From a virus (taxonomy: Duplodnaviria; Heunggongvirae; Uroviricota; Caudoviricetes): a DNA stretch of 26,501 nucleotides. Location of the stretch: the IMG/VR virus record IMGVR_UViG_2698536418_000022. The stretch is one strand, 5' to 3'. How positions within the stretch are numbered: position 1 is the stretch's first letter; the number at the start of each line of letters is the position of its first letter. The notes under the pieces are model-generated. The model searched no databases, had not been told where the DNA came from, and saw only the letters and a list, made by a program, of their open reading frames with translations. Below are positions 1-26,501 of this stretch, piece by piece. The position numbers were made by a program, and so were the translations under genes.

Positions 1-84
1 TACGTCATTGAACATATCCAGGACTGGCCGGCAAACCGGGTACGCGATCTGTTGCCCTGGAAAGTTGATCTGAGCTCTCAGTAA
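1..84 (+). CDS. 3' end of a plus-strand gene entering from upstream; candidate alternative tail-fiber variable C-terminus
   Basis: Frame 1 is open from position 1 to a TAA at 82-84 (YVIEHIQDWPANRVRDLLPWKVDLSSQ). It lies directly upstream of the plus-strand tfa-like ORF and converges on the minus-strand fiber genes. Confidence 0.3.
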   Translation, partial: YVIEHIQDWPANRVRDLLPWKVDLSSQ

Positions 85-150
85 ATATCAATACGGTTCT
101 GACGAGTCGCTTACGCATTAGATATTCCTGATGACATTTCTGTAAAATAT

Positions 151-465
151 ATGGCGGAACCGCCACAAGGGAAAATCCGAGTTGCAGGGGAAAATGGTTT
201 TCCCACATGGGCTGAAATACCTCCACCATCACATGAGGAACTTATTGAACAGGCCGAATCAGAGAGGCAATTATTGATTAACCAGGCCAACGAATACATG
301 AACAGTAAACAATGGCCCGGTAAAGCCGCTATTGGTCGTCTGAAAGGTGAGGAACTGGCGCAATATAATTTGTGGCTGGATTATCTGGAGGCACTGGAGC
401 TGGTTGATACCTCCAGTGCGCCAGATATTGAATGGCCTACGCCTCCGGCAGTTCAGGCCAGATGA
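151..465 (+). CDS. second tail fiber assembly-like protein (short, 104 aa), convergent with the minus-strand tfa
   Basis: ATG at 151. C-terminus LDYLEALELVDTSSAPDIEWPTPP parallels the C-terminus of the minus-strand Tfa (LDYIDAVTATDTSTAPDVIWPELP). 3' ends overlap at 437-465. Confidence 0.45.
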   Translation: MAEPPQGKIRVAGENGFPTWAEIPPPSHEELIEQAESERQLLINQANEYMNSKQWPGKAAIGRLKGEELAQYNLWLDYLEALELVDTSSAPDIEWPTPPAVQAR

Positions 466-1039
466 CATCCGGCGCGGTGCTGGTATCTGTTGCCGTCACC
501 GCGTCAATGTAATCCAGCACAGCGTTAAGTCTGGTTGTTTCTGCCTGCGTCGGTTTACGTCCGGCCTGCAATTTCAGTTGAATCAGACTGATGGAAGCCA
601 TTGCTGCATCAATCAGTGACTGGCGCTGTGCTTCTGCCGCTTCTACTGCGGCACCGTGTTGTGCCTCAGTATCGGTCACCCATTTCTTACCATCCCATTT
701 ATCGAATGGCGTTAACGGGGCGATAGTGGTTGTATTTTCAGGATAATCACCCGGAGCTGTGATTTCTTTGGCGTCTCCCGTTTCGGTGTTATAGACGATT
801 TCACCGCGATGGTCTGGCACATATTCCCATGAGTTTAAATCCATCGAACGGCAGATAGCATAACCCGCCTTATGTATACCAGGTTCATCCAGACAGGAAT
901 ATGCAGGGATACCGACACCAATGGCAAGATATTCATTTGAAGTAGAAATATATTCCCGAGTTTTACCATCATAGTTATAGACGGTAATATTCCCCGCCTT
1001 CGTGGCAATAAGCTCGCTATTTAATACGGCGTTATCCAT
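437..1039 (-). CDS. tail fiber assembly protein (P2 gpG / Tfa family)
   Basis: 200 aa ORF, ATG at 1037-1039 overlapping the H stop; sits immediately downstream of tail fiber gene as in P2. Confidence 0.8.
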   Translation of the reverse strand: MDNAVLNSELIATKAGNITVYNYDGKTREYISTSNEYLAIGVGIPAYSCLDEPGIHKAGYAICRSMDLNSWEYVPDHRGEIVYNTETGDAKEITAPGDYPENTTTIAPLTPFDKWDGKKWVTDTEAQHGAAVEAAEAQRQSLIDAAMASISLIQLKLQAGRKPTQAETTRLNAVLDYIDAVTATDTSTAPDVIWPELPEA

Positions 1040-2652
1040 TATGCAGCCCTCACGATATAGTTAAATGCAATATTTCGTGGACGGGTTTCACTCCCGCCAG
1101 TATTACCGATACTCCCTCGTGAATGAAGTGTCGGTGATGGGATCAGACTCCCTCCTGTATTTGTGGCATCAAGTCCACGTCCTTGTGTGTATGTCTTTTT
1201 GAAAATCGTAGCCAGTTCCCATTCATCTTTTGTGTCGTAACCATCATTGGCAACAACAATATGGCGGTGTTTTTCCAGCATCCCTGTCTGAATGCTCAAT
1301 AAAACACGTCCTGCATCAATACCGCGCCCGTCATCCCAGCCACGAATAAACTCACCACGTAAATCAGGTAATTTATTTGTCGGATAAGCCTTTGCCAGTT
1401 CCGGGTATTCTTCAGCAGAAAAAGCCGCACCGTTGCATTTCAGCCAGCCTGTTGGCGGTGTGGCTGAAGGCCATGGAACAGGCACACCAACAGGTAATGC
1501 AGAGCCTTCTCCCAAACCAAGGTAATCAAGAACTCCCTGAGTGCTGGTTTTACCAAGAATGGCACGTCCAACACTTGTCAACGCGGTTAACGCGGCACGA
1601 TCTGCCCCTGTAAAATATGGGAGTTTATCTGCTGATGTAGCAAGCTCCGCCAGCGCCGTCAGGGTGGCATCCTTCGGTTGCTTACCCGCAAGCGCGTTAG
1701 TCATGGTGGTCGCAAAATTCGGGTCATTGCCCAGCGCCGCAGCCAGTTCGTTCAGCGTGTTCAGTGCATCAGGTGACGAATCTACAAGTGCGGCAATCGC
1801 GGCCATAACGAAAGCCGTGCTTGCGATCTGGGTACTATTAGTTCCCTGTGGCGCTGTTGGTGTTGTTGGCGTTCCGGTCAGTGCCGGGCTGTTTAATGGT
1901 GCTTTCTTGTTCGTTTCATCCATTACCACCTTAACAGCTTTTGGTGTCGCTGCCAGCGTTTCAGACGTGCTGTTCGTGGCGCTACTGAGCTGAACAATCC
2001 CTTTTTGTATAGTGGTGGCGTTCTGGGCGGTATATTTCCCGTTAGCCAGGTCATATGCAGCCTTAACCGCTTTCGGTGTTGCGGCCAGTGTTTCTGATTC
2101 ACTGTTAATTGCACTGCTTAACTGAGTAAAACCTTTTGCGGTCAGCGAGGCGTCCGGGTGACGTCGTGACTGTTCGTGCTCTGAGATTTTATCATCCACA
2201 TATTTGCGGGTTGCCAGAACCACAGACGGGTCGATTTTCAGCGTGATAGCTTCGGTGTTCGTGACAACCAGAATCATGCGGATAGTCTGGGTGCGTCCAC
2301 TGCCTTCCTGCAACTGCGGTTTGTACGTTTCCGGGCAGTTTGCCACCGCAATGAGTACACCTTCATCATCATAAAGACCAATCTCACGGATCCAGAATCC
2401 TCCCTCGTTTTCAGGGATGATTTGCTCCGCAATAATCTGGCTCTGATTGTTAGGGTCAACACTCAGAAGATTCAGCGGTGCAATGCGTTTCTGGTTAATC
2501 AGTTTTGTTTGTGCAGGGTCTGGTGTTGGTAACACACCATTTGCATCACCAACGGCCATTTGCGTCAGATTCAGCTTACTGCCGAGCATCGTCGCGTTAG
2601 CCAGTCGTGCTGCGCCCTGATTAGTCAGAATGGCGTAGTATTTCACTGTCAT
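1039..2652 (-). CDS. tail fiber protein (P2 gpH-like)
   Basis: 537 aa. Internal SETLAATPKAVK fiber repeats, conserved LDYLGLGEG junction, and C-terminus ending NIAFNYIVRAA typical of P2/Mu/Stf-type side fibers. ATG at 2650-2652. Confidence 0.9.
   Translation of the reverse strand: MTVKYYAILTNQGAARLANATMLGSKLNLTQMAVGDANGVLPTPDPAQTKLINQKRIAPLNLLSVDPNNQSQIIAEQIIPENEGGFWIREIGLYDDEGVLIAVANCPETYKPQLQEGSGRTQTIRMILVVTNTEAITLKIDPSVVLATRKYVDDKISEHEQSRRHPDASLTAKGFTQLSSAINSESETLAATPKAVKAAYDLANGKYTAQNATTIQKGIVQLSSATNSTSETLAATPKAVKVVMDETNKKAPLNSPALTGTPTTPTAPQGTNSTQIASTAFVMAAIAALVDSSPDALNTLNELAAALGNDPNFATTMTNALAGKQPKDATLTALAELATSADKLPYFTGADRAALTALTSVGRAILGKTSTQGVLDYLGLGEGSALPVGVPVPWPSATPPTGWLKCNGAAFSAEEYPELAKAYPTNKLPDLRGEFIRGWDDGRGIDAGRVLLSIQTGMLEKHRHIVVANDGYDTKDEWELATIFKKTYTQGRGLDATNTGGSLIPSPTLHSRGSIGNTGGSETRPRNIAFNYIVRAA
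1507..1532. promoter_or_regulatory. Hin/Gin/Cin-type DNA invertase crossover site (hix/gix-like 26 bp) inside the tail fiber gene
   Basis: TTCTCCCAAACCAAGGTAATCAAGAA closely resembles the recalled hixL (TTCTTGAAAACCAAGGTTTTTGATAA), with two inverted 12 bp half-sites. It encodes the conserved VLDYLGLGEG constant/variable junction. Confidence 0.5.
1930..2124 (-). repeat. two direct copies of a ~63 bp segment inside the tail fiber gene encoding QLSSA(I/T)NS(E/T)SETLAATPKAVK
   Basis: Protein-level repeat at residues 177-197 and 221-241 of H, mapped back to DNA. Confidence 0.6.
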
Positions 2653-3257
2653 GCGTTTACTCTCAGATTATCAATTAAATGAATGGCCGGGGCAGGGAAA
2701 TAATCCCCTTCGACAATAATGGACTCCGGGGTGTAGGGATAAACCGTCAGGGCATCGCCGTGATAGCATCCCGTACCAACGAAAATCTTTCCGTTCACAC
2801 TCAGGCTGATCGCCAGCCCCGTCAGATGGCGACTTACTGGTTTTGCATCCGCAATAAGGCGCTCAAGTTCCTGATACATTTCATCGGTGATGCCCTGATC
2901 AAGTACTCCGACAACAATGCGAAATGTTCCTGGCTCCTCGTTGAGTTGCCACCACTCCTTTACTTCAATCAGGTAGCCGAGAGGCTCCACGGCTCTTCGC
3001 AGTGCGCTGATGGTCCCTTTGTGTCGGTGTATCAGCCATGCATCACGAATTACCTGTCGCTTTGTCTCTTCCGGCCAGTTGCGATCCCAGCGGTCAACGG
3101 AAAACGCCCAGGCGAGATAAGGCAGCAGATGCACCGGGCAGGTGTCCGGCGACCACAGCGTGTTGAGGTCTACCGGAATGTCTGTAATGCGTGTTCCGAC
3201 GGCTTCGGCACAACGCATGAAATTGCTGGCTGATGGTGGTAACAACGAATTACTCAT
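2649..3257 (-). CDS. baseplate assembly protein (P2 gpI-like)
   Basis: Start re-placed to the ATG at 3255-3257 (MSNSLLPP...), matching the recalled P2 gpI N-terminus; the track start at 3290 is a GTG extension. Stop overlaps the H start. Confidence 0.85.
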   Translation of the reverse strand: MSNSLLPPSASNFMRCAEAVGTRITDIPVDLNTLWSPDTCPVHLLPYLAWAFSVDRWDRNWPEETKRQVIRDAWLIHRHKGTISALRRAVEPLGYLIEVKEWWQLNEEPGTFRIVVGVLDQGITDEMYQELERLIADAKPVSRHLTGLAISLSVNGKIFVGTGCYHGDALTVYPYTPESIIVEGDYFPAPAIHLIDNLRVNA

Positions 3258-4146
3258 TGCGTCCACCTTCGCTGATGGTGAATGACTCACAGCGCGCCGC
3301 CTGTATGTCGCTGATGGTCATATTCTGTGTGGGTTCGATTATCTCCACGCGTTGCACACCGTGCACATGCAGTGCGGCAGCAATGGCGGACAACGCCACG
3401 TCCTGACCGATAAGCCCCTGCTCAGCCAGCCACTTCCTGAACGACGATTCAGCCGCGGCCAGAATAGGTTCGGATTCCGGGCCGGGGTAAAAGTACAGTT
3501 TTGCATTCAGCCGCCATGTCACGATTCTGGCGCTCTGTACGGTCAGGCGGTCGGCCACCGGGCGGGTATCCTCTGCATTCAGAACGGCGCGAACGGTATT
3601 AAGCAACGCCTCCGTTGCTGTGCCGTCGCCCTCAGTGGACAGGATGGAAACCGTCACATTTGCCGGAGACGGGCTGATAGCCCGCGCATCACGCACCAGA
3701 CCGCTGGCGCTGCGGGCAAAATACTCGTATGCACCTGACGGGCCAGCAACACTCAGGCCGTCGTACGCCCGCTGCGCCCGCAGTCTCAGCGAGGTGTCGC
3801 TCTCCATCACCGCGTCGGTGGTATCCGTTGCCGGAGTGATGGTCAGGCGCTTTGTGTTCATATTGCCCGCGAGGTTGTCCAGGTCTGTCCCGGCGCTGTG
3901 GCTTAACATGCAGGCGCGTGCCCCCTCATTGACCCGCTGGCGTAACAGCATTTCACGAAACGCTGTTGTCTGGGCGATAACGTTCAGGGGTTCCGATTCC
4001 AGCTCCAGCGCGGCGGAAACGGCTTCACGCTGTTCGGCGGGATAAGCCGCAATCATCATGGCCTTTGTGTCAGCCAGAATTGCCTCAAAATCAGGCTTCG
4101 CGATGATGGCGGGTTCCGGTAACTGGGAAAGGTCAACAGCAGGCAT
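3250..4146 (-). CDS. baseplate assembly protein J (P2 gpJ-like)
   Basis: 298 aa, ATG at 4144-4146, position between W and I as in P2. Confidence 0.9.
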   Translation of the reverse strand: MPAVDLSQLPEPAIIAKPDFEAILADTKAMMIAAYPAEQREAVSAALELESEPLNVIAQTTAFREMLLRQRVNEGARACMLSHSAGTDLDNLAGNMNTKRLTITPATDTTDAVMESDTSLRLRAQRAYDGLSVAGPSGAYEYFARSASGLVRDARAISPSPANVTVSILSTEGDGTATEALLNTVRAVLNAEDTRPVADRLTVQSARIVTWRLNAKLYFYPGPESEPILAAAESSFRKWLAEQGLIGQDVALSAIAAALHVHGVQRVEIIEPTQNMTISDIQAARCESFTISEGGRNE

Positions 4147-4149
4147 GAT

Positions 4150-4500
4150 TTACTCTCTCAGCGTGATGGTTAATTCAACATTCTGCATGGTCTGCATAAC
4201 AGTGCCCGACAGCGTCACCCCGGCGCGGCCTCCTGCCTTCCAGACAACGTCGATAGCGTCCAGGGCAATGCGGGGTTCCCATCGTGTCAGCGCAATCACG
4301 GCAGCACTCATGCATTGCAGACGCGTGGTGTTATTCATGGGTTCGTCAATCAAATCAGGCACAAGGCTGCCATATTCCCGTCGCATAACCCGGCTTGCCA
4401 GCGGGGTGGTCAGGATGTCCCTGACTGACTGTTTCAGGTGCTCCATATCGTTCAGGTTTCCCGTTCCGTCCGGGTTCATTCCTGTGTAGCGGGTTGTCAC
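4150..4500 (-). CDS. baseplate protein W (P2 gpW-like, GPW/gp25 family)
   Basis: 116 aa; N-terminus MTTRYTGMN resembles recalled P2 gpW (MTARYLGMN). GTG start at 4498-4500 overlaps the V stop (GTGA). Confidence 0.85.
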   Translation of the reverse strand: MTTRYTGMNPDGTGNLNDMEHLKQSVRDILTTPLASRVMRREYGSLVPDLIDEPMNNTTRLQCMSAAVIALTRWEPRIALDAIDVVWKAGGRAGVTLSGTVMQTMQNVELTITLRE

Positions 4501-5078
4501 TGCGGGCCTCCTGTCGAATCGCTGCCACCTTTAACGCCACCGTGCTTATGCGTATGCACTGTGATGCCGTTTGAGGTGAAATCGCCGCCGCTGTGCGTGA
4601 TATTGCCGCTCATCTTTCCCCCTTTTGTGACGTCAATCTCGGCTGTTTTCAGAAGGTTTGTGCATTCCACGACGGGCGTATCCAGTTTCACGCTGACGGA
4701 TGCCTGCAGGGTGGCTGTTTTCATGCCGCTGGCGCTCAGTGCGCCTGCGTCCGCGTCGTAGCGGAACACCGCGCCATCCGGCGCGCTGACCACGATTTCT
4801 TTCAGGCTTTTGCCGGGGGCCGGATTGGCATCACTCCACAGGCTGCCAATTATCATGGCGGTTTCCGGGTTGCCGCCAATGCAGGCAATTACCACCTGTT
4901 CGCCCACTGATGGCGGCAGCCACACATTGAAGGTTCCCGCGCGCGTGGTGTTCCAGCGCAACCAGCCTGTTTCCAGTTCGCCGCTGCGAACGCGCACGCG
5001 CCAGGACTTCTCATCAACTTCAGAGATGATCCCGGTGCGGATGATATTGCTCAGCAGTCGCATGAGTTCTGCGCTCAC
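4497..5078 (-). CDS. baseplate spike / assembly protein V (P2 gpV-like)
   Basis: 193 aa with IRTGII...WLPPSVGEQV...HTHKHGG motifs as in P2 gpV. Start is either GTG at 5076-5078 (overlapping the S stop) or ATG at 5061-5063. Confidence 0.85.
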   Translation of the reverse strand: MSAELMRLLSNIIRTGIISEVDEKSWRVRVRSGELETGWLRWNTTRAGTFNVWLPPSVGEQVVIACIGGNPETAMIIGSLWSDANPAPGKSLKEIVVSAPDGAVFRYDADAGALSASGMKTATLQASVSVKLDTPVVECTNLLKTAEIDVTKGGKMSGNITHSGGDFTSNGITVHTHKHGGVKGGSDSTGGPQ

Positions 5079-5710
5079 CGTACAGCCTCCGCAATCCGGC
5101 CCAGCACCGTGTTATAAATCAGACGCTCATCTGCCTGGCTGATACCCAGCAGCTCACGTACCGGGTAATCGGTGAAAATGCCCGGCGCAACCTGATCGCG
5201 CTCACCGTACTGATGAACGCGGGCAATACGTGCGGCTACGCCGCTGTAACCCACCGTCACACCGGAAGCATCTGCACGGGCTTTCAGGTAGCGGGCGGTG
5301 CGCAGTTTTACGAACATGGGGACGCGCTTTGTGCTGTCCTGGTTGATGCGCCGGGTGCGTATTTCCAGAAAACGGTCGATGTCATCCCGATAAAACGTGC
5401 GGATATTGTTTTTATCCTCATCCCACCCGGTAATGGTTCGCCCGTATTTCCCCGTGTCGTGATGCCAGTTTTTCAGCGTGCGTGCTTCGTTATTCCAGAT
5501 AAAGCGAATGCGCTCCTGTATCCGGGTTACGCGGCGTCTGCGTGGTGTCCATGCGGTCCCGTCCGGCGCTTTCTGTGACCGGATGCGCGCCTGCTGGGCG
5601 CGGCGTAAATCCTGTGCCAGCTTTCTGGCGATGTTATTGATGGCCTGCTGATTCAGGCTGTCGCGGATAGCCTCAAAGGTTTCATCCACGCGGGTGAATG
5701 CCTTATCCAT
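5075..5710 (-). CDS. virion morphogenesis / tail completion protein (P2 gpS position)
   Basis: Start placed at the ATG at 5708-5710; the track start at 5719 is GTG. Assigned by position between R and V. Confidence 0.65.
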   Translation of the reverse strand: MDKAFTRVDETFEAIRDSLNQQAINNIARKLAQDLRRAQQARIRSQKAPDGTAWTPRRRRVTRIQERIRFIWNNEARTLKNWHHDTGKYGRTITGWDEDKNNIRTFYRDDIDRFLEIRTRRINQDSTKRVPMFVKLRTARYLKARADASGVTVGYSGVAARIARVHQYGERDQVAPGIFTDYPVRELLGISQADERLIYNTVLGRIAEAVR

Positions 5711-6170
5711 CGCTTTCACCCCGCGTCACATCCTGGAATACATGCGACCAGTCGCCTTCGGAAGAGGGCAGGCGGGGTTTTGGCTCCGGCAGGTGTTCTG
5801 CCTGCGGTGTGCCCTGACTGTTGCGCGTAATGCGAACGCGTTCCCGCAGGGGGAGCGTAAACAGGAGATCGGCGCTGTCATCGTCATTGATAACGGCGGA
5901 AAATTTGATGTCCTGATTACGCTCCGGATTGAGCAACAACTGTGGCTGATTTTCGGATAACCACGCCAGCAGCGGCAGCGTGAGGTCGTCCAGCTCCCCG
6001 GCGTAATCCATGACAAACATCACCATCTGATAGTGGTAAACAAACGAGGGAGTTTCTCCGGTCGTTTCAATGTTGCCGCTCTCCACGAAAATGGTGAATT
6101 TTTCCGGGTTAGCCTGACACCATCGGCATGAACGGGTCATGGCTTCACGCAGGGAATCAGTTTTCAGCAT
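5703..6170 (-). CDS. tail completion protein R (P2 gpR-like)
   Basis: 155 aa, N-terminus MLKTDSLR resembles recalled P2 gpR. ATG at 6168-6170. Confidence 0.8.
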   Translation of the reverse strand: MLKTDSLREAMTRSCRWCQANPEKFTIFVESGNIETTGETPSFVYHYQMVMFVMDYAGELDDLTLPLLAWLSENQPQLLLNPERNQDIKFSAVINDDDSADLLFTLPLRERVRITRNSQGTPQAEHLPEPKPRLPSSEGDWSHVFQDVTRGESDG

Positions 6171-6447
6171 GGTTGTTATCCTCGTTGTTCAGTCGTTGCA
6201 GCCTGCGTTGTTCCAGTAATTCAATGGCCCGTTTATCCGCGTTACAGGTTTCCAGTGCATCCAGAAGGCGGTCGCCCCATATACCGAGATTTCCCCATGT
6301 GGGAGTGTCAGGGAAGGGGGGAGGCGTTACCGGTATGGTCAGCGTCTGCGGTATAAGCCGGACTGACGGCGCTGGCAGTGGCGCGTTCTGCGTGCCTGCG
6401 CAGCCTGTCAGTAAAACGAGCGTCAGGCAAAGCGTGGGCGCATTCAT
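6157..6447 (-). CDS. o-spanin (Rz1 / LysC-like outer membrane lipoprotein)
   Basis: ATG at 6445-6447. Signal peptide with lipobox LLTGC, proline-rich mature part. Starts inside the Rz frame and extends past its stop (overlapped spanin architecture as in P2 lysB/lysC). Confidence 0.7.
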   Translation of the reverse strand: MNAPTLCLTLVLLTGCAGTQNAPLPAPSVRLIPQTLTIPVTPPPFPDTPTWGNLGIWGDRLLDALETCNADKRAIELLEQRRLQRLNNEDNNHAEN

Positions 6448-6715
6448 CTTTTGCAATATCGTTGCGTAGCTGTTCACGTCTTACCTCTCCGTCCTGATTG
6501 CGTTGCTGATTTTCCACGCGGAGTTGCGCCAGCACCTGCTGCATATCCTGTACCCCGGCGCTGATGATATTCAGGGTGTCGGCGGTACTTTTCAGGGTGC
6601 TGGCCTGCGCTTCGTTTCTGGCGTTCTCCCGGCCCAGCGACCACGACAGACGCATGGATGTTCCCCATCCGGCAATCAGAAGGAAAGCGACGCCAAGCGT
6701 GGGCCAGAGCTTCAT
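6308..6715 (-). CDS. i-spanin (Rz / LysB-like)
   Basis: Start re-placed to the ATG at 6713-6715 (MKLWPTLGVAFLLIAGW...), giving an N-terminal TM anchor plus coiled coil. ATGA overlap with the endolysin stop; the track start at 6859 would overlap the endolysin gene. Confidence 0.7.
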   Translation of the reverse strand: MKLWPTLGVAFLLIAGWGTSMRLSWSLGRENARNEAQASTLKSTADTLNIISAGVQDMQQVLAQLRVENQQRNQDGEVRREQLRNDIAKDECAHALPDARFTDRLRRHAERATASAVSPAYTADADHTGNASPLP

Positions 6716-7104
6716 GCCGGATAGGCTCCGTGTGGTAACTGAAAATGCGGTCCGTCTTTCAGGGTCTTCCAGTCGCCGCCCCATTCCACCGGAATATTCA
6801 GTTCCCGGCTGGCCTGTCTGAATGCTGCTGCGATTTTTTCGTACAGCGGCCATTCCCATGACACCTGGCTGCCGATATAAGCCACAACATCCACGGCATG
6901 CCCCGTAAGGTGGCGGCTGTTCATGGTCTGGCTCTTACCTGTGGCCACAAGTTGCTTCTGGCGGTAACGGCTGCGCAACCCTTCGGTGATACCAAAATCC
7001 ACTTCCGAAATTTCCAGTGCCCGTCGGGTCACTTTCACCAGATCAGGGTTTACGCCCTGCAAATTCTTTTCGCTCCGGCTGCTGAATTTAAATGTGTTGC
7101 TCAT
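6712..7104 (-). CDS. endolysin, peptidase M15-like (zinc D-Ala-D-Ala carboxypeptidase / L-Ala-D-Glu peptidase fold)
   Basis: 130 aa with an HLTGHAVDV-type metal-binding motif. Position between holin and spanins; RBS AAGGAG upstream; ATGA overlap with holin stop. Confidence 0.7.
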   Translation of the reverse strand: MSNTFKFSSRSEKNLQGVNPDLVKVTRRALEISEVDFGITEGLRSRYRQKQLVATGKSQTMNSRHLTGHAVDVVAYIGSQVSWEWPLYEKIAAAFRQASRELNIPVEWGGDWKTLKDGPHFQLPHGAYPA

Positions 7105-7424
7105 TCGTCCTTCTCCTTCACCCTGCGATTAAAGGCCGCAATAACCTTGTCGCGTGCTTTCTCTGCCCCCATAAAACCGATTGATGCGCCGATAAACGTC
7201 ACGGCATCTTCAGGAAGCCCGAAGAAGCGCAACGACCCGGCCACGGCCATGGCAAGAACGCCGCACGCCAGCGATCCCGTTACGGTCTGAACCAGTGTTC
7301 GTCCGTCATAAAGACTCATCAGCGCGGAAATGCTGACCGCCGCGCCTACTGCATACACCGTTGGCAGGTGGTCAAAGAGCCACGCAATAACCTGCTCTGT
7401 GATCCCTGTTTGAATGGTGCTCAC
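7101..7424 (-). CDS. holin (class I-like, predicted 3 TM segments)
   Basis: Start placed at the GTG at 7422-7424, preceded by GGGGGGAG RBS and lying just after the gpX stop. The track ORF start (TTG at 7643) would run through gpX. Hydrophobic segments with a charged C-terminus. Confidence 0.6.
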   Translation of the reverse strand: MSTIQTGITEQVIAWLFDHLPTVYAVGAAVSISALMSLYDGRTLVQTVTGSLACGVLAMAVAGSLRFFGLPEDAVTFIGASIGFMGAEKARDKVIAAFNRRVKEKDE

Positions 7425-7426
7425 TG

Positions 7427-7627
7427 CTACTCCCCCCACAACTGAATCATTTCTCGTTTCTTCTTCTCCGGCTCTGGCATCTCCACGTCCTGCCCGGCGT
7501 CCAGAAATACCTGCTGGCAGAGTCCGGGGTTGGCATCCAGCACCTTTTCGGTGACGCCCTGCGTCGTGCCGTAGTACCGGAAACAGAGCGAATCCACGGT
7601 GTCGCCTTCCAGTGCCTTTACTTTCAT
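7427..7627 (-). CDS. tail protein X (P2 gpX-like, LysM-like)
   Basis: Start re-placed to the ATG at 7625-7627 (MKVKALEGDTVDSLCFRYYG...), matching recalled P2 gpX. ATGA overlap with the L stop. Confidence 0.8.
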   Translation of the reverse strand: MKVKALEGDTVDSLCFRYYGTTQGVTEKVLDANPGLCQQVFLDAGQDVEMPEPEKKKREMIQLWGE

Positions 7628-8121
7628 CAGCACAACTCCGCAAAGATTCGCGGGCGGCACAGAATGTCAGAGATGGCCCAGCTCACATCACGCCACAAAT
7701 CCGATGTCTGTATATCCAGTGCGTCCGCCCTGCGGTCGCCCTTGTCCGTTGTGTCCACATCGCGGTAACGCTCCAGAATCAGGGCGCGTGTGGCGGTATA
7801 AACAGCATTGCGCCAGTGCCAGAGATTGACGCTTTCTCCGTTAATTACGGGTGCCGGAACATCGGCCAGCGTCAGATGGCCAGCCGCCTGCTGTTCCTGC
7901 TGCCACGCTTCCAGCTCGCGGGTAACGTGTGCCACTGCCCCGGTGGCGGTATGCAGCAGGCGGGAGGTGGTCACACGGCCCGGCAGTCGTATCGCCAGAC
8001 GCAGCTCACGCAGCACAATATCCGGCCAGAATGCACCCGCTGAAATACGGGTATCACCATCATCGGTATCGGTGATGTCGTCCTCTGCGGGTCTTGGTTC
8101 AGTTCTGGCAACCATACTCAT
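7627..8121 (-). CDS. head completion / stabilization protein (P2 gpL-like)
   Basis: 164 aa, ATG at 8119-8121, position between M and X. Confidence 0.85.
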   Translation of the reverse strand: MSMVARTEPRPAEDDITDTDDGDTRISAGAFWPDIVLRELRLAIRLPGRVTTSRLLHTATGAVAHVTRELEAWQQEQQAAGHLTLADVPAPVINGESVNLWHWRNAVYTATRALILERYRDVDTTDKGDRRADALDIQTSDLWRDVSWAISDILCRPRIFAELC

Positions 8122-8224
8122 GGGGGTTCACTCCTGAAAAAAATCGGGCGGTGGGTGCTCGGTGTAAACGGTCACGGAGTCAAACCGGAACACCGCGCAC
8201 GCCGCCCGCTGACGGGGTCAGTCG

Positions 8225-9025
8225 TTAACCGCGCTTCGCCTTCTGCGTCGCGGTGGTTTTTCGTGTTGCAGGCTTCCGCGTTGTCTTTTTACTTTTGCTG
8301 CTTTCGTCCTGCGCCTGCGGTGTGCTGGCATCTTCTGGTGCGGCTGCGGAATCGGCTTTTTTCAGGGCGCGGGAAAGGGTTGCAATCTCGCGTTTCACAC
8401 CTGCGTTCGGGTTCAGGTGCATCGCTTCGCGCAGCAGCTTCAGTGATGAGGCCATGCTGTCCGCATCGGTCAGGCCACGGCGGGCAAAGGCGCACGCTTT
8501 GCATAATTTGGCGCGCACTTCGTCCGGCATGTCCTGGTCGGTGACAATCTCCCGGAGGGTGTCCAGTGGTTCGATAAAGGCGGACAAATCCGCGTCGGCA
8601 TCCGTCCCGGCCTGCGTCAGTACCGGATTACAGATTTCTTCGGTCAGTACCGTGGCAGCAGTACGGCCAAAGTTATCCGGCATGATGAGGTTGTGATGGA
8701 CCACATACGCGCCGATACGCAGCGCAAGCGGAAGATCGCCACAGTCAATCGCCCACACCATCAGCGTGGCAATCACTTCATCCTGCTGCCCGCCGTCAGC
8801 CTCCAGCGTTCCCTCAATCCAGCCGGAAAAATCCGGCAACAACTCTTTTTTGATGGCGGCTTTCGCGCTTCTGGCCTGTACGCCCTTAAGCCGGGCCTGT
8901 GCCAGACGCAGACGATACAGCACCTCTTCATGCGCGGTACGCGCGGCATGGTCCACGCCTTCATTCGCCCGGCCTGCGCGCTGTGCCATCACGTTCTGCC
9001 AGTGTTGCTGTGCAGGAGTAATCAT
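8225..9025 (-). CDS. terminase endonuclease (small) subunit (P2 gpM-like)
   Basis: 266 aa, ATG at 9023-9025 with GGAG RBS; basic C-terminal tail; position downstream of capsid gene. Confidence 0.85.
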   Translation of the reverse strand: MITPAQQHWQNVMAQRAGRANEGVDHAARTAHEEVLYRLRLAQARLKGVQARSAKAAIKKELLPDFSGWIEGTLEADGGQQDEVIATLMVWAIDCGDLPLALRIGAYVVHHNLIMPDNFGRTAATVLTEEICNPVLTQAGTDADADLSAFIEPLDTLREIVTDQDMPDEVRAKLCKACAFARRGLTDADSMASSLKLLREAMHLNPNAGVKREIATLSRALKKADSAAAPEDASTPQAQDESSKSKKTTRKPATRKTTATQKAKRG

Positions 9026-9042
9026 TTTTTCTCTCCGTTACA

Positions 9043-9061
9043 GGCGGGCATGATGCCCGCC
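9043..9061 (-). other. perfect palindrome GGCGGGCAT-g-ATGCCCGCC between capsid and small terminase genes
   Basis: 19 bp hairpin-forming palindrome in the 45 bp N-M intercistronic gap, with no adjacent U-tract. Confidence 0.5.
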
Positions 9062-9070
9062 GTGAGTTGA

Positions 9071-10123
9071 TTAGCTGTCGGCGAACTTCAGGCCAGTGAC
9101 CATCGCGCACTTGCCATAGTCTTCAACGACATAAGCGTCATTGATGGACTGGTAGGTGGCGATGCGGTTGTATTCCGGTTCGTCTTTCATCAGACGACGC
9201 ATTGAACCTTTCTGCCAGTAAATCGACAGGTTGTTGAACGAGGTGATCAGCATCGTTGCATCCGGGAAGAACGGCGCAAGGAACACGCCCAGCCCGCCAA
9301 TGGTGCGCGATGACAGAATGAGCTGCCCGGCGAGTAATTCCGCATTAGGATTCTGGCCGCTGATGCTGTTCAGCACGGGCAGACGCAGCGAGTTAAACAG
9401 GTTGCGCCCCATAATCACCACGAGGTCGTCAGCTTCCTTGTGCCATTCATCCAGCAGGGATGAGCGCGCGTCCTGTACCAGTGCATCAGCGTTCGCATAC
9501 TTACCCGCGTGCGCCACGGTGTTGTCCATGTTACGGGAGGTCAGCGTCACGTCATTCATAACGCGTTCGCTGGCGTCGGTTCTGATGTGCTCCAGCCACC
9601 CCACGTTAACGTCCTGAAGCAACTTGTTGGTGCTGAAGTTGGACTCATCCGCGTGAGACGTGCCGTTGAAACCGATCATGATGCGGTCAAGTGCCACCTG
9701 TCGGGCAATCTGTGCGCTGATGTGGGACTGAAAATCAGGGTGTGCCGCCCAGGCATCAAGCTGCGGATATGAAATAAACGTGTCGTAGTTCACCTGTTCG
9801 CACTGGTATTTGCGGTTTTTCAGATCAACCACATTATTCGGGTTACGGCGTTTTGTGCCGTCATAACTGGTATTCGTGCGCGCAATCGGCCCGGTGGTAT
9901 CCAGGAGGATTTTTTCGCCTTTCTGGTCGGTCACGCCGATCACGTTAATTCTTTTTGTAAATTCGGTGCTTTCCTTTGAGGCGTTTTCAAAACGCTGCTG
10001 TACCGAGGGTTCCACGGTAAATCGCGATACCAGTGCGGAAACCGGGATATTGTTAAGCGACGCCTGCTGCGCCATATAGCAACCCAGCTTGTTGCGGGTA
10101 ATATCTGACATCACCAGATTCAT
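9071..10123 (-). CDS. major capsid protein (P2 gpN-like)
   Basis: 350 aa; FTVEPSV and downstream blocks match recalled P2 gpN. ATG at 10121-10123 (alternative ATG at 10109-10111). Confidence 0.9.
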   Translation of the reverse strand: MNLVMSDITRNKLGCYMAQQASLNNIPVSALVSRFTVEPSVQQRFENASKESTEFTKRINVIGVTDQKGEKILLDTTGPIARTNTSYDGTKRRNPNNVVDLKNRKYQCEQVNYDTFISYPQLDAWAAHPDFQSHISAQIARQVALDRIMIGFNGTSHADESNFSTNKLLQDVNVGWLEHIRTDASERVMNDVTLTSRNMDNTVAHAGKYANADALVQDARSSLLDEWHKEADDLVVIMGRNLFNSLRLPVLNSISGQNPNAELLAGQLILSSRTIGGLGVFLAPFFPDATMLITSFNNLSIYWQKGSMRRLMKDEPEYNRIATYQSINDAYVVEDYGKCAMVTGLKFADS

Positions 10124-10146
10124 AAAAAATTTGCTCCTTTGTCTTA

Positions 10147-10983
10147 TCAGAAGTCAGCCAGCTGCTCGGAGGCTGCGCCCGTTGCGGTGAACCGGTTCTG
10201 CGGATCGCCGTCCTGCGTGCGCAGTTTTTCCTTCAGTGCTGTCAGCTCTGTGGTCAGTGACGTGATTTTCTGGCGGTCCTGCTGATGGCGGGTTTCCAGC
10301 ACATTAAAACGGTCGATAATGTCGGCCTGTGACGTTGCGACGCCTTCCACCGCTTCCTGAATACGGGAAAAACTGGCGTCATCCGCTTTGCGGCCACGAC
10401 CAATAATCCCCATTACGCGGTTAAACCACTGGGTGCCTTCTTCCTGGCGTTGTTCTGCCATTTCGATGATTTCAGACTCGATGGCTTCGGAGATAAGCGG
10501 TGCTTCACCCTGGATACTGTTGAACGTCATCACCGCCTGACGTTGCTGTGCCGTGAATTTCAGGCGCTCAGTGCCCAGGCTTGCCGGGGTGTCGGTCATC
10601 GCCAGCCCGACCAGATAGGCGCGCCCGTTAACGGAGAACTGCGGGTGCAGTTCGATACTGGAATAGATTTTCTTGCCGTCAGCGACAAGCTGCTTCATGC
10701 GCTCGGTCGGTTCGATTTCTGCATACAGCGCAGTACGTCCGGCCAGCGGGCCTTCCGTAATATCTTCCGTACTCAGTGCGGTGACATCGCCCATTGCGGA
10801 AAATTCGCTTGACGGGCATGGCGAGAGATAGTGCTCAACGTTCACGCGGGCAGCGTAAACATCCGGGTTGAAGTTCTCGGCGGCTTCACGCAGATGTACC
10901 GGGCTGATTTCGCGGCCATCAACAGTTGATCCGGAGACAGCCACGCGAAACTTTTTGCGGGATGTCTTTTTTTCATTAGCCAT
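10147..10983 (-). CDS. capsid scaffolding protein (P2 gpO-like)
   Basis: Start at ATG 10981-10983 (MANEKKTSRKKFRVAVSG...) aligns with the recalled P2 gpO N-terminus and has a GAGGGG RBS; the upstream ATG at 11016 lacks one. Confidence 0.85.
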   Translation of the reverse strand: MANEKKTSRKKFRVAVSGSTVDGREISPVHLREAAENFNPDVYAARVNVEHYLSPCPSSEFSAMGDVTALSTEDITEGPLAGRTALYAEIEPTERMKQLVADGKKIYSSIELHPQFSVNGRAYLVGLAMTDTPASLGTERLKFTAQQRQAVMTFNSIQGEAPLISEAIESEIIEMAEQRQEEGTQWFNRVMGIIGRGRKADDASFSRIQEAVEGVATSQADIIDRFNVLETRHQQDRQKITSLTTELTALKEKLRTQDGDPQNRFTATGAASEQLADF

Positions 10984-11016
10984 AGTTTTTGCCCCTCTGA
11001 CTGGTTCTTCAGTCAT

Positions 11017-11137
11017 GATGGCAAAGCGTAACAGGCTGATACAAAGGGCTTTTGTTGTAAGAAAACGGCCAGAACAGGGGGTTAAGGAGAACGGTTTCGC
11101 GCGCGGGTAATCTTCCTGTAATTACTCAGGGGGAGCA
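11017..11137. promoter_or_regulatory. divergent late promoter region between scaffold (minus) and terminase (plus) operons
   Basis: 121 bp intergenic between divergent late operons, as for P2 PO/PP. Contains ACAAAGGGCTTTTGT and TGT...ACA dyads, but not the exact TGT-N12-ACA spacing. Confidence 0.35.
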
Positions 11138-12889
11138 ATGATTCAGGACGCTTTTGTGCGCCAGCGTGCGCGGCAACTTTACTGGCAGGGTTATCCGCCC
11201 GCAGAAATATCACGTCTGATGGGAATAAACCCGAACACGGTTTATGCGTGGAAAAAACGCGACCAGTGGGATGAAACGCCACCCGTGCAGCGTGTCACGC
11301 AGTCCATCGATGCGCGCCTCATCCAGCTTACTGAAAAACAGAATAAAACAGGCGGTGACTTTAAGGAAATAGACCTGCTGACCCGGCAGCTTAAAAAGCT
11401 GCATGATGGCCAGCCGGATGTGATGGCCGCAGGAAAGAAAGGCCGGGCGAAAAAACTCAAAAATCATTTCACGCCGGAACAGATTGCCGCACTGCGGGAA
11501 AAAATCATCAGCAGGCTGGAGTGGCATCAGCGGGGCTGGTTTGACTCCCTGACACTTTGCAAGGAAGCCGGGATACGTAACAGGATGATCCTGAAATCCC
11601 GACAGATTGGGGCGACCTGGTATTTTGCACAGGAAGCTCTGCTGATGGCGCTGCGTGACGATGTGGCGCAACCTTACCAGCGTAACCAGATTTTTTTGTC
11701 TGCGTCGCGTCGTCAGGCGTTCCAGTTCAAAAGCATTATTCAGAAGGCCGCGGCTGAAGTTGATGTGGAGCTGAAAGGGGGCGATAAAATCATCCTCTCC
11801 AACGGTGCAGAGCTGCATTTTCTCGGCACTTCTGCTGCGTCGGCACAGTCCTATACGGGCAATTTTTATTTTGATGAATTTTTCTGGGTCAGTCGCTTTG
11901 CTGAACTGCGCAAGGTGGCTGGCGCTATGGCAACCCTCAGCGGACTGCGGCGCACCTACTTCTCCACGCCATCCACCGAAACGCACGAGGCATACGCCTA
12001 CTGGAACGGCGACCGCTGGAACGAGAAAAAGGCCACGCATAAACGCCAGCGTTTTTCTGTGGACTGGAAAACGCTGCATAACGGGCTTATCTGCCCTGAC
12101 CGGACGTGGCGGCAAATTGTCACGCTGGAAGATGTGGTTAATCACGGCTGGAAACACACCGATATTGACGAAATTCGTGATGAAAACACCGAAGACGAGT
12201 TCCGCAATCTCTATATGTGTGAGTTTGTCCGCGAAGGGGAATCGGCATTTAACCTGAATATCCTGATTGGCTGCGGTGTTGACGGATACGACGACTGGAA
12301 AGACTGGAAACCTTTTGCTCCCCGCCCGATGGGGAATCGTCCGGTATGGATTGGGTATGACGCAAACGGCAGCAGTGGCAACGGCGACAGCGGCGCTGTG
12401 TCCGTGGTGGTTCCTCCGGCTGTTCCTGGTGGCCGTTTTCGAACGGTGGAGACGCGACGCGTTCAGGGGCTGGAGTTTGAAGAACAGGCCAGAGTCATTG
12501 AAGAGTTCACGTGTCGCTACAACGTGGAACACATCGGCATTGATGTGACGGGCGGGAACGGGGAGGCTGTTTATCAGATAGTGAAACGGTTTTTCCCTGC
12601 TGCTATTCCGTACACCTTCACGCTGTCATCAAAACGGTCGCTGGTACTGAAAATGCTGCAAATAATGCGTGCCGGGCGGTGGGAATACGATCGCGCCGAA
12701 CGCGAGCTGGTCGCGGCCTTTAACGCCGTGCGTAAGGTGAAAACACCGGGCGGTTTTATCACTTACGAAACGGACCGTGCGAGGGGGATCAGCCACGGCG
12801 ACCTTGCGTGGGCAACCATGCTTGCTGTCATTAACGAACCAATTGGCGGCGAAGGGGAAAACGAGCGTTTTACGGTTATGGAGTTCTGA
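11138..12889 (+). CDS. terminase ATPase (large) subunit (P2 gpP-like)
   Basis: 583 aa, ATG at 11138 with GGGGGAG RBS. Confidence 0.9.
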   Translation: MIQDAFVRQRARQLYWQGYPPAEISRLMGINPNTVYAWKKRDQWDETPPVQRVTQSIDARLIQLTEKQNKTGGDFKEIDLLTRQLKKLHDGQPDVMAAGKKGRAKKLKNHFTPEQIAALREKIISRLEWHQRGWFDSLTLCKEAGIRNRMILKSRQIGATWYFAQEALLMALRDDVAQPYQRNQIFLSASRRQAFQFKSIIQKAAAEVDVELKGGDKIILSNGAELHFLGTSAASAQSYTGNFYFDEFFWVSRFAELRKVAGAMATLSGLRRTYFSTPSTETHEAYAYWNGDRWNEKKATHKRQRFSVDWKTLHNGLICPDRTWRQIVTLEDVVNHGWKHTDIDEIRDENTEDEFRNLYMCEFVREGESAFNLNILIGCGVDGYDDWKDWKPFAPRPMGNRPVWIGYDANGSSGNGDSGAVSVVVPPAVPGGRFRTVETRRVQGLEFEEQARVIEEFTCRYNVEHIGIDVTGGNGEAVYQIVKRFFPAAIPYTFTLSSKRSLVLKMLQIMRAGRWEYDRAERELVAAFNAVRKVKTPGGFITYETDRARGISHGDLAWATMLAVINEPIGGEGENERFTVMEF

Positions 12890-13935
12890 TGAGCAGAAAA
12901 AATAAAAAAGTGCGCATGAGTTCACGCATTGATCTCGCTGATGCGCTCAGGAAAGAATCGTCGCTCAGTGCATTCACATTTGATGGTCCTTATCGCCTGA
13001 CCGGGCATGATTTGCTGGACAATATGTACTGTGCTGATAACGGGCGGTGGTATGAAACCCCGGTGGACTGGTACGGTCTGGCAAGAGCTGCCCGGCAAAC
13101 GTCCTGGCATCAGTCTGCGCTTTACTTTAAGCGCAATGTATTGCTCGGTTGCTATATTCCGCACCCGCTGCTTTCCCGGCAGGATTTCTCGGCGCTGGCG
13201 CTGGACTGGTTTGTGTTCGGTAACGCATTTCTTGAGCTTCGAAGCAATATGCTCGGCGAACCGCTTAAATTACGGCACGCCCTGGCGAAATACATGCGAC
13301 GCGGAAGCGATCTTGAATCATGGTGGTATGTTCAGGATGGCAAGGATGCGTTTCAGTTTCGCCCTGGCAAAGTGTGCCACCTGATGAATCCGGACATTAA
13401 CCAGGAAATTTACGGCATGCCGGAATATCTTGGCGCATTACTCTCGGCCAGCCTGTCTCATTCGGCGGACATGTTCAGAAAACTGTATTACGACAATGGA
13501 TCCCACGCCGGGTGCATCATCTATATCGGTGCAGCGCAGGTAAACCGCGAAAGCATGGACTCCCTGAAAGAAACGTTACAGGGTGCGCGTGGTGGTGGTG
13601 CGTTTAAAAACGTGCTCATCCATGCGCCCAACGGGGGCAAAGAGGGGGTGCAAATTTTGCCGTTCCAGCAGATCACCGCAAAAGATGAGTTCATGAATGT
13701 TAAGGCGGCATCCCGTGATGATGTGCTGGCTGCGCACCGTGTTCCACCGCAACTGATGGGGGCGATGCCGGGCGAAAAAAGTGCGTTTGGTGATGTGGAG
13801 AAGGCCGCGCGGGTTTACGCAATTAACGAGCTGATGCCCGTCATGGAGGCCATGAAGCACATCAATGACTGGCTTGGCGAAGAGGTGATCCGCTTTAACC
13901 CTTACGCACTGTTAGATACCCAGCCCACATCCTGA
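12889..13935 (+). CDS. portal protein (P2 gpQ-like)
   Basis: 348 aa, ATG overlapping the P stop by 1 nt (TGATG). Confidence 0.9.
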   Translation: MSRKNKKVRMSSRIDLADALRKESSLSAFTFDGPYRLTGHDLLDNMYCADNGRWYETPVDWYGLARAARQTSWHQSALYFKRNVLLGCYIPHPLLSRQDFSALALDWFVFGNAFLELRSNMLGEPLKLRHALAKYMRRGSDLESWWYVQDGKDAFQFRPGKVCHLMNPDINQEIYGMPEYLGALLSASLSHSADMFRKLYYDNGSHAGCIIYIGAAQVNRESMDSLKETLQGARGGGAFKNVLIHAPNGGKEGVQILPFQQITAKDEFMNVKAASRDDVLAAHRVPPQLMGAMPGEKSAFGDVEKAARVYAINELMPVMEAMKHINDWLGEEVIRFNPYALLDTQPTS

Positions 13936-13962
13936 CGCGCTTCGCTTGTCTGCTGCTTCGCC

Positions 13963-13985
13963 GGGGCATAAAAAATTTATGCCCC
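13963..13985 (+). other. hairpin GGGGCATAAA-aaa-TTTATGCCCC just downstream of portal gene
   Basis: 10 bp perfect stem 28 bp after the Q stop, no clear U-tract; possible terminator or cos-region structure. Confidence 0.4.
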
Positions 13986-14360
13986 GACTCTCCAGCTCCT
14001 GTATCAGTCAGATAATTTCACGACGCTTTCCTGCTTATTGCCATCATCGACGGTCAGATTCTTACGCAATCCCACTGCGCTGACTGCATGTTCTCGCCGC
14101 CTCAGTGCGATTTTGACGGCCTTACCTTTCACCCCATCAAACCAGAATCCCTCACGTATTTTTCACGCTCAGCGTGAGAAATACGGCCATTCTGTCGTGT
14201 CGCTGCGACATCGTTAAGGGAACGCTATTTACCCCCCTGAAACGCGGGCTGTTCCCCCGTCACCTGCGCGCAGAAAAAACGCGTTTTTTTGTGCACGTAC
14301 GGATCCTTGACGGATCCAGCCACCACGCGGGCCGGAAGTACAAAAAGTCGTTCAAAAAAA

Positions 14361-14390
14361 TTGTGCAAACTTGTGCACTATCGTGCAAAC
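14361..14390. repeat. three 10-bp-phased copies of TGTGCA(A/C) (TTGTGCAAAC / TTGTGCACTA / TCGTGCAAAC)
   Basis: Direct inspection; helically phased short repeats in the cos-proximal intergenic region. Confidence 0.5.
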
Positions 14391-14413
14391 AAAAAAAGCG
14401 CCTTATCGGCGCT
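14385..14413 (-). terminator. rho-independent terminator for the minus-strand small gene ending at 14423
   Basis: On the minus strand: stem AGCGCC / GGCGCT with a 5 nt loop, followed by TTTTTTTGTTT. Confidence 0.7.
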
Positions 14414-14422
14414 TCAAAAGTA

Positions 14423-14692
14423 TCAATTGTTGCTGTTTATTAATCGCCAACCACGAACATATGCTTCATAGGCATCTCTGTGCCTTACAGTTCCAGCCTG
14501 GCTAAACGGAATGTTAGCTAAAACTAAATCATTCTGAGCCATAGCGCGTCCTTCAAGCGCATCTTTTATGCCTAGCTCAAAAGCACAGGCAGCGCATTTG
14601 TGCCGACCTTCTTGTCCTTGATATTCAGGGAGAGACAGAAATGTTGGATTATAACGATGAGGGTTCTTGCAAATACCTGTTTTAGCCCGCAC
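14423..14692 (-). CDS. hypothetical small protein (89 aa if GTG start at 14692; 39 aa if ATG at 14542)
   Basis: ORF followed by a strong terminator. Contains C/H-rich segment (CKNPH...HKCAAC). No confident family assignment from sequence alone. Confidence 0.35.
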   Translation of the reverse strand: MRAKTGICKNPHRYNPTFLSLPEYQGQEGRHKCAACAFELGIKDALEGRAMAQNDLVLANIPFSQAGTVRHRDAYEAYVRGWRLINSNN

Positions 14693-14715
14693 TTTATTTA
14701 CCTCATAGGAAAAAT

Positions 14716-14802
14716 ATGCGTGCCTTTACAGAGGTGCGTGTAAGCAATAAAATATACGACGCACATTTTGATTTACTTCGGAAGGCACGCATATCAGGTT
14801 AA
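14716..14802 (+). CDS. candidate 28-aa small ORF (MRAFTEVRVSNKIYDAHFDLLRKARISG); may instead be a small RNA
   Basis: ATG at 14716 with AGGA 6 nt upstream, followed 20 nt downstream by a strong plus-strand terminator. Internal inverted repeat GCGTGCCTT / AAGGCACGC. Confidence 0.3.
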   Translation: MRAFTEVRVSNKIYDAHFDLLRKARISG

Positions 14803-14821
14803 GTGAGTCCGACCGAGTTTT

Positions 14822-14856
14822 ACGCCCCAATAGTTGCTGCTATTGGGGCGTTTTGC
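14822..14856 (+). terminator. rho-independent terminator (plus strand)
   Basis: Stem CGCCCCAATAG / CTATTGGGGCG (11 bp) with a 6 nt loop, followed by TTTT. Confidence 0.7.
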
Positions 14857-15056
14857 ATGGACAATGCCGCGCAATTATCTTGTCGCTCACAATGCGAACG
14901 ATCTTACAAAAAGGCACATTACTGTCAAGATAATTGATCGTTTTAATCGATAGATAATAGACAATCTATTTGTTTAACAGATCGATTATTGAAGTAAGTG
15001 TGCCAAATGGAATGATACTGTCTCTATAAACGTGAGCATTTTTCGCGCAGATGCTT

Positions 15057-15368
15057 TTACTCAGGAAATAACGCCCGGATATTCCCAGCCATCTGGCTGG
15101 TTATCTTAGCCACTGGTGCAGACTGTGCTTCAAACTTTTTTGAGCTGATTTGTGTCACAGGTAACATCTCATCATCAGCCCATGCGGCCAGTCGGTAAGC
15201 CTCTGCCGGATTCGTCTTCAGAAGTGCCAGCCCGGCCAGAAAAGCCACGCGTTGGCCGCTTTTGCGGGCTTCTGGTGTAAGGCTGTCCAGCCAGGCGCAT
15301 GCTTCTCCTTCGTTCTTGACGGCGGCGGGCTTCAGATAGAAACTTATCCGTCTGGTTGGTGTCGTCAT
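15057..15368 (-). CDS. parR: ParR-like centromere-binding adaptor (type II partition)
   Basis: Start placed at ATG 15366-15368, 4 nt after the parM stop with AAGGAG RBS. N-terminal RRISFYLKP...VAFLAGLALL and C-terminal IRALFP resemble recalled plasmid R1 ParR (RRTIAFKLNP...LTAGLALY...LRSLFP). Confidence 0.7.
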   Translation of the reverse strand: MTTPTRRISFYLKPAAVKNEGEACAWLDSLTPEARKSGQRVAFLAGLALLKTNPAEAYRLAAWADDEMLPVTQISSKKFEAQSAPVAKITSQMAGNIRALFPE

Positions 15369-15372
15369 TGGT

Positions 15373-16332
15373 TTACTCCTTGTCCATTGCGTACAGCCCA
15401 TTAACCAGAGCAAACTGTGGCACCCCGTCCGCGATGAAAGTCGCATTAACTCCGCAGGCTTCGCGGATAGCGGGTGCCACAATCTCCGCCCCGCCACCGA
15501 CAACCATCACCCGCCCGTAACCCGAAAAAACCGCCAGCGCGCGGATCACGCGTTGTTTCAGTGTTTCTTCCTTTTCACGAATAACCGCCATCAGGCTGGC
15601 GTAATGCGCGTCATTGTGGATGTGCTGGCGCAGCCAGGCTTCATTATGGCGATGTTCGATAATGGTATTGGCGATGTGGTGACTGGTGCGCATACCGTTA
15701 GTGGCCATCACCGACAGTACGGCATCGGCCATAAGAGAAACGCCTACGTGTGGATCGCAAAACACCTGGCTGATACCTGCCAGTTGCCCCTGAACCTTTG
15801 CCACATCCAGCGTGGTTCCGCCCAAATCCACAATCAGCAGGGATTCAAACGGACTCATGTCAGCCAGTGCTTTAAAGCCAGCCGGAATGGATTCAGGCAT
15901 AACCCGTACGTTACGGATAGTGAATGCTTCGCCGTTCTGGTACTCCACCGGGCGCATGACGTTCGCTTTTTTGCGGTTGATGTTGGCCATGTCCGGCTGT
16001 GCGTTTGTGTCGAAATATTCGCTCAGTGGCAGGGTAACAACCACATCCACTTCCTGTGGCGTGATGTCTGATTTGACCAGCGCGTGATGAATGGCAATGA
16101 CATTCACATCGCTGTACTGGTATTGCGTGTCGGTCGTCTGGACAAAGCGATCGCTGACCGGATCAAAACCATAGCGCACGCCATCAAGCATGTAGTTAGC
16201 AGGCTGCGAGCCACCGAACGGCGCAGACCATTCCGACTTGAAGCTGTTCGGGCTGATGGCGTTGCGGCGTTCGCCGTTCTCAGTCCATGCCAGCTTGATG
16301 TTGGTGGAGCCGTCGTCGATGTAAATTTTCAT
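15373..16332 (-). CDS. parM: ParM/StbA-like actin-family segregation ATPase
   Basis: 319 aa. IDDGSTNIKL, ISPNSFK, YSDVNVIAIHHAL, VMPESIPAG, SLLIVDLGGTTLD, FSGYGRVMVVGGGAE blocks are near-collinear with recalled plasmid R1 ParM. ATG at 16330-16332 with AAGGA RBS. Confidence 0.85.
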   Translation of the reverse strand: MKIYIDDGSTNIKLAWTENGERRNAISPNSFKSEWSAPFGGSQPANYMLDGVRYGFDPVSDRFVQTTDTQYQYSDVNVIAIHHALVKSDITPQEVDVVVTLPLSEYFDTNAQPDMANINRKKANVMRPVEYQNGEAFTIRNVRVMPESIPAGFKALADMSPFESLLIVDLGGTTLDVAKVQGQLAGISQVFCDPHVGVSLMADAVLSVMATNGMRTSHHIANTIIEHRHNEAWLRQHIHNDAHYASLMAVIREKEETLKQRVIRALAVFSGYGRVMVVGGGAEIVAPAIREACGVNATFIADGVPQFALVNGLYAMDKE

Positions 16333-16363
16333 GTCGGTTTTCCTTATGTTGATTAATTAATCG

Positions 16364-16476
16364 TTTACGGGATTCTGAAATCCCGTTTTTGCCTGTTTTG
16401 TGCGCGCCTCATATATCGCTGCGCGTTTTTTGCTCATTTACGGGATTCGTGAGTCCCGTTTCTGTCTGTTTTTTGT
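16364..16476. repeat. two ~39 bp direct repeats (74 bp apart), each with an ACGGGATT...AATCCCGT-type palindrome and a T-rich tail; candidate parC-like centromere/promoter
   Basis: Copy 1 at 16364-16402 is intergenic upstream of parM. Copy 2 at 16438-16476 overlaps the 3' end of gene A. About 80 percent identical. Confidence 0.5.
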
Positions 16477-19255
16477 TTCCACTGGTCAGGCCACCCCGCA
16501 GCAGGTCTGCTTTGCGGCTGGCGCGTTCAGTGGTTTCACTGATTCTCTGTGCGTGCTCTGCGTCGCGGATGGCGCGCAGCATGTCAGAAAGCACGGTAAC
16601 GGGTGTTTTCATGGTGTTCTGGTCCTGCTGAAGTGTGGATGCCAGGCGTGCGGCGGCTTCAGGGTCTGATGCCCCCAGCTGTGCCAGATAGCTGGCGACC
16701 GGGTTATGGCGGATCTCCGTGCTGCTTACGCCATGATTACGGCTCAGACGCTGCCAGAGCTGCGTGATTCGGCTGTCCGGGCGGGTATCCGGTTTGCGTA
16801 CAATTTCAAATCCCTGCGGTGCAATGATGCTGCCGTCAACGTACAGACTGCCGCCCCGTAACAGGTGCTGCATCTGTTGTTCACCGATATGCAGGCCGAG
16901 AGATTCAGCAGACTCCCGCCATTCTTTAGCGAGTAACTCGTGGTTATCAGGCAAAGGCCGCTGCTGTTTGCGGCTCTGTGTCCAGTTCTGCATTTCATCG
17001 CTGCTGTTTTTTGCCTGTTTGTCACGAAGCGAACGCATCAGCGCCCGGCGTTCGTGCCGTTTCAGTGAGCGCATCCATTCATTTACTTCAACGCCGTCAG
17101 GAAGCTGCGGCCACGGTGCTGGCCGTTCTTCCGGCTGTTCTGTCCCGTTGTTGCCTGTTTCCTGTACACGGGGACAGTTATTGCCACGAGTCCGAGTCCA
17201 AGGGGCGGCAGGGCCGCCCTGAAGGTCAAAACCATTTTCGCGGGCGCTGTCTTCCGCTTCCGGTTTGCGTCTTACCAGCTTCCAGTTATCCGGATGCGTG
17301 CATACGCGGGAAGACTCCCCAATGAGCGGCGACCAGATCCCGTAAATCTGTACGCTCTGTTCACCGTAATCGTTCAGCTCATCTGCGAGGTCGTAGGCGG
17401 TGCGAATCAGGTAGTCTTTGCGTGGAACAAGTACGCCACCCTGTTTCTCAATGTAGGTGGCAAAACATCCGGCATCAGCGGCAGCGAGTACCGCGTCCAT
17501 TGCGTCATCCTTCAGCCGTTGCGGGCCTTCCGGATTGCGTGCCATCTGGCTGGCAAGGCGGCGCAGTTCACGCCACACCTGACGGGAGGGGATGCCAAAG
17601 AACTGGAACTGACGGACCCGGTGAAGGCGCGCCCAGCCGATGGCGCGCTCCACGCTCTCGGCCATTGATTTACCTGTTTCGTGGTCAACGCGTGGCTTGC
17701 CCGTTTTCGGGTCGATGCCATCCACGGCGCGGCTGTCCAGGTTCTTTCCGATGTAGGTGGCGATGTAGCTGGTTGGCGTGCCTTTTGAGCCGTCGACGTA
17801 CTCCGCCTTAAAACGCGGAGTTATGTCATCGCCCAGCTCGTGGCGGTCTTCCTGAATGGCAATATCGCAGACGTGGGACACGATGGTTTCAATCTCGTCC
17901 GGATGTGCAAAGACCATCATATGCCAGTGCACAGTGCCGTCATGGTGAGGCTCCACCGTGCGGATGCCATACCAGCGCAGGCCGTCGCGGTTCAGTTTTT
18001 TGCGGACCGCCGCAAAAAACGTGTTAACCAGGTAATCGCTGGAGTCGCGCATAGTGGCCCCGTTCCATTTGGGATTCGGATGACCGTTCTCCGTTGTTGC
18101 GTGGTATTTTGACGGGCAGGTGACAGTCAGAAACACCGCTCTGTCGCCACGGGCTTCGGCCAGAAGTTCCAGCCCCTTCATGGTGGCCATCATTTCTGCC
18201 TTACGGTGAACCGGGTTACTTACTCCCGCGTAATACACCGTCTCGAGATCAATCGTGAACCCGTCTTCATTTTCCAGCATGAAACTTTTCAGGAAATCGC
18301 GTGTTTTCTCGCGCTGTGCGCGAAACTCGCTTAACGCGTCCTGGCTCAGATAGGGTGATGTTTTTCTGGAAACCAGACAGGCGGCGCGGAGTTGTTCTTC
18401 CCGCCACTCGCAACGTAACAGCCACAGTTTGCGTTTCCACCATTCCGCACAGGTCAGGCGAAGGATTGCGCCCGGCAGCAGCTCCGTGTCCGGTTCGTTC
18501 CTCCGGTCTTTGTCTGTTGTCAGTGCGTCATAATGTGGAGGCATGGCGTGCAGGTGTAACGCCATGCGGGCCAGCATCTGATACGCCTTCAGCGTTACAT
18601 CCATGGTCAGCTCACCATCGGTCGCGCCAAAGCCATCGCAGAGTTTTTCGAAGGTGCTGCTGAACATCGCCGCCGTCATGGTGGCCAGCGTCTGTATCTG
18701 GTGCTTGTTGAGCTGCGGCAGGTAAAGCAAATCATCCAGGCGTTCGCGTCCGGCAAGGGAGCGATAACCCGGTGTCAGCCAGCGGTGGTCGGTGCGGTCC
18801 AGGCGTTCGAATATTTTGCGCAGGGTTCCGCGCGCGTAGCGTTCAGCCTGCCAGCTCTTTTTGCCTTTCTGGCGATCGGCTTCCTGTTTTTTGCGCAGGA
18901 AAGAGAGGTGGCGGCTCAGAGGTTCACGCAGATAAACGGGAAGCACCTTCAGTGTGGCAAAAGCACGGGCCACCGGGTCTTGTTCTGTTGCCTGACGCTT
19001 GCTGATGATGCTTTGTGCCAGCTTTTCACGCTGTCCGGCTTCCTCAAGGGATGCCATGAGTTTTTTACCCACGGTGGATTGTGCGAAAAAGGCTTCCTCC
19101 TTCGCTTCCTGTTCTTCCAGAGCCTTTTTGTCTGCCTCAAGGTAGTAACGGATGGCGCGTTGCAGGTCGGTTTCAGTTTCCTGCCTGTGCTCCGTAAATC
19201 TGGCCGGATCAATGGCTGGCCGTGGTTCATTCCAGCTCCATGCAAACTCATTCAT
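16409..19255 (-). CDS. replication initiation endonuclease (P2 gpA-like rolling-circle initiator)
   Basis: Blocks TLTCPSRFHATT-like, PNPKWNGAT, HHDGTVHWHMMVF, AAADAGCFATYI, GGVLVPRK match recalled P2 gpA. Start placed at ATG 19253-19255 (track start is GTG at 19282). About 190 aa longer than P2 A at the C-terminus. Confidence 0.85.
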   Translation of the reverse strand: MNEFAWSWNEPRPAIDPARFTEHRQETETDLQRAIRYYLEADKKALEEQEAKEEAFFAQSTVGKKLMASLEEAGQREKLAQSIISKRQATEQDPVARAFATLKVLPVYLREPLSRHLSFLRKKQEADRQKGKKSWQAERYARGTLRKIFERLDRTDHRWLTPGYRSLAGRERLDDLLYLPQLNKHQIQTLATMTAAMFSSTFEKLCDGFGATDGELTMDVTLKAYQMLARMALHLHAMPPHYDALTTDKDRRNEPDTELLPGAILRLTCAEWWKRKLWLLRCEWREEQLRAACLVSRKTSPYLSQDALSEFRAQREKTRDFLKSFMLENEDGFTIDLETVYYAGVSNPVHRKAEMMATMKGLELLAEARGDRAVFLTVTCPSKYHATTENGHPNPKWNGATMRDSSDYLVNTFFAAVRKKLNRDGLRWYGIRTVEPHHDGTVHWHMMVFAHPDEIETIVSHVCDIAIQEDRHELGDDITPRFKAEYVDGSKGTPTSYIATYIGKNLDSRAVDGIDPKTGKPRVDHETGKSMAESVERAIGWARLHRVRQFQFFGIPSRQVWRELRRLASQMARNPEGPQRLKDDAMDAVLAAADAGCFATYIEKQGGVLVPRKDYLIRTAYDLADELNDYGEQSVQIYGIWSPLIGESSRVCTHPDNWKLVRRKPEAEDSARENGFDLQGGPAAPWTRTRGNNCPRVQETGNNGTEQPEERPAPWPQLPDGVEVNEWMRSLKRHERRALMRSLRDKQAKNSSDEMQNWTQSRKQQRPLPDNHELLAKEWRESAESLGLHIGEQQMQHLLRGGSLYVDGSIIAPQGFEIVRKPDTRPDSRITQLWQRLSRNHGVSSTEIRHNPVASYLAQLGASDPEAAARLASTLQQDQNTMKTPVTVLSDMLRAIRDAEHAQRISETTERASRKADLLRGGLTSGNKKQTETGLTNPVNEQKTRSDI

Positions 19256-19641
19256 GGCTGGTATCCCGTCACGCGCTGCCACTCCTGCGAGAAGAGGGCA
19301 GAAAGGCGGTTAAATTCAGCGGTGTATTCACTCAGCGAGGCACACCCGCCAGCAGTGCGATGCGCCAGCATTGCCGCAAATACGGAGGCCGGGGAGTCGT
19401 AATACGCCAGCAGTGATTCTCCGTGTGGTGTCAGGCAGTGCAACGCCAGCCCGTGTGGTGTGAAGTCCACGCGGTAGCAGTCGTCTACTGTGAAATAAAG
19501 GGTGTCTGCATTCTCCGGTTTTGTGGTGCGTGCTCTGTTGTCACGACCACGGATGTAGAGATCAAATAATCCCTGAAGAACGGGAGCCAGACGGGTGTCC
19601 TGTGTGCGCACCCATCTTGTGAAGTCATGAGCGTCAATCAT
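19252..19641 (-). CDS. hypothetical early-operon protein (129 aa)
   Basis: ATG at 19639-19641; stop overlaps the A start by 4 nt (translational coupling). Confidence 0.5.
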   Translation of the reverse strand: MIDAHDFTRWVRTQDTRLAPVLQGLFDLYIRGRDNRARTTKPENADTLYFTVDDCYRVDFTPHGLALHCLTPHGESLLAYYDSPASVFAAMLAHRTAGGCASLSEYTAEFNRLSALFSQEWQRVTGYQP

Positions 19642-19713
19642 GCTGCAATTCTCTTTACTACAGATGTGCGAAGGCCTCCCGCCGCAAGGTGCAGGAAAGG
19701 CCCGGAACAGGAA

Positions 19714-19944
19714 TTAATGGGGTTTGTTTTGCTGCTCGATGAGCTGCTGAAGCTCGCGCAGATCATCCGCCAGATAGCTAAATACTGCGGCGGAGTAGGC
19801 GTTTGACAGCACGTGGCTGTGCTCATGTGACATGTTGATGAACATGATACGAGCGACGCGTGATGCGCGGTAAAGTCTGCGGTTGATTTCAGTCTGGATG
19901 TGACGACGCGCAGCGTATGCGCGCTGTTGTTTGCGGTTTGCCAT
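19714..19944 (-). CDS. hypothetical small basic protein (76 aa)
   Basis: ATG at 19942-19944; same strand and operon context as A. Confidence 0.5.
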   Translation of the reverse strand: MANRKQQRAYAARRHIQTEINRRLYRASRVARIMFINMSHEHSHVLSNAYSAAVFSYLADDLRELQQLIEQQNKPH

Positions 19945-20121
19945 GGGGTGGCCTCTTTGGTTGTAAGTTTTGAAAACTCACCATCCAGAGGTGGAAAACT
20001 CGGGGTGGTGAGACGTACAGGGTTTCCACAACCGGCAACCAAAGAACCCGGCCCGACCGAAGTCGGCCCTGTACGCCCCACCATAATTCGTGTGCGAAAA
20101 AGACGTGGCGATACGGTACGC

Positions 20122-20144
20122 ACAAAAAAACCGCTGGCGCGGTT
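20122..20144 (-). terminator. rho-independent terminator (minus strand) within the early operon
   Basis: On the minus strand: stem AACCGC / GCGGTT with a 4 nt loop, followed by TTTTTTT. Confidence 0.6.
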
Positions 20145-20266
20145 GTGCGCTTTGGTTGTCAGCGGGGTGGAAATCCCGGCACCCGTTTTATGAGGTGCAG
20201 CGGAAATGTAACCTGACTGATTGCGGCATGGCAAGCGGTTTTTTTGTGTGTGCATGTTCTGGTTTC

Positions 20267-20566
20267 TTACTGGTTCAGAAAAAAATCAAAAACCTTGTCA
20301 ATGCGTTGCAGCAGCTCTTGCTGTATTGCTTCCGGCGTTTCCGGTTCGCCCGGCGCCTCCAACGTCGCGCAGAAATCAGCGATTTCATGATGGAGCGTCA
20401 GGCGAATGGCAGGAGCCGTGGTTCTGGCGTGCTCCAGCTCATTCAGCAGTGCCAGCACAGCAGACGGCGAGAGCATTGCGCGAAATGCCAGTAATTTTTG
20501 AGGCGTTGCCATTCGTTGCAGGGCAAATGCCAGTTCGCGTAGCTTCTGGTGGTTGATGGTGCTCAT
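20267..20566 (-). CDS. hypothetical protein (99 aa)
   Basis: ATG at 20564-20566, ATGA overlap with the upstream gene stop. Confidence 0.5.
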   Translation of the reverse strand: MSTINHQKLRELAFALQRMATPQKLLAFRAMLSPSAVLALLNELEHARTTAPAIRLTLHHEIADFCATLEAPGEPETPEAIQQELLQRIDKVFDFFLNQ

Positions 20567-20829
20567 GCTCTGGCTTCCTTCAGTAGCTGGTTAAACATGT
20601 GAGTAAGTGGATTGCTACACCCGAACGGCATCGGGTTTACGTGGTAAGAAGCCTGGCCTCCTGTTTTGCGAGCGCGACCACCTGTGCTGCGGTTTGTTCT
20701 GATGACTAAGCCGCCGCGCCAAAGTCGGCGTAACTCAGCATTAATGGCTGTGGTTGGGGTATTCAGTGCTGCGGCGATCTCTCCGCCGCTACACCCCGGA
20801 TGAGTAGCGATGTAGTCCAGAATGATCAT
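20563..20829 (-). CDS. small DNA-binding protein, probable winged-helix regulator (88 aa)
   Basis: ATG at 20827-20829. Helix-turn-helix-like segment GGEIAAALNTPTTAINAELRRL followed by a basic, glycine-rich wing. Confidence 0.5.
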   Translation of the reverse strand: MIILDYIATHPGCSGGEIAAALNTPTTAINAELRRLWRGGLVIRTNRSTGGRARKTGGQASYHVNPMPFGCSNPLTHMFNQLLKEARA

Positions 20830-21029
20830 CTGCGTGGCTCCTGTACCTGTCGGATAAGATTTACTCGCGCCACGTTGGTGGCGCAGAAGTAAGTGCCGTC
20901 AGTGAGGTAGATGTGGTGTGCATCCTTTTCCGAACGATGTTTGTCGATAGTGGTAATCAGGCGTTCGTCGACCTCGTATTCGCGCCCTCTGGAGGTAAAG
21001 CGAACGACGGGAAAATGCTTAATTGCCAT
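20826..21029 (-). CDS. hypothetical small protein (67 aa)
   Basis: ATG at 21027-21029 with AAGGGGG RBS. Confidence 0.5.
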   Translation of the reverse strand: MAIKHFPVVRFTSRGREYEVDERLITTIDKHRSEKDAHHIYLTDGTYFCATNVARVNLIRQVQEPRR

Positions 21030-21052
21030 TGCGCCCCCTTTGTCCAGTAACC

Positions 21053-21469
21053 CTATGCGTTAAATACGGCACGTTGCGCGTCATCAATGAATACAGCTTG
21101 AGAGCGTTCTATCAGGCGGAGATTTGTCAGAAGCTCTGACTCTTTTGTGTGGTAAGGCGTTATCAGGTATTTGCCGTGCAGTTCGGCAATAATGGTGTAT
21201 TGCGTCATTATTGCCGAACCAAGAATGTAAATGCGGCGTCCAATGCTGGACGGATTCATGGCTGCAACTGTTGACTGTGTTTTAAGAGTATCGATTTCTT
21301 TGCCCTGTTCCTCAATAATTTTGGCTGCGTCAGCGGTGATTTTTGCAATGGTCAGTGCGTGAAGTGCTGCCATATGTTGGCTACGCTTCACGGCATCTTT
21401 AGCCATTTCATCTTCCGCTTCTGATATTTTTTTTAATGTGTCGATAATGCCTTCTTCTTTTGCTTTCAT
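21053..21469 (-). CDS. hypothetical protein with N-terminal coiled coil (138 aa)
   Basis: ATG at 21467-21469 with GGAG RBS; preceded by a ~90 bp AT-rich gap. Confidence 0.5.
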   Translation of the reverse strand: MKAKEEGIIDTLKKISEAEDEMAKDAVKRSQHMAALHALTIAKITADAAKIIEEQGKEIDTLKTQSTVAAMNPSSIGRRIYILGSAIMTQYTIIAELHGKYLITPYHTKESELLTNLRLIERSQAVFIDDAQRAVFNA

Positions 21470-21561
21470 TTTATATCTCCGTTATTTACGCGTGCGAATA
21501 CCTCCATTAATACGGATGGTTTTCACGTTTTCTTATTTAATTTGATGTTTTATTTGTATCG

Positions 21562-21675
21562 TTATTCATCAGAGAAAAAACGCTCGATCTTTTTCACTGA
21601 ATTAATAATTCGCATAATCCCAATGGCGCAGACCACCGAAATAATCAGAACAAGCCATGAGATAAATATACTCAT
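21562..21675 (-). CDS. 37-aa small hydrophobic membrane peptide (MSIFISWLVLIISVVCAIGIMRIINSVKKIERFFSDE)
   Basis: Below the ORF-track size cut-off; found by hand translation. ATG at 21673-21675 in an ATGA overlap with the stop of the upstream gene. One predicted TM helix then a basic C-terminal tail. Confidence 0.4.
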   Translation of the reverse strand: MSIFISWLVLIISVVCAIGIMRIINSVKKIERFFSDE

Positions 21676-21914
21676 GCGATATTTCCCAGCTTATACGGTT
21701 CAATATGTTCCCCGCATTCTGCGGCACAGATCAGCTCGGAAAGTTCGTTAAGTGCATCCAGATCATCAGCGTAAAAAGCCACGTCATACAGACTTCGGAT
21801 TGCTCTGGTCAATGAGTCACGGGCCGCACGTTCAGCATGAGCGCCTGATGCACTTAAGCGAAAATAAAAACGCTCAAGTGCTTTGTTAATGAGAGTTTTA
21901 TATTCTTTGCCCAT
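21672..21914 (-). CDS. hypothetical protein (80 aa)
   Basis: ATG at 21912-21914 (track start is a GTG one codon upstream). Confidence 0.5.
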   Translation of the reverse strand: MGKEYKTLINKALERFYFRLSASGAHAERAARDSLTRAIRSLYDVAFYADDLDALNELSELICAAECGEHIEPYKLGNIA

Positions 21915-21925
21915 CACAACGCCCT

Positions 21926-22213
21926 TTAATCTGCTTTCTGTATTTCAGCTTCTGAATCCATACAAATAATTTCGATATAGGGTTCATCGGCATTAACCTG
22001 GCGTGCCTTTTCAGCTTCGCTAATGATTTCTCGTACGGTCTGGTACGGAAGTTCCACAAGCAGTCGCGTGCCGTTCAGATAAACGTAAGTGGCTTCGTCG
22101 GTTCCGTTTTTACCCGCCGGAGTCACTCCGTCAATAGCGGATGCACGTAATAACAGTTCACCGCGAAAATCAATAAAACGGATAAATACACCTTGTGCAT
22201 GGTCTTTGGTCAT
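21926..22213 (-). CDS. hypothetical protein (95 aa from the internal ATG)
   Basis: Start placed at ATG 22211-22213; the track start at 22327 would overlap the upstream gene by about 100 nt. Confidence 0.45.
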   Translation of the reverse strand: MTKDHAQGVFIRFIDFRGELLLRASAIDGVTPAGKNGTDEATYVYLNGTRLLVELPYQTVREIISEAEKARQVNADEPYIEIICMDSEAEIQKAD

Positions 22214-22223
22214 AAAGCGCCTG

Positions 22224-22562
22224 TTATAAATCAGCCTGTTTAATAAAACTTTGCCCGCGAAGCAGACGATCAACCGTGCGAAGTGCTTCGTATAATGTGA
22301 AATCCTGCCCGAACTGATTGTCGCCACAGCTCAATGCAAAAATGCGGTTTCCGGTAAACGGATTGCGTGGGCATTTGTGGATCACGATTCCAGCTTTCTC
22401 AATCAGCCAGGCGTGCTCGCCGATTTGTTTTACTGGGTAGCCATCCGGCGTTGCGTGTGTATCACTCAGGCTGTAGCGGATGTTGCTGCGTGATGCACTG
22501 GTAGTGAAACGGTTAGCGTGGCGTTCTGTTCCGGTACGAAAATTACGGCGTTGCTTCAGCAT
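22224..22562 (-). CDS. hypothetical early protein (112 aa), second gene of the early operon
   Basis: ATG at 22560-22562, 15 nt after the cox-like stop. Confidence 0.5.
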   Translation of the reverse strand: MLKQRRNFRTGTERHANRFTTSASRSNIRYSLSDTHATPDGYPVKQIGEHAWLIEKAGIVIHKCPRNPFTGNRIFALSCGDNQFGQDFTLYEALRTVDRLLRGQSFIKQADL

Positions 22563-22576
22563 AAAATGACACCTCG

Positions 22577-22855
22577 TTATTTTGTCATCTGCACGTATTT
22601 TTCTGCGCTCCTGATTGTTTTCAGGAAAAGAGCGAAGAGATTTACTGTGCGTCTTGAGTTCTTTTCATCCTGGTTGATGGGAATTGAACCTCTGTCAGCC
22701 TGTCTTTTCACTGTGTTAACAGCTTGGTTGGTACGCTTTGCGTAATCTTTCAGGCTTTCTTCAAGTACTGGTAACCCATGCTCATCGCGGTAGGGATAGA
22801 ACGCTGCTAAACGCTCAAAGTCTGCCTGTTCGTGTGTGTTCAGGACTTTTGCCAT
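22577..22855 (-). CDS. Cox/Apl-like small excisionase/early regulator (first gene of the lytic operon)
   Basis: 92 aa, ATG at 22853-22855, divergent from the repressor gene across an operator region. Assigned by position and size, not by clear sequence similarity. Confidence 0.5.
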   Translation of the reverse strand: MAKVLNTHEQADFERLAAFYPYRDEHGLPVLEESLKDYAKRTNQAVNTVKRQADRGSIPINQDEKNSRRTVNLFALFLKTIRSAEKYVQMTK

Positions 22856-22894
22856 GTGTGATAACCTGCGCTATCTGTGGTTGTTTGTGACTTG

Positions 22895-22940
22895 GTGTAC
22901 TTATAAGTACACCTTGTGCGCAAGCTTAGTGTACTTATAG
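22895..22940. promoter_or_regulatory. immunity operator: perfect 18 bp palindrome GTGTACTTATAAGTACAC plus a third half-site copy GTGTACTTATAG
   Basis: Palindrome at 22895-22912 and direct repeat of the half-site at 22929-22940, in the 96 bp gap between divergent cox-like and C genes. Confidence 0.7.
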
Positions 22941-22951
22941 GAACACTGTCA

Positions 22952-23260
22952 ATGCTTATCGGTGAAAAAATTAGAGTGATTCGTGAATCAGAGGATTTAA
23001 CGCGCGAAGAATTTTGCGGCCTGATTGATGTGCCTATCGGCACTTTGCGTCGTTATGAAACGGGGCGGATTGAAAACATAGGGGGCGAAGTGCTTATCAA
23101 GATTGTTAATCACCCTCGCTTTTTTAAGTACATGAATTGGCTTATGACGGGAAAAACAAATGAGGCTGCTGGGCAGATCAGTCCGTCTCTCTCCCCTGAT
23201 GGGCCAAAAAGCACATCGCCTTCTCAAAAACCCCGCAAGACTGGCACACAGCCCGGCTAA
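22952..23260 (+). CDS. immunity repressor (P2 C-like)
   Basis: Start placed at ATG 22952 (MLIGEKIRVIRESEDLTREEF...). HTH plus FFKYMNWLMTGK...AAGQISPSL resembles recalled P2 C (FTKYTLWFMT...ESGQIAPAL). Confidence 0.8.
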   Translation: MLIGEKIRVIRESEDLTREEFCGLIDVPIGTLRRYETGRIENIGGEVLIKIVNHPRFFKYMNWLMTGKTNEAAGQISPSLSPDGPKSTSPSQKPRKTGTQPG

Positions 23261-23309
23261 TCATGGAGCGCTGGGGGCATGGTGGTCTTGTAACGCTGGG
23301 GTTTCACGA

Positions 23310-24287
23310 ATGAGCATAAAATCAATTCCGGGAGGGTATCTTCTTGACATGCGCCCTGAGGGGCGTAAAGGCAAACGCATTCGCAAAAAATTTAAAACGA
23401 AATCGGATGCAGTTTTATATGAGCGGTGGGTGCTGGCGCAACAGCATAACAATGAGTGGAAAGGAAACTCTATTGATCGCCGTCCTCTGTCAGTGCTTAT
23501 TGACTTGTGGTGGAAATACCACGGCCAGCTAATGAAGTCAGGGCATAACACGCGCCTTAAATTGCTGCGCTTGAGTGAGGCAATGGATGACCCGTGCGTG
23601 CATAAACTTAATACAACAATGCTCACCGAGCTACGTGTGTCCAGGATAGAGCAGGGGATACAGCCCAGCACCATAAATCGAGAGATTGGGGCGTTAAGCG
23701 CGATGTTTACCGCACTCATCTCATCCGGCCATTTTCTTAATGATAACCCCGTTCAAGGCCTTAAAGGAATGAAGGTTAACGAGCGTGAAATGGGATATCT
23801 GAGTAAGTCTGAATGTGTTCAGTTGCTGGATGCACTGGCTGAAAATCCCGATGAACGGCTGGCTGTCGAAATCCTTCTGTCGACCGGGGCGCGATGGGGC
23901 GAGGTAGCGGCACTGGAGCAGCGCCGTGTTCTTCATTGTCGAATCACTTTTTCAAAAACGAAGAACAGCAAAAACCGTACCGTTCCTATTTCTGAAAGCC
24001 TGTTTGAAAAGATCAAAAAACGGGGCGGGAAACTGGTGTTTCCGACGCTGGATTATCCATTGGTTCGCGATGTCATCAAAACGGTCGCACCTGATGTTCC
24101 CGACGGCCAGGCTGTTCATGCGCTGCGCCACACCTTCGCCAGTCATTTCATGATGAACGGCGGCAATATTCTGACGCTCCAGAAAATTCTGGGGCACGCA
24201 AAGATTCAGACAACGATGATTTATGCCCATCTTGCGCCGGATTACTTGCAGGATGCGGTGAGGTTTAATCCCTTGGGAGGAATGTAA
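23310..24287 (+). CDS. int: tyrosine integrase (P2 Int-like)
   Basis: Start placed at ATG 23310 (MSIKSIPGGYLLDMRPEGRKGKRIRKKF...), matching recalled P2 Int. Catalytic-region motifs LSTGARWGE, HALRHTFASHF, LGH...IYAH present. Confidence 0.9.
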   Translation: MSIKSIPGGYLLDMRPEGRKGKRIRKKFKTKSDAVLYERWVLAQQHNNEWKGNSIDRRPLSVLIDLWWKYHGQLMKSGHNTRLKLLRLSEAMDDPCVHKLNTTMLTELRVSRIEQGIQPSTINREIGALSAMFTALISSGHFLNDNPVQGLKGMKVNEREMGYLSKSECVQLLDALAENPDERLAVEILLSTGARWGEVAALEQRRVLHCRITFSKTKNSKNRTVPISESLFEKIKKRGGKLVFPTLDYPLVRDVIKTVAPDVPDGQAVHALRHTFASHFMMNGGNILTLQKILGHAKIQTTMIYAHLAPDYLQDAVRFNPLGGM

Positions 24288-24289
24288 CT

Positions 24290-24790
24290 ATGGAAATAAA
24301 AAAACCTACAAAAAAAGAGTTATATGACTATTTACTATCGAAATATATAGAAGATAAATGCAAAGAAGAAGCTGATGAAATCAATAAGAAGTCGATGAGT
24401 CGTGTCAAAAAACATAAAGAGCGGCTGATGGAGATTACGCCAGAAATCTTCTTCCGTTTCTTGTCTGAGAAGGGGGTCTCCAGTGTCTGCCCTTCATGTG
24501 GATCGTCGCGATTATCTATTCCTGAAAGTATGGATCTTTGTTGGGATAAAAATAAGAAACCAGAAAATTTTAACAATCTACCCTTGGAGGAGCAGAGTGA
24601 GTTAATTAAAGAGAACATAAAGCATTATGTATCTTATACTTTTTTTGGTGATGTTAAGAGCATACCTGATATGCGCAAAACTTATTACACGCTGCATTGC
24701 CTGAATTGTGGTTACCTGAGCCTTTACCGTACGTCTGCGGTGCTGAAGTGGTTGGAGAAAGACAAAGCGCAGGATGGTGAAAATGGGTAA
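24290..24790 (+). CDS. hypothetical protein with a four-cysteine zinc-ribbon-like signature (166 aa), AT-rich cargo
   Basis: ATG at 24290, 2 nt after the int stop, with GGGAGG RBS. CPSCG and CLNCG pairs; lysine/glutamate-rich; AT-rich compared with the phage backbone by eye. Confidence 0.6.
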   Translation: MEIKKPTKKELYDYLLSKYIEDKCKEEADEINKKSMSRVKKHKERLMEITPEIFFRFLSEKGVSSVCPSCGSSRLSIPESMDLCWDKNKKPENFNNLPLEEQSELIKENIKHYVSYTFFGDVKSIPDMRKTYYTLHCLNCGYLSLYRTSAVLKWLEKDKAQDGENG

Positions 24791-24890
24791 TGCAGCAAGA
24801 AACCTTTTCGGTAATTCAGCAGGTAGTATGTCGCATTCTGAGCGTGATGTGCTTTATCATGGCGGCGATGGCGGCAGTAGTGGAGGCGGA

Positions 24891-25328
24891 ATGTCAGATA
24901 AACTTGAAAGGCGAATTGAGCGACTCGAAGGTGATTTATCGCTAACAAGAAACGACCTTGCGACGCTTACTGAACGCACTACAAACCTCTCAACCAAAGC
25001 TGATGTTGGTGAGGTGAAAGGTGAGCTCAAAGCAGACATTGCTCATCTGAAAGGTGATCTTAAATGCGATATTGCGAATCTAAAAGGTGAGCTTAAATCT
25101 GATACAGCTCACCTGAAAGAGCAGCTCAAATCAGACATTAACAGCCTGAAGGGTGAGCTTACCGAAGCGATGGATAAACGCTTTGACAAGATTATGGATG
25201 AGATGAATCGGCGGTTTGACAAGGTTGATGATAATACGAAGTGGCGTTGGAGTGGCATTATTGTGCCAGTATGCACAACCATTTTCACGGCGGCGGTTGC
25301 TGTATTTGTTGCTAAATTTGTTGGCTGA
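24891..25328 (+). CDS. tail-anchored coiled-coil membrane protein with tandem 11-residue repeats (145 aa; longer if an upstream start is used)
   Basis: ATG at 24891 has the best RBS (GGAGG); alternative in-frame ATGs at 24774, 24783, 24828. Five 11-aa repeats (LKGELKADIAH-type) and a C-terminal hydrophobic anchor IIVPVCTTIFTAAVAVFVAKFVG. Confidence 0.6.
   Translation: MSDKLERRIERLEGDLSLTRNDLATLTERTTNLSTKADVGEVKGELKADIAHLKGDLKCDIANLKGELKSDTAHLKEQLKSDINSLKGELTEAMDKRFDKIMDEMNRRFDKVDDNTKWRWSGIIVPVCTTIFTAAVAVFVAKFVG
25017..25160 (+). repeat. four and a half tandem copies of a 33 bp repeat inside the coiled-coil gene
   Basis: Copies beginning AAAGGTGAGCT... at 25017, 25050, 25083, 25116 and a partial copy at 25149; each encodes one 11-aa repeat in frame. 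Confidence 0.7.
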
Positions 25329-25437
25329 TGATCCACAAATTGACCACATCCCTGTTATTTGTTGTGGTTGGCTGTGTTTTTGTGTGTCTGTAAGTCTTTG
25401 ATAATTATCTAACTTATTGATTTTTGCTTGTGTTTAT

Positions 25438-25463
25438 GGCCGCTCTGCGGCCTTTTTTCTTTT
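25438..25463 (+). terminator. rho-independent terminator (plus strand) between the cargo genes and btuC
   Basis: Stem GGCCGC / GCGGCC with loop TCT, followed by TTTTTTCTTTT. Confidence 0.7.
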
Positions 25464-25520
25464 CACTGTCGAAGAGTCACCGTAAAATCAACGCCATGAC
25501 ACTTCAGCAGAACGGATACC

Positions 25521-26501
25521 ATGCTGACACTTGCCCGCCAACAACAGCGACAAAATATTCGCTGGTTATTATGCCTGTCAGTTTTGATGCTGCTGGCGCT
25601 TCTCTTAAGCCTTTGCGCCGGTGAACAATGGATCTCGCCAGGTGACTGGTTTACTCCTCGTGGCGAACTGTTCGTCTGGCAAATTCGCCTGCCACGTACG
25701 CTGGCTGTATTGCTGGTTGGTGCGGCGCTGGCTATATCCGGCGCTGTAATGCAGGCGTTGTTTGAAAATCCTCTGGCAGAACCTGGACTACTTGGCGTCT
25801 CTAACGGCGCAGGCGTGGGGCTTATCGCCGCGGTATTGCTTGGGCAAGGGCAACTCCCCAACTGGGCGCTAGGGCTGTGTGCGATTGCTGGCGCGCTTAT
25901 CATCACTTTAATACTCTTACGTTTCGCCCGTCGTCATCTTTCGACCAGTCGGTTATTGCTGGCTGGCGTTGCATTAGGGATTATCTGTAGCGCACTAATG
26001 ACGTGGGCTATCTACTTTTCCACCTCTGTTGATTTACGTCAGCTGATGTACTGGATGATGGGCGGTTTTGGCGGCGTAGACTGGCGGCAAAGCTGGCTGA
26101 TGCTGGCATTGATCCCCGTGTTGTTGTGGATCTGTTGTCAGTCCAGGCCGATGAATATGTTAGCACTTGGCGAGATCTCGGCGCGGCAACTGGGTTTACC
26201 CCTGTGGTTCTGGCGCAATGTGCTGGTGGCCGCGACCGGCTGGATGGTTGGCGTCAGTGTGGCGCTGGCGGGTGCTATCGGCTTTATTGGTCTGGTGATC
26301 CCACATATTCTTCGGTTGTGTGGTTTAACCGATCATCGCGTATTACTTCCCGGCTGCGCGCTGGCAGGGGCGAGCGCATTGCTGCTGGCCGATATTGTAG
26401 CGCGCCTGGCATTAGCTGCCGCAGAGCTGCCTATTGGCGTGGTCACCGCAACGTTGGGTGCGCCGGTGTTTATCTGGTTATTGTTAAAAGCAAGACGTTA
26501 G
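25521..26501 (+). CDS. btuC: vitamin B12 ABC transporter permease BtuC (host chromosomal gene)
   Basis: 326 aa, complete, N-terminus [15 protein letters not shown] and multi-TM FecCD-type permease features; recognised as Escherichia-type BtuC. Confidence 0.95.

Follow-up and report, generated by a model that had tools for sequence, protein, structure and literature searches.

The P region of e14 in E. coli K-12 (stfP/ycfK-tfaP / tfaE-stfE / pinE) is among the closest described systems to the locus analyzed here: two convergent cassettes, each composed of a fiber tip and a tfa gene, lie between inverted 26-bp sites, with the invertase gene beside one of them. Sites of the same length are found at the border between the constant and variable parts of the fiber genes in the p15B Min, P1 Cin (C segment) and Mu Gin (G segment) systems, as they are here, and the alternative tips of these systems likewise each have their own tfa or U-type chaperone. 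Closer in prophage type are the P2-like prophages of EPEC E2348/69, in which sequencing and PCR have revealed both orientations of the fiber locus side by side (Goldberg et al. 2014, PMC4272514). P2-like prophages of E. coli commonly carry invertible fiber switches; these have been described before, and their flipping has been shown experimentally.

We analyzed a 26,501-nucleotide viral sequence (the window; IMG/VR record IMGVR_UViG_2698536418_000022), from which an earlier note, made from the sequence alone, had proposed an invertible tail-fiber host-range cassette laid out like that of Mu, P1 and e14. We consider it highly probable (about 0.88) that the window shows, at positions 1-1520, part of an invertible segment like the e14 P region (Pin type), carried by a P2-like E. 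coli prophage. Sequence comparisons indicate that the locus is truly a Pin-type fiber switch and was active in the recent past; its layout is that of the e14 P region, and the core of the earlier proposal is borne out by a partner site, an invertase gene and both orientations in relatives. Assignment to the P2-like prophages (Peduoviridae) follows from ORFs and Pfam/RefSeq names in the window and its relatives, which show the late gene order R-S-V-W-J-I-H-G together with P2-type capsid, terminase, gpA and integrase genes. The prophage is located next to btuC in E. coli.

The crossover site, of the pix/mix type (TTCTCCCAAACC AA GGTAATCAAGAA), occupies positions 1507-1532 with its AA core at 1519-1520. 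It has the features of Din-family sites, namely a length of 26 bp, an imperfect palindrome of the form TTC---AAAC- -A -GTTT---GAA and a 2-bp core. Using a published table of such sites (PMC3241671 Table 3) as the comparison set, we found that it is identical at 25 of 26 positions to p15B mixQ''R' (TTCCCCCAAACC AA GGTAATCAAGAA) and that its left half and AA core are identical to those of both e14 pixL and pixR (22/26 identical to pixL over the full length). The Hin/Gin/Cin-like pattern by which this site had first been picked out is accurate. The sequence TTCTCCCAAACCAAGGTAATCAAGAA has a single occurrence in the window (1507-1532); no further copy was found there with up to three mismatches, a search of the whole window for the 14-nt half-site plus core (up to two mismatches) returned only the same positions, and 0 of 100 shuffles contained a match to TTCTCCCAAACCAAGGTAATCAAGAA with up to three mismatches. 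The site coincides with minus-strand codons 374-382 of the tail fiber gene H (VLDYLGLGE), the fiber junction on which the earlier note had placed it. The alternative H proteins are identical through ...GLGE and then diverge, into GSALPVG... in the window and AAKRNVG... in a flipped sibling.

Hc, the constant N-terminal portion of H (codons 1-373, minus-strand positions 1533-2652), lies outside the invertible segment and carries Pfam Phage_tail_fib (E 2e-62) and Phage_fiber_2 repeats. The variable C-terminal part that is now in the expressed position, Sv (codons 383-537, positions 1039-1506, minus strand), is a StfE-like tip with a Pfam Collar domain at residues 389-436 (E 5e-15); it is 61% identical to e14 StfE, with the first ~80 residues nearly identical. 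It is followed by tfa (437-1039, minus strand; Caudo_TAP E 2e-32), an intact TfaE-like assembly gene for this tip that is 87.5% identical to e14 TfaE across its 200 aa. Converging on it with an overlap of 29 nt is the 3' part of tfa' (115-465, plus strand; Caudo_TAP E 3e-30), the TfaP-like assembly gene of the alternative tip. The mechanically called ORF begins with an ATG at 151 and ends at 465, with the frame open from 115. What remains of it in the window corresponds without mismatch to residues 32-147 of the undisrupted gene product of strain JP538 (147 aa), and the last ~40 residues match e14 TfaP exactly. The earlier identification of a convergent second tfa-like gene (151-465, plus strand, against 437-1039, minus strand) therefore stands, as both ORFs carry Caudo_TAP.

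The first 31 codons of tfa' have been severed by an insertion sequence. Positions 1-114 (plus strand) are the right end of an ISCro1-like element of the IS66 family, with a terminal inverted repeat ending ...CGCTTAC at 108-114. Bases 1-84 are the final 27 codons of the transposase TnpC, with the stop codon at 82-84; on this 27-aa fragment Pfam DDE_Tnp_IS66_C scored E 5e-5, below the cut-off owing to shortness. The same 114 bases, without a difference, close a full-length copy of 2,699 bp on contig L003 (4799-7497) of the sibling assembly GCA_001285845.1. This copy has genes for TnpA, TnpB and a TnpC of 523 aa, with all four IS66 Pfam domains, and its termini read GTAAGCG.../GTAACCG.... Copies with 100% identity in E. 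coli genomes are annotated in RefSeq as "IS66-like element ISCro1 family transposase." An 8-bp target-site duplication, GCATTAGA, marks the insertion into tfa' at 115-122 and is present again at the other end of the element beside the 5' fragment of tfa' (L003 7498-7505, reverse complement). It is single in JP538, which is free of the element (L001 8001-8008) and whose alignment to the window begins exactly at 115. The hallmarks of the IS66 family (tnpA-tnpB-tnpC, terminal repeats that open with GTAAGCG and a target duplication of 8 bp) were thus found through the full L003 copy, the window itself holding the last 114 bp only. A plus-strand ORF does end within 1-84, as the earlier note had reported, but its suggested identity as the C-terminus of an alternative fiber is ruled out: it is the end of an IS66-family transposase, with the repeat ending at 114. 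The insertion takes the length of the invertible segment from about 1.9 kb to about 4.6 kb.

The invertase gene is absent from the window, which is contig CYCB01000003.1 of assembly GCA_001283405.1 and starts at a contig end within the insertion sequence. Among the contigs that carry the exact truncated Tfa' (n=6) and the exact H protein (n=9), those bearing the element in the window orientation all end at it. The upstream invertase and inverted site that the earlier note had predicted were both found in the relative JP538, which is 100% identical over window positions 115-2700 and has the order recombinase, Sv', tfa', tfa, H from left to right. Its partner site (L001 7545-7570, reverse complement TTCTCCCAAACC AA CGTTTAAGAAAA) matches pixR at 25 of 26 positions, has an AA core and is inverted relative to the site in H, 1.8 kb away. 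An inverted partner site with the same core was found in JP538, FRIK944 and the siblings L003 and L004, and relatives of the locus have two sites only. The repeat shared by both sites is 14 nt long when exact and 18 nt long at 94%. In relatives and siblings, the adjacent gene encodes a 199-aa serine invertase (Pfam Resolvase and HTH_7) with an N-terminal catalytic serine motif, YVRVSTNDQ, and a C-terminal HTH; it is 82.5% identical to e14 PinE, and its alignment with Mu Gin runs from end to end (PDB 4m6f; E 1.5e-91, residues 1-184). By analogy, one would place the partner site and invertase of the window's genome some 3.0-3.7 kb beyond the left edge of the window. They had been expected just to its left. 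Their existence is upheld in relatives, where they lie right beyond the alternative tip; their closeness is not, as the 2.7-kb element intervenes.

In such systems the Fis-dependent, cis-acting enhancer is a pair of Fis sites that commonly lies toward the 5' end of the gene for the invertase. For the present invertase gene, a simple scan (G-N13-C with an AT-rich center) over the first 330 nt gave candidates at 94 and 131 and no pair spaced by ~48 bp; Fis sites are degenerate. Outside the window, the gene order departs from that of P2 in that the FI-U tail block is on the opposite strand. We considered this block in the relatives as a second invertible segment and rejected it: no pix-like half-site flanks it, and the spacer between U and pin is a 26-bp terminator-like hairpin.

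Both orientations, which the earlier note had suggested looking for, were found in assemblies. L003 and L004 agree with the window at every base of 1-1520, the junction with the insertion sequence included, and differ from 1521, at the center of the site. Beyond this point they continue with the pin-proximal half-site and then the invertase gene, such that the Sv stretch adjoins the invertase gene, which is the flipped state. The reciprocal junction is present in L003 (7600-9081), where Hc is in frame with Sv' and the N-terminal 382 residues of H are fused to a gp53-like tip (493 aa). The complete O157:H7 genomes FRIK944 and BB24-1 share their tfa, tfa' and invertase proteins with each other and are likewise in opposite orientations. 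Across complete genomes, the Sv-Hc junction was found in 108 and the junction between Sv and the recombinase side in 864, a count that includes e14-like elements. These counts show that both types are common and do not give a ratio, as the pin side is inflated by the e14-like elements and Sv' diverges ~50-60 nt from the site. Because siblings with the same insertion sit in the other orientation, the switch of this lineage still flips; because these flipped siblings bear the element and an intact 199-aa invertase, inversion happened after the insertion. Assemblies of this locus can differ in orientation without being wrong, and a short ORF annotated as "phage tail protein" or "gp53-like" beside the recombinase is best annotated as the parked half of H.

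It is possible, though improbable, that in the window's own genome the locus is a relic of Pin-type ancestry in which the switch is dead and the fiber fixed in the Sv state, its invertase or partner site having been lost or separated by a rearrangement associated with the insertion sequence. The contig does end in the element with the invertase and partner site out of view, multicopy ISCro1 has been rearranging the region in L003 (where a second copy abuts a truncated tape-measure gene), and the constant part of H in BB24-1 is a pseudogene, indicating that such prophages do decay. Against this, the siblings with the identical insertion are flipped and retain the intact invertase. Furthermore, Hin, Gin, Cin and Pin are interchangeable, so an invertase of a resident e14 or Mu-type element could act in trans if the partner site remains.

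Far less probable still is that the two orientations arose without the serine invertase, through RecA-dependent recombination at short inverted repeats or through assembly artifacts. The 14-nt exact repeat (18 nt at 94%) is indeed the only homology at the junctions, and L003 and L004 are short-read drafts. RecA, however, needs homology far above 14 nt for efficiency; 14 nt is also shorter than assembler k-mers and cannot cause a misjoin, closed genomes exist in the same two states, and the repeat is a near-exact copy of proven Pin and Min sites beside an intact invertase. Finally, although the lambdoid phages HK97 and HK106, which have no invertase, carry the Sv-side half-site in their side tail fiber genes and lose homology to the window at the site center, so that the half-site also marks a module boundary in non-inverting systems, mere coding conservation of the LDYLGLGE peptide at such a boundary, with the second tfa left over from horizontal module exchange, is scarcely credible in the face of exact reciprocal junctions at the site center in otherwise identical sequences, an inverted partner site adjoining a Gin/Pin-type invertase and complete genomes in opposite orientations.

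With a Pin-type switch as the preferred reading, the locus can be described as follows. The VLDYLGLGE codons at the end of Hc double as the 26-bp recombination site. In the present orientation, Hc is fused to the Collar tip Sv and followed by that tip's chaperone gene tfa, and the facing cassette is that of the other tip. To the left of the insertion sequence there would be, as in relatives, the 5' part of tfa', the gp53-like Sv', the inverted partner site and the 199-aa serine invertase. A contig extended leftward would be expected to read invertase, TTCTCCCAAACCAACGTTTAAGAAAA (reverse complement), Sv', the 5' part of tfa' and the left end of the element, GTAACCGGCTC.... By the mechanism known for Hin, Gin, Cin and Pin, dimers of the invertase on the two sites would come together in a synapse, aided by Fis on the enhancer, and both strands would be cut at the central AA/TT, rotated and religated. 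The flip would fuse Hc to Sv', with tfa' next. We infer that the inversion is catalyzed by the encoded invertase, as in these systems.

The orientation in the window is the one that has both an intact fiber gene and its chaperone. In this lineage the alternative orientation is probably non-functional, yielding a fiber tip without an intact chaperone; the sole basis for regarding that state as defective is that tfa' is split by the insertion sequence. One rather doubtful extension is that ISCro1 has turned Pin flipping into an on/off switch for functional fibers and that, in L003, recombination between the two copies of the element has inverted a larger block, leaving the pix sites in direct orientation and the switch locked; the path of the L003 contig through the multicopy element may, however, be the assembler's choice.

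The e14 element is a lambdoid remnant with a truncated constant part, whereas here the prophage is full-length and P2-like with a complete H; in addition, the alternative tip here is gp53-like (31% identical to e14 StfP) and tfa' is split by an insertion sequence. Min is a six-site shufflon, unlike this locus, and Mu and P1 differ in their tips and have GA (gix) or AA (cix) cores; the Min, P1 and Mu elements are Mu-like or P1-like and not P2-like. The absence of an inversion system from canonical P2, as stated in the earlier note, holds for P2 itself, but the implied novelty does not, given EPEC E2348/69 (PMC4272514) and KC618326. The EPEC E2348/69 loci share prophage type, host species and kind of switch with the present one, a likeness drawn from their published description; one of them has three repeats and four variants, compared with the two sites in relatives of our locus. 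Many complete E. coli genomes contain the same cassette with an annotated recombinase. KC618326 (Peduovirus magyaro, from E. coli O157:H43 T22), which is also P2-like, has the same order of H, tfa, convergent tfa', a small ORF and a "phage DNA invertase," with about 90% DNA identity over 66% of window positions 115-2700. It is without the insertion sequence, and its tail genes FI-FII-E-T-U-D are co-directional with H, whereas in the window's lineage the FI-U block is strongly diverged and lies on the opposite strand.

From 437 to about 10,100 the window is occupied, on its minus strand, by P2-like prophage late genes in the order G(tfa)-H-I-J-W-V-S-R-lysis-X-L-M-N-O; beyond them lie terminase, portal, parM-like genes, gpA, early genes and then an integrase adjoining btuC. 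Between portal and gpA, the replication gene, are partition genes of plasmid type, coding for a ParM-like segregation protein and a small partner; they sit at about 15,000-16,300 by correspondence with 5055-6330 of the sequence L009. The tail-fiber gene H (1039-2652, minus) encodes 537 aa with a P2 fiber N-terminal domain, fiber repeats and a C-terminal Collar domain, and tfa (437-1039, minus) encodes a 200-aa assembly protein (Caudo_TAP). The earlier note had claimed a 26-bp Hin/Gin/Cin-type crossover site at 1507-1532, at the VLDYLGLGEG junction of H, and a convergent second tfa-like gene at 151-465. We compared this site, TTCTCCCAAACC AA GGTAATCAAGAA, with the Din-family sites in Table 3 of PMC3241671 and found it identical to mixQ''R' of p15B at 25/26 positions, with its entire left half and AA core common to pixL and pixR of e14. 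The 26-mer occurs once in the window, with 0 matches in shuffled sequences, and its coding strand reads VLDYLGLGE (H codons 374-382). The ORF at 151-465 (plus) is the 3' part of tfa', the assembly gene of the alternative gp53-like tip Sv'; it is a Caudo_TAP gene, and its 3' end and that of tfa overlap. Site match, position and convergent ORF together confirm the observation. The side tail fiber genes of HK97 and HK106, lambdoid phages without an invertase, match window 1490-1523 at 100% and cease to match at the site center; the site therefore also bounds horizontally exchanged fiber modules.

Bases 1-84, which had been taken for the 3' end of a second fiber ORF, proved to be a transposase end from an ISCro1-like element, with 27 residues matching Pfam DDE_Tnp_IS66_C. 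The 100% match to JP538 (L001), the closest complete genome, begins exactly at base 115, and window 1-114 agrees at every base with the end of an entire 2,699-bp element (tnpA, tnpB and a 523-aa tnpC; terminal repeats GTAAGCG.../GTAACCG...) in the sibling assembly L003 (GCA_001285845.1, 4799-7497). In E. coli, where the element is multicopy, identical copies carry the annotation ISCro1 family of IS66-like elements. The 8 bp GCATTAGA at 115-122 are repeated at the other IS end, adjoining the 5'-most 34 codons of tfa'. The IS entered by simple insertion with target duplication and interrupts the 147-aa tfa' gene after codon 31, a minor twist specific to the lineage. Contig CYCB01000003.1 (GCA_001283405.1) is identical to the window over its first 10,465 bases; the window starts at a break of a short-read assembly inside the IS.

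JP538 carries, in order, U (plus), a recombinase (L001 6890-7489, minus), a 129-aa gp53-like ORF (7517-7906, plus), tfa' (7908-8351, plus), tfa (minus) and H (minus). The best inverted repeat of this region pairs 7554-7571 with the H site; the full partner site, TTTTCTTAAACGTTGGTTTGGGAGAA at 7545-7570, reads TTCTCCCAAACC AA CGTTTAAGAAAA on the other strand (25/26 to pixR), and the JP538 prophage region has no further sites. With e14 PinE the recombinase shares 82.5% identity; its residues 1-184 align with Mu Gin (PDB 4m6f, E 1.5e-91) and the catalytic serine motif is present. A partner site and invertase had been expected just left of the window: both are present in relatives, but next to the window the IS would intervene. 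From the JP538 layout plus the IS, the window genome's own copies, in a region off its contig, would be expected ~3.0-3.7 kb left of base 1.

Searching with the exact truncated Tfa' sequence gave six contigs. Two of these, L003 and its sibling L004, start where the window does within the IS. Both agree with it base for base over exactly 1,520 nt, as far as the site's AA core, and then run into the pin-proximal half-site, followed by the invertase gene and U-T; from 1521 on, L004 differs from the JP538 invertase side by 1 mismatch in 7,556 bases. In L003 the reciprocal product is present too: the constant part of H (Hc) runs on in frame, after ...GLGE, into the gp53-like tip, as a fusion of 493 aa. 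All these assemblies have the same IS insertion, and the simplest history is a single insertion followed by inversion; the enlarged segment (~4.6 kb with the IS vs ~1.9 kb without) therefore still inverts. Identical tfa, tfa' and invertase proteins occur in opposite orientations in two closed O157:H7 genomes, and both junction types are common among complete genomes, which independently supports inversion. Because the window genome's own invertase and partner site lie off its contig, and every IS-bearing contig in its orientation stops at the IS, a locked relic, in which the switch of this particular genome no longer works, is conceivable; we consider it improbable.

In the closed, flipped genome of O157:H7 BB24-1 (L007 4465-5194), Hc is annotated as two pseudogene fragments; this prophage is decaying although its invertase is intact. 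L003 (2715-7598) has a second complete ISCro1 copy between a tape-measure gene truncated to 682/935 aa and the 5' part of tfa', and as assembled its two pix sites lie in direct orientation on one strand. With an N at 4796 and a draft path through a multicopy IS, the assembler may have chosen this arrangement, and a real IS-mediated inversion need not lie behind it.

The comparison with relatives shows a pair of pix-type sites in inverted orientation that share one core, with a Gin/Pin-type invertase adjacent. It also shows reciprocal junctions at the core and two alternative in-frame C-termini, with a Caudo_TAP gene of its own behind each. By analogy with the established Hin, Gin, Cin and Pin systems, invertase dimers would bind at each site and be organized by Fis and an enhancer into an invertasome; staggered cuts would then open the central dinucleotide, and the subunits would rotate before religation. 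A crude scan of the first 330 nt of the invertase gene gave Fis-type candidates at 94 and 131 but no two at a spacing near 48 bp; with Fis sites being degenerate, this argues neither for nor against an enhancer. The window's orientation keeps the fiber gene and its chaperone intact. A flip would leave Hc-Sv' with just 34 codons of tfa' behind it before the IS begins; the flipped state of this lineage therefore probably gives a non-functional fiber.

The earlier interpretation was therefore right at its core, an invertible fiber cassette, and wrong about bases 1-84 and the partner's nearness. We also agree that canonical P2 lacks such an inversion system. In every relative, the tail block FI-FII-E-E'-T-U, left of the window, is on the opposite strand to H...invertase and to D-ogr (L001 1288-6863, L004 2214-7789; also L002, L011 and L012), whereas in P2 and the P2-like phage KC618326 (L010) FI through D are codirectional with H. 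Neither flank of the FI-U block has a pix-like half-site, and FI of the relatives is only ~66% identical to that of KC618326. This kind of switch is already known in P2-like prophages: the tail-fiber loci of two such prophages of EPEC E2348/69 invert, as seen by sequencing and PCR (Goldberg et al. 2014, PMC4272514), the deposited KC618326 is laid out likewise and has a DNA invertase in its annotation, and RefSeq annotates the recombinase adjoining this cassette in many E. coli genomes. In the e14 P region, TfaE is 87.5% identical to tfa here, StfE is 61% identical to the variable tip Sv, and the TfaP C-terminus is identical to that of tfa'; by these similarities and those of PinE and the pix sites, the locus is closely related to the e14 P region and is housed in a P2-like prophage.

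Follow-up and report, generated by a model that had tools for sequence, protein, structure and literature searches.

What is encoded between parR and cos in a P2-like prophage, where a short minus-strand open reading frame is followed upstream by a 28-codon frame and a strong hairpin on the plus strand? The window, by which we mean the whole 26,501-nt stretch of DNA analyzed here, is a P2-like prophage (Xuanwuvirus) with portal, gpA and ParM/ParR genes, and the locus occupies a variable slot with parR on one side and cos on the other. A preliminary description had seen in it two divergent small genes with flanking terminators and had likened them to toxin/regulator or small RNA modules. The features that it listed are all present where it placed them, and the likeness to an RNA-controlled toxin or regulator module found support for the arrangement as a whole. 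The reading that we favor, and consider probable on balance, is a cassette in which a single protein gene, orf89, has a folded leader overlapped by a predicted cis-antisense small RNA (sRNA) that gates its translation in the manner of type I toxin-antitoxin (TA) systems.

The minus-strand frame (orf89; 14423–14692, GTG start, 89 aa in the ORF list) is a genuine protein-coding gene. The PHROG 3941 HMM matched it over its full length (E = 9.1e-49, residues 4–89 versus profile positions 1–86 of 86), and homologues numbered 173 representatives at E < 1e-3, with at least 795 protein clusters passing E < 1e-5. A GAGGT Shine-Dalgarno (SD) sequence, read directly from the DNA (acctc on the plus strand), lies at 14700–14704 on the minus strand, 7 nt before the GTG, and the SD region TGAGGTAAAT.AAA is kept in the closest leader relatives. 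As described before, the gene ends at an intrinsic terminator, which the terminator scan placed at 14387–14415 on the minus strand (a hairpin of 8 pairs, 5 of them G-C, at 14415–14395, followed by TTTTGTTT), and the Cys/His-rich segment noticed earlier comprises C8, H12, H31, C33 and C36. RefSeq labels the product as a hypothetical protein, and does so in some genomes only.

The family signature, C-x3-H...Q-G-x-G-R-H-K-C-x2-C...S-Q-A-G-x-x-R-H-K, includes the invariant Cys/His residues and Q-x-G-x-x-R-H-K; C8, H12, Q25, R30, H31, G41, Q65, R70 and H71 are invariant across the family. The protein is hydrophilic, with conserved Cys, His, Arg and Gln residues, and its AF2 model is a compact helical domain (pLDDT 91.8). 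From the Cys/His signature, the product probably binds zinc at a predicted site; it most likely binds nucleic acid, and its putative target possibly lies at GATC-related sites. Fold and sequence searches of PDB and BFVD gave no match, nor did NCBIfam; Pfam returned only a sub-threshold O-methyltransferase dimerisation match, and no helix-turn-helix (HTH) was detected by Pfam or NCBIfam in the protein or its homologues. A likeness to ribosome modulation factor was weak and not significant (hhalign probability 7%). Distant homologues are small proteins within M-x-R or M-R-x operons, whose other members are a D12-class (Dam-like) adenine methyltransferase and either a DpnII-type or a DUF6996/6997/7226 protein; in other phyla, family members make up a third component of operons that pair a Dam-like methyltransferase with a restriction enzyme. 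In predicted defense nucleases, a related tandem Cys/His motif makes up the N-terminal part. Stand-alone members of the family matched none of the PADLOC-DB 2.0 defense HMMs, the only matches coming from fused partner domains (DpdB/DndB, WYL, and PDC-S36 / PD-T4-1 via NOV_C).

The promoter scan placed a predicted promoter for the orf89 mRNA at 14901–14928 on the minus strand (−35 TTGACA at 14928–14923, 16-nt spacer, −10 TAAGAT at 14906–14901; 10/12), with a predicted transcription start site near 14894 and hence a 5′ UTR of about 200 nt. This promoter is conserved base for base and in position between the window and its closest leader relatives (L173, L283 and L285), and an equivalent promoter stands at constant distance in nearly all group-A leaders. 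Because the predicted mRNA promoter lies beyond the plus-strand terminator, a plus-strand RNA would be cis-antisense to the 5′ leader of the mRNA; the predicted transcription units overlap, contrary to the divergent gene pair proposed at first. The promoter is bracketed by an 11-bp perfect inverted repeat, CAATTATCTTG / CAAGATAATTG (14872–14882 and 14926–14936), a putative and possible operator. GATC sites occur at 14900–14903, overlapping the −10 element (TAAGATC, 14900–14906), at 14936–14939 and at 14980–14983, and 25 related promoter-plus-leader regions contained 96 GATC sites versus 22 expected (z = 17.5), a strong enrichment in enteric leaders; between the leader groups there appears to be a split, group A being GATC-rich and group B CATG-rich.

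On the opposite strand, the promoter scan predicted a σ70 promoter at 14725–14753 (plus strand; −35 TTTACA at 14725–14730, 17-nt spacer, −10 TAAAAT at 14748–14753; 10/12 matches), placed within the 3′ arm and loop of leader hairpin C (see below). The corresponding motif, TTTAC[AT]-N17/18-[TC]A...T, was found in 70 of 156 unique leaders, 21–41 nt from the start codon, and not once on the sense strand in the same scan (shuffles: mean 0.83, maximum 4). The 70 leaders represent 16 clusters below 80% identity from Enterobacterales/Orbales, across which the 17/18-nt spacer and a TAnnnT −10 are kept and the intervening sequence differs. A simple hairpin with a T-run lies downstream of the promoter in 49 of these 70 leaders, versus 9 sense-strand matches, and the T-runs are perfect in Serratia, Pectobacterium and Citrobacter loci, group B included. 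The window has at this place hairpin B (14822–14856, plus strand), which consists of a 12-bp perfect stem (14822–14833 with 14840–14851), a 6-nt loop and a short T-tract (TTTTG). It was listed by our own scan with an 11-bp stem and left out by the consensus terminator scan, since extending the stem in full leaves one T too few. We read hairpin B as the intrinsic terminator of a predicted antisense sRNA of about 98 nt (14760–14857, plus strand; start taken from the −10, end from the terminator), whose whole length is complementary to the central part of the orf89 leader. The preliminary description was right that no annotated gene accompanies this terminator, as RefSeq shows none on the plus strand of the region, and its suggestion that the plus-strand unit is a small RNA rather than a peptide fits better with the conserved antisense promoter and the lack of a conserved frame.

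Stable folding was predicted for both strands, with −64 kcal/mol for plus-strand positions 14700–14862 (z = −6.6, reached by 0 of 200 shuffles) and z = −4.8 for minus-strand positions 14693–14900. The sense-strand MFE was favored over the antisense in 28 of 37 leaders; the window is an exception, its antisense strand folding slightly better (−71.4 versus −68.2 kcal/mol). Hairpin C of the mRNA leader (14713–14795, minus strand) has a 14-bp outer stem (14782–14795 with 14713–14726) and an inner stem GUGCGU/ACGCAC, and its 3′ arm ends 20 nt before the orf89 start codon. Its inverted-repeat arms (14714–14726 / 14782–14794; 13 nt, 100% complementary, 55 nt apart) had been taken for a repeat internal to the plus-strand frame; the repeat is there, but its 5′ arm overlaps the ATG of that frame, and it corresponds to the mRNA leader hairpin. 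Hairpin B forms in the mRNA leader as well. In L173, L283 and L285 both arms of hairpin C are swapped for a different complementary pair, wholly unlike the arms of the window, each version being self-complementary; hairpin B is identical in L173/L285-type relatives.

RNAalifold found no pairs in all 27 leaders (A5), an alignment that was too heterogeneous, and the structural alignment was therefore restricted to a homogeneous sister subgroup (A6). In this subgroup 91% of the cells were paired versus 83% in shuffles, and the covariation score was 0.276 versus 0.130, values reached in neither case by any of 500 shuffles; slid-alignment controls were 35–49% paired. The stem equivalent to the outer stem of hairpin C covaries, with 25 sense-only G·U cells versus 2 A·C, and so does an SD-sequestering hairpin (D), with 22 sense-only G·U cells versus 1 A·C; this excess places both hairpins on the mRNA strand in the sister leaders. 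The upper stem of hairpin B also covaries (4 pairs with double changes), and its G·U and A·C cells show no asymmetry (7 versus 4), which fits either strand. A covariance model (R1) built from 17 sister leaders scored about 30 bits (E about 1e-5) against L173, L283 and L285, and a non-significant 12.6 bits against the window (14790–14875, minus strand; E = 0.52). What the window shares with L173/L285 is the overall architecture together with the blocks of promoter, hairpin B and SD, not the R1 sequence, and on the sequence comparison the homology of its leader to the relatives rests on these common blocks. Rfam 15, with sar, ctRNA and Spot 42 among its families, gave best scores in the window of 22 bits against gathering thresholds of 43–45 and of 19 bits against 80, with none at E < 0.2, and in 8 related loci it returned sub-threshold terminator matches only and no leader match. 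Taken together, these comparisons show that the predicted architecture of promoter, terminator and hairpins is conserved, with covariation.

In the mechanism that we infer, which extends to both transcripts, the direction of regulation and the activity and toxicity of the protein, the minus-strand σ70 promoter (14928–14901) would make an mRNA whose leader, about 200 nt long, folds, in order, into a 5′ hairpin, hairpin B (14851–14822) and the long hairpin C (14795–14713), followed by the SD, the GTG, orf89 and the terminator. The opposing promoter (14725–14753) would make the cis-antisense RNA of about 98 nt, which would cross the 5′ arm of hairpin C and end at hairpin B acting as intrinsic terminator. 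Without bound sRNA, hairpin C would keep its own 3′ arm paired. Pairing of the sRNA with the 5′ arm and inner stem strand of hairpin C would free the 3′ arm GGCACGCAU, which could then pair with the start-codon region GUGCGGGCU, its CCU pairing with the SD, and translation would be blocked; the long sRNA:mRNA duplex would be a likely substrate for RNase III. The sRNA would thereby keep orf89 silent, as in a type I TA or post-segregational module. Folding of the window with the sRNA target masked did pair the 3′ arm with the start codon. The SD core was predicted to be paired in both states, with the target masked or free, so the on/off logic is not clean. Among 73 leaders, predicted SD accessibility fell on masking in 48 and rose in 4, with a modest overall shift from 0.42 to 0.33; the test is weak, and biased by the fact that masking releases partners in every case.

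The distribution of the locus indicates how it travels. ParMR was present in 1303 of 5426 complete E. coli genomes and the cassette in only 166, among them O157, O111 and ETEC strains, and ParMR prophages without the cassette are about 7 times commoner than those with it. Homology ends exactly at the parR stop, which, with the cassette being rarer than ParMR, argues that the cassette moves as one unit. Within the P2-like prophage the region forms an autonomous, self-contained cargo cassette; related cassettes lie in lambdoid prophages, beside integrases and in other islands, where they occur without ParMR and without cos. Among the E. coli copies there are 13 unique sequences with at least 98.5% identity, a set too small and too uniform to be informative for frame or structure. 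DNA searches of phage and plasmid collections returned the same E. coli prophages only, with no match in plasmids, and Pfam matched neither the neighboring genes nor the alternative genes of the slot. Defense and accessory systems are known to reside in the cos-proximal hotspot of P2-like phages (PMC9122126, PMC9519451). In this known hotspot the cassette encodes a protein annotated as hypothetical only and an RNA that is unannotated, and our literature searches by sequence, DUF names and topic found no account of an orf89/antisense module.

The leader could be a cis-regulatory element and nothing else, a structured 5′ UTR that gates orf89 by SD sequestration, perhaps with Dam methylation, temperature or a protein as the signal, and with an inactive plus-strand ‘promoter’ whose TGTAAA is kept for an RNA-level or protein-binding reason. 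The sense-specific G·U pairs that make hairpins C and D mRNA structures, the covariation of the SD-sequestering hairpin and the strong GATC enrichment of promoter and leader would all agree with this. We nevertheless judge it unlikely in view of an antisense motif that keeps its spacer and −10 across 16 clusters and never appears on the sense strand, and of T-run hairpins that are oriented for antisense transcription and form perfect terminators in group B. A real plus-strand RNA might also serve mainly to regulate host or competing-phage mRNAs in trans, its overlap with the orf89 leader being secondary. Trans-acting sRNAs encoded by prophages are well known, and the very stable plus-strand fold, the single-stranded 5′ region and the terminator hairpin would suit such an RNA; however, the sRNA sequence varies between clusters, only its position relative to orf89 is constant, and it always accompanies an orf89 homologue, which leaves this explanation decidedly unlikely. 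Action in trans is compatible with cis regulation.

Other accounts of the locus dispense with a regulatory RNA. The inverted repeats might be protein-binding or structural DNA (a ParR centromere/operator, a cos-associated site or a cruciform), as the position between parR and cos and the 11-bp perfect repeat around the sense promoter could suggest. Yet related cassettes do without ParMR and cos, most ParMR prophages do without the cassette, DNA palindromes would not be expected to show the G·U versus A·C asymmetry of the sister leaders, and CAAGATAATTG recurs in the window no more often than by chance, making a ParR iteron array unlikely; a DNA-level element is in our view very improbable. Hardly credible is a pair of divergent small protein genes with translation of the 28-codon frame (14716–14802, plus strand). 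The frame appears in the ORF list, its proposed ribosome binding site is present as AGGA 6 nt before the ATG, and L173-type relatives have an antisense ORF beginning MR at a similar place. However, the ATG (14716) precedes the conserved antisense −35 (14725) by 9 nt, and with it the only conserved plus-strand promoter, and the AGGA is the mere complement of the mRNA UCCU. Antisense ORFs of at least 15 codons are missing from 17 of 42 related leaders and in the others encode unrelated peptides that differ in frame, length and sequence, none equivalent to the 28-codon ORF. Conservation among relatives, which had been proposed as the means of choosing between frame and RNA structure, is found for the covarying stems and not for the frame, whose status as a gene is not supported.

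Beyond the antisense-gated cassette itself, we tentatively put forward a broader proposal, which as a whole stands on the unlikely side: the orf89 family would be a nucleic-acid-reading module tied to GATC-type adenine methylation. It would supply Dam-like restriction-modification (R-M) operons with their third component, in predicted defense nucleases (NOV_C, HNH, DndB/DpdB-like and WYL fusions) the targeting domain would be the related tandem Cys/His motif, and in enteric temperate phages the protein would be a stand-alone effector (toxin, anti-phage or anti-restriction) gated by cis-antisense RNA and Dam-sensitive promoters, forming the addiction half beside ParMR. It would then be a type I TA or defense family not described before, with a fold absent from PDB. 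The family, which is found across many phyla and linked to restriction-modification, has a confidently predicted fold and no solved relative, and the orf89 cassette offers a testable handle on the third gene of Dam-like R-M operons. If antisense control and toxicity are true, it would represent a new RNA-controlled toxin/effector family with a leader switch backed by covariation.

Among known systems, the C controller proteins encoded by third genes of type II R-M loci resemble the distant orf89 homologues in small size and operon position. In contrast, C proteins are of the HTH_3 type, whereas the orf89 family has neither an HTH nor a Pfam match, and orf89 of the window stands alone, as an orphan without a neighboring methyltransferase or nuclease. 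The P22 sar/ant pair (Rfam RF00262) likewise has a short antisense RNA that starts inside a phage accessory gene's leader and stops at a strong hairpin, but the Rfam match covers the terminator hairpin only (22 bits versus a gathering score of 43, E = 0.31), and the orf89 protein is unrelated to Ant. IS10 RNA-IN/RNA-OUT is an antisense RNA system with the Dam-sensitive pIN promoter, and its opposed promoters and antisense RNA against the mRNA 5′ end recall the arrangement predicted here; the GATC over the orf89 −10 suggests, by this analogy, control of the promoter by methylation state. Unlike in IS10, the predicted overlap covers about 100 nt inside a 200-nt leader rather than the extreme 5′ ends, and the product is not a transposase.

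The closest parallels come from type I TA systems with long leaders. In hok/sok, tisB/istR-1, zorO/orzO and dinQ/agrB, as predicted for orf89, a cis-encoded antisense RNA of about 60–100 nt with its own promoter and terminator opposes the 5′ leader of a small-protein mRNA, mutually exclusive leader folds hide the translation start, and the module is carried as a unit on mobile elements. Type I toxins are typically small hydrophobic membrane peptides of under about 60 aa, whereas orf89 encodes a hydrophilic Cys/His protein of 89 aa; it had no match to Hok/Gef or other toxins in Pfam, and the locus had no Sok-type match in Rfam. The exceptions among type I toxins are SymE and RalR, soluble and nucleic-acid-targeting, with RalR/RalA being prophage-borne. 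SymE/SymR and RalR/RalA share with the cassette a soluble small protein, likely to function on nucleic acid, and a cis-antisense RNA (predicted here) at the mRNA 5′ end; they differ in that no sequence or fold similarity to orf89 was detected and that orf89 shows no evident SOS link of the kind known for SymE. Plasmid R1 carries both ParMRC and hok/sok (parB locus), and the orf89 cassette in the same way adjoins ParM/ParR, which suggests that a partition system and an addiction module can travel together in P2-like phages.

Comparison of the region upstream of orf89, an 89-aa gene on the minus strand, with homologues of 44–64% protein identity and with related viral and metagenomic contigs pointed to a conserved regulatory architecture and not to the second gene envisaged in the preliminary description, which had paired orf89 with a divergent 28-codon ORF. 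The same layout was found in Providencia, Proteus, Gilliamella, Pantoea, Escherichia, Serratia, Pectobacterium, Citrobacter and Klebsiella, even where the sequence was unalignable. Of 156 unique leaders, 70, representing 16 clusters (<80% identity), had the motif TTTAC[AT]-N17/18-[TC]A...T on the strand opposite the gene at a distance of 21–41 nt from the start codon, compared to a mean of 0.83 and a maximum of 4 in dinucleotide shuffles and zero sense-strand matches in the same scan. In the window, this predicted antisense promoter consisted of a plus-strand −35 TTTACA (14725–14730), a 17-nt spacer and a −10 TAAAAT (14748–14753), and was also returned by a generic promoter scan. Downstream of the promoter, 49 of the 70 leaders contained an antisense-oriented simple hairpin with a T-run, compared to only 9 with a sense-strand hit, and textbook antisense terminators were present at the Serratia, Pectobacterium and Citrobacter loci. 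The terminator-like hairpin reported earlier on the plus strand was indeed present as the 12-bp hairpin B (14822–14851) followed by TTTTG, a putative terminator of the antisense RNA. These positions predicted a plus-strand antisense RNA of ~98 nt (~14760–14857); the RNAs predicted across the leaders ranged from 29 to 202 nt (median 71 nt). The conserved antisense promoter and T-run hairpins thus favored the original suggestion that the plus-strand unit could be a small RNA rather than a peptide.

The 28-codon ORF (14716–14802, plus strand) was present in the sequence, but its status as a gene was rejected. Its ATG (14716) precedes the conserved −35 by 9 nt, placing the ORF off the predicted transcript, and its frame was not conserved: an antisense ORF of at least 15 codons was missing near this position in 17 of 42 related leaders, and the antisense ORFs of the remaining leaders differed in frame, length and sequence. 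The AGGA taken for its RBS was the complement of UCCU in the mRNA, and RefSeq, in agreement with the earlier observation, annotates nothing on the plus strand in this region.

The promoter scan placed the predicted orf89 promoter on the minus strand, with −35 TTGACA at 14928–14923 and −10 TAAGAT at 14906–14901, giving a predicted 5′ UTR of ~200 nt; in relatives, a near-constant upstream distance of the sense promoter gave 5′ UTRs of ~170 nt. The promoter block, hairpin B and the SD block of the window aligned base for base with those of the closest leader relatives (L173, L283 and L285). A distance of just ~33 nt separates the antisense −35 from the start codon; the promoter of the orf89 mRNA must consequently be located upstream of this −35, and the mRNA and the predicted antisense transcript must overlap. 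The predicted orf89 promoter was flanked on both sides by a perfect 11-bp inverted repeat, CAATTATCTTG / CAAGATAATTG (14872–14882 and 14926–14936), and a third, near-identical copy, AGATAATAGA, was located at 14952–14961; the repeat motif showed no enrichment elsewhere in the window and may act as a repressor-binding operator.

The inverted repeat noted previously within the plus-strand ORF was confirmed as 13 bp, perfect (14714–14726 / 14782–14794), and forms the arms of hairpin C. Folding was far beyond shuffled sequences on both the plus (z = −6.6) and the minus strand (z = −4.8). Covariation was analyzed in the homogeneous sister subgroup A6 (17 leaders) rather than in the window's own lineage, and RNAalifold returned hairpin B, a long hairpin C with outer and inner stems, and an SD-sequestering hairpin D. 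This structure had 91% of cells paired versus 83% in column shuffles (reached by 0/500) and 35–49% in slid controls, a covariation score of 0.276 versus 0.130 in shuffles (0/500) and 11 pairs with double changes, statistics that overstate independence because the A6 sequences are related. To assign the strand, we made use of G·U pairs, which turn into A·C mismatches on the opposite strand. Strongly one-sided counts of G·U versus A·C (25 versus 2 in the outer stem of C; 22 versus 1 in D) indicated that hairpins C and D are structures of the mRNA; the counts were balanced for hairpin B (7 versus 4) and the inner stem of C (1 versus 4), and hairpin B is compatible with a terminator within the antisense RNA. 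The comparison with L173, L283 and L285 was the best direct evidence of structure for the window: they share hairpin B unchanged, but an unrelated complementary pair, GAGGTGTCATCT / AGATGAACACCTC, stands in place of the window's hairpin C arms ATATGCGTGCCTT / AAGGCACGCATAT. The sister-subgroup covariance model matched the L173 type (E about 1e-5) and did not significantly find the window (E = 0.52), which limits the claim for the window to shared architecture and not model membership.

Because the loop and 3′ arm of hairpin C harbor the antisense promoter, the predicted sRNA would complement hairpin B, the spacer and, within hairpin C, both the 5′ arm and the 5′ strand of the inner stem, and the computed sRNA–leader duplex was full-length. 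When the window mRNA was folded with the sRNA target masked, the freed 3′ arm GGCACGCAU paired with GUGCGGGCU, including the GTG start, and CCU paired with AGG of the SD. The same switch logic would apply with different sequences in relatives: the anti-SD ACCUC was contained in the 3′ arm of hairpin C in L285, the 3′ arm CAUUCAUUG of the related locus L103 complemented CAAUGAAUG at the start codon, and in the L096 type an anti-SD/SD hairpin abutted the arm. Masking in 73 leaders, a weak and biased test, decreased the predicted SD/start accessibility in 48 and increased it in 4 (0.42 to 0.33). We propose that orf89 is under negative control by the sRNA via a leader refolding switch, in which the predicted sRNA would pair with the leader and induce its refolding and the duplex would then likely be cleaved, as in type I toxin-antitoxin systems.

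The minus-strand ORF (14423–14692) and its terminator (14415–14395) were both present as initially described, with a GTG start codon preceded by GAGGT 7 nt upstream. orf89 is a genuine gene and belongs to an uncharacterised family; RefSeq annotates it just as "hypothetical" and in some genomes only. It matched PHROG 3941 (unknown function, E = 9e-49) and nothing in Pfam, NCBIfam or PADLOC. An exhaustive phmmer search (E < 1e-3) and a profile search (E < 1e-5) retrieved 173 cluster representatives and 795 clusters, respectively; members were mostly stand-alone, 80–95 aa long and all unnamed. In the alignment, C8, H12, Q25, R30, H31, G41, Q65, R70 and H71 were invariant and C33 and C36 near-invariant; C8, H12, C33 and C36 are a probable zinc site. 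The protein carries an internal duplication, Q-G-G-x-G-R-H-K-C-x-x-C-A-Y-E-x-G followed by S-Q-A-G-x-x-R-H-K...A-Y-x-x-G-Y. Its AlphaFold model was confident (pLDDT 91.8, pTM 0.85), with no structural neighbor at E < 0.8 in PDB or BFVD and no sequence relative in PDB; the family has an unassigned function and a fold without a solved example.

Fusions placed the family domain at the C-terminus of a WYL protein and of DGQHR (DndB/DpdB-like) proteins. A related tandem motif occurred N-terminal to NOV_C (PD-T4-1 / PDC-S36-like; P0051, P0067, P0069 and P0083) and HNH (P0063, P0065 and P0078) nucleases, as two tandem copies of C-x-H...L-P-x-S-Q-G-G-x-G-R-H-K-C-x-x-C-A-Y; this position ahead of restriction-endonuclease-like or HNH domains suggests a nucleic-acid-targeting unit of predicted defence nucleases. 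Among 80 loci surveyed in species-representative genomes, a D12-class N6-adenine methyltransferase was directly upstream of the homologue (x) in 16 and a DpnII-family endonuclease directly downstream in 14, as in the L109 operon (1922–4163; methyltransferase 1922–2992, x 3013–3267, endonuclease 3273–4163). Further loci adjoined N6_N4 methyltransferases, a PD-(D/E)XK nuclease or a DUF6996/6997/7226 protein, independent contig look-ups also found D12 methyltransferase–DUF6996/6997/7226–x operons, and in a third arrangement a DGQHR–x fusion preceded an N6_N4 methyltransferase (other operon-type loci: L332, L336, L338 and L097 1837–4647). The survey and look-ups thus showed that, away from enteric phages, the homologues recur as the third member of adenine-methyltransferase/restriction operons, a component for which no describing publication was found; the window itself contained no methyltransferase or nuclease partner for orf89. 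In Pectobacterium, Citrobacter and Buttiauxella, a ~320–340-aa DUF4062-domain protein was encoded 46–108 nt downstream of the small-protein gene (L085/L086 4315–5337; downstream ORFs of L107 and L113), a possible two-gene unit of this subgroup.

In the window's group, GATC was by far the top palindromic tetramer across 25 promoter-plus-leader regions, with a more than four-fold excess (96 versus 22 expected, z = 17.5). GATC-rich examples included L096, L103, L179 and L089, the window sites were at 14900, 14936 and 14980, and an invariant GAGATCTC marked the predicted sRNA start among these regions. The Serratia/Pectobacterium/Citrobacter group showed no GATC excess in its promoter-plus-leader regions, and CATG occurred 22 times versus 9 expected. 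One window GATC overlapped the sense −10 (TAAGATC, 14900–14906) and that at 14936 was 8 nt upstream of the sense −35; both were kept in L173, L283 and L285. The GATC excess and the DpnII/Dam-type operon context of distant homologues led to two hypotheses: expression of orf89 may respond to Dam methylation state, as does IS10 pIN, and the protein may have a function related to adenine-methylated sites. The excess may be a mark of Dam control or of the binding specificity of the protein itself.

The window belongs to the P2-like prophages, and its close DNA matches are E. coli Xuanwuvirus (Peduoviridae) prophages. The accessory region between the portal gene (12889–13935, plus strand) and the gpA replication gene (16409–19282, minus strand) is a known cos-proximal hotspot of P2-like phages, ~1/4 of which have a partition system there (PMC9122126, PMC9519451). 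In the window it contained minus-strand genes for ParM (15373–16332) and a ParR/StbB-type protein (15057–15368), and the orf89 cassette was located between parR and the cos side. Of 5426 complete E. coli genomes, 1303 had ParMR sequences and just 166 had the cassette; in ParMR genomes lacking it, homology ended exactly at the parR stop codon (15057; most) or within parR. The interval from the parR stop to cos was itself a variable slot (window 14860–15056 compared with L330 2495–2902), and in O26:H11 11368 it was occupied by an unrelated 135-aa ORF without a Pfam match. In 21 E. coli genomes, a related cassette of the L103 type resided in a lambdoid prophage, flanked by the immunity and nin/Q regions; others were located between lysis and late genes, adjoining integrases or ahead of a DUF4062 gene. 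The mobile unit comprises the promoter and leader, the antisense gene, the ORF and the terminator. The 23-nt sequence ACGGGAnnnnnGAATCCCGTAAA, which contains a GGGA/TCCC inverted repeat, occurred twice as a direct repeat on the minus strand, once in the gpA–parM intergenic region and once within the gpA 3′ end (16364–16386 and 16437–16459), and is a candidate parC centromere or ParR operator. In the stretch from the portal/cos side to the orf89 terminator, a palindrome, AAAAAACGCG/CGCGTTTTTT (14274–14289 and 14357–14390 region), resembles a bidirectional terminator and adjoins three close-set copies of (A/T)TGTGCA(A/C). The sequence at ~14238–14258 may resemble a cos end of the P2/186 type.

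Literature searches by sequence, DUF name and topic found no paper describing the orf89 module. [quoted passage not shown] The orf89 protein is also not a membrane peptide. The predicted regulatory layout of the cassette is nevertheless already known in kind, with a cis-antisense RNA directed against a structured leader as in hok/sok and other type I toxin-antitoxin systems, IS10 RNA-IN/OUT and P22 sar/ant.

Follow-up and report, generated by a model that had tools for sequence, protein, structure and literature searches.

A putative ParMR-type segregation module conserved beside the replication gene of P88-like phages

What might an integrating temperate phage do with a plasmid-type actin partition system? 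The question is raised by a 26,501-nucleotide stretch of viral DNA (IMG/VR record IMGVR_UViG_2698536418_000022; hereafter the window), in which a sequence-only reading had placed a ParMR-like operon between replication gene A and the cos/portal end of an integrase-bearing P2-like prophage. This setting was upheld. The prophage is a P88-like (Xuanwuvirus) member of the P2 family adjoining btuC of E. coli, and the window segment matches P88 and its relatives at 94–98% nucleotide identity. Annotation of an identical chromosomal region shows the genes of a P2-type phage in the P2 order (gpA, portal Q, terminase P, scaffold O, capsid N, int and C repressor). Gene A (16409–19282, minus strand; Phage_GPA, E=1.5e-129) encodes the rolling-circle replication endonuclease and lies directly upstream of parM in the same orientation, the portal gene is at 12889–13935 on the plus strand, and domain matches locate the integrase and an HTH repressor at about 22916–24287. 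P2 itself carries A-orf91-tin-old-cos in the slot occupied here by parMR. The P2 cos sequence had no match in the window at up to three mismatches, with only a looser resemblance at about 14250–14268.

The parM gene (15373–16332, minus strand) encodes an actin-like segregation ATPase of 319 residues. Pfam searches identified StbA_N (PF06406, E=9.7e-81) and the ParM C-terminal domain (PF21523, E=3e-68), while structures of R1 ParM, such as 1mwk, were matched over residues 1–316 with an E value of 7.7e-92. The protein is 46% identical to plasmid R1 ParM and collinear with it over the full length. Its nucleotide-binding motifs are intact: DDGST (phosphate 1), DLGGTT (phosphate 2), GGGAE (adenosine) and MPESIPAG, which holds the catalytic Glu. 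All four are identical to those of R1 ParM and are invariant across the phage clade described below. A dN/dS of 0.066 over 55 distinct alleles indicates that parM is under purifying selection.

The adjoining parR gene (15057–15368, minus strand) encodes a ParR/StbB-family adaptor of 103 residues, with a hit to PF10784 (Plasmid_stab_B, E=9.8e-24) in Pfam and one to PHROG 2515 ("partition protein"). Its identity to R1 ParR/StbB in a pairwise comparison is 33% across the 61 N-terminal residues. Both protein assignments of the sequence-only reading were thus borne out. The phage ParR is shorter than that of R1 (103 against 117 residues) and lacks a middle segment. The kinship of the two ParR proteins is visible only at the profile level and in direct pairwise comparison. 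ParR had no sequence match in the PDB, and a tblastn search of 72,556 plasmids returned prophage copies only and did not retrieve R1 ParR. The R1 ParR query was itself checked and is 100% identical over 117 residues to the protein in listed plasmid records, with 1047 records at 99% identity or more. The parM stop codon (15373–15375) and the parR ATG (15366–15368) are 4 nt apart and an AAGGAG motif is located within the parM 3′ end, so that close or coupled translation of the two genes, which had been asserted outright, is plausible.

Among 75 IMG/VR-derived loci there are 34 ParR alleles, the window copy being the commonest, and they combine invariant ends with a hypervariable linker between them. 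Residues 1–14 (MTTPTRRISFYLKP) are constant in all alleles but one, and dN/dS is 0.13 for the predicted RHH domain, 0.46 for the linker and 0.045 for the C-terminus. The conserved C-terminal tail, N-I-[RQ]-x-[LF]-F-P, aligns with the R1 ParR C-terminus KKNAMKLIN; the C-terminal end of R1 ParR is its ParM-binding peptide. At the other end of the protein, the N-terminus probably carries the DNA-contacting strand, as in RHH-type ParR proteins. An AlphaFold monomer model of low confidence (pLDDT 58) predicts helices at residues 20–29 and 32–52 after a disordered N-terminal segment, which would be compatible with a strand-helix-helix arrangement and falls short of proof of it.

Repeats directly upstream of parM, also proposed from the sequence, are present as two 42-nt copies on the minus strand. 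Repeat 1 (16361–16402) lies between gene A and parM and repeat 2 (16434–16475) inside the last codons of gene A, the stop codon of which is at 16409–16411. They are direct repeats 73 bp apart, and each contains the palindrome ACGGGA-N8-TCCCGT (ACGGGAT-N6-ATCCCGT in repeat 1), a pattern with no other exact occurrence in the window. We consider both to be candidate ParR-binding sites (parC/operator). The candidate centromere is ~0.8 kb from the mapped ori, whose nick we placed near 17200 by carrying over the annotated P2 nick site via an alignment of the A proteins. Across 80 related loci the palindrome arms are conserved and the loop is variable. The Serratia locus has the same repeat core, AAACGGGA, and related forms occur in Enterobacter and Plesiomonas; the Plesiomonas prophage has two direct repeats, 72 bp apart and of another sequence than those in the window, the first within the 3′ end of gene A. 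The parM leader (16333–16360, minus strand) contains the ribosome-binding site and a conserved ATTAATCAA motif that is also found at the Hafnia and Plesiomonas loci, and within this leader TTAATTAATCAACATAAGGAAAA is nearly invariant over the 80 loci. Palindrome sequence did not covary with ParR allele group; nor is such covariation expected, since the presumed N-terminal DNA-reading segment of ParR is constant. Across the window as a whole the 7-mer AAAACRG is over-represented, and three of its copies are in the repeat region, where a role as a sub-iteron is suggestive only.

As to transcription of the locus, no gene-strand terminator was found between A and parM in any lineage examined. Rfam gave only sub-threshold, terminator-like matches, and the repeat hairpins resemble terminators on the opposite strand. 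A sigma-70 scan returned no site upstream of parM; the same scan misses the validated R1 parC promoter and hence carries no weight.

The sequence-only reading had called a segregation system in such a phage unexpected. The gene pair is in fact common, routinely annotated and already in the literature. The parMR segment is present in 1304 of 5426 complete E. coli genomes (24%), in reference phage P88 and in 13 other phage records; RefSeq annotation names both parM and parR, and PHROG families named "partition protein" exist for them. Between gpA and gpQ, roughly one in four P2-like phages of E. coli was described as carrying a putative partitioning system of StbA and Plasmid_stab_B, for which plasmid maintenance was proposed as possible (Rousset et al. 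2022, PMC9122126). What is new here is the phage-specific ParM clade at one locus across divergent P2-like prophages, the purifying selection on both genes, the invariant ends and hypervariable linker of ParR, and a candidate centromere of two palindromes ~73 bp apart, unlike the ten iterons of R1.

In a neighbor-joining tree, ParM falls in a clade that is specific to P2-like phages and stands apart from plasmid ParMs. Very divergent prophages of the P2-like group, from Hafnia, Plesiomonas, Serratia and Enterobacter, carry members of this clade at the corresponding position. These divergent copies came from a protein search with contig look-ups, the contig scan having returned close relatives and plasmid-type ParMs only. 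All five ParM-clade members sampled have the layout gene A-parM-parR-(cargo)-portal, and portal and terminase have diverged to 30–46% identity while parMR has kept its position. The pair is not variable accessory cargo of the kind of old and tin: parMR stays fixed at the edge of the hotspot, and the genes that vary are those between parR and cos. The window copy has an 89-residue moron downstream. The possibility that the locus is an assembly artefact or a recent plasmid-derived insertion, raised at the outset, is vanishingly small and is excluded for a misjoin, because the same junctions recur in the 1304 complete genomes and 14 phage records; that five genera have a ParM of the phage-specific clade at this one locus also argues against it.

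Taken together, the identity of both proteins, the intact ATPase motifs of ParM, the purifying selection and the conservation of both position and repeats support a working type II (ParMRC-type) segregation module that is conserved in P88-like phages and would serve a transient plasmid-like phase, a reading to which we assign a probability of about 0.5. Its most likely task would be the segregation of extrachromosomal phage circles during activity of the early replication operon. The module stands at the far end of the early replication block A-parM-parR and, as no gene-strand terminator follows gene A, it is probably expressed whenever the early operon is. That would be the case after infection or excision, when A-driven rolling-circle replication yields free circles. 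ParR dimers would bind the two palindrome-bearing repeats through their N-terminal domains, one bound repeat overlapping the end of gene A, and the conserved C-terminal tail of ParR would capture ParM-ATP filaments by their ends. Two phage DNA circles would then be pushed apart by filaments lengthening between a pair of ParR-DNA complexes. The extrachromosomal genome would in this way reach both daughter cells and therefore not be lost before re-integration or lysis, a service for which srpMRC in SXT/R391 integrative elements is the precedent (PMC4489591). Against this reading, the candidate centromere has just two palindromic sites where R1 parC has ten 11-bp iterons, and it could be an operator only; its hairpins resemble opposite-strand terminators, and circular records of the phage are very rare. 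P2-type development reaches lysis within one cell cycle, and the phase in which partition would be needed is hypothetical. More tentatively, P2-family phages may long have kept their own lineage of ParMR for a viral task, either the distribution of rolling-circle monomers or the carriage of an excised genome through division. Monomeric circles from rolling-circle replication are the obligate packaging substrate of P2. On this view a common small temperate coliphage would possess a cytoskeletal component with a minimal two-palindrome centromere overlapping its replication gene.

A stable plasmid state is a different matter, and the evidence for it is weak. The sole phage-sized circular record found is pZ1323PEC0009-2 (34,461 bp), which has a joined attP and was deposited as a plasmid; it also counts in favor of the transient phase. 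An identical phage is integrated in a sister strain; a small number of indels, one of them a loss of CT from the repressor gene, separate the circular from the integrated copy and may be sequencing errors or mutations. Three further records were considered as extrachromosomal forms and rejected. CP025923 (RefSeq copy NC_049344) is a linear chromosome excerpt with yecA at one end and an IS100 insertion and so provides no evidence of an episome, CP025874 (31,194 bp) was dropped by analogy with it, and a Shigella boydii record labelled a plasmid proved to be a linear remnant of a prophage, riddled with IS1.

These records bear on the proposal, made in the sequence-only reading and in print (PMC9122126), that the phage persists long term as a low-copy plasmid prophage instead of integrating, with ParMR as its partition system. 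A complete plasmid-type partition pair, the circular record and a Plesiomonas copy on a 32-kb contig of phage size would fit such a lifestyle. We nevertheless consider it improbable, because 1450 of the 1452 parMR places in complete E. coli genomes are chromosomal; extrachromosomal upkeep in lysogens, by which a phage-plasmid is defined, is not what the genomes show. In addition, an integrase is always present, the remaining candidate episomes are excerpts of prophages or linear contigs, and spontaneous induction can also yield a circular contig. In P2 biology, gene A belongs to the repressed early operon, and replication in a repressed lysogen is therefore not expected. The same preponderance of integrated copies means that the module must act during induction or infection, and this counts in favor of a role in lytic growth, in which early ParMR would move or spread replicating monomeric circles and so aid replication or packaging rather than inheritance, much like AlpC/AlpA of the Corynebacterium glutamicum prophage CGP3. 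The pair closes the early replication operon, no gene-strand terminator separates it from gene A, and the candidate centromere lies a short distance from ori; these features point in this direction, as does the early induction of the CGP3 actin-like protein and adaptor, both of which are needed for efficient phage replication (PMC4446434). ParMRC spindles, however, are known for low-copy pairs and not for a hundred or so circles, and the module is absent from about three quarters of the P2-like phages of E. coli, P2 and 186 among them (PMC9122126). We judge this role possible but rather unlikely.

The pair might also have no segregation role in the phage. It could exclude or be incompatible with plasmids or phages that carry related centromeres, or ParR could be a regulator and ParM a passenger, and the repeats could be terminators or RNA hairpins in place of a centromere. 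That the pair adjoins a known antiviral-cargo hotspot (PMC9122126), that the hairpins score as opposite-strand terminators and that ParR has many alleles with a fast-evolving linker would all accord with this. PADLOC, however, matched neither ParM nor ParR, the pair is fixed while the neighboring cargo varies, and we do not class it as anti-phage defence cargo of the P2 hotspot. ParM is under strong purifying selection with its ATPase motifs intact, and the ParR N-terminus and palindrome cores do not diversify, the opposite of what escape from incompatibility predicts. A non-segregation role therefore appears quite doubtful, and segregation of transient phage circles is the reading that we carry forward.

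The gene pair itself is ordinary as a discovery and already on record; its interest lies in where it is found and in what it might do there, namely in the P2-like prophages of about a quarter of complete E. coli genomes. If the module keeps excised or unintegrated phage DNA from loss, it would blur the line between prophage, ICE and plasmid, as srpMRC did for ICEs, and would also bear on how stable prophages are and how they spread in pathogens such as O157:H7. If its role is instead to organize replication in the lytic cycle, CGP3 AlpAC would have in it a simple counterpart from a Gram-negative host. The compact two-palindrome site would also be a useful minimal centromere to set beside R1 parC.

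Among known systems, the one described by Rousset et al. (2022, PMC9122126) in E. coli P2-like prophages, of which phage P88/Xuanwuvirus is an example, is the same thing, with no difference in kind. The module resembles ParMRC (parA/stb) of plasmids R1 and NR1 in its order of candidate centromere region, parM and parR, in the repeats upstream of parM, in a collinear ParM with every nucleotide-binding motif and in a ParR of the same Pfam family. It departs from R1 in its host replicon, an integrating P2-family phage and not a plasmid, in its smaller ParR, in the separate phage-specific clade of its ParM and in its two 42-nt palindrome repeats where R1 has 2 × 5 direct 11-bp iterons flanking the promoter. 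Within 50,697 phage records, ParM relatives were found only in P88-like records and in two records of D6, whose ParM is 47% identical; D6 is a P1-like phage-plasmid with a 91-kb plasmid prophage and a StbA-type system, and its ParM is no closer to the window ParM than plasmid ParMs are. The srpMRC locus of SXT/R391 ICEs, whose adaptor SrpR binds repeats of both direct and inverted type ahead of srpM and which reduces loss of R391 (Carraro et al. 2015, PMC4489591), likewise places an actin-type partition system in an integrated, excising element with a rolling-circle (HUH-type) replication enzyme. SXT/R391 elements are, however, conjugative and not viral, and SrpM and SrpR are distant from R1 ParM and ParR, SrpR having no ParR homology, whereas the phage pair clearly belongs to the R1 family. 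Finally, the CGP3 system likewise pairs an actin-like protein with an adaptor inside an integrated prophage. There the two genes are transcribed together, the adaptor binds upstream of its own operon and circular phage DNA is linked to the filaments (Donovan et al. 2015, PMC4446434); AlpC is of a different actin-like family, the host is Gram-positive and the adaptor gene comes first.

The window comes from an E. coli chromosome: over the query region, O157:H7 strain FRIK944 and several further genomes match it at 100% identity. It carries a P2-family prophage adjoining btuC. Gene A (16409-19282, minus strand; Phage_GPA, E=1.5e-129) is followed, after a gap of 76 nt between 16409 and 16332, by a 319-aa ORF (parM; 15373-16332, minus strand) and, 4 nt further on, by a 103-aa ORF (parR; 15057-15368, minus strand). 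On the 3' side of parR lie ~360 nt of non-coding sequence, an 89-aa ORF, the cos region and the portal gene, the latter on the opposite strand. The matching interval of P2 contains orf91, tin and old, and the gene order thus agrees with the sequence-only reading, which had placed the pair in the old/tin slot between gene A and the cos/portal end. The gene A product is 946–957 aa long, compared to 761 in P2; its C-terminal part (16409-17000, minus strand) carries a ~200-aa extension with no P2 counterpart, and gene A products range from 785 to 912 aa among the parMR-bearing lineages. The probable cos core is GGTGACGGGGGAACAGCCC (~14250-14268, minus strand), which is similar to the 19-nt P2 cohesive end, with no match at ≤3 mismatches. 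Two ORFs of 166 and 184 aa (24290-25328, plus strand) between the integrase and btuC may be prophage-end cargo or part of the integration site; the 184-aa product is a coiled-coil protein (RefSeq DUF1640) with weak matches to segments of ZorA and LmuB.

The 319-aa protein matches the Pfam families StbA_N (9.7e-81) and the ParM C-terminal domain (3e-68), and residues 1–316 match crystal structures of R1 ParM (E=7.7e-92). Its alignment to R1 ParM shows 46% identity and just two gaps of one residue each, in line with the earlier description of near-collinearity, and all nucleotide-binding motifs are retained; the protein is a full-length ParM. The 103-aa protein matches PF10784 (9.8e-24) and PHROG 2515 ('partition protein'), which assigns it by homology to the ParR/StbB family; these profile searches uphold the original ParM/ParR call. 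Our R1 ParR reference (117 aa) occurs full-length and 100% identical beside parM in the plasmid records listed, and 1047 records are ≥99% identical. The phage ParR shares 33% identity with it over the N-terminal 61 residues, and in a multiple alignment its C-terminal tail falls opposite the R1 ParR C terminus. A low-confidence AlphaFold monomer is at most consistent with a strand-helix-helix domain, a disordered linker and a C-terminal helix.

Both genes are under purifying selection. Across 80 IMG/VR loci and relatives, parM has a dN/dS of 0.066, while the values for ParR are 0.13 in the N-terminal domain, 0.46 in the linker and 0.045 in the C-terminal 12 codons. Among the 34 ParR alleles in 75 loci, residues 1–14 (MTTPTRRISFYLKP) are constant except in one allele, and the end N-I-[RQ]-x-[LF]-F-P is kept. 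Such values are what a functional adaptor would show if a flexible linker joined a putative DNA-reading end to a putative motor-binding end. We are almost certain that the pair is a genuine, selected R1-family ParM/ParR, and that the locus is an artefact is extremely improbable.

Among 5.8 billion proteins searched, the ParM relatives that rank next after the P88-like group (91–98% identity) are 53–62% identical and come from Hafnia, Plesiomonas, Serratia and Enterobacter. All five clade contexts examined have the order gene A, zero to two small genes, parM, parR, variable cargo, in some cases ogr, portal and terminase. Around ParMs outside the clade (46–52% identity), neither gene A nor portal was found in any of five sampled contexts; three of these are a Rep3 plasmid, an integrated plasmid and a conjugative element, and the other two are less clear (plasmid-like or undetermined). 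In a neighbour-joining tree computed without bootstrap support, the phage-borne ParMs form a single clade apart from R1 ParM. The clade backbones are as distant from the window phage as P2 is (portal 30–46%, large terminase 35–43% and gene A 30–56% identity), yet ParM is still 53–62% identical at the same locus; the association is therefore either old or repeatedly re-established, and parMR is not a recent capture from a plasmid. Shortened ParM forms of 188–261 aa (P0090, P0093 and P0101, hundreds of member sequences each) are found on long contigs and seem to be decayed copies in some clonal E. coli lineages.

What varies among the relatives is the stretch from parR to cos, which holds HicAB, a KAP NTPase, a peptidase with an AAA ATPase or, in the window, the 89-aa ORF; parMR is a fixed module, not variable cargo. 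The 89-aa ORF (14423-14692, minus strand; PHROG 3941, unknown function) has a CxxC motif, no Pfam or PADLOC match, and its own promoter-like site (14928 to 14901) and terminator (14415 to 14395), and is a self-contained moron in this truly variable slot. Opposite its leader, 14714-14855 (plus strand) could encode a small transcript of ~95 nt: a promoter-like site (14725-14753) precedes a perfect 12-bp hairpin (14822-14851) with a T-run, and a perfect 13-nt inverted repeat (14714-14726/14782-14794) frames the promoter-like site. Its fold z-score is −3.07, and Rfam returned only sub-threshold terminator-like matches.

Of 5426 complete E. coli genomes, 1304 have a 1.6-kb segment carrying the module, with 1450 of its places on chromosomes and 2 on plasmids; 14 phage records have it too, among them P88, Citrobacter phage phiSM and other Xuanwuvirus/Peduoviridae. 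In RefSeq the pair is already annotated as 'plasmid segregation protein ParM' and 'plasmid partitioning/stability family protein', and the same gpA-gpQ hotspot, from gene A to portal, was analysed by Rousset et al. 2022 (PMC9122126). The ParMR observation and the main interpretation given with it in that reading are already published, as a remark only, so that 'unexpected', the word of the sequence-only reading, does not apply. A literature search found no experimental study of the phage module. Our additions are incremental: a ParM clade specific to phages, the pattern of selection, and a site with two palindromes.

That site consists of two 42-nt direct repeats, each with ACGGGAT-N6-ATCCCGT, at 16361-16402 and, within the last codons of gene A, at 16434-16475. 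They are spaced 73 bp apart and are the only occurrences of the pattern in the window; across 80 related loci the arms GGGAT/ATCC are conserved and the loop varies. In Plesiomonas, two direct repeats of 26 nt are spaced 72 bp apart, the first again within the end of gene A, and Serratia and Enterobacter have a 14–20-nt inverted repeat enclosing a small GC palindrome. Upstream of parM, the central palindrome differs between two Serratia prophages (TGCCGCCAGCGGCA at 5899-5914 of L017, TGCCACCAGTGGCA in L111); both sides have changed and the palindrome is preserved, which suggests a constraint on the symmetry itself. The core AAACGGGA also occurs in Serratia, with related forms in Enterobacter and Plesiomonas, and its recurrence matches the near-invariant ParR N-terminal segment RR(I/V)SFYL. 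R1 parC, read from a plasmid with an identical ParR, has a different design: its 11-bp iterons, A-rich and with an ACCC core, come in two sets of five. The phage repeats are thus a reasonable candidate for a centromere or operator of an architecture unlike R1 parC; their hairpins also score as terminators on the opposite strand, which is a real alternative.

No gene-strand terminator lies between gene A, or the preceding early gene, and parM in any lineage examined, so parMR is likely read through from the early replication operon. The promoter scan is blind upstream of parM, as it also missed the known R1 promoter. Alignment to P2 A places the ori nick at ~17200, ~0.8 kb from the repeats.

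An extrachromosomal form of such a phage is weakly hinted at by pZ1323PEC0009-2, the only phage-sized circular record, a 34,461-bp circle of phage genes only in which int is joined to the other prophage end; an identical phage is integrated beside pdxB in a sister strain. The circle (L004, ~28145) differs from the integrated copy (L107, 14150-14151) by loss of one CT from a (CT)5 run within the C repressor gene, and elsewhere by one cox substitution and three single-base deletions. These differences may be sequencing errors; either that is so, or the record is a derepressed mutant persisting as a circle. Two other candidate episomes were rejected, CP025923 as a chromosomal prophage excerpt and a Shigella record as a linear contig; a third, CP025874, was set aside only by analogy. 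The Plesiomonas shigelloides contig WEKF01000002.1 (32,167 bp, roughly the length of a phage) holds a whole P2-like phage with parMR and an integrase near one end, and could be extrachromosomal or a separately assembled circle.

We propose, with a probability of about one half, that ParMR works on phage circles outside the chromosome when the early operon is active, so that an excised or unintegrated genome would be inherited through cell division. The main rival, an organiser of lytic replication like AlpAC (PMC4446434), is a tentative possibility. A true phage-plasmid lifestyle is unlikely: 1450 of the 1452 E. coli places lie on chromosomes, so a stable plasmid prophage is not the usual condition. 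Similarly doubtful is a role confined to exclusion or regulation. For action on extrachromosomal circles there is an experimentally shown precedent, srpMRC of the SXT/R391 elements (PMC4489591), and these elements and the parMR phage have in common replication by a rolling-circle enzyme.

Follow-up and report, generated by a model that had tools for sequence, protein, structure and literature searches.

What function do two direct repeats serve when they lie immediately upstream of an actin-like segregation gene in an integrated phage, and are they the site through which the partition proteins would act on DNA? This question is raised by a stretch of viral DNA of 26,501 nt (the window, used here for the whole stretch that was analysed), which represents a P2-like prophage of the P88/Xuanwuvirus (P88/CP-933T) type. 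Positions 14800-17000 are 95-98% identical to the phages P88, 520873 and 503458 and to Citrobacter phiSM, and a 1-kb probe spanning the repeats is 100% identical to E. coli O157:H7 FRIK944. The same probe matches 1372 of 5426 complete E. coli genomes (~25%), nearly always in the chromosome, and the O157:H7 carriers of the prophage cassette described below include EDL933 as well as FRIK944.

On the minus strand of the window the gene order is gpA, parM, parR. The gpA-like replication endonuclease of 957 aa (19282..16409, minus strand; Pfam Phage_GPA, 1.5e-129), whose reading frame ends with a TGA at 16411-16409, is followed by parM, encoding an actin-like segregation ATPase of 319 aa (15373..16332, minus strand; StbA_N, 9.7e-81, and ParM C-terminal domain, 3e-68), and 3' of parM by the small adaptor gene parR of 103 aa (15057..15368, minus strand; PF10784, Plasmid_stab_B, 9.8e-24). 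An initial annotation of the sequence had named a parM and a ParR-like gene at this place, and the Pfam matches bear out both. ParM aligns with the ParM of plasmid R1 (PDB 1MWK) over residues 1-316 with E = 7.7e-92, while a ParR-family profile, made from an alignment of the window ParR and its relatives, matched the ParR of pB171 (PDB 2JD3, E = 6.2e-17) as the sole solved structure. The ParR alignment retains the strand TRRISFYLKP of the N-terminal ribbon-helix-helix as well as the C-terminal N..LFP tail (N96/F101); in characterised systems it is the C-terminal part of ParR that contacts ParM (PMC5016525). Judged from their sequences, ParM and ParR are clearly proteins of the R1/pB171 family and apparently intact. 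The locus combines three of the features by which type II systems (ParMRC, R1/StbAB) are recognised, namely a ParM ATPase, a tailed ribbon-helix-helix ParR as assessed at the sequence level, and repeats directly 5' of parM.

A repeat search of the window detected a single repeat family, consisting of two 42-nt direct copies with 81% identity and a start-to-start distance of 73 bp. The proximal copy (16361..16402, minus strand) is intergenic, within the 76 bp that separate gpA from the parM ATG at 16332, and the distal copy (16434..16475, minus strand) falls within the last ~22 codons of gpA, where the initial annotation had placed it; together the repeats span 29-143 nt upstream of the ATG. 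That annotation had described two copies of about 39 nt with about 80% identity at 16364-16402 and 16438-16476. The repeats are real, with 32 of 39 positions (82%) identical when 16364-16402 is set in register with 16437-16475, and the first copy was placed correctly, while the second has to be shifted by 1 nt. The hairpin-capable palindrome claimed for each copy was likewise found in both: the proximal one, ACGGGATT-CTGA-AATCCCGT at 16367-16386, has 8-bp arms and a 4-nt loop, and the distal one, ACGGGATT-CGTG-AGTCCCGT at 16440-16459, contains one mismatch. At the centre of the palindromes lie 16-bp dyad boxes, GGGATT-TCAG-AATCCC (16369..16384) in the proximal repeat and, read in the sense of parM, GGGACT-CACG-AATCCC (16442..16457) in the distal repeat, the latter reading GGGATT in most E. 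coli relatives. When folded as parM-sense RNA, the proximal box reaches -10.7 and the distal box -8.7 kcal/mol. With as many as 3 mismatches permitted, the core pattern TTTACGGGATTCNNNANTCCCGTTT has two occurrences in the 26.5-kb window, those in the repeats, and none in 100 shuffles. The stretch between the repeats (16403..16433, minus strand) contains the gpA stop at 16409-16411. Across the E. coli-lineage site AA dinucleotides are phased at 10.4 bp, to a degree that was equalled or exceeded in 0.2% of 500 shuffles.

Related prophages indicate the limits of the unit to which the repeats belong. In the E. coli prophages L098 and L108 a different gpA allele and an unrelated ORF of 155 aa are found 5' of parM, and homology to the window starts at ~16476, at the outer edge of the distal repeat. 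In a Hafnia prophage both boxes are located inside the 3' end of another unrelated ORF, of 167 aa. Neither of these additional ORFs (155 aa in L108, 167 aa in Hafnia) showed homology to the gpA C-terminus of the window, and neither had a match in Pfam. The converse arrangement is seen in L107 (E. coli MMC-J-0050), which has the same gpA type, with 95% nucleotide identity up to window position 16521, and has an AAA-ATPase/S8-peptidase cargo where parMR would be; the gpA reading frame stops ~20 codons sooner, and a pattern search of this locus found no boxes. The initial annotation had regarded repeats in relatives that lack parMR as a sign of a gene A or replication function, and L107 is a relative of this kind without them. 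On the other side of the cassette, the similarity of many phages to the window is confined to the part beyond the parR stop (15057). The homology edges at ~16476 and 15057 define a mobile unit of ~15057-16476. This parMR cassette occupies the gpA-portal cargo hotspot of the prophage, with the distal repeat as its outer edge and with gpA as context outside it, except for the last ~20 codons, which read into the cassette. The repeats are the sole conserved non-coding DNA in the cassette, and ParR is the only DNA-binding protein that is encoded within it (Pfam). A centromere 3' of parR was considered and rejected, since phage homology breaks exactly at the parR stop and the AT-rich DNA at 14900-15030 belongs to the variable cargo.

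In the phage, plasmid, GTDB-genome and IMG/VR collections the only relatives of the window ParM were either at least 94% or, in the case of plasmids, ~50% identical. A large protein search gave intermediate prophage ParMs with 53-62% identity, originating from Hafnia (62%), Plesiomonas (62%), Serratia (57%) and Enterobacter (53%), and subsequent scans of IMG/VR with the Hafnia and Plesiomonas ParMs added one further Enterobacter-type locus only. The contigs that carry these intermediates in several genera are P2-like prophages with the order gpA ... parM-parR ... (ogr) portal. Comparison of these homologous loci showed that the repeats are conserved in their architecture: in Hafnia and Plesiomonas two 16-bp dyad boxes of the form GGGWYN-N4-WAHCCC are kept 5' of parM amid diverged sequence. 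The boxes start 125 and 52 nt upstream of the parM ATG in E. coli (spacing 73 bp), 128 and 55 nt upstream in Hafnia (73 bp), and 131 and 59 nt upstream in Plesiomonas (72 bp). This strict pattern has no matches beyond the two boxes in each 9-kb locus or in the 26.5-kb window, and the 3' flank of the boxes, RNAAAYG, is also kept in Hafnia and Plesiomonas. Downstream of the boxes, the Shine-Dalgarno sequence of parM, AAGGA (16341..16345, minus strand), is part of an ATAAGGA common to E. coli and Hafnia and corresponds to AAAGGGA in Plesiomonas, and between the proximal box and the Shine-Dalgarno sequence the 9-mer ATTAATCAA (16349..16357, minus strand) is identical in all three lineages.

The folding of the boxes did not follow their conservation. 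Those of Hafnia and Plesiomonas fold at -4.2 to -4.9 kcal/mol; three of the four form loops of 10 nt, and T-runs were sought on both strands and not found. The dyad GGG-N10-CCC is thus kept while the hairpin energy is not, which fits recognition of double-stranded DNA. The conserved feature is a double-stranded dyad at a fixed distance and helical phase rather than a nucleic-acid structure, and the hairpin and terminator look of the repeats is probably specific to the E. coli lineage and incidental. In the more distant prophages of the Serratia/Enterobacter type, ParR carries NRKISFYLKP instead of RRISFYLKP, and these loci have a different site, composed of 19-20-nt inverted arms, GGGAACGA.ATAGAAAAAT, that are 26-28 nt apart.

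Within the E. coli-type loci, variation was compared among 50 distinct upstream sequences. Mean nucleotide diversity (pi) was 0.03-0.05 in the box arms, 0.11-0.25 in the box loops, 0.073 in the inter-repeat spacer, in which 18 of 31 sites are variable, and 0.056 at third codon positions of gpA. The box arms therefore vary less than the loops and the spacer, yet the contrast is modest, also in relation to the third positions of gpA. About 18 of 80 close relatives have AATCCT (CCTG) in the proximal box with ParR unchanged, and a box arm of L098 shows the single change CAGG. A survey for hairpin covariation revealed such single changes on either arm (L098 and the ~18 loci) and none that was compensated, and hence no evidence for a selected RNA or single-stranded DNA structure. 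In L057 the repeats have recombined into one box, with loss of the 73 bp between them. The ParR of these prophages is a mosaic, with at least four very divergent alleles alongside a ParM that is 98% identical. The first 14 ParR residues, MTTPTRRISFYLKP, which constitute the reading head, are invariant across the divergent alleles and the boxes are likewise the same. No covariation between ParR and the boxes was seen within E. coli, where the invariance of the reading head leaves nothing to covary.

We propose that the two repeats represent the cis-acting site of the mobile parMR cassette and that they are probably DNA sites of ParR. Besides conservation across genera and linkage to the cassette, this proposal draws on the family membership of ParM and ParR, the low diversity of the box arms, the invariant reading head and its replacement where the site differs (Serratia/Enterobacter type), the A-tract phasing, and the report that pB171 ParR binds no more than two direct repeats (PMC9426499). 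According to this model, ribbon-helix-helix dimers of ParR would bind both dyad boxes, GGGATT-N4-AATCCC together with the adjoining RNAAAYG flank, probably with two dimers on each box. The box spacing of 73 bp corresponds to ~7 helical turns and would place both boxes on the same face of the helix, and in the E. coli lineage the boxes are embedded in DNA with A-tracts phased at ~10.4 bp. ParR bound in this way could offer its conserved C-terminal tails as contacts for ParM filament ends and thereby turn the repeats into a centromere of the parC type, an activity that we consider less certain than the role of the boxes as ParR sites. In addition, ParR on the proximal box, the centre of which lies ~44 nt upstream of the ATG, might throttle the expression of parMR.

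The initial annotation had interpreted the repeats as a parC promoter and centromere with a protein-binding role. Cross-genus conservation and linkage to the cassette support the part of this interpretation that concerns a candidate protein-binding site; the promoter found no such support. A scan for sigma-70 promoters on the minus strand of 16333-16480 gave none above threshold in or between the repeats, and no -10/-35 pair shared by the three lineages was found by eye. A promoter in the spacer, as in R1, was rejected in view of the negative scan and of the spacer being the most variable stretch in the population, and the best candidate, a weak TTCAGA-16-ATTAAT that overlaps the proximal box, was unconvincing. 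The conserved 9-mer ATTAATCAA is possibly a weak -10 region or a leader element. Since there is no terminator or promoter between gpA and parM, parMR may be read through from the early operon.

Several observations weigh against a centromere. The site comprises only two dyad-symmetric units, compared to the direct tandem repeats of characterised ParRs (PMC9426499) and the 10 iterons of R1, and given this difference from direct-repeat arrays the boxes might serve only as an operator. Besides the missing promoter, the spacer is poorly conserved, the constraint on the arms is modest, AATCCT variants occur and L057 retains a single box. The A-tract phasing at 10.4 bp, moreover, is absent from the Hafnia and Plesiomonas loci.

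Among the alternative explanations, the one suggested by the appearance of the repeats is that they are Rho-independent terminators on the plus strand, which would keep antisense or convergent transcripts that originate in the cargo or late region and run through parR-parM from reaching gene A. Both copies indeed meet the plus-strand consensus, with an 8-bp stem, 4 GC pairs, a 4-nt loop and a T-rich tail, so that the terminator look, T-rich tails included, was rightly noted in the initial annotation; the hairpins have -8.7 and -10.7 kcal/mol in E. coli, and the cargo genes 3' of parR point towards parR in some relatives, for example DUF3800 in L108. We nevertheless consider a terminator function unlikely. 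As had been remarked for plus-strand genes, nothing to be terminated precedes the repeats: between 14753 and 16360 there is neither a plus-strand ORF nor a promoter-like site, and the sole plus-strand promoter-like site, at 14725-14753, is followed by a hairpin and T-tail of its own at 14822-14851. The boxes of Hafnia and Plesiomonas, furthermore, lose the stable stem and the T-run yet keep position and spacing. A secondary role in termination is possible in E. coli only. It is similarly improbable that the boxes are operators for another regulator of parMR or gpA, be it a factor of the host or a protein that the phage encodes elsewhere, and play no part in a centromere. In favour of such a regulator, many repressor operators are dyad-symmetric, the upstream gene extends with its 3' end over the distal box, and the binding of ParR to the boxes is itself a prediction. 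Against such a regulator, the boxes move with parMR among different upstream genes and are absent where parMR is absent, ParR is the sole DNA-binding protein of the cassette, and an Rfam search of 14200-16700 (E <= 1) gave nothing at the repeats.

A non-functional origin of the repeats, as a duplication or recombination scar left by the insertion of parMR beside gene A and hitch-hiking with the cassette since then, appears very unlikely to us. The distal copy is situated exactly at the cassette boundary, the repeats are able to recombine, as the loss in L057 demonstrates, and constraint within the species is only moderate; but in three genera, despite the divergence of the repeats, there are still two copies with the GGG-N10-CCC dyad, set 72-73 bp apart and at a maintained distance from the ATG, which would not be expected of a neutral scar. 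We attach the lowest probability, barely above nil, to a function of the repeats for gene A or replication (an ori, a binding site of gpA or coding sequence of the gpA C-terminus), as hairpins in a gpA-parM mRNA, or in encoding a 26-aa peptide. Ori sites of the P2 type are located inside gene A, and copy 2 lies within the gpA reading frame; the peptides encoded by the two copies, KKQTETGLTNPVNE and TKQAKTGFQNPVND, resemble each other, and the E. coli hairpins are stable. The gpA of L107, on the other hand, is of the same type without parMR and ends ~20 codons earlier without any boxes, L108 carries the boxes behind a different upstream gene, and the hairpin is not conserved outside the E. coli lineage. 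Because unrelated ORFs read into the distal box in L108 and Hafnia, the peptide at the tail of gpA is incidental. The 26-aa ORF on the minus strand (ATG at 16436 to a TAA) was rejected: it has no Shine-Dalgarno sequence, 7 of its 26 residues are changed in a Salmonella relative whose ParM is 97% identical, and the Hafnia upstream sequence has no ATG at the equivalent position. Linkage of the boxes to the cassette and their conservation across genera thus disfavour a terminator, an RNA hairpin, a gpA or ori element and a small ORF alike, leaving ParR sites as the preferred interpretation.

In characterised type II systems parC consists of repeats directly upstream of parM (PMC2241845, PMC5016525). 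The parC of R1 is 159 bp long; its 2x5 direct 11-bp iterons flank a promoter region of 39 bp, and each iteron binds about one ParR dimer (PMC2241845). An R1-type iteron array is plainly visible upstream of stbA in the IncF plasmid L003, and similar multi-iteron arrays flanking good -35/-10 pairs were found at the plasmid ParM loci L004-L007. The prophage site resembles R1 parC in that it is likewise arranged directly 5' of parM and in two blocks, in that its DNA is rich in A-tracts (phased at 10.4 bp here and 10.6 bp in R1), and in that its motif also has CCC followed by an A-tract. In addition, the distal box of Hafnia, AACCCAAAAAC, is similar to the repeated CCCAAAAAC units upstream of stbA in L003, and the StbA of R1/R100 type from the IncF plasmid is 46% identical to the prophage ParM. 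The architecture is nonetheless not that of R1: instead of 2x5 iterons the prophage has two 42-bp units, each built around a 16-20-bp dyad; the spacer is variable and has no detectable promoter, whereas the promoter of R1 is clear; the upstream ORF runs with its 3' end into the distal unit; and the host replicon is an integrated P2-like prophage.

Architectures of parC are known to vary, with two 10-bp direct repeats reported for the ParR of pB171, four 17-bp repeats in pCW3 and 20-bp repeats in pSK41 (PMC9426499). The repeats of pB171 par1 are, by description, short direct ones, in contrast to the dyad boxes 73 bp apart in the prophage. Inverted sites are bound by other partition proteins with a ribbon-helix-helix fold: omega of pSM19035 and ParG of TP228 (on parH), both of type Ib, bind direct and inverted repeats equivalently, and their dimers act as repressor and as centromere-binding protein alike (PMC5016525). 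These proteins belong to systems with a ParA ATPase, are related to the prophage ParR by fold only, and have sites made up of many 4-7-bp sub-sites. The locus described here may accordingly be classified as a candidate type II partition site with a compact dyad-box architecture, and if ParR indeed uses just two dyad-symmetric boxes, the range of type II centromere architectures would be wider than is known at present.

The cassette as such has been encountered before. A putative partition system that occupies the gpA-gpQ hotspot in about one in four P2-like phages of E. coli has been reported (Rousset et al., 2022, PMC9122126), and it is the same cassette in the same location; the passages that concern the partition genes mention them only in passing, and no description of a cis site was found in them. 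Nor did we find in the literature on partition in P88/Xuanwuvirus a study of this site. A prophage with an actin-like protein and a DNA-binding adaptor that has specific sites is known from Corynebacterium, where AlpAC and alpS of CGP3 are implicated in phage DNA transport and replication (PMC5539076, PMC4446434). That system differs from the prophage ParMR in the family of its actin-like protein, in its adaptor and in the phylum of its host, and a functional parallel between the two is speculative.

In this connection we also considered whether the cassette is a cargo function of the phage, placed in the P2 anti-phage/cargo hotspot, and not a plasmid-maintenance device, an interpretation that we regard as unlikely. 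Under it, ParMR might separate or position replicating or excised circular phage genomes after induction, by analogy with AlpAC of CGP3; the supposed prophages might persist as low-copy episomes; or the cassette might serve as a weapon of partition incompatibility, causing plasmids or phages that enter with related sites to mis-segregate. If the cargo interpretation were true, a minimal centromere of two dyad boxes would be enough for the capture of ParM filaments. Returning to the repeats as sites of ParR, the definition of a candidate site makes the role of ParMRC in integrating P2-like phages accessible to experiment, since it provides a 145-bp fragment and six-base targets (GGG/CCC). For the annotation of these prophages, finally, the last ~20 codons of the genes listed as replication endonuclease would best be read as cassette sequence into which the reading frame continues, not as gpA.

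Among the E. coli P88-like prophages compared (window 15057-15368 and loci L027-L106), residues 1-14 of ParR (MTTPTRRISFYLKP) are constant, and at least four very divergent versions of the protein are found beyond residue 14. Across these divergent ParR versions ParM is about 98% identical, and the 16-bp dyad boxes in the two direct repeats upstream of parM, the candidate ParR-binding site, are unaltered. ParR is mosaic in these prophages, a pattern suggesting that its body and linker have recombined or been under diversifying selection.

In the gene annotated as 'replication endonuclease', the final approximately 20 codons (window 16409-16475, and their counterparts in relatives) are read-in from the parMR cassette and lie outside gpA proper; the tail ...KQTETGLTNPVNEQKTR... 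is common to different upstream ORFs. In locus L057 (IMGVR_UViG_2657245439_000011) the two repeats upstream of parM have recombined naturally, with a deletion of 73 bp that left one box and fused the proximal repeat to the gpA reading frame. Just upstream of the parM Shine-Dalgarno sequence, the loci of E. coli, Hafnia and Plesiomonas share an identical 9-mer, ATTAATCAA (16349-16357), amid diverged flanks. Over the whole 140-bp repeat region (window 16340-16480), AA dinucleotides show a 10.4-bp phasing, which was at least as strong in just 0.2% of 500 shuffles. This phasing is comparable to that of parC, the centromere of the type II partition system of plasmid R1, which is reportedly strongly curved; it is absent from the Hafnia and Plesiomonas versions of the region.

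A different arrangement was observed upstream of parM in the Serratia/Enterobacter-type prophage parMR loci (L022, L023, L024, L110 and L113), in which the ParR head reads NRKISFYLKP. These loci carry inverted arms of 19-20 nt (GGGAACGAAATAGAAAAAT / ATTTTTCTATTTCGTTCC) that are 26-28 nt apart and represent a candidate site different from the E. coli boxes. In Serratia (L022), their 5' flank ACAGGCAAAAACGGGA matches the proximal flank of E. coli exactly.

An E. coli MMC-J-0050 prophage (L107; NZ_CM128547.1, 2218179-2224558) has a gpA of the same type as that of the window, and in its cargo slot parMR is replaced by genes for an AAA-family ATPase and an S8-family peptidase. These two genes are a possible defence-type pair within the P2 gpA-portal hotspot. 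The E. coli record pZ1323PEC0009-2 (L112; NZ_CP148288.1), which is circular, 34,461 bp long and deposited as a plasmid, is 96.7% identical to the gpA-parM-parR segment of the window over the 5-kb stretch compared. Its size is approximately that of a whole phage genome (cf. P88, 35.8 kb), its content having been read over this 5-kb stretch only, and it represents either an episomal form or assembled induced phage DNA. The record is relevant to the idea that the cassette enables plasmid-like maintenance.

Downstream of parR, the region 14700-14930 contains a convergent pair of sigma-70-like promoters, TTTACA-17-TAAAAT on the plus strand (14725..14753) and TTGACA-16-TAAGAT on the minus strand (14928..14901), and between them a hairpin with an 11-bp stem and the plus-strand tail TTTTGC (14822-14851). 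An 89-aa ORF without a Pfam match (14692..14423) lies downstream of the promoter pair and hairpin. Together, this region and the ORF look like an antisense-RNA-controlled cargo gene of the P2 hotspot, and in Rfam 14700-14930 matched ctRNA/sar terminator stems at sub-threshold level only.

Follow-up and report, generated by a model that had tools for sequence, protein, structure and literature searches.

The window analysed here, a stretch of DNA of 26,501 nucleotides, belongs to a P2-like prophage of Escherichia coli (P2 family, P88-like, Xuanwuvirus). In its early operon, a gap of about 320 bp is bounded by the stop of a 99-aa ORF (20267) and the ATG of a 76-aa ORF (19944). A preliminary description of the sequence had rightly called this gap non-coding and highly structured. 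Its minus strand is occupied by two curated Rfam families, an isrK leader and a C4 antisense RNA; each half of the gap gives a full-length match to one of the two covariance models, far beyond chance. The features of the locus are the following.

20205..20234, minus strand: predicted sigma-70-type promoter, from a consensus scan, with -35 TTGCCA (20234..20229), an 18-nt spacer and -10 TACATT (20210..20205)
20124..20198, minus strand: isrK-type leader RNA, the equivalent of P4 seqA, full-model match to RF01394
20167..20173, minus strand: a1 target, UUUCCAC, located in the hairpin 2 loop of the leader; complement of a'
20150..20158, minus strand: b1 target, CAACCAAAG, within the linker of the leader, immediately 5' of the terminator; complement of b'
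20122..20144, minus strand: intrinsic terminator closing the leader, AACCGC-GCCA-GCGGUU plus U7, from a terminator scan and the isrK model match
20001..20088, minus strand: C4/CI-type antisense RNA, 88 nt, full-model match to RF01695
20036..20044, minus strand: b' patch, CUUUGGUUG, unpaired, in the hairpin 2 loop of C4
20023..20029, minus strand: a' patch, GUGGAAA, in the unpaired junction from hairpin 2 to the 3' strand of the outer stem
19991..19997, minus strand: a2 target, UUUCCAC, directly downstream of the C4 stem
19952..19963, minus strand: b2 target, CAACCAAAGA (19963..19954), overlapping the Shine-Dalgarno sequence AAGAGG (19957..19952)
19714..19944, minus strand: 76-aa gene related to the P4 epsilon anti-repressor (PF25738; phrog_3688), the first gene under C4
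19252..19641, minus strand: 129-aa ORF (phrog_3237, E = 4.8e-60), between the epsilon-like gene and A
16409..19255, minus strand: replication initiator gene A, a nicking endonuclease (Pfam Phage_GPA, E = 1.5e-129), the distal controlled gene
22916..23260, plus strand: P2-type C immunity repressor, 114 aa, 39% identical to P2 C over the whole length (E = 2e-23)

As the preliminary description had proposed, the region is placed to control the genes leading to A; the 76-aa gene, the 129-aa ORF and A follow it in this order. The 76-aa protein matched the Pfam family PF25738, 'Derepression' (33.1 bits, with the cutoff at 27; E = 4.6e-8), and gave a modest BLASTP match to P4 epsilon (35% identity over 51 aa, E = 5e-8); its P88 counterpart is annotated as a 'derepression protein'. 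The known target of P4 epsilon is P2 C (PMC2995052). By analogy, the 76-aa product is probably an anti-repressor aimed at the P2-type C repressor. The stop of the 129-aa ORF overlaps the RefSeq start of A by 4 nt (ATGA), and the product showed no similarity to P4 orf151. Gene A belongs to phrog_91 ('nicking at origin of replication') and is a 'replication endonuclease' in RefSeq. In homologous modules, the genes downstream encode either epsilon-like 'Derepression' proteins or Rha-family regulators.

The predicted transcription start, at about 20198, is the first base of the isrK match, and the -10 hexamer ends 7 nt before it. Across 16 P88-like modules the two hexamers show little or no variation, while three of these modules differ in the sequence of the spacer, and the Stx-phage, N15-type and P4-like modules carry other hexamer variants at the same -35 and -10 positions. 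The cassette thus appears to be headed by its own conserved promoter, whose activity is predicted from these motifs. Downstream of it, the leader scored 64.3 bits with the isrK Hfq-binding RNA model RF01394 (gathering score 50, E = 7.8e-12, model positions 1-77 of 77), which also matches P88 and an Stx2 phage, besides P4 seqA and N15. Its layout comprises hairpin 1, hairpin 2 with a1 in the loop, a single-stranded linker with b1 and the terminator hairpin. An RNAalifold alignment of 27 leaders recovered the three hairpins, with compensatory changes in 7 of the 16 pairs, and the covariation lies in hairpin 1 and in the terminator, the stem of which changes from AU/CG to GC/AU in 7 of the 27 leaders. 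The minus-strand terminator noticed in the preliminary description is real, the terminator scan placing its stem at 20144..20129 and its T run up to 20122. With the c4-a1b1 model, RF03163, no match was obtained in positions 19600-20700 at E values up to 10 (gathering score 46.7 bits), and the same model reached 44.1 and 42.4 bits, just under the gathering score, on P4 and N15. The function attached to that family is present in the window, where a1 and b1 occur and co-vary with C4, but membership of the model is not.

The second half of the gap scored 82 bits with the C4 model RF01695 (gathering score 45, E = 6e-15, model positions 1-87 of 87). The C4 RNA folds into a 17-bp outer stem around a CCGAC-UUCG-GUCGG hairpin and a GCCGG...CCGGU hairpin; the minimum free energy structure of the single sequence, taken alone, is identical to the Rfam structure (-46.4 kcal/mol), and RNAalifold on 30 homologues recovered this fold with its 27 pairs, of which 12 show compensatory changes and none is broken. 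Most of the repeats from which the preliminary description had built mutually exclusive attenuator stems find their place in this single stable fold, and the remainder are antisense/target pairs. In particular, CGTACAGGG does lie at 20014-20022, whereas its partner CCCTGTACG sits at 20067-20075 and not, one base off, at 20068-20076, and the two form part of the 17-bp outer stem instead of a competing one. Likewise, GGCCCGAC-cgaa-GTCGGCCC is found at 20050-20069 and is the 5-bp CCGAC-UUCG-GUCGG hairpin within that stem, its outermost G/C belonging to the outer stem. GTGGAAA (19991-19997) and TTTCCAC (20023-20029) occur exactly where they had been reported; they are no element of the fold, corresponding to the unpaired a' patch of C4 and to its downstream target a2. 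What was right from the beginning is the alternative of a structured small RNA, now identified with the C4 and isrK families.

A permissive Rfam scan of positions 19600-20700 returned as extras IMPDH, STnc410 and Ms_IGR-4, all at chance level and far under their gathering scores, and a scan for tRNA and tmRNA found none in the window. The fold of the 269-nt transcript gave z = -3.26 relative to shuffled sequences. In the minimum free energy fold of this 269-nt precursor, a1 and b1 pair with a' and b' in cis and the C4 outer stem is broken; because of this pairing in the whole precursor, effects in cis could rival those in trans.

Two patches of C4, a' and b', are complementary to two pairs of target sites, one in the leader (a1, b1) and one downstream (a2, b2). 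The preliminary description lacked b' with its targets (b2 being the one that covers the ribosome-binding site of the 76-aa gene), as well as the leader sites a1 and b1 and the promoter of the cassette. The b2 target covers AAGAGG, and the ATG of the 76-aa ORF follows 7 nt past this Shine-Dalgarno sequence; the 5' part of the b' loop is a conserved UUCU (UUCY), similar to an anti-Shine-Dalgarno. The sequence CAACCAAAG occurs four times in the window against 0.39 expected, and three of the four copies are within the gap. The fourth (24991-24999, plus strand) was taken as a chance occurrence, since no a-site adjoins it.

When the window is compared with P88, b1 and b' show matched changes, from CAACCAAAG/CUUUGGUUG to CAACUACAG/CUGUAGUUG. 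In 16 P88-like modules with a mean identity of 89%, variation is concentrated in a1, b1, b', a', a2 and b2, which are nearly the only positions that vary. On the leader side, the a1:a' helix is 100% paired in all 16 modules with four of its seven pairs changed on both sides, and the b1:b' helix is likewise 100% paired with seven of nine pairs so changed. Taken together, the two leader helices are 100% paired, 11 of 16 pairs having changed on both sides, and their covariation score of 0.698 (0.132 for shuffles) was reached by none of 500 shuffles, while controls slid along the sequence pair at 50% or less. On the downstream side, the a':a2 helix is 100% paired (four of seven pairs changed on both sides), and for a':a2 together with b':b2 the paired fraction is 98.4%; both bases have changed in 10 of these 16 pairs, and the score is 0.672 versus 0.126 for shuffles. 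The covariation analysis put forward as a check in the preliminary description was thus strongly positive (12 of 27 pairs in C4, 7 of 16 in the leader, patch helices paired at 98-100%), and the search of RNA family models, also put forward there, identified the two curated families RF01695 and RF01394.

The same four target positions were found in 28 specificity types, drawn from 96 viral contigs. These types comprise 20 different b' loops and 14 different a' junctions, reassorted with each other, and complementarity is higher within a locus than between loci (8.96 nt versus 4.96 nt for b' and its downstream site). The distance from the end of b2 to an ATG start is 9-11 nt in 25 of the 28 types; the exceptions (N15, L020 and L033) are cases in which the exact-match script chose an imperfect or wrong site. 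For the window sequence alone, the b'-b2 duplex has an energy of -18.2 kcal/mol, reached by 10 of 500 shuffles. At the other three of the four sites, the energy of the duplex did not stand out significantly from that with shuffled targets, the duplexes being 7-9 nt long. It follows that the case for pairing rests on the covariation across relatives, with b'-b2 as the one duplex that is significant in a single sequence.

The closest parallel is the satellite P4. The isrK model matches its seqA leader (8692..8615) and the C4 model its CI RNA (8507..8420); the order of parts is the same, beginning with the promoter (PLE in P4) and the leader with its terminator (seqA), then the antisense RNA (CI, with seqB), a2 and b2 (seqC in P4) with b2 on a ribosome-binding site, the epsilon-family gene and, after orf151 in P4, the replication gene (alpha in P4); and the 76-aa protein shares a Pfam family with P4 epsilon. 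In P4, the CI RNA pairs with seqA and seqC, causing premature termination (PMC4825925). Different from P4, which carries an alpha primase, the window represents a full P2-type phage with capsid, tail, C repressor, Cox and A. Furthermore, b2 of P4 lies on a 65-aa ORF that ends at the start of epsilon, whereas in the window it lies directly on the epsilon-like gene; the spacing from leader to C4 is about 107 nt in P4 and 35 nt in the window; and P4 orf151 is unrelated to the 129-aa ORF.

The immI system of P1 and P7, whose c4 RNA gave the Rfam C4 family its name, offers a second parallel. There, too, an antisense RNA is processed (on the P1 side) from the 5' part of the operon that it controls, two patches face target pairs upstream and downstream, the first gene has the downstream pair at its ribosome-binding site, an anti-repressor is controlled and allelic patches lead to heteroimmunity. 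The 5' end of C4-type RNAs is made by RNase P in P1 and P4. The c4 RNA blocks synthesis of the anti-repressor by pairing around the ribosome-binding site and sets the heteroimmunity of P1 and P7 (PMC12197685; PMC8546580). However, the first gene in P1 is icd and the anti-repressor is Ant1/Ant2, whereas in the window the first gene is epsilon-like and the operon runs into the replication initiator.

In the Salmonella prophage Gifsy-1, where the isrK family was defined, the module has its own promoter, a leader terminator with partial read-through, a processed RNA of about 80 nt downstream and an anti-repressor-type gene under control. IsrK is a structural homologue of seqA, with the processed STnc1160 RNA of about 80 nt downstream (PMC4825925), and the Gifsy-1 authors themselves noted the likeness to P4 seqA/CI (PMC4825925). 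The differences are that Gifsy-1 is a lambdoid prophage, that its downstream genes orf45 and anrP are unlike those of the window and that its leader is assigned an activating role: the short leader is reported to switch on translation of the ORF behind it, and the toxicity of IsrK was not relieved by constitutive STnc1160 (PMC4825925). In the anti-immunity locus of the phage-plasmid N15, which differs from the window in phage type and in downstream genes, both Rfam models match upstream of genes 32-30 and an intrinsic terminator is annotated between the two matches. The small processed CA RNA of N15, which controls antirepressor genes, is said, in work of Ravin et al. from 1999, to promote termination at that terminator. 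No Rfam match was obtained in the int-C-cox-B-A-old region of P2, and since P2 itself has none, the cassette is not a general P2 feature. We found no report in the literature of this cassette in P2-like phages or in P88.

The gap therefore holds a control cassette of known type, consisting of a small C4/CI antisense RNA, a leader and target sites, and not a new attenuator. We consider it, with a probability of about three in four, a self-contained RNA immunity cassette of the kind of P1 c4, P4 CI, N15 and Gifsy-1 IsrK-STnc1160, which probably holds down the anti-repressor gene and the replication gene behind it. The only novelty, a modest one, is its position within the early operon of a P2-family, P88-like phage.

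By analogy with these systems, it is possible to propose how the cassette would work. The promoter at 20234..20205, probably constitutive, would start transcription at about 20198, and many transcripts would end at the terminator (20144-20122), yielding an IsrK-like leader RNA of about 77 nt. Read-through transcripts would carry the 88-nt C4, which, if the analogy with P1 and P4 holds, would be excised from the precursor as a stable small RNA and act in trans. Its a' (GUGGAAA) and b' (CUUUGGUUG) patches would then pair with a2 and b2 on the read-through or early-operon mRNA. Because b2 covers the Shine-Dalgarno sequence, the epsilon-like gene would remain untranslated and silent, and the loss of coupled translation (polarity) would leave little expression of the 129-aa ORF and of gene A. 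The same patches could also pair with a1 and b1, which might either favour termination in the leader, as reported for P4 and N15, or let the short leader, being abundant, titrate C4. Since the short Gifsy-1 leader is reported as an activator (PMC4825925), control through the leader could run either way. In a lysogen, the outcome would be a second, sequence-specific layer of immunity that silences the anti-repressor and the replication initiator, those of the prophage as well as those of any phage entering the cell with the same type of RNA.

The Gifsy-1 model suggests a different emphasis, in which the short leader acts in trans to switch on translation of the first downstream gene, opening an inactive fold of the long mRNA or titrating C4, and C4 is mainly a structure of the mRNA in cis. 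The full-length match to the isrK model, the cis pairing of a1/b1 with a'/b' in the precursor fold and the activation by short IsrK RNA in Gifsy-1 (PMC4825925; PMC7547250) all speak for this model. In addition, a1 and b1 have the same sequence as a2 and b2, so that the leader must compete with the mRNA for C4. Nevertheless, we regard it as rather unlikely, since the same two models match P4, where the processed CI RNA causes premature termination (PMC4825925), and P1/P7 c4 is a trans-acting repressor (PMC8546580; PMC12197685). Moreover, b' carries the anti-Shine-Dalgarno-like UUCY, and 25 of 28 types have b2 on the ribosome-binding site, which is the geometry of a repressor. The activating leader and the repressing C4 are compatible views, as the leader may be a decoy that sets the threshold for C4.

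We find it much less plausible that a purely cis-acting attenuator or antitermination switch, without a separate small RNA, governs read-through into A. Even though the leader does contain a real intrinsic terminator, an alternative cis fold is possible and the region lies within the early operon upstream of A, the stems on which this proposal was founded resolve into one stable fold plus antisense/target pairs that do not compete. An anti-terminator pairing of CCGCUG (around 20165) with CAGCGG of the terminator was considered as a conserved element and rejected because the segment is changed in two of the loci (L007 and L024), and no anti-terminator pairing is conserved. Furthermore, the cassette has its own conserved promoter, the homologous RNAs of P1, P4 and Gifsy-1 accumulate as discrete processed species (PMC4825925; PMC8546580), and a' and b' diversify along with all four targets, as is expected of a diffusible specificity determinant.

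A coding explanation, in which the region specifies a protein of the 'Ash' family and the repeats are incidental, can be derived from the annotation. RefSeq lists 20255..19986 as an 'ash family protein' pseudogene, a 205-aa ORF (20255..19638) matches PF10554, Phage_ASH (32.7 bits against a cutoff of 26), and most of the 28 types have no stop in this frame throughout the module. Yet the PF10554 match covers the promoter -10, the leader with its terminator, C4, a2, b2 and the out-of-frame start of the 76-aa gene, and its ATG precedes the promoter of the cassette, with no clear Shine-Dalgarno sequence before it. The ORF has different limits in P4, in N15 and in the window, which have just the RNA part in common, and the frame is broken in L061, L019, L077, L001 and N15. 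The six patches change by up to 6 of 9 nt with their base pairs preserved, which coding does not explain; the real P4 epsilon protein matches PF25738 and not PF10554; and in the overlapping 'orf45' of Gifsy-1 the nucleotides are conserved while the amino acids vary (PMC12197685). NCBIfam has no family for the 76-aa, 129-aa and 205-aa products. We conclude that translation of the Ash frame is unlikely and that Ash coding as the explanation of the region is hardly credible. The RefSeq 'ash family protein' pseudogene is in all likelihood a mislabel that features for non-coding RNA should replace, the gap of about 320 bp being fully explained by two curated RNA families, a promoter and target sites. 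Equally hard to sustain is the notion that the cassette of this prophage is an inactive remnant. RefSeq does mark one early gene nearby as frameshifted, but the matches of all six patches are perfect or almost perfect, and no damage is seen in the promoter, the terminator, the folds, the ribosome-binding site or the downstream ORFs. Nine complete E. coli genomes carry identical copies and 939 genomes carry close relatives, and the related phages P88 and phiSM are active.

If the RNA immunity cassette operates as proposed, P88-like phages might combine two layers of immunity, a C/Cox switch and a P4-type antisense RNA gating an epsilon-type anti-repressor and A, with the anti-repressor aimed at the P2-type C repressor of the phage itself or of a rival. 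We offer this joint claim only tentatively. Should it be true, the reassorted a' and b' alleles, at least 14 and at least 20 variants, respectively, in a small sample, would define RNA immunity groups among nearly identical prophages, and a cassette common to helpers and P4-like satellites would point to the exchange of immunity/derepression modules between them.

More generally, the C4/CI cassette emerges as a portable unit of promoter, leader, antisense RNA and ribosome-binding-site target, present in P2-type phages, Stx lambdoid phages, N15-type phage-plasmids and P4-like satellites. A known mechanism is thereby extended to another phage family, and the current understanding is not overturned. 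P88-like prophages were found in 1373 of 5426 complete E. coli genomes, about one-quarter. The cassette, which comes in many matched specificity alleles and in these prophages precedes an epsilon-type anti-repressor gene and A, may therefore influence prophage induction and the cross-talk of P2-like prophages with co-resident P4-like satellites, a possible influence that extends to O157:H7 strains.

A 99-aa Ead-like ORF (stop at 20267) and a 76-aa ORF (ATG at 19944), both on the minus strand, are separated by a gap of 322 bp. This gap contains the only two matches above Rfam gathering scores in the whole window, both on the minus strand and both covering the full models: the C4 antisense RNA and the Hfq-binding RNA isrK. 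No tRNA was detected in the whole window. The preliminary description had taken the gap either for an attenuator or antitermination element or for a structured small RNA, and had proposed a search against RNA family models; this search assigned the gap to two curated families, in agreement with the small-RNA reading. All the inverted repeats it had named were found on direct reading of the sequence, although CCCTGTACG lies at 20067-20075 and not at 20068-20076. In particular, CGTACAGGG/CCCTGTACG is a portion of the 17-bp outer stem of C4, and the GGCCCGAC/GTCGGCCC repeat comprises the inner CCGAC-UUCG-GUCGG hairpin together with outer-stem bases. The minus-strand terminator, recovered by a consensus scan (stem 20144..20129, U run to 20122), corresponds to the hairpin at the 3' end of the isrK leader. 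On its own, C4 folds as the Rfam structure (-46.4 kcal/mol).

Two patches of C4 are unpaired, namely, b' (CUUUGGUUG), in the loop of the second hairpin, and a' (GUGGAAA), at the junction. Their complements, CAACCAAAG and UUUCCAC, respectively, each occur at two places on the same strand, one in the leader (b1 and a1) and one downstream of C4 (b2 and a2); the GTGGAAA/TTTCCAC repeat of the preliminary description corresponds to a2 and a'. The elements are arranged as follows.

Elements of the gap, in the order of transcription
20234..20205, minus strand: promoter TTGCCA-18-TACATT (consensus scan), ending 7 nt before the isrK match
20198..20124, minus strand: isrK Hfq-binding RNA (RF01394), 64.3 bits against a gathering score of 50
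20173..20167, minus strand: a1, located in the loop of the second leader hairpin
20158..20150, minus strand: b1, complementary to b', in the leader linker immediately before the terminator
20088..20001, minus strand: C4 antisense RNA (RF01695), 82 bits against a gathering score of 45
19997..19991, minus strand: a2 (UUUCCAC), complementary to a'
19963..19955, minus strand: b2, 10 bp plus a G-U pair with b' when extended, over the Shine-Dalgarno sequence AAGAGG of the 76-aa ORF

When the window sequence was considered alone, the b'-b2 duplex exceeded shuffled targets (10 of 500 shuffles), whereas those of a1, b1, and a2 showed no excess; since only b'-b2 stands out in a single sequence, the comparative data bear the weight. 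A fourth exact copy of CAACCAAAG was noticed at 24991-24999 on the plus strand, within an ORF near the integrase end; with no neighbouring a-site and 0.39 copies expected per window, it is probably due to chance.

When IMG/VR was scanned for exact matches to a pattern of the conserved C4 core, 120 loci were retrieved, 96 of which had sufficient flanking sequence and represented 28 distinct (b', a') types, with 20 b' loops and 14 a' junctions reassorting freely. Both patches have complements at four positions that are shared by 28/28 types. Two of these, a1 and b1, lie upstream of C4 within the leader and are separated by 15-16 nt (about -85 and -70 relative to the 5' end of C4 in the clade to which the window belongs); a2 directly follows the C4 stem, and b2 is located approximately 34 nt farther downstream. 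The longest complement was longer within a locus than across loci in all four comparisons (7.75 versus 5.30 nt for the upstream b-site, 8.96 versus 4.96 nt for the downstream b-site, 7.18 versus 4.96 nt for the upstream a-site, and 7.21 versus 4.70 nt for the downstream a-site). Furthermore, b2 ends 9-11 nt before an ATG in 25 of the types, and the genes that follow it encode epsilon-like 'Derepression' proteins or Rha-family regulators.

The covariation analysis proposed in the preliminary description revealed compensatory changes both in the folds and in the patch/target pairs. In an alignment of 16 P88-like modules, window included (mean identity, 89%), variation falls almost wholly within the six patches. 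Pairing is complete (100%) for a1:a' and b1:b', where both sides have changed in 11 of 16 pairs and the covariation score is 0.698 versus 0.132 for shuffled data (0 of 500), slid controls being at most 50% paired; for a':a2 and b':b2, pairing reaches 98.4%, and both sides have changed in 10 of 16 pairs (score, 0.672 versus 0.126). Matched differences are exemplified by CUUUGGUUG/CAACCAAAG in the window and CUGUAGUUG/CAACUACAG in coliphage P88. RNAalifold returned the Rfam fold for 30 C4 sequences (12 compensatory pairs, none broken) and three hairpins for 27 leaders (7 compensatory pairs).

Some loci present further peculiarities. In five leaders (L001, L019, L089, L005, and L025), b1 differs from b2 at one position (for example, CAAUCGAGG versus CAAUCAAGG), where a G-U pair with b' replaces a Watson-Crick pair, and b1 in the leader may consistently pair less strongly than b2 at the ribosome-binding site. 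Viral contig L042 carries two C4 cores (7044-7065 and 7913-7934) 870 nt apart, and L071 carries after C4 a 342-aa ORF (1336-2361) matching both Phage_ASH and Derepression, which suggests tandem cassettes in some elements.

Both promoter hexamers are kept in 16 close relatives, 3 of which have a replaced spacer, and distant modules show other good hexamers at the same positions (TTGACT...TATATT; TTGACG...TAGAGT in N15); hence, the cassette appears to bring its own promoter. In P88 (L003, 3171-4001), an SPFH-domain gene, absent from window 20199-20266, lies between the Ead-like gene and the cassette, suggesting a gene-insertion hotspot just upstream of the promoter.

The window represents a prophage of the P2 family, and its identity in this region is about 90% to both P88 (Peduoviridae, Xuanwuvirus) and Citrobacter phage phiSM; a 100% identical prophage resides in E. 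coli O157:H7 FRIK944 and in eight more complete genomes, and 1373 of the 5426 complete E. coli genomes harbour related copies. The minus strand carries, in order, a Cox-like gene, several small ORFs, MarR-like and Ead-like genes, the gap, the 76-aa ORF, a 129-aa ORF, and gene A (Phage_GPA, E = 1.5e-129); the last two overlap, at the stop of the 129-aa ORF and the start of gene A. The plus strand carries an integrase and a C repressor of the P2 type (39% identity to P2 C). The 76-aa product was assigned to Pfam PF25738 'Derepression', the P4 epsilon anti-repressor family (E = 4.6e-8; 35% identity to P4 epsilon). A 138-aa early gene, whose homologue RefSeq marks as frameshifted in FRIK944, is intact in the window (21053-21469, minus strand; full-length phrog_9338 match). 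Directly 3' of gene A (about 15057-16332, minus strand), RefSeq annotates ParM plasmid-segregation and plasmid partitioning/stability proteins; P1, N15, and P4, classical carriers of C4-type RNA, can persist as plasmids.

Both RNA models also match P88, N15 (upstream of genes 32-30), an Stx2 phage whose GenBank record already labels 'isrK' and 'C4 antisense RNA', and P4, in which the seqA leader (8692..8615) is matched by isrK and the CI RNA (8507..8420) by C4; farther downstream in P4 are a2/b2, a ribosome-binding site, epsilon, orf151, and alpha (the replication gene). The P2 early region gave no Rfam match. In P4 (L004, 8168-8364, minus strand), the ribosome-binding site on which b2 (UUCACAGGA) lies belongs to a 65-aa ORF (ATG 8364). 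This ORF corresponds to the 3' portion, in frame, of the old 'cI' ORF and ends at the start of epsilon, so that translational coupling between the two is possible; in the window, instead, the epsilon-like gene itself comes first. The c4 RNA of P1/P7 pairs around a ribosome-binding site, blocks anti-repressor synthesis, and underlies heteroimmunity (PMC12197685; PMC8546580), while P4 CI RNA causes premature termination through pairing with seqA and seqC (summarised in PMC4825925). The c4 antisense RNA and the c4-a1b1 motif are both listed by Weinberg et al. (PMC2864571). According to the Gifsy-1 study, IsrK and P4 seqA are structural homologues, and STnc1160, a processed RNA of about 80 nt, lies downstream of IsrK (PMC4825925).

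A serious alternative is that the leader acts as an activator in the Gifsy-1 manner, which could coexist with repression by C4. It agrees with the minimum free energy fold of the whole read-through transcript (19930-20198, minus strand; -103.5 kcal/mol, z = -3.26), in which a1/b1 pair with a'/b' in cis and the outer stem of C4 is broken; refolding or cutting of the precursor may thus be needed before C4 acts. A purely cis-acting attenuator is unlikely because the cassette has a promoter of its own, C4 folds stably, and all six patches have diversified into alleles. A protein-coding 'Ash' gene, annotated by RefSeq as an 'ash family protein' pseudogene (19986-20255, minus strand) with a PF10554 match, is very unlikely, since the match crosses promoter, terminator, and RNA, several homologues have a broken frame, variation keeps base pairs and not residues, and the real P4 epsilon matches only PF25738. 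PF10554 (Phage_ASH) matches the translated promoter-leader-C4-b2 module of the window, the old P4 'cI' ORF (L004, 8168-8584, minus strand), and N15 gp32 (L002, 2600-2890, plus strand), and therefore gives the impression of a protein family derived in large part from an RNA gene. Where PF10554 served as the 'epsilon' marker in a survey of P4-like satellites (PMC8628076), the locus detected was probably that of the CI RNA instead.

Thus, the gap is a real and well-supported feature, for which two curated RNA families and a mechanism known for a long time provide the explanation. We found no paper in the searchable literature describing the cassette in phages of the P2 family, P88-like or other, and its place in a P2-family early operon, directly before an epsilon-type anti-repressor and gene A, appears undescribed. 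It is possible to hypothesize that the cassette promoter is active in the lysogen, with some transcripts stopping at the leader terminator and others reading through to yield processed C4. Pairing of a'/b' with a2/b2 would make the ribosome-binding site of the epsilon-like gene inaccessible and, through a polar effect, lower expression of the 129-aa ORF and gene A, while pairing with a1/b1 could either increase termination at the leader terminator, as in P4 and N15, or make the short leader a decoy for C4, which is compatible with the Gifsy-1 data. Acting in trans, C4 would likewise strike the early-operon transcripts of any incoming phage whose RNA type is the same. The epsilon-like protein would presumably inactivate a P2-type C repressor, as P4 epsilon does P2 C (PMC2995052).

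Follow-up and report, generated by a model that had tools for sequence, protein, structure and literature searches.

Does an open reading frame of 37 codons in the early operon of a P2-like phage encode a genuine protein, and if so, what could its product do? The question arises at one locus within a 26,501-nucleotide stretch of viral DNA (IMG/VR record IMGVR_UViG_2698536418_000022), which is called the window below. An original prediction, made from the sequence alone, had placed there an unannotated gene for a hydrophobic peptide, translationally coupled to the gene upstream of it. No strand was given, and the description matches the minus strand only. The locus is defined by the following features:

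21562 to 21675, minus strand: small membrane protein gene of 37 codons (coordinates include the stop codon); homologue of P88 gp07, identical to WP_000021666.1
21672 to 21914, minus strand: DUF4754 gene (80 aa), the upstream member of the predicted coupling; Pfam PF15946, E = 2.9e-54
21672 to 21675, minus strand: ATGA overlap between the stop codon of the DUF4754 gene and the start codon of the small gene, a putative coupling signal, from sequence and conservation

Translated from its ATG start to its TAA stop, the small gene yields the product MSIFISWLVLIISVVCAIGIMRIINSVKKIERFFSDE. The ATG is the first start codon available in this frame past the preceding stop, and it shares four bases (ATGA) with the TGA stop of the DUF4754 gene, as had been claimed; in the gene's own orientation, the start context reads ...ATCGCATGAGT.... 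This overlap was kept in 88/88 loci, namely those of the comparison described below in which the upstream gene could be delimited. The Shine-Dalgarno sequence of the small gene was calculated at -4.6 kcal/mol; the eight genes compared span -3.8 to -10.7 kcal/mol, and the cox-like gene alone has a weaker one. Such a weak Shine-Dalgarno sequence fits initiation by coupling, and together with the ATGA overlap it supports the predicted translational coupling to DUF4754.

The description of the gene as unannotated could not be upheld. It holds for the ORF track used for the original prediction only; public records carry the small gene as follows:

Phage P88: gp07, 'membrane protein', YP_009113050.1
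vB_EcoM-569R5: 'putative membrane protein'
P88_4B11: 'hypothetical protein'
E. coli O157:H7 FRIK944 (PGAP): WP_000021666.1
E. coli O157:H7 EDL933 (PGAP): WP_000021655.1

P88 gp07 is the same gene: it is 114 nt long, lies directly 3′ of DUF4754 and shows the ATGA overlap. Membership of the window copy in the gp07-like cluster follows from homology over the full length and from its position after DUF4754, with ATGA, in a P2-like early operon. Alleles of this family differ at residues 15, 25, 27 and 34-37, which is nothing material, and their database records report no function or experiment. Using tblastn, we found 84-92% identity over 37/37 residues to the copies in P88, P88_4B11, 569R5, 520873 and Shae_phiSM. 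In the last of these, a Citrobacter phage, the small gene is present at 89% identity and no CDS is listed. The exact 37-aa protein is contained in NCBI and UniRef (as 'Prophage membrane protein'), in a cluster of 118 members, and occurs on at least 1000 contigs. A profile search headed by a 41-aa homologue returned 151 clusters, all of them 'hypothetical'. Almost all belong to Escherichia (coli, albertii, fergusonii), and occasional members come from Salmonella, Shigella and Citrobacter. These clusters describe a narrow family with its centre in Escherichia. The small gene is thus already known in public databases and no surprise for a phage specialist; it is a well-supported very small gene that some pipelines still miss, as in Shae_phiSM. 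With the gene itself already in GenBank and RefSeq, the residual value lies in the widespread and inseparable pair that the peptide forms with DUF4754.

Annotation of an open reading frame does not show that its protein sequence matters, and conservation was therefore analysed across 96 related loci. Eighty of these are viral contigs anchored on DUF4754; the remainder consists of phage and E. coli records, E. albertii (the one locus given by a DUF4754 scan of genome contigs) and contigs encoding diverged homologues. As DUF4754 is 99-100% identical in all 80 viral-contig loci, their diversity is limited; diversity was supplied by the contigs encoding diverged peptide homologues. The locus set was chosen via an intact DUF4754 and an N-terminal peptide motif, so that the sample is biased to intact copies; the motif, which was also used for picking alleles, matched in 96/97 loci, and the one locus without a match, L050, is frameshifted near its beginning.

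Frame conservation in close relatives had been set beforehand as the refuting test. In all 26 unique alleles carrying the N-terminal motif, the first 33 codons are without a stop. Of the antisense frames, the best one is free of stops in 12 of these 26 alleles; the remaining frames are so in 0-2. Exceptions to the conserved frame are a C-terminal frameshift variant in about 8 of 95 loci and a disruption in one or two. The test thus did not refute the gene. Pooled according to Nei-Gojobori, dN/dS is 0.27 in the frame of the small gene; the two alternative sense frames give 1.07 and 1.47, and the adjacent DUF4754 gene gives 0.36. These values were computed pairwise on non-independent alleles. 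Split by region, dN/dS is 0.29 in the transmembrane part and 0.44 in the tail. Variable sites are distributed over codon positions 1, 2 and 3 as 23/9/28. A sparing of position 2 is expected of a hydrophobic helix, and nearly all replacements in the helix are swaps among I, V, L and M. A gene on the opposite strand was considered as well and rejected, since the dN/dS of 0.38 in one antisense frame is a mirror artefact, caused by third positions that the two frames share, and fewer than half of the alleles keep this antisense frame open.

Size by itself says little at this locus: the 4.5-kb stretch around the small gene is overlapped by 68 ORFs of 25 aa or more, and the gene stands above chance due to its conservation (dN/dS, open frame, ATGA overlap) and not its ORF size. 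When 1.84 billion representative proteins were scanned exhaustively with the peptide by HMMER, eight cluster representatives were obtained, including 41-aa proteins at 50-62% identity, which retain both the architecture and the synteny of the 37-aa product. Examples of such diverged homologues are MSVFLSWVILIISVLMAIGIMRIIEALKNIESLFTGEERRK, MNILISWLILILAIICAVGTMRIINGIKTIESLFTGDKRHK and MSIFMSWVVLVLAIIFAIGIVKIITVIKAIEALFTGDKHHK; their genes are located directly 3′ of DUF4754 in P2-like prophages with differing neighbours, and the diverged loci (L088-L096) share the identical 4-nt overlap. Based on the substitution pattern, the conserved frame and the synteny, the small gene is a genuine protein-coding gene under purifying selection, as the original prediction had supposed.

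The protein sequence was then examined for hints of localization. Two parts can be distinguished:

21613 to 21669, minus strand: predicted transmembrane helix IFISWLVLIISVVCAIGIM, codons 3-21
21565 to 21612, minus strand: juxtamembrane, amphipathic and charged tail RIINSVKKIERFFSDE, codons 22-37; hydrophobic moment 0.75

Residues 3-21 reach a maximum Kyte-Doolittle 19-residue mean of 2.81, which ranks first when compared with all mechanical ORFs of similar size in the window (180 of 30-60 aa over six frames; 99th percentile 2.51). This value and rank back the claim of one transmembrane helix followed by a charged tail. The further wording 'basic tail' is roughly right: the tail carries four basic (R22, K28, K29, R32) and three acidic residues (E31, D36, E37), the former near the membrane and the latter mostly at the extreme C-terminus, and the net charge is only +1. 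Among 15 unique core proteins, S6, W7, L10 and G19 in the helix and I23, I24 and K28 in the tail are invariant, and the last four residues are variable or dispensable. According to the positive-inside rule, the uncharged N-terminus of two residues (Met-Ser) together with the cluster R22/K28/K29/R32 past the helix leads us to predict an N-out/C-in orientation. A lipoprotein or a cleaved signal peptide was rejected: Cys16, preceded by V in the window copy, is M or F in homologues, and a charged n-region is missing.

What kind of element carries the gene? The DNA around it is 85-96% identical to P88-like phages (Xuanwuvirus, Peduoviridae, P2-like) and 100% identical to E. coli O157:H7 FRIK944 over 451 bases. 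The region recurs at 1510 places in the 5426 complete E. coli genomes searched, of which 1361 carry it, nearly always in the chromosome; hence approximately 25% of these genomes, those of O157:H7 among them, contain a small protein family without a curated model. An integrase and a C-type HTH repressor are encoded on the plus strand and the early operon on the minus strand, which is the P2 layout. The operon starts with the cox-like gene (92 aa), followed by DUF4761, phrog_3800, DUF4754, the 37-aa ORF, a 92-nt gap and phrog_9338 (138 aa). Downstream of the latter are a 67-aa gene, genes for a MarR-type winged-helix protein and an Ead/Ea22-like protein, and the remaining genes as far as that of the replication endonuclease A. 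With a minus-strand operon running from the cox-like gene to A, the proposed early-operon placement in a temperate phage was borne out.

Several observations concern gene models and RNAs of this operon and its surroundings. The phrog_9338 gene (21053-21469, minus strand, 138 aa) is intact in the window and is called 'frameshifted' (418 nt) by PGAP in the otherwise identical FRIK944 (L005 2962-3379); the window therefore probably stems from another strain or assembly that is closely related to this record. For phrog_3800, the match covers residues 39-133 only of a 133-aa mechanical ORF (21926-22327, minus strand), and the PGAP gene has 288 nt. The integrase has 325 aa in PGAP versus 375 aa in the mechanical ORF (23160-24287, plus strand), which overlaps the repressor gene. 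Further, Rfam matches within the early operon were obtained for a C4 antisense RNA (RF01695, 82 bits, E = 1e-15; 20001-20088, minus strand) and for the IsrK Hfq-binding RNA (RF01394, 64 bits; 20124-20198, minus strand), both just upstream of a 'derepression/ash family' gene. As they lie inside a 205-aa mechanical ORF (19638-20255), that ORF is probably no gene. Going by the Rfam match, the C4 RNA locus is an immunity module of the P1/P7 C4-ant type within a P2-like phage.

Among the compared loci, DUF4754 always accompanies the small ORF, and the pair stays intact while flanking genes change on both sides. Upstream, phrog_3800 (between DUF4761 and DUF4754) is present or absent; downstream, the next gene encodes 138, 92, 162 or 71 aa. 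The best-supported reading of the locus is, consequently, that DUF4754 and the peptide form an invariant unit, putatively coupled in translation, in an otherwise mosaic early operon. The two partners show no obvious covariation: DUF4754 is identical across four loci (L001-L004) in which the peptide differs. Fusions of both proteins, which could have served as a Rosetta stone, were rejected, as forms of 103-128 aa are frameshift read-throughs from few contigs or upstream extensions. An AlphaFold model of DUF4754 shows a three-helix bundle (pLDDT 88.6). Foldseek searches of this model against PDB and BFVD resulted in generic helical-bundle matches only (E > 0.1), and a profile search of PDB with DUF4754 gave no match.

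The original prediction had suggested the architecture of a small membrane toxin or inhibitor, with inhibition of cell division or exclusion as possible roles. Databases and literature were searched for hints of a specific function of the peptide. In Pfam (E <= 0.1), the 37-aa product matched only DUF2975, with 13 bits versus a cut-off of 27. There was no match in PHROGs or NCBIfam, and no relative in a sequence search of PDB. PADLOC gave no match for the peptide and an 11-bit chance match for DUF4754; the neighbouring genes were otherwise without match. Rfam (E <= 1) was searched over 21400-22000 with no match. Promoter-like sites at the small gene are at chance level (three found, 3.8 expected). 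The literature retrieved on DUF4754, the protein accessions, CP-933T, P88 and the fil and dhr genes of phage 186 contained nothing about the small gene, nor does the P88 paper discuss it. A holin or single-gene lysis protein was rejected, as the small gene is part of the early operon between cox and A, and no holin-like Pfam or PHROG match was found.

Considering the anatomy of the protein and the constant company of DUF4754, we propose with moderate confidence that the peptide is a single-pass inner-membrane protein and acts in early lytic growth as one half of a two-protein accessory module together with DUF4754. For its topology, expression timing, partnership with DUF4754 and host-directed role, we infer the following steps. 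Going by gene order, the small gene would be transcribed, as fifth cistron of the cox-to-A operon, only upon derepression of the early lytic promoter. Ribosomes ending DUF4754 would re-initiate at the ATGA, and both proteins would be made together. The helix would be inserted N-out/C-in, with the tail lying as an amphipathic helix on the cytoplasmic face of the membrane. In the least certain step, the peptide may tether DUF4754 to the inner membrane, or it may contact a host membrane protein, possibly via a face formed by the invariant S6-W7 and small residues (S13, A17, G19). The module could then act on the host envelope or on a membrane process. It would be accessory and dispensable for core P2-type replication, since P2 and 186 lack the small gene. 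Small single-pass membrane proteins that are made early by phages and act on host processes are known from SPO1 (Gp56) and T4 (Imm, Sp), and have approximately 80-100 aa. The peptide would resemble them in being early, small, membrane-anchored and accessory. However, their sequences are unrelated, they are larger, and hosts or targets differ, so that the functional analogy is speculative.

Of the alternatives, inhibition of host cell division fares best, but we consider it unlikely. The peptide would block a component of the divisome and thereby cause filamentation, like Fil of phage 186, Kil of lambda or Gp56 of SPO1. The small gene belongs to the promoter-proximal block of the early operon, where 186 has fil ('overexpression blocks cell division') and dhr; like the peptide, Fil and Dhr are small accessory proteins whose genes lie between that of the cox/apl switch and those for replication. 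A single-pass architecture is compatible with binding of bitopic divisome proteins, as in SPO1 Gp56 and Blr, and by analogy the peptide might suit such partners. Nevertheless, BLASTP to Fil gave no alignment at E <= 100, and homology to Fil, Dhr or P2 Orf78 was rejected. None of these is of the transmembrane type of the peptide, and Fil (75 aa) and Dhr (66 aa) are without an N-terminal transmembrane helix. In addition, no family match and no literature on a phenotype were found, and in mosaic operons the positional analogy is weak. Somewhat further removed is the idea that the pair constitutes a self-contained module with which P88-like phages take over the host. The pair would then either be anchored in the membrane and inhibit a host machine of the envelope, of division or of transport, or consist of a toxin and its chaperone; we hold this to be improbable.

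Superinfection exclusion, or another anti-phage action at the membrane such as a block of DNA injection in the manner of T4 Imm and Sp or of exclusion proteins from prophages, appears quite improbable to us. Injection blockers commonly take the form of small inner-membrane proteins, a likeness which the peptide may share, and the element is widespread in E. coli, as given above. On the other hand, the small gene is located in a repressor-controlled early lytic operon and has no promoter of its own above chance, and should therefore not be expressed in the lysogen, the state in which exclusion is of advantage. The PADLOC search yielded nothing apart from the insignificant match of DUF4754, and the exclusion genes of P2 (old, tin, fun) lie elsewhere.

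A membrane-damaging toxic peptide that is neutralised or chaperoned by DUF4754, as in a toxin-antitoxin-like or abortive pair, is very improbable. Gene order, sizes (80 and 37 aa) and the ATGA overlap resemble type II toxin-antitoxin operons, and the pair is inherited inseparably. In its size range, one very hydrophobic helix and a charged end, the peptide is similar to type I toxins (Hok/Gef, Ldr, TisB, Ibs, ShoB). In contrast to these, the small gene is without an antisense RNA (by Rfam), a promoter of its own or an mRNA fold-back element and is coupled inside an operon. Membership in the type I toxins proper (Hok, Ldr, TisB, Ibs, ShoB, Zor) was also rejected since, besides the missing antisense RNA and promoter, no toxin family model in Pfam or NCBIfam matched. 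Further, the antisense frame is not conserved, the fold of DUF4754 shows no DNA-binding or antitoxin-like match, and the pair sits within a long operon and forms no stand-alone addiction locus.

The region downstream of the small gene bears on the last alternative, in which the product itself is irrelevant. Two features are found there:

21470 to 21561, minus strand: 92-nt non-coding gap between the small gene and the phrog_9338 gene (138 aa), from sequence and alignment
21501 to 21517, minus strand: small hairpin ATCCGY-N4-RCGGAGG within the gap, found in 93/96 loci and predicted in the RNA MFE fold

The stem of this hairpin persists in diverged loci despite differing flanks, and its loops vary (ATTC, ATTA, ACTC, ATCT, AACG, AACA). 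The closing pair covaries between C:G and T:A, with a G.U pair in the window copy, and folding of the RNA resulted in z = -2.1. As a T-run is missing, the hairpin is not a classic terminator, and a terminator search around the small gene found none. The hairpin corresponds in position to tR1 of 186 and to a putative terminator of P2; like the small gene, fil and dhr of 186 precede a non-coding gap, and the one in 186 holds tR1. Translation of the ORF as an anti-polarity measure or as a leader controlling the downstream hairpin or genes, or an ORF that is not translated at all, would be in line with this conserved hairpin following next, with the weak Shine-Dalgarno sequence and with a C-terminal end tolerating truncation and frameshifts; however, a dN/dS of 0.27, conserved second codon positions, maintained hydrophobicity and invariant residues across 50-60% divergence speak for purifying selection on the amino acid sequence, which contradicts a purely positional spacer or leader ORF, and the hairpin, 45-60 nt beyond the stop, is too far away for direct ribosome occlusion, making this the least probable of the explanations considered.

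If expression of the proposed membrane protein and its partner caused a phenotype in growth, division or the membrane, this would provide the first function for two widespread orphan families and could bring to light a small protein that inhibits a membrane process of E. coli.

The C-terminus of the small protein occurs in forms of 37, 41 and 45 aa in total length. The 41-aa form, found in diverged homologues, is the longest apart from the frameshift form. In the 37-aa form, codon 38 is replaced by a TAA stop, and homology runs on beyond this stop. The 45-aa form is found in the approximately 8 of 95 loci mentioned above and arises when a -1 frameshift hits one of two runs, the A-run at codons 28-29 or the following site, which was recognized from alleles and their alignment:

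21575 to 21580, minus strand: T6 run in codons 32-34 (CGT TTT TTC), site of a -1 frameshift

Both homopolymer sites lead to one alternative 45-aa C-terminus (...FSL.NN..NKT..) in different allele backgrounds. This variant could represent tolerated variation, prophage decay or homopolymer sequencing errors. The frequency of the 45-aa variant and the one or two disrupted copies indicate that the tail end is not strongly constrained. Given such a plastic C-terminal end, the functional core would comprise residues 1-27, or up to 33. Some prophage copies of the small gene may be decaying. The most divergent match to the small gene is contained in Escherichia phage 503458 (NC_049341.1; L099, 125-470), where DUF4754 as well as the small gene is broken by several frameshifts, and where the annotated DUF4754 is a truncated protein of 70 aa only; this copy is uninformative, and its frameshifts are probably due to a decaying prophage or to homopolymer sequencing errors.

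Follow-up and report, generated by a model that had tools for sequence, protein, structure and literature searches.

A conserved prophage gene pair, encoding a putative zinc-ribbon protein and a predicted DUF1640/Bdr-type membrane stalk, lies downstream of the immunity repressor in Enterobacterales

Every lysogenic cell expresses the genes that share an operon with its prophage's repressor. The best-known of these, rexAB, sieB, old and tin, all confer protection against other phages, and in lambda rexAB follows cI. A second group of proteins relevant here is the DUF1640/CCDC90-like family (PF07798), which includes mitochondrial MCUR1 and CCDC90B and the prokaryotic protein of PDB 6h9l. We know of no prokaryotic DUF1640 member with an assigned function, and to our knowledge the question of what prokaryotic DUF1640/Bdr proteins do goes back to Borrelia studies from around 2000. 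DUF1640 stalks are defined by a beta-layer motif, [aliphatic]-A-T-K-[polar]-[DE] (PMC4786415). The Bdr proteins, encoded on cp32 prophages and linear plasmids of Borrelia, are associated with the inner membrane and have no assigned function (PMC10016077). In P2-like phages, the interval between the integrase gene (int) and the att site is reported to be a minor defence hotspot that holds 3% of P2 systems (PMC13586616). The wider region from the tail protein to CI, which contains this int-att slot, is listed as a third variability hotspot (bioRxiv 2024.10.15.618418).

Here we describe a pair of genes in such a slot. The pair at 24290-25328 of the window (the whole 26,501-nt stretch analysed, IMG/VR record IMGVR_UViG_2698536418_000022) is cargo of an E. 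coli O157:H7 P2/186-like prophage and not host DNA. It is a conserved module and not a one-off; what is new is the linkage of the two partners to each other and to the immunity repressor. The lysogenic operon begins with a P2 C-type immunity repressor with an HTH domain (22952..23260, plus strand; Pfam HTH_3; phrog_147, 3e-30; a RefSeq CDS in FRIK944). A tyrosine integrase follows (23310..24287, plus strand; Int_N and Phage_integrase, Pfam 1.5e-28 and 8e-20; phrog_1, 5.5e-73), and the two coupled genes lie between it and attR. Beyond them is the AT-rich P' arm of the attachment site (25329..25437, 33% GC), which is 96-100% conserved in 303 E. coli genomes regardless of cargo and which the integrase may bind as an arm site. 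Among the other genes of this prophage are a Hok/Gef gene and a ParM/StbB-type partition system.

The 25-bp att core (25438..25462, plus strand; GGCCGCTCTGCGGCCTTTTTTCTTT) is the host ihfA terminator, present once in K-12 and duplicated in identical form at attL and attR. In K-12, ihfA and btuC are separated by only 100 bp and the region is absent. Host btuC itself (25521..26501, plus strand; RefSeq annotation) lies outside the prophage and is present in all 5426 E. coli genomes. The possibility that the two genes are ordinary chromosomal neighbours of btuC, which the original prediction had raised against its own reading, was thus ruled out by the K-12 comparison and by the att core at both prophage ends. 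The proposed moron-type accessory cargo is consistent with the K-12 gap and with an att core 3' of the pair. Composition agrees with the predicted AT-rich character: GC content is 37.9% in gene 1 and 45.2% in gene 2, against 52.8% in the prophage part and 55.2% in btuC.

Both predicted open reading frames are present. The int stop codon (TAA, 24285-24287) is followed 2 nt later by the gene 1 ATG at 24290, and a Shine-Dalgarno sequence read from the DNA, GGGAGG (24275..24280, plus strand), lies within the 3' end of int, 9 nt before that ATG, as had been anticipated. The terminator expected after the pair also exists, but it stands 110 nt beyond the gene 2 stop and is the att core itself: a hairpin of 6 GC pairs plus a T-run forms the sole terminator-like site downstream of the pair (25438-25452). 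No promoter-like or terminator-like site was found between C and the att core, by a promoter scan that is insensitive and missed Pc too. Co-transcription of the pair with C and int, which the original prediction had suggested, is plausible given the 2-nt gap, the lack of an intervening signal and a first terminator at the att core.

Gene 1 (24290..24790, plus strand) encodes a soluble protein of 166 aa whose zinc-ribbon core lies between a long N-terminal helix and a C-terminal helix bearing an invariant Trp. Four cysteines, C67, C70, C137 and C140, are invariant in 25 gene 1 sequences down to 22% identity, and two further Cys of the window protein are not conserved. Gene 1 proteins have no hydrophobic anchor segment, so the prediction of a soluble Cys4 protein holds on both counts. 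The AF2 model (pLDDT 86.8) places strands at 79-83, 110-118, 131-137 and 143-147, with two CxxC knuckles on beta-hairpins, and the protein is on this model a putative Cys4 zinc ribbon. Generic zinc ribbons (rubredoxin-like knuckles; Pfam Zn_ribbon_13, CpXC and TFIIB type) have the same two beta-hairpin knuckles, and family members match several such models below threshold, none at the cut-off. Unlike them, gene 1 has its knuckles ∼66 residues apart, with a variable segment inserted, and carries family-specific flanking helices with FxxFL before knuckle 1 and the invariant Trp after knuckle 2. Gene 1 has no Pfam family. Foldseek against BFVD returned no fold relative below E 1e-3, and a profile search of PDB sequences gave ribosomal zinc-ribbon noise alone (E ≥ 0.1). 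A tblastn search with gene 1 found no match in 50,697 phage records or 72,556 plasmids; this reflects a limit of sensitivity, because diverged type B copies exist in a Klebsiella record of the phage collection.

Gene 2 (24783..25328, plus strand; 181 aa; phrog_9415, 1e-14) most likely starts, judging from its homologues, at the ATG at 24783 (MGNAA...) and not at the RefSeq start of 24891, which omits a conserved N-terminal part of ∼36 codons. This extension is conserved at the protein level. The ATG at 24774 was rejected: homologues begin MGN or MSN and some have no upstream ATG, so the conserved start is probably 24783. With this start, the two genes share 8 nt at the gene 1 stop (ATGGGTAA). 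Either this ATGnnTAA overlap (ATG..TAA/TGA) or an abutting start is kept in all loci examined, from 100% to 22% identity.

The N-terminal part of gene 2 is variable. Residues 1-26 (24783..24860, plus strand) form a peptide that is predicted to be disordered and includes a conserved aromatic residue (..NLFG..); AF2 gives residues 1-33 a pLDDT below 50. An equivalent peptide occurs in 11 of the 12 non-redundant partner proteins and is absent from the remaining one as called. A flexible Gly/Asp/Ser-rich linker follows (GGDGGSSGGG, residues 27-36; 24861..24890, plus strand). It is a joint of allele recombination: the gene 2 proteins of the window and TUM1880 are 10-30% identical upstream of it and 99% identical downstream. 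The linker has undergone a GGD-repeat expansion in one homologous locus. Co-variation of the peptide with gene 1 was considered as a sign of contact between the two and set aside, as it holds for the window/TUM1880 mosaic but fails to reach significance when 28 pairs are compared (Spearman 0.27, p = 0.16 for peptide against gene 1 identity). Simple adjacency may explain the mosaic equally well.

The remainder of gene 2 is a stalk with an anchor. The stalk begins with the beta-layer motif LSTKAD (residues 69-74; 24987..25004, plus strand), in which Ser replaces Ala in the window protein; T71, K72 and D74 do not vary among 16 sequences, and every one of the 12 non-redundant partners has the motif. 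At residues 68-71 the AF2 helix is interrupted. Next come five 11-residue (33-bp) repeats, xLKGELKxDIAx (25014..25178, plus strand), delimited by TRF, register and homologue lengths. TRF alone reports a 33-bp period with 3.8 copies at 25015-25139, and the hydrophobic periodicity peaks at 3.67, a hendecad and not a heptad. Repeat number differs between alleles, with homologue lengths of 123, 134, 145 and 156 aa in steps of 11. The protein ends in a predicted transmembrane anchor, IIVPVCTTIFTAAVAVFVA (25257..25313, plus strand), followed by KFVG and the stop. This is the single strong hydrophobic stretch of the protein (residues 159-177, 4 residues from the end; Kyte-Doolittle 19-residue mean 2.43), it lies in an AF2 helix spanning 150-180, and a C-terminal hydrophobic segment recurs in 12/12 partner proteins. 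The expected repeat-rich, tail-anchored membrane protein is thereby recovered, as a prediction, in the 33-bp repeats and the lone hydrophobic stretch. The coiled-coil membrane protein first proposed stands as a stalk with an anchor, but it is not an orphan, being recognisably of DUF1640/Bdr type.

With the DUF1640/CCDC90-like proteins, gene 2 has in common the anchor (an integral membrane anchor by prediction in gene 2), the stalk with its beta-layer motif, and repeats of hendecad type. A gene 2 profile matches the trimeric prokaryotic 6h9l at E 0.0015, repeat aligned on repeat, with the gene 2 repeats placed on its ATKEDIEALRK repeats; this match indirectly favours a trimeric gene 2 product. 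RefSeq names the short gene 2 form as DUF1640/CCDC90 family, and several cluster representatives at 80-96% identity have a precomputed PF07798 match. By sequence score, membership of gene 2 in PF07798 is nevertheless borderline, at 26.5 bits against a Pfam cut-off of 33.5. Unlike DUF1640 proteins, gene 2 begins with an additional disordered peptide on a Gly-rich tether, and it has an obligatory zinc-ribbon partner gene where the other DUF1640 proteins sampled have none.

The likeness to Bdr proteins is of the same partial kind. A tblastn comparison of gene 2 with Borrelia bdr gives 35-37% identity over ∼100 residues (E 4e-6). Both proteins combine a C-terminal hydrophobic anchor with 11-residue repeats whose number varies, both are associated with the inner membrane (by prediction for gene 2), and both reside on prophage-like carriers. 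Orthology does not follow: the similarity is confined to the stalk and repeats (gene 2 residues 51-153), mostly to the latter, and nothing in Bdr corresponds to the N-terminal peptide and linker. The hosts and elements differ; bdr genes are transcribed from promoters of their own, and no zinc-ribbon partner is known for them. Stalk relatives occur without gene 1 in Liberibacter SC2, APSE-1, Borrelia cp32 and plasmids. Because these relatives lack both gene 1 and a known function, the stalk family by itself does not point to defence.

The pair is conserved far beyond this prophage. Gene 1 homologues down to 22% identity have an abutting gene 2-type partner in all 12 non-redundant loci, in a result that speaks directly against an accidental neighbourhood without conserved linkage. 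The order is always gene 1 then gene 2, in diverged versions, across Enterobacterales prophages of different types. A repressor is on the contig in 11 of the 15 loci examined, and in 11/11 such non-redundant loci the pair lies downstream of it on the same strand. P2-like prophages have the order C-int-pair-att at three att sites (btuC, dadX and mntR/mntH), and a Dickeya prophage has CI-x-x-pair-int. In Rahnella and Photorhabdus the pair is found in lambdoid prophages immediately behind cI (HTH plus S24), facing away from cro-cII-O-P, and one metagenome contig has the same arrangement; in the lambdoid prophages no integrase is adjacent. Conserved linkage was thus found, as expected, but the anticipated setting beside unrelated integrases was not its common denominator, which is a place downstream of the immunity repressor. 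One orphan copy of the pair lies in a chromosome without a surrounding prophage.

Within E. coli, the int-att interval behaves as the variable accessory slot that had been proposed. Across 5426 complete genomes, int is found in 299 and the P' arm in 303, and these parts are constant around changing contents: pair type A in 23 genomes, type B in 14 and type C in 86, and an unrelated single gene of 131 aa in 158. The three diverged pair types together account for 123 genomes (> 2%). The pair resembles the known P2 accessory loci (old, tin and Z/fun) as a likely lysogen-beneficial cargo in a variable P2-like slot. It is unlike every described P2 system in that slot or elsewhere, and it is not confined to P2-like phages.

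Neither product has a structural or replication family match in Pfam or PHROG, as first supposed, and neither contains a recognisable effector or sensor domain. PADLOC-DB 2.0 (2023) gave no significant match to types A, B or C, nor to the 131-aa alternative cargo, and no defence system in it was matched by both components. The weak scores were ZorA tail (2e-5) and LmuB (5e-5) for gene 2 and DUF3800_VII (0.0047) for gene 1, with none for types B and C. A ZorA-like signalling tail was rejected, since the matches are confined to the coiled-coil tail and are paralleled by LmuB and SMC-like ones; they reflect composition and not homology. A holin or spanin reading was likewise set aside, with PHROG E values of only 0.006-0.03 and a gene that belongs to the lysogeny operon and is well separated from the lysis genes. 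A literature search on DUF1640 or CCDC90 with phage returned no functional study of the pair.

A further close parallel is lambda RexA/RexB. Both are two-gene modules that follow the immunity repressor directly and share its strand, and each comprises one soluble and one membrane protein. This location recurs in the P2-like, Dickeya and lambdoid contexts, and in the Rahnella and Photorhabdus lambdoid prophages the pair occupies the very gene position of rexAB. No Rex homology was detected in Pfam, PHROG or PADLOC, nor any similarity of sequence or fold. RexB is polytopic in the membrane; gene 2 is predicted to be a single-pass, tail-anchored stalk.

Being downstream of the repressor in many unrelated prophages, like rexAB, the pair is a good candidate for a new form of prophage-encoded protection, in which the sensor/effector split of the original prediction would be one possible arrangement. 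The reading that we tentatively prefer, to which we give somewhat less than an even chance, is that it forms a translationally coupled accessory module of the repressor operon and acts as a lysogen-expressed, membrane-tethered exclusion or defence system. A lysogen transcript would run from the repressor promoter through int and the pair and end at the att-core terminator. Gene 2 would trimerise and insert with its stalk in the cytoplasm, and gene 1 would dock on the stalk or on the tethered peptide, giving a membrane-bound complex. This complex could guard the lysogen from other phages through exclusion or abortive infection, as a possible functional analogue, not a homologue, of RexA/RexB. 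Because neither protein has an enzymatic domain, the complex might act at the inner membrane by binding or trapping a component of the phage or the host, or else by disturbing the membrane. A bolder version, rather unlikely in its full detail, is that Enterobacterales prophages have in this pair an anti-phage system of a new kind that works without an enzyme. Its trimeric alpha/beta coiled-coil stalk would hold the zinc-ribbon sensor docked on its tethered peptide; another phage would displace or engage the sensor, and the stalk would then block genome entry or replication, or collapse the membrane, from the cytoplasmic face of the inner membrane.

The pair might instead serve the phage's own lysogeny, by tethering or sequestering a regulator (repressor, antirepressor, Cox/Apl or Int) or the element's DNA at the membrane and so tuning maintenance, induction or excision. 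The constant place in the repressor operon would suit such a role, as would the adjoining int of P2-likes and the settings of stalk relatives, next to a primase in SC2 and a DNA polymerase in APSE-1 and in the replication locus of Borrelia cp32 (PMC10016077). We nonetheless consider this unlikely. The 158 E. coli prophages that have the same int and att with an unrelated single gene indicate that the pair is dispensable for the phage lineage. No single partner regulator is conserved either, because the pair is found with circuits as different as P2 C, 186-type CI and lambdoid cI/S24, and the orphan chromosomal copy persists without any prophage.

Improbable, in our judgement, is an addiction or toxin-antitoxin-like module in which gene 2 is toxic when over-produced or unpartnered and gene 1 neutralises it, thereby stabilising the prophage. 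No toxin-antitoxin family in Pfam, NCBIfam or PADLOC matches the pair. Its ∼120-residue hydrophilic stalk, beta-layer motifs and variable repeats are unlike known small membrane toxins, and the stalk is not obligatorily toxic, because relatives occur alone in other elements. The idea draws on the small size, tight coupling and constant order of the genes, on the membrane protein encoded second and on the chromosomal orphan, and the Hok/Gef gene and ParM/StbB-type partition system mentioned above suggest that this prophage collects stability functions.

Still less probable is a phage-independent lysogenic conversion, with the pair as an envelope or stress factor that alters fitness in the gut or the environment. 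Animal- and plant-associated Enterobacterales are enriched for the pair, and the Borrelia Bdr relatives, which are inner-membrane associated, are produced in vertebrate infection (PMC10016077). However, no link to metabolic or virulence families was seen, and fast allele swapping together with replacement by unrelated cargo in one slot is the typical pattern of a conflict system. Finally, that these are chance or decaying ORFs without function is very improbable: although RefSeq leaves the TUM1880 type B gene 1 unannotated and shortens gene 2, conservation data contradict the idea, as both reading frames stay open and keep their motifs in many genera over a range of 100% to 22% identity, their start/stop coupling is conserved, and gene 1 folds with high AF2 confidence.

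The pair holds the repressor-operon position in at least three unrelated prophage architectures and in many Enterobacterales genera. It is carried by more than 2% of complete E. coli, yet it is nameless, and gene 1 has neither a Pfam family nor, with its partner, a counterpart in PADLOC-DB 2.0. The DUF1640/Bdr-type family extends to Borrelia cp32 prophages, Liberibacter and APSE phages, and mitochondria, and a phenotype for the pair would give it its first functional handle in a tractable organism. The anti-phage reading, if true, would provide the first function for prokaryotic DUF1640/Bdr-type proteins. For annotation, gene 2 is ∼36 codons short in RefSeq and type B gene 1 is often uncalled. 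The boundary of the element matters as well: btuC has reportedly been described as a P2 'auxiliary metabolic gene', and this is almost certainly due to overshot prophage boundaries at this att site.

The two genes are cargo of an integrated P2/186-like prophage. Over this region the window matches E. coli O157:H7 strain FRIK944 at 100% identity, and it covers the right end of the prophage. Upstream of the pair are replication gene A and a Cox-like gene (assigned by family matches and annotation), together with a repressor of the C type (22952-23260) and an integrase of the tyrosine class (23310-24287); the host btuC-btuE-btuD genes (RefSeq annotation) lie downstream. In K-12, which lacks the pair, ihfA and btuC are spaced by only 100 bp, and homology picks up again from window position 25438. 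A 25-bp sequence at this point, GGCCGCTCTGCGGCCTTTTTTCTTT (25438-25462), occurs at both prophage ends in FRIK944 and as a single copy in K-12; it is both the att core and the intrinsic terminator of ihfA. The duplicated core and the K-12 comparison thus place gene 1 (24290..24790, +) and gene 2 (24783..25328, +) within the prophage, with int on one side and the att core on the other, and rule out that they are ordinary chromosomal neighbours of btuC. The original prediction had the pair ending at a terminator. One terminator-like hairpin does lie downstream, but it is the att core, 110 nt beyond the gene 2 stop, and the arrangement is therefore half phage and half host in origin. The BtuC permease appears in a 2026 survey of P2-like viruses among their auxiliary metabolic genes (PMC13100340). 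Because this att site sits directly upstream of btuC (25521-26501), that listing is probably a prophage-boundary artefact.

The genes are tightly packed and AT-rich, as had been predicted. Gene 1 begins 2 nt after the integrase stop, with GGGAGG 9 nt ahead of its ATG, and GC content is 37.9% in gene 1 and 45.2% in gene 2 vs 52.8% in the prophage. The predicted ORF pair is real, but the likeliest start of gene 2 is 24783 (MGNAA...), downstream of the ATG at 24774, since homologues begin at the former and some lack the latter. This start and the gene 1 stop run into each other in ATGGGTAA, an 8-nt overlap retained in Salmonella, Klebsiella and further alleles. The RefSeq start at 24891 drops 36 residues (24783-24890) whose protein sequence is conserved, and looks like an annotation problem.

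Gene 1 encodes an unnamed zinc-ribbon family. The expected zinc-ribbon-like character is borne out by four Cys arranged as two CxxC knuckles, which are invariant family-wide together with Trp154. No Pfam family was matched, all zinc-ribbon models scoring sub-threshold; the protein falls in phrog_4293 (unknown function) and contains no hydrophobic segment. A confident AF2 model (pLDDT 86.8) has a long N-terminal helix, a short FxxFL helix, a beta-rich zinc-ribbon core into which a variable segment is inserted, and a C-terminal helix. Its resemblance to solved and viral predicted structures is limited to generic helices or ribbons. Relatives were confined to Enterobacterales in a word-indexed search. 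When 1.84 billion representatives were searched exhaustively with a profile, 173 clusters matched (E ≤ 1e-3). Their proteins are all 50-180 residues long, and those with a named source are from Serratia, Dickeya, Pantoea/Mixta, Pluralibacter, Photorhabdus and Rahnella.

Gene 2 has the repeat-rich, tail-anchored organization first proposed, with a 33-bp repeat array and one C-terminal hydrophobic segment followed by four residues. Residues 1-26 make up a variable peptide in which an aromatic is conserved, and residues 27-36 a Gly/Asp/Ser linker; then come a helix (37-67), a break at an LSTKAD motif, a second helix with five 11-residue repeats (72-146) and, last, the transmembrane helix. T71, K72 and D74 are invariant. 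Homologue lengths of 123, 134, 145 and 156 differ in steps of 11 residues, so repeat number varies. Judged by sequence, gene 2 is a borderline DUF1640/CCDC90-like member, its Pfam CCDC90-like score being slightly under threshold, and a distant relative of the Borrelia Bdr proteins, which have 11-residue repeats and are matched by gene 2 in tblastn. Bdr proteins associate with the inner membrane and are encoded on cp32 prophages; no function has yet been assigned to them (PMC10016077). The gene 2 family profile also matches PDB 6h9l, repeat aligned on repeat; this entry has three identical chains, and its depositors labelled the protein uncharacterised. The absence of a signal peptide and the large hydrophilic N-terminal part predict that the stalk lies in the cytoplasm. 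Pro/Gln-rich tails beyond the membrane segment in some relatives fit a periplasmic C terminus. In an IMG/VR contig (L025) the Gly-rich linker is lengthened by added GGD units (GGDGGDGGDGGDGGSSGGG), an expansion that suggests slippage-prone, length-tolerant tether DNA. The Dickeya homologue (L051 3931-4563) carries six tandem FATKADLQN nonads, a classic repeat of alpha/beta coiled coils. They iterate a beta-layer unit of the kind seen in Thermosinus Tcar0761, whose MATKDDIAN repeats reportedly served to define alpha/beta coiled coils.

Linkage between the genes is strict. At all 15 gene 1 homologue loci examined (12 non-redundant, 22-100% identity), a gene 2-type partner follows directly, its start overlapping or abutting the gene 1 stop. 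The peptide, Gly-linker, coil, TK.D and anchor layout recurs in 11/12 non-redundant partners; the other, at L045, as called begins directly at the coil. In contrast, DUF1640-type stalks of Liberibacter SC2, APSE-1 and an Aliivibrio plasmid lack both a zinc-ribbon neighbour and the peptide plus linker. Zinc-ribbon partner and tethered peptide occur together and mark a distinct subfamily. The pair is found in widely different contexts. P2-like prophages carry C-int-pair-att at ihfA/btuC (E. coli, Salmonella), dadX (Klebsiella and an IMG/VR contig) and mntR/mntH (Serratia). A Dickeya prophage with a phage-186 Fil-family gene has the order CI-x-x-pair-int. In lambdoid prophages of Rahnella and Photorhabdus and in one metagenome contig, the pair comes directly after a cI-type repressor (HTH plus S24 peptidase) and points away from cro-cII-O-P. 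One orphan copy lies between cdaR and yaeH in Pantoea/Mixta. Wherever a contig includes the repressor gene, the pair is downstream of it on the same strand. This conservation across prophage types supports the finding better than could be known from the window alone. In lambda, rexA-rexB hold the place after the repressor. Like this Rex-type module, the pair sits after the repressor and consists of a soluble plus a membrane protein, but it is not homologous to the Rex proteins. As a system it matches nothing described, and it falls among lysogeny-operon accessory modules.

Within E. coli, the int-att slot is exchangeable. Of 5426 complete genomes, 303 carry the phage arm beside the core and 299 carry this integrase. 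The slot holds the window's version of the pair (type A) in 23 genomes, and diverged versions in 14 (type B) and 86 (type C). The commonest filling, in 158 genomes, is an unrelated gene for a 131-aa soluble protein of the O104:H4 type (L037 1409-1804 in strain C227-11, plus 157 others), for which no family match was found, Pfam and PADLOC included. Compared with the allele of type B strain TUM1880, the window's allele is a clean mosaic: identity is 30% in gene 1, 10% in the gene 2 peptide and 99% after the Gly linker. Type B gene 1 is shorter and often unannotated in RefSeq; in TUM1880 (L002 4090-4488) it is uncalled and the integrase CDS is extended instead. The type B genes are in-frame, split by one stop and then the gene 2 GTG (TGAGTG or TAAGTG; L002 4486-4491, and 4998-5003 at a further locus, L013), and stop-codon read-through would yield one fused protein. 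Allele swapping and cargo replacement at a single site, as here, have been described for the accessory and defence hotspots that P2-like phages carry. In a 2026 survey the interval between int and att is explicitly classed as a minor hotspot for defence (PMC13586616), and an independent hotspot survey reports a third variable region, from a tail gene to CI, a broader stretch that takes in att and int (bioRxiv 2024.10.15.618418).

We propose that the repressor promoter drives a transcript through int and the pair, stopping at the att-core terminator; a weak scan found no competing transcription signal before it. Gene 2 would trimerise into a stalk that reaches into the cytoplasm from an anchor in the inner membrane. 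That the genes are translationally coupled and strictly co-occur suggests a complex of the two proteins. Gene 1 could conceivably bind the tethered peptide, a doubtful step since gene 1/peptide co-variation was not significant overall. Neither protein contains an enzymatic domain, so any effect would come from binding or membrane action. Our tentative preference, held at somewhat under even odds, is that the pair is a defence or exclusion module protecting against other phages. It is unlikely that the pair helps to control the prophage's own lysogeny, as it is replaceable and is found with unrelated regulatory circuits. The long structured stalk, and stalk relatives that stand alone, make an addiction-type module more doubtful again, and host-directed lysogenic conversion seems slightly less probable still. 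Chance ORFs are excluded by conservation. The pair could prove a new kind of defence system, and could give a first functional handle on prokaryotic DUF1640/Bdr proteins.

The prophage carries further cargo. P2 has tin/old in the gpA-to-portal hotspot. In this prophage the position is taken by a ParM/StbA-type actin-like segregation ATPase (319 aa, Pfam 1e-80) alongside a StbB-type plasmid-stability protein (148 aa) at 15060-16332 (-), by homology a plasmid partition system within an integrated P2-like prophage. Next to it, at ~14000-15000, the DNA is GC-poor (41-49%) and no genes could be recognised. At the other prophage end in FRIK944, outside the window, a Hok/Gef-family toxin gene (L036 10907-11047) lies between ogr and attL, and hence both ends carry att-adjacent small membrane-protein cargo.
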